Notes: a model not told the origin generated them from the letters alone. A stretch of DNA of 6,960 bases from an uncultured archaeon (GCA_964565125.1 CAZMCX010000039.1:1-6960), one strand, 5' to 3'. Positions 1 through 6,960 are shown, counted from the first letter of the stretch. A program made the numbers and translations.

Positions 1-87
1 AGGCTTTGTATTCCAAAGATCTTGTGACACTTTGTAAAATATTTGTGTCGATAGATATAAAATATTCTACACTGTATGCCCAGTGTG

Positions 88-267
88 CTAGGCGAAGATT
101 TTTTCAAAGTATTTTGTTTTATAATTTTTTATTCTGTCCTTTGCAACATCACCTAAGTAATGCACATTTAAAACAAAGACAGTAACTATTGCAACCAAAA
201 CAATTGCAAAAACAATAGTTAAGAGGTACTCTAAAGATACTTGAGCCCTCTTTTCTTTAAAATACAT
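88..267 (-). CDS. Miniature class III signal-peptide (type IV prepilin-like) pilin, paralog A, 59 aa; not in supplied ORF track
   Basis: Manual reverse-strand translation with ATG at 267-265 and TAG at 90-88 gives MYFKEKRAQVSLEYLLTIVFAIVLVAIVTVFVLNVHYLGDVAKDRIKNYKTKYFEKIFA. A short basic leader (KEKRA) is followed by QVSLEYLL and about 25 uninterrupted hydrophobic residues. This fits the QxSxExxxL pattern of the archaeal Class_IIIsignal family (PF04021). An SD-like GTGATCC (plus strand 272-278) lies 4 nt upstream of the ATG and overlaps the stop of the upstream pilin gene. It is paralogous to the 278..478 ORF. Confidence 0.75.
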   Translation of the reverse strand: MYFKEKRAQVSLEYLLTIVFAIVLVAIVTVFVLNVHYLGDVAKDRIKNYKTKYFEKIFA

Positions 268-277
268 AAAAGGATCA

Positions 278-478
278 CTACTTTATTTCTGGTATTGCAG
301 CTTTTCCGCTTTTTAAGGTATCCGTGTAAACTTCGGTTTGGCTATTTACATCTGAGCCGCCTTTCTTGCCCAAATTAATTACAATAGCAATAACCACAGC
401 AGCCAGAACAATAGACCCACCAATAATTAAAAGGTACTCCAAAGCGCCTTGTGCTTTTTCATCTTTTAGAAATTTCAT
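278..478 (-). CDS. Miniature class III signal-peptide (type IV prepilin-like) pilin, paralog B, 66 aa
   Basis: The ORF-track protein is MKFLKDEKAQGALEYLLIIGGSIVLAAVVIAIVINLGKKGGSDVNSQTEVYTDTLKSGKAAIPEIK. It has a charged leader, then AQGALEYLL, a hydrophobic helix and a short hydrophilic tail. A strong SD (GGAGGGGT, reverse complement of 484-491) lies about 6 nt upstream of the ATG. Confidence 0.85.
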   Translation of the reverse strand: MKFLKDEKAQGALEYLLIIGGSIVLAAVVIAIVINLGKKGGSDVNSQTEVYTDTLKSGKAAIPEIK

Positions 479-501
479 TTTTTACCCCTCCAAAAATAAT
501 T

Positions 502-681
502 TTATTTTCCACTTGTTTTTTCATACAATTCTTTCCACTTGTTTTCATCTGGTTGAGATTCAACAACCTTGGTTTTAATATAATAACCTATTAATGTAAC
601 TAGTACCAAAACACCAGCTACAATCAATATTACTTCCAAAGATGTTTGTGCTTTTTTATCATCAATATAACTTTCATTCAT
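502..681 (-). CDS. Miniature class III signal-peptide (type IV prepilin-like) pilin, paralog C, 59 aa; not in supplied ORF track
   Basis: Manual reverse-strand translation with ATG at 681-679 and TAA at 504-502 gives MNESYIDDKKAQTSLEVILIVAGVLVLVTLIGYYIKTKVVESQPDENKWKELYEKTSGK. The leader ends in KKA, followed by QTSLEVIL and a hydrophobic helix. A partial SD (GTGAG) lies upstream. The gene starts 15 nt after the platform gene stop. Confidence 0.75.
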   Translation of the reverse strand: MNESYIDDKKAQTSLEVILIVAGVLVLVTLIGYYIKTKVVESQPDENKWKELYEKTSGK

Positions 682-696
682 AAATGCTCACTAAAA

Positions 697-1605
697 TTAC
701 ATCATTCCTATTAATAAATATTTCGAAAGGTACTTTATGCCGTAGAATGCAATATACGCACACAATAAAAACAATGGCAGATACAAAAAGGTTTTTGCAA
801 ATTTACGTTCACGCATGAAAACAACCATTATAGATGATGCCAAAGCCTGAATAAAAACAAATATAGTTAATACGCTTTCGATTAAATTTCTAACACCTAG
901 TGCAGTTGCAACTGTTTCTAGCTTTGCCAGTCCTGCAGATGATGTTACAGTAAGTAAAAAATCGATTAGGGTTAAAACCAAACCATAGATTGCGGGAGCA
1001 ATTATTGCTCCAGCTGCAAAAATAAAAAGCATTTGCATCATTGTTTTTGCTTTTCTATCTAATTCTAATTTGTATAATTTTCGCATATCTTCAGACAAAT
1101 CCTCTAAAATATCTGATAAAGAAGCACCAGCTTTTATAGAATCTGAAATTATAGATATTGTCTTTTTCACCATTTGTGAATCTACATTTTCAGCAACAAT
1201 AGATAATGATTCTTCAAAATTATAACCTTGTTCTAATCTTAGCAAAACATTTTCAAATTCATCATTCAATGGCCCATAATCATAAGTTGTCAACTCTCTT
1301 ATAGCGTATTCGTACGTTCCTCCGGTTTTTAAAAGATATGCAATTTCTCTTAATGCATTTGGAAAATACTTTTCTATAAGAGAAATTCTTTTCTCTTCTA
1401 AAAATAAGGGATAACCTATAAACAAATCAAATGCACACAAAAATCCTACGATCCCTAAAACTATATTTCCTAATAAAATAAACAAAAACAAAACTATCAA
1501 ACCAACAATCAAAGCAAGGAGAAGCCAAAGATTAACATTTATCTTTATTTTGTTCCTGTACAAAACAGTTTGGTATTTTTGCAACATCAAATTTATATTG
1601 AACAT
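697..1605 (-). CDS. Type IV filament platform protein, single T2SSF domain (TadC / EpdK-like), polytopic membrane protein
   Basis: The 302-aa ORF has an N-terminal TM hairpin and a cytoplasmic helical domain (FPNALREIAYLLKTGGTYEYAIRELT...LEQGYNFEESL...IKAGASLSDILEDLSEDM) typical of the GspF/PilC/TadC T2SSF fold (PF00482). C-terminal TM helices follow. SD GTGAT lies 5 nt upstream of the ATG at 1605. Confidence 0.85.
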   Translation of the reverse strand: MFNINLMLQKYQTVLYRNKIKINVNLWLLLALIVGLIVLFLFILLGNIVLGIVGFLCAFDLFIGYPLFLEEKRISLIEKYFPNALREIAYLLKTGGTYEYAIRELTTYDYGPLNDEFENVLLRLEQGYNFEESLSIVAENVDSQMVKKTISIISDSIKAGASLSDILEDLSEDMRKLYKLELDRKAKTMMQMLFIFAAGAIIAPAIYGLVLTLIDFLLTVTSSAGLAKLETVATALGVRNLIESVLTIFVFIQALASSIMVVFMRERKFAKTFLYLPLFLLCAYIAFYGIKYLSKYLLIGMM

Positions 1606-1614
1606 AAAATATCA

Positions 1615-2748
1615 CTATATACTTGGCCTTATACTTCTAATATACAATAACAAACCCAATAATATCAGCGGGAATATTACTAAAAAAGAAATTATTATTA
1701 CAGTTGGAGTTAAAGGAAGAGCATCAAAAAAGGAAATGCTCGATCCCAAAGGCGCATTCCTTATTCCAGATAATATTGCCAACATTACAGGAACAACAAT
1801 TCCAACAAAAATATAAATTACTCCTAAAAAATTTAATTTCCCAGAAAAGGTATCAATATCTGCAGACAATTGATAAGACACATCATCTGCAATTGTTGTC
1901 ATTATTTCTGACAAATTTCCTCCGCTCTTTAATGCTCTTAACAAATGATTTATTGCGTTTTTCAAAGCAAATGATTTTGTTCTGAGGGATAATGCTCTCA
2001 AAGCATCTTTAATGTCTTGGCCTTCTTCAACTTCCATTATTGTTTTTGTTAATTCTTGTGACAAAACACCATAATCAGATACAGCAACTGTTCTTACCAC
2101 TTTATACAAGTCCACCCCAGCTCTCAAGAGAGTTGCCATGTGCCTTAATGCAAAAGGCAAATTAGTATCTATTTCTTTAGCTCTCTTTTTTGCAATCATT
2201 GAGGGGTATTTCAAAGCAAAAAATGCACCCCCTATAAAAAAGAAGATGCACAATATTAAAGGTATTAAAAAACTTACTCCTAACAATAAAAATACAGAAA
2301 ATAATGCAATAATTACTACCAAATTAAATAAAAAAACAGAAACTGATGCTATTGCCAAATATTGTGAAACACTATAATTTATATCTGCAGAATAAAGTTC
2401 GTATGCTAACACTTTAGACTCTGGCAATTTTCCTAAAATCTTTTTTGCAATAAATCCAAAAAACTTGCTGAATTTAGTATATATTGTGCCAATATTTCGT
2501 ACAACAGGATTAAAACTGTACGATAAATCAGCAGGCTTCAACACTTCTATCTTTGCTCTTTTTCCCTCGGAGATCAATGATCTTAATTCTTTTAAATTAT
2601 ATGTTTCTGAATCCCCTAACAATCCTTGCTTCTCATATTTTTCTTTTATTCTACTAACTATGGCATCAACTTTAGACATGTCTATCTGTTCTTGTATTTC
2701 AACTTTATTTTTGCTGGTATCTGAAACAAAGGTTTGTTGATAAGCCAT
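1615..2748 (-). CDS. Type IV filament platform protein, single T2SSF domain (TadB / EpdJ-like), polytopic membrane protein with about 120-aa cytoplasmic N-terminal extension
   Basis: The 377-aa ORF has TM helices and a T2SSF-like cytoplasmic domain (LPFALRHMATLLRAGVDLYKVVRTVA...VEEGQDIKDALRAL...LKSGGNLSEIMTTIADD), followed by C-terminal TM helices. SD GAGGA lies 6 nt upstream of the ATG at 2748. Confidence 0.85.
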   Translation of the reverse strand: MAYQQTFVSDTSKNKVEIQEQIDMSKVDAIVSRIKEKYEKQGLLGDSETYNLKELRSLISEGKRAKIEVLKPADLSYSFNPVVRNIGTIYTKFSKFFGFIAKKILGKLPESKVLAYELYSADINYSVSQYLAIASVSVFLFNLVVIIALFSVFLLLGVSFLIPLILCIFFFIGGAFFALKYPSMIAKKRAKEIDTNLPFALRHMATLLRAGVDLYKVVRTVAVSDYGVLSQELTKTIMEVEEGQDIKDALRALSLRTKSFALKNAINHLLRALKSGGNLSEIMTTIADDVSYQLSADIDTFSGKLNFLGVIYIFVGIVVPVMLAILSGIRNAPLGSSISFFDALPLTPTVIIISFLVIFPLILLGLLLYIRSIRPSI

Positions 2749-2832
2749 AAAAATTCCTCTTTTTATTTTTTTGGACCTGTTGTTATTTTTCTTTTTGAGA
2801 AAAATAATTACTGGCCATATTCATCACAAATT

Positions 2833-4509
2833 TTAAGATTCATAATATTTCGCAATATATTTTGCGACATCGTCTTTTTTTCTTATATTTTTTTCTAACA
2901 ACAAATCAAAGAATTGTGCTCTATTATCTATTTCGTCTTTTACATTTTGTGTTGTTCTTCCAGAATATGTTGAAATATTTTTAACTACTCTTGAAGGTAT
3001 AGAAGTATCATATATTTTATCGCGTTTAGGATCCCATTCAAATATCCTTTGTGTTTTAATTTGATCTTCAATAACGCCAGAAACTTCAGAAATCTCCACA
3101 ATTCGTCTTATTGTTCCTTTTTTTTTGTCGTGCAACCTATTTTGAACAATTATCATATCCAATCCTGCCAACATCATCTTAGGAACGTTCATTGGTGGGT
3201 TTGTAATTCGTGTTAAAGTTTCATCAGAATTGTTTGCATGCAATGTTCCCATACTTCCATCGTGTCCTGTTGACATAGCAGTAAAAAGAGTATCTGCTTC
3301 AGCACCTCTTACTTCACCAACTATTATTCTATCGGGTCTCATTCTCAAAGCATTCTTTGTAAGCATCTCTAAAGTAATTTCCCCGGTGCCTTCTATTCCT
3401 GGTGGCCTAGATTCTAATCTAATCCAATGTTTCAAAGGGAGATTTAATTCTGAAGTGTCCTCGATCGAAATAATCCTTTCATATTCAGGGATCAAAGAAC
3501 ACAAAACATTTAGAGTTGTTGTTTTACCTGATCCTGTACCTCCAGAAATAACGATATTTGCTGGTTTTGTACTTAAGCCTTCAACACAAGTCCATAAAAA
3601 ACCAGCAACATAAGAATCAAATGTTTTATAACTTATCAAATCAACAACAGTATATGGCTCTTCTCTAAATTTTCTAATAGTTAAGGTAGAGCCTTGAACA
3701 GATGCTGGGGGCAAAGTAGCATTTACTCTTGATCCATCAGGCAAACGAGCATCCAATAATGGTTGTGAATAATCTATTCTTCTTCCTGCATATCTTGCAA
3801 TTCTTCCAACAATATCTTGAATCTCTTTATCAGTATAAAAAACAATATTTGTTGTCATCATTTCATATTGCCTATGAAAAACGTACACTGGGTGGTTTGG
3901 GCCAATAATCATTATTTCTTCTAATAAATCATCTTTTAACAAAAGATCTATTTTTCCAAAACCCACCATTTCTCTTACAACACTTTCAGCATAAAAACTT
4001 AACATGCTCTCTGGAATTTTCAATTCTGGAGATGAATTAATTATTTCCATAACTTTTTGATAATAAACATTCCATCTTTGTTTCTCGTCCCTTATTTTAT
4101 ATGGTGCTAGAGAAATTATTCTTGTAGCTGCTTCCTTTATTGTATTTATTATTTCTTGTTCGCTCGTATTTGCTTTTGGCACAGGCACTTCATAATGCAA
4201 TAATGGGCGTCCTTCTAATTTGTATATTGTAACTTGATTATATTTTGCAACAACTGTTTTTTGAACTTCTCCTAAAGAATCTACACTTATTTCTTTTGTT
4301 GTATTCAGTATATTTTTGAGATTTTCAAAATGTTTTGAATCAATTTTTTGAATTGGTACATCTTTTGTTGACTGTTCCTCTTCTGGCAAAGAAATTTTCT
4401 TTGGCGAACCAATTATACTCTGCAATTCTTTATTAAAATCGTCTTGTCTAATATCTTTCTTTTTCTTCTGTTGAGTATCCTTAAATAAATCTCCCATTAT
4501 TTCTCCCAT
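2833..4509 (-). CDS. Type II/IV secretion-family hexameric ATPase (FlaI/ArlI / CpaF-TadA / EpdL-like pilus assembly ATPase)
   Basis: Walker A is ISGGTGSGKTT (3517..3543), the Asp box is IISIEDTSEL, Walker B is RPDRIIVGEVRGAEA and the His box is TGHDGSMGTLHAN. All are diagnostic of the T2SSE family (PF00437). The track ORF begins at a TTG (4539). I place the start at ATG 4509, which is preceded by SD GGTGAT 3 nt upstream. ATG 4497 is an alternative start. Confidence 0.9.
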   Translation of the reverse strand: MGEIMGDLFKDTQQKKKKDIRQDDFNKELQSIIGSPKKISLPEEEQSTKDVPIQKIDSKHFENLKNILNTTKEISVDSLGEVQKTVVAKYNQVTIYKLEGRPLLHYEVPVPKANTSEQEIINTIKEAATRIISLAPYKIRDEKQRWNVYYQKVMEIINSSPELKIPESMLSFYAESVVREMVGFGKIDLLLKDDLLEEIMIIGPNHPVYVFHRQYEMMTTNIVFYTDKEIQDIVGRIARYAGRRIDYSQPLLDARLPDGSRVNATLPPASVQGSTLTIRKFREEPYTVVDLISYKTFDSYVAGFLWTCVEGLSTKPANIVISGGTGSGKTTTLNVLCSLIPEYERIISIEDTSELNLPLKHWIRLESRPPGIEGTGEITLEMLTKNALRMRPDRIIVGEVRGAEADTLFTAMSTGHDGSMGTLHANNSDETLTRITNPPMNVPKMMLAGLDMIIVQNRLHDKKKGTIRRIVEISEVSGVIEDQIKTQRIFEWDPKRDKIYDTSIPSRVVKNISTYSGRTTQNVKDEIDNRAQFFDLLLEKNIRKKDDVAKYIAKYYES

Positions 4510-4520
4510 CAAATCACCAA

Positions 4521-4528
4521 TATTTATA
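4521..4528 (-). promoter_or_regulatory. Candidate archaeal TATA box (TATAAATA on the minus strand) for the pilus operon
   Basis: The minus strand reads GGTATAAATATTGGTGATTTGATGGGAGAAATAATG. The TATA-like octamer ends 11 nt before ATG 4509 and 23 nt before ATG 4497. That spacing would fit a leaderless transcript starting near 4497. Other A/T-rich TATA-like strings (for example TTTATATG near 4589-4596) also occur in the spacer, so the assignment is weak. Confidence 0.25.
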
Positions 4529-4537
4529 CCTAACCAC

Positions 4538-4613
4538 AAATTTTACTGTTTAGTGTATTAGCCAATACACAATCGATACATAAAATTTACATATAAATTT
4601 TACTGCTTAGTGT
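4538..4613. repeat. Pair of 19-nt direct repeats (18/19 identical) flanking the rfcS/ATPase intergenic spacer, with an internal 7-bp hairpin
   Basis: Copy 1 at 4538-4556 is aaattttactgtttagtgt and copy 2 at 4595-4613 is aaattttactgcttagtgt. Copy 2 covers the last codons and stop of rfcS. Copy 1 lies just upstream of the ATPase start region. An inverted repeat gtgtatt/aatacac (4553-4559 / 4564-4570, 4-nt loop) overlaps the end of copy 1. Confidence 0.6.
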
Positions 4614-6897
4614 GTAAATTAAACATGGCCAACATAGCCTCTATTTGAAGCCTATCGTTTGCACCTTCAGATACTCTAAAATTAATTTCACTTATAATCT
4701 CAATTAAACTTACTTTTTCTCTCGAATTCAAATAATCCTCTGAAAAATCAACTACTTCGCGATAAATTTGATTCAAAATATCTTCTCCAGACATACCATA
4801 ATTAAACATCAGTTTGTATAAAAGATCTCTTGCATCTTTAAATTTTCCATCTTTTGCGAGTAAAACCATTTTTTTTACTTCTTCAGGCCTTGCCCTGGCA
4901 CTTACTGTGAATACTTCTTGCTCACCAATAGAATCATCCAAAACACTACACGCTTGTAAAATATTTATTGCTTTTCTCATGTCGCCTAATGAAACATAAA
5001 ATATTGCGCTCAATGCTTTATTATCTATTTTTAGTTTTTCGTTTTTCGAAACCTCTTCTAGTCTGTTTATAACAGATTCTTTTTCCAAAGGCTTAAACCT
5101 AAAGACAACACATCTTGATTGTATTGGTTCAATAATGCGTGATGAATAATTGCAAGATAAAATAAATCTGCATGTTCTTGTATATTTTTCCATTGTTCTT
5201 CTTAATGCTTGCTGGGCATCTTGTGTTAAAGCATCCGCCTCATCCAAAAAAATAATTTTATACTCAGCCTCTAAGGGGAGGGTTCTTGCAAAATCTTTTA
5301 TTGTTTTTCTAACAACATCGATGCCCCTGTCATCACTATTATGAAGCAAAACAGGGGCTGTGCCACCCCAAAAAACTTCAGCACCCGGAACAGAAACATC
5401 ATACACATAATCATTATGTTTTTCCTTTTTTATTTCTGTTACCGCTAGAACATATAAATCAGAATTTACTAATTTGTTGAGCTTTTCTAATCCTTTTTTA
5501 TTTTTTAATAATGCCAATACTTTTTCTGCAGCAGTCTTCGAAATACGATCACACATTTTACTATAAAGTGAATGTCTCAGCAAATATTTTGTCTTCCCTT
5601 TGTATTTTTCTGCTAATTTGTTGAATATTTTTGATGGCAAAAGTTCTGCTTTAGTATAACTAAAAGATTTATTTGGCCAAATTAATCTTGTTTCTTTTGG
5701 AAAAACGCTTGATTCAACATTAGATAGTCTACTTAACCAAACAACATCTATAAGACATTCTTGAGATACTGATGATATTCGTGCAACTTTTTCCCAAATT
5801 CCGGAACCATCACCATCCCAATATCCTTTTATAAATGATAATCTTTGTTTTGAATTTGTATCAAAAATAAAGGTGGGTACTCTTTTTGTATTCGCTTTGT
5901 GGGATATATCGCCACCATAAAAATTAGCTTGCATAAACTTTGCTAATTGTGTATTAAAAACTCTTGTCTGCAAAGAGGTTTTCTTTGTTCTATCAAAACC
6001 AGATGCTCCTAAATAACAAGAATAGTTTAATCCTAAAGAAGTACTTATTTTTTGTATATTTTCTATATGCGGTACATCTTTTGGGTTGGGATAACCCAAA
6101 GTATAAATAATCTGACCACTAGTACCTGTGTTTGACATAGAAGTACAACCTTCTGCTAAATACATTCCAAAATACCAACTTAAATCATCATCAATTGAAA
6201 GTGTGTCAAAATTTTTTTTGAATGTAGGATTTGGTTGAATACCACTTCTTAATTGACAAAATTCAGCAGATTTATATTTTTCTAAATCAATATAATTTGA
6301 TTGCCCTTCAAAATCTGTTTTAAAAGAAATCAAAAGATCGCCTTTCTTTATTTCTGAGGCTTTTTTAGTAATTATATTGCCACAATCATCAAAAACCATT
6401 ATAGAATGAGATAAACTTGTTTTTACTTCGCCACCTTCATATTTTATTTTTAATATTTCGTTTACTTTATGTCTAAACAAATGTCCTACTTTCATAAATT
6501 TAACATTGTTGCACTTATCTAAAGATAACACTTCTAGATCATCAATACAAACCCGCTTAGATACAAAATCTAAAAAATATTTCTCTGCGAGCCAACCAAA
6601 ATTAACTCTATGTATTTCTTTGCCTTCTTTTATTAAAATTGGTGTATCTGGTGTTACACTCGCATTTAATTCTAAAAAATTTCTCTCAGCATTTTCTTTG
6701 AACAATTGTTTAGATATTGCTATTGCACTGGTTGTTTTTCCTGTACCTGCGGGCCCTGCAAAAATCATATTTGGAAGATCTTTATCCTCTGTGTATTTCT
6801 TTAATCTTTTTACAACTAGTTCGTTTCCTACAACATCATTTAAAGAATCAGGCCTATATTTTTCAACCCACGGCAAATTCGCATCTTTGTGTGTCAT
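4600..6897 (-). CDS. rfcS: Replication factor C small subunit (clamp loader) precursor containing one intein; predicted spliced product 324 aa
   Basis: The exteins carry all RFC small-subunit boxes. These are PWVEKYRP, Walker A GPAGTGKTT (6730..6756), NFLELNA|SDDRGIDVVR, Walker B IIFLDEADALT, SRC motif PIQSRCVVFRF and sensor-2 GDMRKAIN, plus a C-terminal Rep_fac_C-like helical domain. A 441-aa insertion separates ELNA from SDDRG. SD AGAGGGA lies upstream of the ATG at 6897. Confidence 0.93.
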   Translation of the reverse strand: MTHKDANLPWVEKYRPDSLNDVVGNELVVKRLKKYTEDKDLPNMIFAGPAGTGKTTSAIAISKQLFKENAERNFLELNASVTPDTPILIKEGKEIHRVNFGWLAEKYFLDFVSKRVCIDDLEVLSLDKCNNVKFMKVGHLFRHKVNEILKIKYEGGEVKTSLSHSIMVFDDCGNIITKKASEIKKGDLLISFKTDFEGQSNYIDLEKYKSAEFCQLRSGIQPNPTFKKNFDTLSIDDDLSWYFGMYLAEGCTSMSNTGTSGQIIYTLGYPNPKDVPHIENIQKISTSLGLNYSCYLGASGFDRTKKTSLQTRVFNTQLAKFMQANFYGGDISHKANTKRVPTFIFDTNSKQRLSFIKGYWDGDGSGIWEKVARISSVSQECLIDVVWLSRLSNVESSVFPKETRLIWPNKSFSYTKAELLPSKIFNKLAEKYKGKTKYLLRHSLYSKMCDRISKTAAEKVLALLKNKKGLEKLNKLVNSDLYVLAVTEIKKEKHNDYVYDVSVPGAEVFWGGTAPVLLHNSDDRGIDVVRKTIKDFARTLPLEAEYKIIFLDEADALTQDAQQALRRTMEKYTRTCRFILSCNYSSRIIEPIQSRCVVFRFKPLEKESVINRLEEVSKNEKLKIDNKALSAIFYVSLGDMRKAINILQACSVLDDSIGEQEVFTVSARARPEEVKKMVLLAKDGKFKDARDLLYKLMFNYGMSGEDILNQIYREVVDFSEDYLNSREKVSLIEIISEINFRVSEGANDRLQIEAMLAMFNLHTKQ
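5338..6660 (-). mobile_element. Intein (441 aa, residues 80-520 of the RFC precursor) with embedded double-LAGLIDADG homing endonuclease
   Basis: Block A is SVTPDTPILIKEG (Ser1) and block B is EVKTSLSHSIMVF. LAGLIDADG motif 1 is LSWYFGMYLAEGC (6145..6183) and motif 2 is LSFIKGYWDGDGS (5803..5841). Block F is DYVYDVSVPGAEVFWGG and block G is APVLLHN, followed by the +1 Ser. In-silico excision regenerates the canonical RFC sequence NFLELNASDDRGI. Confidence 0.88.
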
Positions 6898-6960
6898 AAA
6901 AATCCCTCTTATTTAATCTTGTTTCCAGCATACAAACTTGTGTTAGTAAGGCTTCGACTT

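Follow-up and report, generated by a model that had tools for sequence, protein, structure and literature searches.

At one end of a 6,960-nt stretch of DNA from an uncultured archaeon (the whole stretch is called the window here), three very short open reading frames (ORFs) lie beside genes of a type IV filament machine. The locus raises two questions: are ORFs this short genes at all and, if so, what do their products do? Our answer is that they are very probably real, translated genes for helix-only type IV pilins, in an operon of Epd-like type ('system 1' of archaea, related to Tad). The source organism belongs to Candidatus Diapherotrites (DPANN) and comes from Crystal Geyser groundwater. 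We call the three genes P1, P2 and P3. The genes and the signals around them are:

502-681, minus strand: P1 mini-pilin gene, 59 codons; leader MNESYIDDKKA; predicted mature protein of 48 aa from QTSLEV
278-478, minus strand: P2 mini-pilin gene, 66 codons; leader MKFLKDEKA; predicted mature protein of 57 aa from QGALEY
88-267, minus strand: P3 mini-pilin gene, 59 codons; leader MYFKEKRA; predicted mature protein of 51 aa from QVSLEY
485-491, minus strand: Shine-Dalgarno (SD) motif GGAGGGG, 6 nt before the P2 ATG, read from the sequence
69-86, minus strand: terminator-like hairpin and T-rich tail immediately past the P3 stop codon, from a consensus scan only

The original prediction, made from the window alone, had described three minus-strand ORFs of 59, 66 and 59 codons beside the platform genes, and the coordinates match exactly, including the gaps of 23 nt between P1 and P2 (479-501) and 10 nt between P2 and P3 (268-277). 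P1 starts 15 nt after the stop codon of the second platform (T2SSF) gene at 697-1605. The prediction had also claimed for each protein a charged leader, a Q-x-[S/A]-x-E motif and a single long hydrophobic stretch, and all three ORFs have them. The leaders have a predicted length of 8-11 residues and end in K/R-A, followed by Q-x-[S/A]-L-E; with a slash at the predicted cleavage point, the processing sites are KKA/QTSLE (P1), EKA/QGALE (P2) and KRA/QVSLE (P3). An uncharged run of 19-26 residues comes after position +5, and the best 19-residue hydropathy is 2.7-3.3. Recomputed sizes for products cleaved before the Gln (48, 57 and 51 aa) agree with those given earlier.

This combination of residues is rare by chance. 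The six-frame translation of the window contains the motif [KR][GAS]Q.[SA].[ED] three times. In 1000 composition-matched simulations it occurred 0.038 times on average and at most twice, so that none of the 1000 reached three.

The P1-, P2- and P3-types are only 27-35% identical to one another, and each has features of its own. P1 retains a GYYIKTKVV segment. P3 is conserved over its whole length, including a basic and aromatic C-terminus, K-x-KYFEKIF. Before P2, a strong SD motif (GGAGG, GAGGTG or GGGGGA) stands at the equivalent site in all six loci compared; in the same six loci, P1 and P3 are preceded by GTGA-type SD-like motifs only. The hairpin at 69-86 may dampen transcription from the pilin genes into the peptidase gene that comes next, a function proposed from its sequence. 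A long spacer between P3 and the peptidase gene is specific to the window strain. A 60-aa ORF in the corresponding spacer of L001, the 34.9-kb source contig (11548-11730), was rejected as a gene: its ATG reads ATA in the window (a SNP at position 56). Scanning the window for sigma-70 promoters gave a background level (17 found, 15 expected), with a bacterial consensus that is not relevant to an archaeon, and Rfam had no match anywhere in the window.

Public data already contain the three genes. Exact look-up of the neighbouring platform protein found the source contig and nine sister contigs, and every one of these that carries the three genes whole has all of them called. All three protein sequences are present in NCBI data; an accession was returned for P1 (PIU22290.1) and P3 (PIU22291.1) and for these two only, both named "hypothetical protein" from Candidatus Diapherotrites archaeon CG08_land. 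The concern that length-filtered annotation hides such genes is therefore half right: two of the ORFs do fall one codon below 60 aa, but public annotation calls all three and only names them poorly. A metaproteogenomic study of cold-water geysers (PMC11452946) holds no data on these three proteins.

Homologues sort into three clean orthologous groups, P1-type, P2-type and P3-type. In every related locus whose sequence reaches that far, the interval from the second T2SSF gene to a Peptidase_A24 gene contains P1, P2 and P3 in this order. The set comprises L019-L023 and contig u5-Ot6HK (the latter by gene calls only), with platform proteins ~71-75% identical to those of the window. P1 orthologues occupy the same slot in six relatives, and no other small gene ever comes between P3 and the peptidase. 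Scanning genome contigs with the platform alignment gave three loci only, as the peptide patterns were narrow; the wider synteny was taken from contigs that encode homologues. Small ORFs after the T2SSF genes, on whose conservation the original prediction had staked its reading, are thus present in all related loci with sequence.

Codon alignments give dN/dS ratios of 0.19-0.42 for P1, 0.10-0.40 for P2 and 0.12-0.33 for P3, with synonymous sites near saturation in all three genes (pS 0.4-0.9). By these comparisons P1, P2 and P3 are real genes under purifying selection. Could they still be ORFs that arose by chance or go untranslated, or generic small membrane peptides with no link to the pilus machinery? 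Their great shortness would fit this, as would two Pfam scores out of three under the gathering threshold and a 70-aa ORF on the plus strand (366-578) that overlaps P1 and P2. Against this, selection acts in the minus-strand frames, the motif count is far above chance, and the residues at +1 and +5 are invariant. The conserved order, the dN/dS range of 0.10-0.42 and an SD-like motif before each gene exclude chance ORFs, and we give this explanation next to no weight.

The antisense ORF itself was rejected as a real gene, with starts and lengths that shift among relatives and no family match. Several relatives likewise have an open antisense frame across P2; such a frame is an expected by-product of a conserved hydrophobic coding strand.

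What do the genes encode? The top Pfam match of each protein is Class_IIIsignal (PF04021), at 33.4 bits for P1, above the gathering cut-off of 23.7 bits, and at 23.4 bits for P2 and 21.5 bits for P3, both just under it. Many P1- and P2-type orthologues have precomputed PF04021 matches, and orthologues of all three types carry the JGI name 'UPF0333 family'. Each of the three also has a class III processing site as defined by K/R-[G/A/S], Gln at +1, a small residue at +3, Glu at +5 and a hydrophobic helix.

A homologue of the three is EpdE of Methanococcus maripaludis, whose role as the major pilin is proven by experiment (Q6LWM4, "Major structural pilin EpdE", sequence confirmed by exact look-up); its own score on PF04021 is 36.7 bits. 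When a profile built from 44 sequences of the window family is aligned with EpdE in hhalign, the probability is 93% (E 2.9e-7, 39 columns), the similarity being limited to the first ~39 aligned residues. KAQ of the window family lies over KGQ of EpdE, so the cleavage sites are in register. Gln+1, Glu+5 and Leu+8 are invariant in 44/44 family sequences. The original prediction had asked whether the peptides match a class III signal or pilin model; the PF04021 matches and the alignment in register with EpdE bear that expectation out, with one protein above the cut-off and two just below. In M. maripaludis, Gln at +1 is needed for processing by EppA (PMC4390842). The proposed cleavage before Gln fits this published rule, and it fits the presence of an EppA-like peptidase gene next door.

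The family is large: at E<=0.001 the profile matches 2166 cluster representatives (clusters at 50% identity), and among the 142 top new ones, 61 have at most 70 aa. Searching the PDB with the sequence profile gave only weak matches (E 0.05-0.14), to the N-terminal helices of archaeal pilins. Other families fit less well. P1 reaches 19 bits on NCBIfam TIGR04205, a PIP-CTERM-associated class III family with a cut-off of 65, and was not assigned to it, the N-terminus alone being in common. Flp_Fap had no match at E<=1, and matches to Flp1_like were sub-threshold (E 0.29 for P2 and 0.035 for P0023; cut-off 33.5 bits). P1, P2 and P3 probably work like Flp pilins, yet they are not members of the Flp family. 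The archaellin domain PF01917 matches none of the three window proteins, and there are no archaellum accessory genes in the locus.

The rest of the window encodes the assembly machinery and one upstream gene:

697-1605, minus strand: second inner-membrane platform gene, 302 aa, one T2SSF stretch (PF00482, E 5e-16)
1615-2748, minus strand: first inner-membrane platform gene, 377 aa, one T2SSF stretch (PF00482, E 3e-21)
2833-4539, minus strand: assembly ATPase of the T2SSE/FlaI/TadA family (PF00437, E 1e-46)
4600-6897, minus strand: RFC small subunit with an intein

The 377-aa platform protein aligns with the N-terminal part of the ArlJ/FlaJ model. NCBIfam matches of the ATPase are to FlaI (313 bits), TadA (245 bits) and the bindosome protein BasE (203 bits), all sub-threshold. 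The public gene call for the ATPase is 554 aa long and starts at 4497. Upstream of the machinery, the neighbour in L001, L019, L020, L024, L025 and u5-Ot6HK is RFC, a tRNA synthetase or, in L024, an uncalled gap. We found no second ATPase of the FlaH/KaiC or TadZ type among the called genes of these six contigs.

Next after P3, the peptidase gene starts 22-58 nt past the window edge, depending on the start codon. On L001 it encodes 383 aa (11627-12778) with Peptidase_A24 and Arc_PepC domains; across the peptidases scored, these domains reach 42-58 and 23.6-34.2 bits, both above their cut-offs. Among NCBIfam models, EppA matches the L001 protein best and does so end to end (residues 18-372 against positions 3-331 of the 334-position model), at 48.9 bits against an equivalog cut-off of 450; for the L019 orthologue, FlaK is the sole NCBIfam match. 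Both catalytic Asp motifs are present in the L001 protein (T-D35-I-K-K-R-E-V and G-G-D97-A-K).

Three further genes of class III type follow the peptidase up to the end of L001, with the sites KKG/QLSVEF, NKG/QVAIDL and QKG/FFISLD. Relatives have five such genes, encoding 96-194 aa, after which convergent Peptidase_M48 and LemA genes mark the end of the operon. A fourth mini-pilin of P2-type (58 aa) is encoded ~12 kb upstream in the same genome, beside secD/secF. The earlier worry that the locus would look pilin-less or single-pilin does not hold, as it continues past the window with a peptidase gene and at least three pilin-like genes (five in relatives).

From comparison with characterised systems, the following mechanism can be proposed. 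Each precursor would insert into the membrane via its hydrophobic helix. The EppA-like aspartic prepilin peptidase would then remove the leader of 8-11 residues after K/R-Ala and expose Gln+1. The T2SSE ATPase and the split platform, made of two single-T2SSF proteins, would build a thin filament by pulling the helices of 48-57 residues out of the membrane and stacking them. The filament core would be formed by the hydrophobic N-terminal halves with Glu+5 and its surface by the polar C-terminal tails, as in the Caulobacter Tad pilus. The pilus likely serves adhesion to surfaces or to other cells.

The same genes could instead encode pseudopilins of a type IV filament machine that builds no long surface pilus and acts as a secretion piston, in bindosome-like substrate capture or in DNA uptake. 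The sequences identify type IV filament subunits and nothing more specific, the ATPase also matches the BasE model, and archaeal type IV filament (TFF) machines are functionally diverse (bioRxiv 10.64898/2026.04.22.720090). However, the locus has no gene for a substrate-binding protein, DNA handling or a secretion substrate; beyond the machinery it has the peptidase gene and pilin-like genes alone. The pili made by Epd, the nearest characterised system, are adhesive (PMC4390842, PMC6668835), and the hypervariable, exposed tail of P2 described below suits a surface filament. We consider a machine without a surface pilus improbable and retain the adhesive pilus as the working model.

Predicted structures of the subunits agree with a helix-only design. 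The AF2 model of P2 is one helix over residues 7-61, with pLDDT of 86-97 over residues 11-40, and that of P3 is one helix over residues 3-58 with a mean pLDDT of 82; these single-helix models leave no room for a globular domain. Comparing the P2 model with the PDB in Foldseek gave no match at E<=10. This is uninformative on likeness to Tad pilins, because a lone helix carries no fold signal. Neither the sequence-profile search nor Foldseek found an archaeal helix-only pilus structure in the PDB. The Tad pilus is built from helix-only pilins of 40-60 residues, and PilA of Caulobacter has 45 residues (PMC10710030). Predicted mature lengths of 48-57 aa therefore lie within a known range, and the suggestion that these are among the shortest filament subunits needs correcting; shorter relatives exist, such as a P1-like precursor of 45 aa in GCA_028702895.1.

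That genome and GCA_026414365.1, two distant members of the Iainarchaeota/Diapherotrites, share the plan of the window locus: an ATPase, two T2SSF genes, three or five small class III genes, and a Peptidase_A24 gene with Arc_PepC. Both keep the order of types from P1 through P2 to P3. The first small gene of GCA_028702895.1 is clearly P1-like, with a "YIKT" signature. One to three P2-like genes stand in the middle, some of them extended to 85-93 aa with Cys-rich tails, and the last small gene is P3-like with the signature "AQ[VI]-x-x-EYL". As judged by these sequence signatures, the P1-P2-P3 order is conserved across the phylum.

Variation among strains bears on the roles of the three subunits. 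Window and L001 differ at seven positions over 6960 nt; five of the seven lie inside the 201 nt of P2 (binomial p = 4e-7), and four of these five alter amino acids. We aligned eight full-length strain alleles of P2 from a ten-member cluster at 90% identity. The 10 positions that vary are all within the last 21 residues, and the first 45 have none (Fisher p = 1.7e-6). Between species, the first ~31 aa of P2 are almost invariant and the C-terminus is hypervariable and unalignable. P2-type copy number also turns over among relatives.

P2 is most likely the major shaft subunit. This assignment follows from the strong SD motif in 6/6 loci, the hypervariable tail, and the copy-number turnover together with the remote fourth copy. 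A variable tail is as expected of an abundant shaft subunit with a surface-exposed C-terminus; the Caulobacter Tad pilus is built in this way (PMC10710030). P1 and P3 have separately conserved sequences, and their fixed first and last positions argue for roles that are non-redundant and probably of low abundance. They would most likely be specialised subunits that act with the larger pilin-like proteins encoded after the peptidase. Only SD strength and patterns of variation enter into the choice of P2 as major and P1 and P3 as minor. The original suggestion of one major and two minor subunits is plausible on these grounds. A precedent comes from M. maripaludis, where piliation requires five pilin-like genes and EpdE serves as the major subunit (PMC4390842).

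P1, P2 and P3 could also be interchangeable alternative major pilins, either antigenic or functional variants used under different conditions. Paralogous pilins of ~70 aa may act as alternative major pilins (Makarova et al., 2016, PMC4858521), all three proteins here share a processing site, and P2-type genes vary in copy number, with a fourth mini-pilin gene, also of P2-type, at another site in the genome. However, the three types are distinct orthologous groups, as divergent as noted above, with fixed positions even in distant Iainarchaeota. Since redundant copies are expected to turn over, the fixed positions argue against redundancy. A strong SD motif and a hypervariable tail are found only in P2, and M. 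maripaludis has, alongside EpdE, the pilin-like EpdD as a minor pilin that is essential (PMC4390842). We regard alternative majors as unlikely and keep P2 as the probable major subunit.

We offer a more detailed version of this division of labour tentatively, as a speculation that is itself doubtful. The fixed P1-P2(n)-P3 order might reflect an obligate division of labour. The P2 shaft tail of ~20 residues would be under diversifying selection as a contact surface for host cells or as a virus receptor, and P1 and P3 would be a dedicated initiator, anchor or adaptor that links the shaft to a larger complex of minor pilins. If this were true, the locus would offer a minimal and compact genetic model of priming and specialisation in helix-only (Epd/Tad-type) filaments.

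The pilus locus of the window is an instance of an already recognised class of archaeal filaments, with two modest extras: the conserved P1-P2-P3 layout and the strain variation in the tail of P2. Its analysis proposes a function for three proteins that GenBank lists as "hypothetical" or leaves unnamed, and indicates that the Diapherotrites lineage studied here has an Epd/Tad-like pilus operon that is both complete and compact. It is thought that DPANN archaea rely on contact with other cells, and adhesive filaments are for that reason plausible as key DPANN organelles. Subunits of 48-57 residues in a conserved three-gene layout, one with a hypervariable tail, would be convenient material for structural work on helix-only pili. 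For annotation, ORF filters set at 60 aa hide a large protein family in which many members have 50-70 aa.

How does this locus compare with known systems? With the haloarchaeal PilA and other pilins of Pilin_N type that have solved filaments, the window proteins share a similar N-terminal hydrophobic helix, and these pilins are the best matches in the PDB at the weak E-values given above. Solved archaeal pilins of this type have a C-terminal globular domain and 145-165 residues; the window proteins, in contrast, have 48-57 residues and are modelled as a single helix (P2 and P3).

Three features define the Epd-like class, or system 1 of Makarova et al. (2016): a pair of platform genes with one T2SSF domain each, short pilins that have no globular domain, and an EppA peptidase dedicated to the system (PMC4858521, PMC6668835). 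The class has been reported in methanogens, Thermococcales and DPANN (bioRxiv 10.64898/2026.04.22.720090). As in the Epd pilus of M. maripaludis (EpdE major, EpdD minor), the window locus has very short PF04021-type pilins with K/R-[G/A] followed by Q-x-[A/S]-x-E, a platform split into two single-T2SSF genes, a T2SSE ATPase, an EppA-like peptidase with an extra C-terminal domain, and several more pilin-like genes. There are also differences. In methanococci, such small genes typically stand alone (PMC4858521), whereas here they form an ordered tandem array in the interval between platform and peptidase. EpdE has a 74-aa precursor, Gly at -1 and four N-glycosylation sequons; the window precursors have 59-66 aa and Ala at -1, and the mature parts of the window alleles of P1, P2 and P3 have no sequon. 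The peptidase is distant from EppA, at 48.9 versus 450 bits. Unlike the Epd organisation described by Denise et al. (PMC6668835), the locus lacks a gene for a FlaH/TadZ-like second ATPase.

Compared with bacterial Tad/Flp (type IVc) pili, the window locus differs in the Gln+1 processing motif, in having no match to the Flp family and no secretin or TadZ, and in its single-membrane archaeal host. It resembles them in the predicted size of the mature subunits, within the same 40-60 residue range as pilins such as PilA of Caulobacter crescentus, and in their modelled helix-only form with no globular domain. It further resembles them in a TadB/TadC-style split platform, a TadA-like ATPase and a polar C-terminal half that would form the filament surface. 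Epd and Tad have in common a pair of platform genes and short pilins, and an archaeal system of Epd-like type is the proposed ancestor of bacterial Tad pili (PMC6668835).

The window covers only part of the pilus operon, because a prepilin peptidase and further genes of class III type lie beyond its left edge on the source contig (L001, 34.9 kb). One more mini-pilin gene is found elsewhere in the same genome, on contig L011:

L001 11627-14078: EppA-like prepilin peptidase (383 aa, Peptidase_A24 and Arc_PepC domains), followed by larger genes
L011 8001-8177: fourth mini-pilin gene (P0023, 58 aa), lying upstream of the operon at a distance of about 12 kb

Behind the peptidase, at least three larger proteins carry class III-type N-termini, and in relatives there are five. 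The fourth mini-pilin gene immediately precedes secD/secF. Its product is nearly identical at the N-terminus to P2, the middle of the three minus-strand mini-pilins in the window, and is named 'class III signal peptide-containing protein' by NCBI.

The last gene of the mini-pilin array, P3, is separated from the peptidase gene by a spacer that begins with a candidate terminator:

Window 69-86, minus strand: terminator-like hairpin ACACTGGGCATACAGTGT, then a T-rich tail, right behind the P3 stop codon

A P3-to-peptidase spacer of this length (about 110–140 nt) occurs in this strain only; in relatives, the two genes either overlap or stand apart by anything from a few nt to about 30. Three strain SNPs fall inside the spacer, at window positions 50, 56 and 81.

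Within the array, strain SNPs cluster in the regions encoding the C-terminal tails of P2 (window 283-342) and P1 (window 514-545), P1 being the first of the three mini-pilin genes. Five of the seven differences between the window and L001 fall in P2. Against two further contigs, L008 and L009, there are six differences in the P2 tail and six in the P1 tail, compared with just 2–3 in the neighbouring platform gene. At P2 residue 46 (window about 341-343), the substitution S46N in the alleles of L001 and L002 creates an N-Q-T glycosylation sequon. This sequon is present in some alleles only (the window allele has none), and S46N may represent an on/off glycosylation polymorphism on an exposed tail.

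A single ORF of at least 60 aa lies opposite P1 or P2:

Window 366-578, plus strand: 70-aa antisense ORF over P2 and P1

The antisense frame opposite P2 is also open in several relatives. This ORF seems to arise as a by-product of the hydrophobic coding strand, which is conserved, and we do not regard it as a gene.

At the other end of the operon, the gene directly upstream of the pilus ATPase encodes an RFC small subunit interrupted by an intein:

Window 4600-6897, minus strand: RFC small-subunit gene with intein (765 aa in total)

The intein shows traces of a LAGLIDADG/homing-endonuclease domain. A second intein-bearing gene in the same genome is MutS (L011 1-1891). RFC occupies the same position in both close relatives with this flank seen (L019 and L020), where the orthologues are 320–321 aa and lack the intein. 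The adjacency of RFC and the pilus ATPase is kept within the clade, with no obvious functional link. In the distant genomes, the slot holds a tRNA synthetase (L025) or a gap of about 2 kb with no called gene (L024).

One assembled contig (L017, JGI 3300022555, 16.5 kb) has a P3-type gene at its extreme start. Its remaining genes look bacterial (GreA, YbaB, MlaD/MlaE), and the contig is probably a chimeric assembly.

The mini-pilin slots themselves are filled differently in the distant Ca. Iainarchaeum genome:

L025 7312-8297: three P2-slot paralogues (85–93 aa)

Each paralogue combines a P2-type N-terminus with a Cys-rich C-terminal extension, and the P1-slot gene is only 45 aa long, of which about 40 aa are predicted to remain after maturation.

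Follow-up and report, generated by a model that had tools for sequence, protein, structure and literature searches.

Does a cluster of six pilus genes in an uncultured archaeon represent a complete machine or only part of one? The window, the whole 6,960-nucleotide stretch of DNA analysed here, carries six minus-strand ORFs in the same orientation, at 2833-4539 (a maximal ORF), 1615-2748, 697-1605, 502-681, 278-478 and 88-267. The first encodes a T2SSE ATPase, the next two encode platform proteins with a single T2SSF domain each, and the last three encode class-III-signal pilins of 59 to 66 aa; all six genes have Pfam matches well above chance level. The original prediction had described this co-oriented set correctly, both in its families and in its operon-like gaps of 9 to 23 nt with one longer spacer (84, 9, 15, 23 and 10 nt as measured), and had further proposed that it lies near the theoretical minimum for a type IV filament machine. 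The answer favoured here, with high confidence, is that a conserved operon of some 12 genes, for an EppA-dependent (Epd-like) type IV pilus of the Diapherotrites/Iainarchaeota (DPANN), has its promoter-proximal half in window 1-4599.

The first gene encodes the pilus assembly ATPase (2833..4509, minus strand; PF00437 T2SSE, 1.1e-46). Its start is more likely ATG 4509 (MGEIMGDLF), which gives a protein of 558 aa, because the Shine-Dalgarno sequence GGTGAT (4513-4518) lies 3 nt upstream and the position agrees with the start of an 84% identical homologue. ATG 4497 (554 aa) is the alternative, while TTG 4539, the start of the maximal ORF, was judged unlikely. The spacer between the stop of the RFC small-subunit gene and the ATPase start (4510..4599, minus strand) contains this ribosome-binding motif and a TATA-like TATAAATA at 4521-4528, and is a putative promoter. 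A 19-nt direct repeat (4538-4556 and 4595-4613) copies the 3ʹ end of the RFC gene, and the corresponding spacer in relatives measures just 8 to 25 nt. The A-rich 84-nt spacer that separates the ATPase gene from platform gene 1 (2749..2832, minus strand) is lineage-specific; at this junction the related locus L008 has 9 nt, and in L007 the genes overlap.

The Walker A motif GGTGSGKTT and His box TGHDGSMGTLHAN of the ATPase are as in CpaF, and its core is 45% identical to CpaF of C. crescentus, 40% to afGspE and 37% to FlaI. Among PDB entries it matches afGspE with 275 bits, CpaF with 253 and FlaI with 227. The NCBIfam models all score below their cut-offs: FlaI (NF058587) 313 bits against 550, TadA (TIGR03819) 245 against 373, and BasE 203 against 1000. 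In a midpoint-rooted NJ tree with the three PDB proteins as anchors, which serves as a proxy for clade membership relative to Epd, the ATPase core stands beside CpaF, the published sister of Epd, and not beside afGspE or FlaI. At least 8000 homologues are found at E<=1e-10, and the named ones among the best 120 come almost entirely from DPANN MAGs.

Each of the two platform proteins has one T2SSF domain. Platform protein 1 (377 aa; 1615..2748, minus strand; PF00482, 3e-21) matches FlaJ/ArlJ in its N-terminal half (positions 7-211 of 555 in the ArlJ/FlaJ profile), and platform protein 2 (302 aa; 697..1605, minus strand; PF00482, 5.2e-16) in its C-terminal half (positions 175-462 in a profile of 465 and 269-552 in one of 555). 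The pair would thus amount to a FlaJ split between two genes with its original order retained.

The three mini-pilins are each predicted to be cleaved (slash) just before a glutamine. Mini-pilin 1 (59 aa; 502..681, minus strand; PF04021 Class_IIIsignal, 4e-8) has the predicted site MNESYIDDKKA/QTSLEVIL and a mature length of 48 aa, and orthologues of its Q[TS]S[IL]E type occur in most related loci. Mini-pilin 2 (66 aa; 278..478, minus strand; PF04021, 5.4e-5), preceded by the strong Shine-Dalgarno sequence GGAGGGG, would be cut at MKFLKDEKA/QGALEYLLIIGG to leave 57 aa. Mini-pilin 3 (59 aa; 88..267, minus strand; PF04021, 2.1e-4) would be cut at MYFKEKRA/QVSLEYLLTIV to leave 51 aa, and almost every related locus has an orthologue of its QVS[FL]EYL type. 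The PF04021 matches of mini-pilins 2 and 3 fall slightly below the gathering score. For mini-pilin 2, comparison of 17 sequences shows no variation at Q+1, L+4, E+5 or L+8 and almost none at Y+6; the E5-Y6 pair, nearly invariant in the family, is also present in mini-pilin 3. AlphaFold2 models mini-pilin 2 as a single long helix (residues 3-60; pLDDT 84-96 in the hydrophobic part). All three proteins carry the EppA substrate signature (KA/QTSLE, KA/QGALE and RA/QVSLE, generally [KR][AG]/Q..E). Published EppA substrates have the motifs RAQI, KGQV, KGQL and KGQI, require Gln+1 and carry Glu+5 (PMC4371748), with which KAQT, KAQG and RAQV agree. At their mature lengths, all three are candidate very short major pilins; the size comparator is EpdE, at 6.4 kDa (PMC4390842).

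The apparent minimality of the locus arises because the window ends 58 nt before a prepilin peptidase gene. The genes present and their order, the motifs, their conservation and the run-on past the window were established directly, the last from the ENA contig ERZ27293347 k141_219203 (34.9 kb), which aligns to the window without gaps at 99.9% identity (7 mismatches in 6960 nt). On this contig the pilus operon runs on past the window edge, and 144 nt separate mini-pilin 3 from the start of a Peptidase_A24 gene. Positions 1..87 (minus strand) are, by alignment to L001, the first 87 nt of that spacer and hold a hairpin at 69-86 followed by a T-rich run; in relatives the same spacer is 5 to 9 nt, versus 144 nt here. 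The peptidase is followed by pilin-like proteins of 194 aa (KKGQ/LSVEF), 110 aa (NKGQ/VAIDL) and at least 136 aa (QKG/FFISLDL), and the contig stops within this tenth gene, so that at least three pilin-like genes follow the peptidase there. The independently assembled contig L004 continues in the same way.

The peptidase (371 aa) contains Peptidase_A24 and Arc_PepC domains and is of the EppA type in its architecture. EppA is its best NCBIfam match, aligned over the full length (residues 6-360 to positions 3-331 of the 334-position profile; E 4e-13) but, at 49 bits, far below the equivalog cut-off of 450, whereas the FlaK profile covers just the N-terminal 120 residues. Its catalytic Asp pair, within the motifs TD..RE and GGD, is invariant in 19 homologues. 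An AF2 model (pLDDT 82.5) has about nine TM helices and a soluble alpha/beta domain, and FlaK (3S0X) is its sole meaningful PDB fold match.

The same arrangement recurs in relatives. The loci L008 (84% identical ATPase) and L007 (76%) have the complete 12-gene operon in about 7.7 kb, ending at convergent Peptidase_M48/LemA genes, and L007, L008 and L009 each have five class-III-signal ORFs after the peptidase gene. Thirteen distinct loci keep the order of ATPase, two platform proteins, mini-pilins, peptidase and larger pilin-like genes; almost all carry the label Diapherotrites/Iainarchaeum (DPANN), and they include the complete genome AR10. This operon type is widespread in public MAGs. For the operon of the window, we infer genes 11 and 12 from relatives only.

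By homology, a working scheme can be proposed in which we infer cleavage, assembly, the roles of the minor pilins and the biological function. Prepilins would be inserted into the membrane, and the GxGD aspartyl peptidase, of the EppA type, would cut after [KR][AG], baring Gln+1, with Glu+5 following. A hexameric ATPase, acting on a heterodimeric platform, would then push the roughly 50-aa, helix-only pilins out of the membrane to give a thin filament, Flp/EpdE-like. The operon's last block, up to five larger pilin-like proteins of 96 to 194 aa, probably forms a priming or tip complex.

Several other readings of the locus can be weighed against this Epd-like operon. That the six genes are a self-contained machine, needing neither a peptidase of its own nor accessory genes, is extremely unlikely. 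It is literally true, as originally predicted, that other pilus genes are absent inside the window. However, the proposed search of the flanking DNA for an aspartyl peptidase, once run, revealed the EppA-type gene in the same operon, and related loci all continue with a peptidase and further pilin-like genes wherever they have enough DNA; the claim of a near-minimal machine therefore falls. There is virtually no chance that the genes serve an archaellum, and thus rotary motility. FlaI does give the highest raw NCBIfam score, and JGI labels homologues "FlaI", but the equivalog cut-off is missed and the core is nearer to CpaF. Moreover, neither an archaellin domain nor FlaH, F, G, CDE or X genes are present in the window and about 15 kb of the matching contig, the platform is split rather than a single two-domain FlaJ, and the mature pilins have only about 50 residues. 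A pseudopilus or bindosome-like system for secretion or substrate capture (Bas- or T2SS-like) is likewise very unlikely. The five larger class-III-signal proteins encoded with the machinery might be cargo anchored at the surface instead of minor pilins, but the BasE score is far below its cut-off, no solute-binding domain was found in any of the downstream proteins, and the conserved trio resembling major pilins speaks for an extended filament.

The function of the Epd-like pilus is a separate matter. Surface or cell attachment is most likely its role, and it may possibly take part in DNA capture; the earlier idea of host attachment is speculation. In Methanococcus maripaludis, natural transformation needs the Epd pilus genes eppA, epdA/C/F and epdJ/K/L, together with MMJJ_13020 (OB-fold, one TM) and MMJJ_13030 (TctA-like), which are proposed to form a DNA transporter (PMC10133366). 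DNA uptake as the main job, with a competence pilus passing DNA to such an OB-fold/TctA-like membrane channel, is accordingly a possibility here, albeit a doubtful one. Seven more distant Iainarchaeota loci (L010, L011, L013, L017, L019 (AR10), L021 and L027) have a same-strand TctA-family gene within the pilin-like block or directly after it (Pfam TctA, 1e-33 to 4e-52), and an OB-fold gene (1e-6 to 3e-9) accompanies it in five of them (L010, L017, L019, L021 and L027). This linkage hints at DNA uptake, and gene context in relatives points to it at least as much as to host attachment. However, neither gene adjoins the operon in the window's own sub-lineage (L001/L003, L007, L008 and L009), where the convergent M48/LemA genes end it, and the channel role of TctA is itself still hypothetical. 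Adhesion and DNA uptake can coexist and are not mutually exclusive. If DNA uptake were the main job, the pilus could supply DNA or nucleotides to an archaeon with a reduced genome.

Among known systems, the Epd pilus of M. maripaludis (EpdL ATPase, EpdJ/EpdK platforms, EppA and EpdA-E) is among the closest to the operon described here; it belongs with clade 1 of Makarova 2016 and the "Epd-like" group of Denise 2019. The Epd-like/Tad clade has a split platform and short pilins as hallmarks (PMC6668835), and the clade-1 model of Makarova comprises an ATPase, two TadC proteins, at least five minor pilins and EppA (PMC4858521). Epd-like loci often include the gene for their dedicated EppA-type peptidase, a large protein with nine TM helices. 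The proposed Epd/Tad-like classification is supported by the split platform, the EppA substrate motif, the peptidase with about nine TM helices and Arc_PepC, and an ATPase core nearer to CpaF than to FlaI. As in M. maripaludis, the platform is encoded by two genes with one T2SSF domain each, the pilins combine [KR][GA]/Q with Glu+5 and include a candidate major pilin of very small size, the large A24 peptidase has multiple TM helices and an Arc_PepC domain and is encoded beside the pilins, and about five extra pilin-like genes are present. In contrast to the three or more loci of Methanococcus, the genes here form one single operon, and the host is a DPANN archaeon rather than a methanogen. 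The mini-pilins have no N-glycosylation sequons, whereas EpdE has four. Gln+1 is absent from three of the larger pilin-like proteins (KG/FF.., KG/LI..), which by the Methanococcus rule would not be EppA substrates. The peptidase and ATPase have also diverged beyond equivalog-level assignment. A FleN/MinD (arCOG00589) or FlaH-like ATPase is linked to many, though not all, clade-1/Epd loci; here none is among the called genes of the matching contig between 10 kb upstream and the end of the operon, nor in L007 or L008, and the absence of a KaiC/FlaH/MinD-type partner thus holds for the entire operon and what flanks it.

The bacterial Tad/Flp system (type IVc: CpaF/TadA, TadB, TadC, Flp and TadV/CpaA) shares the split platform, the ATPase motifs GGTGSGKTT, RLE.RPP and TGHDGSMGTLHAN, and helix-only pilins of about 50 aa, with the Glu5-Tyr6 of the Flp motif (G/xxxxEY) in mini-pilins 2 and 3; in NCBI, the DPANN homologues go by the name "CpaF family". 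However, the ATPase stays under the TadA cut-off, and Pfam Flp has no match among the window proteins at E<=0.1. No secretin (RcpA/CpaC), TadZ or TadD-G domain is encoded in the operon or its flanks. The ATPase here also has an archaeal C-terminal extension, as do afGspE and FlaI, the platform halves follow the FlaJ order (N-half, then C-half), and the peptidase is of the long archaeal EppA type.

The ATPase, platform and GxGD peptidase are homologous to those of the archaellum core (FlaI/ArlI, FlaJ/ArlJ and FlaK), and both systems use class III signal peptides. The locus differs in the features weighed above and in its Gln+1 pilins, a type that FlaK of Methanococcus leaves uncut. The BasE and UpsF models for the Bas, Ups and Aap systems of Sulfolobales both miss their cut-offs, UpsF scoring 39 bits against 400. 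In the literature, no account was found that describes the Iainarchaeota operon as Epd-like or reports its linkage to TctA/OB-fold genes. The DPANN type IV pilus loci with "dark matter" pilins reported by Makarova et al. in 2019, only in general terms and in a single figure panel (PMC6393860), resemble the present operon in that an ATPase and TadC core is followed by unannotated small signal-peptide proteins.

All sizeable open reading frames (ORFs) of the window, whose GC content is 28-37%, lie on the minus strand, and six of them form a co-oriented pilus block. Its members are a T2SSE-family ATPase (maximal ORF 2833-4539; T2SSE, 1.1e-46), platform 1 (1615-2748; 377 aa; T2SSF, 3e-21) and platform 2 (697-1605; 302 aa; T2SSF, 5.2e-16), each platform with a single T2SSF domain, and three mini-pilins of 59, 66 and 59 aa (502-681, 278-478 and 88-267) recognized by Pfam Class_IIIsignal at 4e-8, 5.4e-5 and 2.1e-4. 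These matches are far above chance, and the spacers between the six genes measure 84, 9, 15, 23 and 10 nt, exactly as originally predicted. The ATPase more likely starts at ATG 4509 than at TTG 4539, because a GGTGAT Shine-Dalgarno sequence stands ahead of ATG 4509 and translation from there yields the N-terminus MGEIMGDLF, close to the MGEVLGDLF of an 84% homologue. Scans of the window returned no tRNA and no Rfam family at gathering thresholds, and a sigma-70 promoter model, uninformative for an archaeon, gave 33 sites against 32.4 expected.

The block continues past mini-pilin 3. Exact-sequence lookup of a platform protein and the ATPase led to several independent assemblies, among them the 34.9-kb ENA contig ERZ27293347 k141_219203 (loci L001/L003). 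Aligned from end to end, positions 1-87 included, the window differs from it by 7 mismatches and no gaps (99.9% identity). On this parent contig, 144 nt past the pilin 3 stop and 58 nt beyond window position 1, lies a gene for a 371-aa protein matching Peptidase_A24 (1.1e-10) and Arc_PepC, the Archaeal Peptidase A24 C-terminal domain (5.7e-5). Three further ORFs precede the contig end, all with a class-III-type N-terminus: 194 aa (KKGQ/LSVEFLL), 110 aa (NKGQ/VAIDLLF) and at least 136 aa (QKG/FFISLDLII). The same continuation is present on contig L004, which comes from a different assembly. The original prediction, which took the locus for a near "theoretical minimum" type IV machine devoid of prepilin peptidase and accessory genes, therefore holds for its gene set and spacers and fails for its minimal, peptidase-less character: inspection of the flanking contig found an A24 peptidase and three class-III-type ORFs directly past position 1, and the apparent minimum is an artefact of a window cut short of the peptidase gene. 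The claim that a KaiC/FlaH-like partner is missing was borne out, with none, MinD included, linked to the operon on the parent contig or in two close relatives (L007 and L008).

The complete operon is seen in related genomes, for which a search limited to one genome from each species yielded 20 loci. The closest all bear the titles Candidatus Diapherotrites, Candidatus Iainarchaeum or "uncultured archaeon" and belong to the phylum Iainarchaeota of the DPANN/Nanobdellati group; the complete genome AR10 (CP010424) is among the 20. Two relatives, L008 (84%) and L007/L018 (76%), have an operon that comprises 12 genes in ~7.7 kb, in the order ATPase, platform 1, platform 2, three mini-pilins, peptidase and five pilin-like proteins, and ends at convergent Peptidase_M48 and LemA genes. 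The five post-peptidase proteins (80-193 aa) have class-III-type N-termini (KGQ/LSVEF, KGQ/ISIDL, KG/FFISID, KG/LIFILD and KG/FFSVAL) and match no Pfam family beyond borderline Class_IIIsignal hits. A combined ORF, BLAST and motif survey of all loci with enough downstream DNA found 13 distinct loci sharing the order ATPase, platform 1, platform 2, two to four mini-pilins, peptidase and one to six larger class-III proteins, with three mini-pilin types recurring among them (Q[TS]S[IL]E, QGALEYLL and QVS[FL]EYL). At least 8000 ATPase homologues were found at E<=1e-10; among the best 120, many are 55-65% identical and those with names come mostly from DPANN metagenome-assembled genomes (MAGs), as "CpaF family protein" at NCBI and "FlaI" at JGI. 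Because this gene order recurs in 13 loci and the ATPase family is very large, the locus is common and conserved in DPANN archaea and no one-off. The search with pilin 2 gave 14 matches, such small ORFs being rarely called, and that with the peptidase 21, all unnamed or generically named and none labelled EppA. Abundant as it is in public MAGs, the pilus locus has been noted only generically in earlier literature (PMC6393860). One protein 57% identical to the ATPase (P0091) is labelled "Candidatus Izemoplasmatales bacterium", most likely a mis-binned DPANN contig and less likely a transfer into a bacterium. Four more distant loci, from Thermoplasmatota MAGs (L023-L026) and at ~35% ATPase identity, have a different compact arrangement of ATPase, platform, platform and second ATPase, with a 274-aa class-III-signal protein upstream.

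Comparison with characterized systems supports the view that this DPANN locus encodes an Epd-like type IV pilus. Epd-like pili are distinguished by two single-T2SSF platform genes, interpreted as products of FlaJ fission, and by unusually short major pilins (Denise et al. 2019, PMC6668835), features common to them and the bacterial Tad pilus (PMC6668835). The two platforms align to positions 7-211 and 269-552 of the 555-position FlaJ profile and therefore represent a split FlaJ in its original order. The substrate sites of EppA read RAQI, KGQV, KGQL or KGQI, with Gln+1 required and Glu+5 conserved (PMC4371748); those of the window pilins are KA/QTSLE, KA/QGALEY and RA/QVSLEY. Across 17 sequences, Q+1 and E+5 do not vary and Y+6 hardly does. 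The model of pilin 2 is a single long helix, and a PDB sequence search with the pilin profile returned only insignificant matches (E >= 0.29) to N-terminal helices of archaeal pilins and archaellins. Among curated families, the peptidase matches EppA best and over its whole length (E 4e-13; 49 bits, far below the equivalog score of 450), and FlaK over its first 120 residues only. Both catalytic aspartates are invariant in 19 homologues, and in its AlphaFold2 model (pLDDT 82.5) a soluble alpha/beta domain precedes the last of ~9 membrane helices; among PDB folds, FlaK 3S0X alone is a meaningful neighbour. Members of the Epd-like group often have a FleN/MinD ATPase (Makarova et al., PMC4858521). 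The original Epd/Tad-like reading is supported by the split platform, the short Q+1/E+5 pilins, the peptidase architecture of ~9 membrane helices plus Arc_PepC, and an ATPase that groups beside CpaF.

The ORF listing places an intein-interrupted gene for the small subunit of replication factor C (RFC; 4600-6897) immediately before that of the pilus ATPase and in the same orientation. Its 765-aa product contains one intein of ~445 aa at ELNA/S...HN/SDDRGID with weak LAGLIDADG/homing-endonuclease matches; the orthologues of three close relatives (L007, L008 and L009) have no intein and measure ~320 aa. In relatives the gap to the ATPase is 8-25 nt (RFC region: window, 4510-6897; L007:9021-10001; L008:3-996; L009:19-699), and in more distant Iainarchaeota the RFC gene lies at most ~5 kb upstream; that a replication gene should accompany a pilus operon is odd, yet the association is conserved. 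The pilus ATPase, too, is enlarged in several related genomes, with 755-1180 aa in place of ~560 aa (L019:8659-11814, L021:8455-11997, L022:8662-11970, L027:8647-11766, L020:8731-10998 and L015-L017). Given these oversized proteins and a Pfam Intein_splicing match in one homologue (P0102), the ATPase seems to have been invaded repeatedly by inteins in Iainarchaeota. Farther upstream on the parent contig, a ThyX (Thy1) gene (L001:2783-4357) encodes 524 aa, about double the usual length, in which two stretches match Thy1, and a long ThyX is conserved in L007 (527 aa). Three junctions that measure 5-25 nt or overlap in relatives are enlarged here to about 90, 84 and 144 nt (4510-4599, 2749-2832, and 1-87 with the next 57 nt outside the window). 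The first includes a 19-nt direct repeat (4538-4556 and 4595-4613) copying the RFC 3ʹ end, and the third a hairpin (69-86) with a T-run after it. The motif GTAAAATTTRTR occurs six times on the minus strand, where 0.9 is expected, and four of the six are in or at enlarged spacers.

By homology, the working of the pilus can be outlined. The operon genes are probably co-transcribed, since all junctions in the close relatives, that between RFC and ATPase included, are 5-25 nt. The eight prepilin-like proteins would enter the membrane, where the GxGD aspartyl peptidase would cut an 8-11-residue leader after [KR][AG]. An ATPase hexamer would then dock on the platform 1/platform 2 heterodimer and extract the helix-only pilins, which would stack as a thin filament resembling Flp or EpdE pili. 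The priming or tip complex would most plausibly be formed by the five larger proteins, in keeping with the clade-1 model of Makarova. The last three of them (d3-d5; L008:7363-8729, L007:16232-17431, L009:6620-7713 and L001:14813-15220) lack Gln+1 and have KG/FF.. or KG/[LVF]IF.. sites, not [KR][AG]/Q, a trait conserved across relatives. Sites of this kind are non-substrates of Methanococcus EppA. Because the d3-d5 sites are so unlike EppA substrates, they would imply that this peptidase is more permissive than Methanococcus EppA, or that the genome encodes another one elsewhere.

Adhesion is, by analogy, the function to be presumed by default, and EppA-dependent attachment has been shown in Methanococcus maripaludis (PMC4371748). 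For the window locus, DNA uptake is a plausible rival or additional function. In M. maripaludis, MMJJ_13020 (OB-fold, one transmembrane segment) and MMJJ_13030 (TctA-like, 11 transmembrane segments) are essential for natural transformation and proposed to form a DNA transporter, and the Epd pilus genes are likewise essential (PMC10133366). Seven more distant Iainarchaeota loci have a gene for a TctA-family protein of ~390 aa (Pfam E 1e-33 to 4e-52) on the same strand, directly after or within the pilin-like block: L010 (16173-17721), L011 (10314-11474), L013, L017, L019 (AR10; 16689-18855), L021 (17109-18705) and L027 (17406-18951). In five of the seven it stands beside a gene for a membrane-anchored OB-fold protein of ~125 aa, supported by Pfam in L010, L019, L021 and L027 (1e-6 to 3e-9) and by tblastn only in L017, and a DUF2101 protein is a frequent companion of the pair. 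The literature search found no paper tying TctA-like genes to DPANN pilus operons. DNA uptake goes no further than plausible for the window because the TctA and OB-fold genes are absent beside the pilus operon in its own sub-lineage. The broader proposal, in which the Epd-like operon of Iainarchaeota serves competence (DNA uptake) and is physically fused in sister lineages to the membrane-anchored OB-fold and TctA-like pair, we regard as rather unlikely.

The full locus takes the EppA-dependent pilus architecture into DPANN archaea; EppA has been described in clade-1 organisms only (Makarova 2016, PMC4858521) and in some euryarchaea (Pohlschroder and Esquivel 2015, PMC4371748). With the whole system in a single compact operon, it would suit heterologous reconstitution. 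The part that deserves follow-up is the linkage of pilus, TctA and OB-fold genes in the relatives. If functional, this linkage bears on archaeal DNA uptake and on the nucleotide supply of reduced-genome DPANN cells; a true competence role would give independent genomic-context support to the OB-fold and TctA-like DNA transporter and suggest that DPANN pili import DNA or nucleotides.

Archaellum, Bas/Ups and true Tad membership are rejected on the curated cut-offs and the absence of partner genes, the ATPase scoring 313 of 550 bits for FlaI, 245 of 373 for TadA and 203 of 1000 for BasE. Over a core of 324 columns, its identity is 45% with CpaF, 40% with afGspE and 37% with FlaI, and it has GGTGSGKTT, RLE.RPP and TGHDGSMGTLHAN in common with CpaF. 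In a rough midpoint-rooted neighbor-joining tree with three PDB anchors (CpaF, afGspE and FlaI) taken from HMMER alignments, the DPANN ATPase clade joins CpaF, apart from afGspE and FlaI. The mature mini-pilins of the window (48-57 aa) compare with the 6.4-kDa mature EpdE of Methanococcus (PMC4390842); unlike EpdE, they are probably not N-glycosylated, since their sequences contain no N-X-S/T sequon. Given that the ATPase core shares 45% of its residues with CpaF and that the EY pilins resemble Flp, the DPANN systems may be nearer to the bacterial Tad pilus than the Epd pilus of Methanococcus is.
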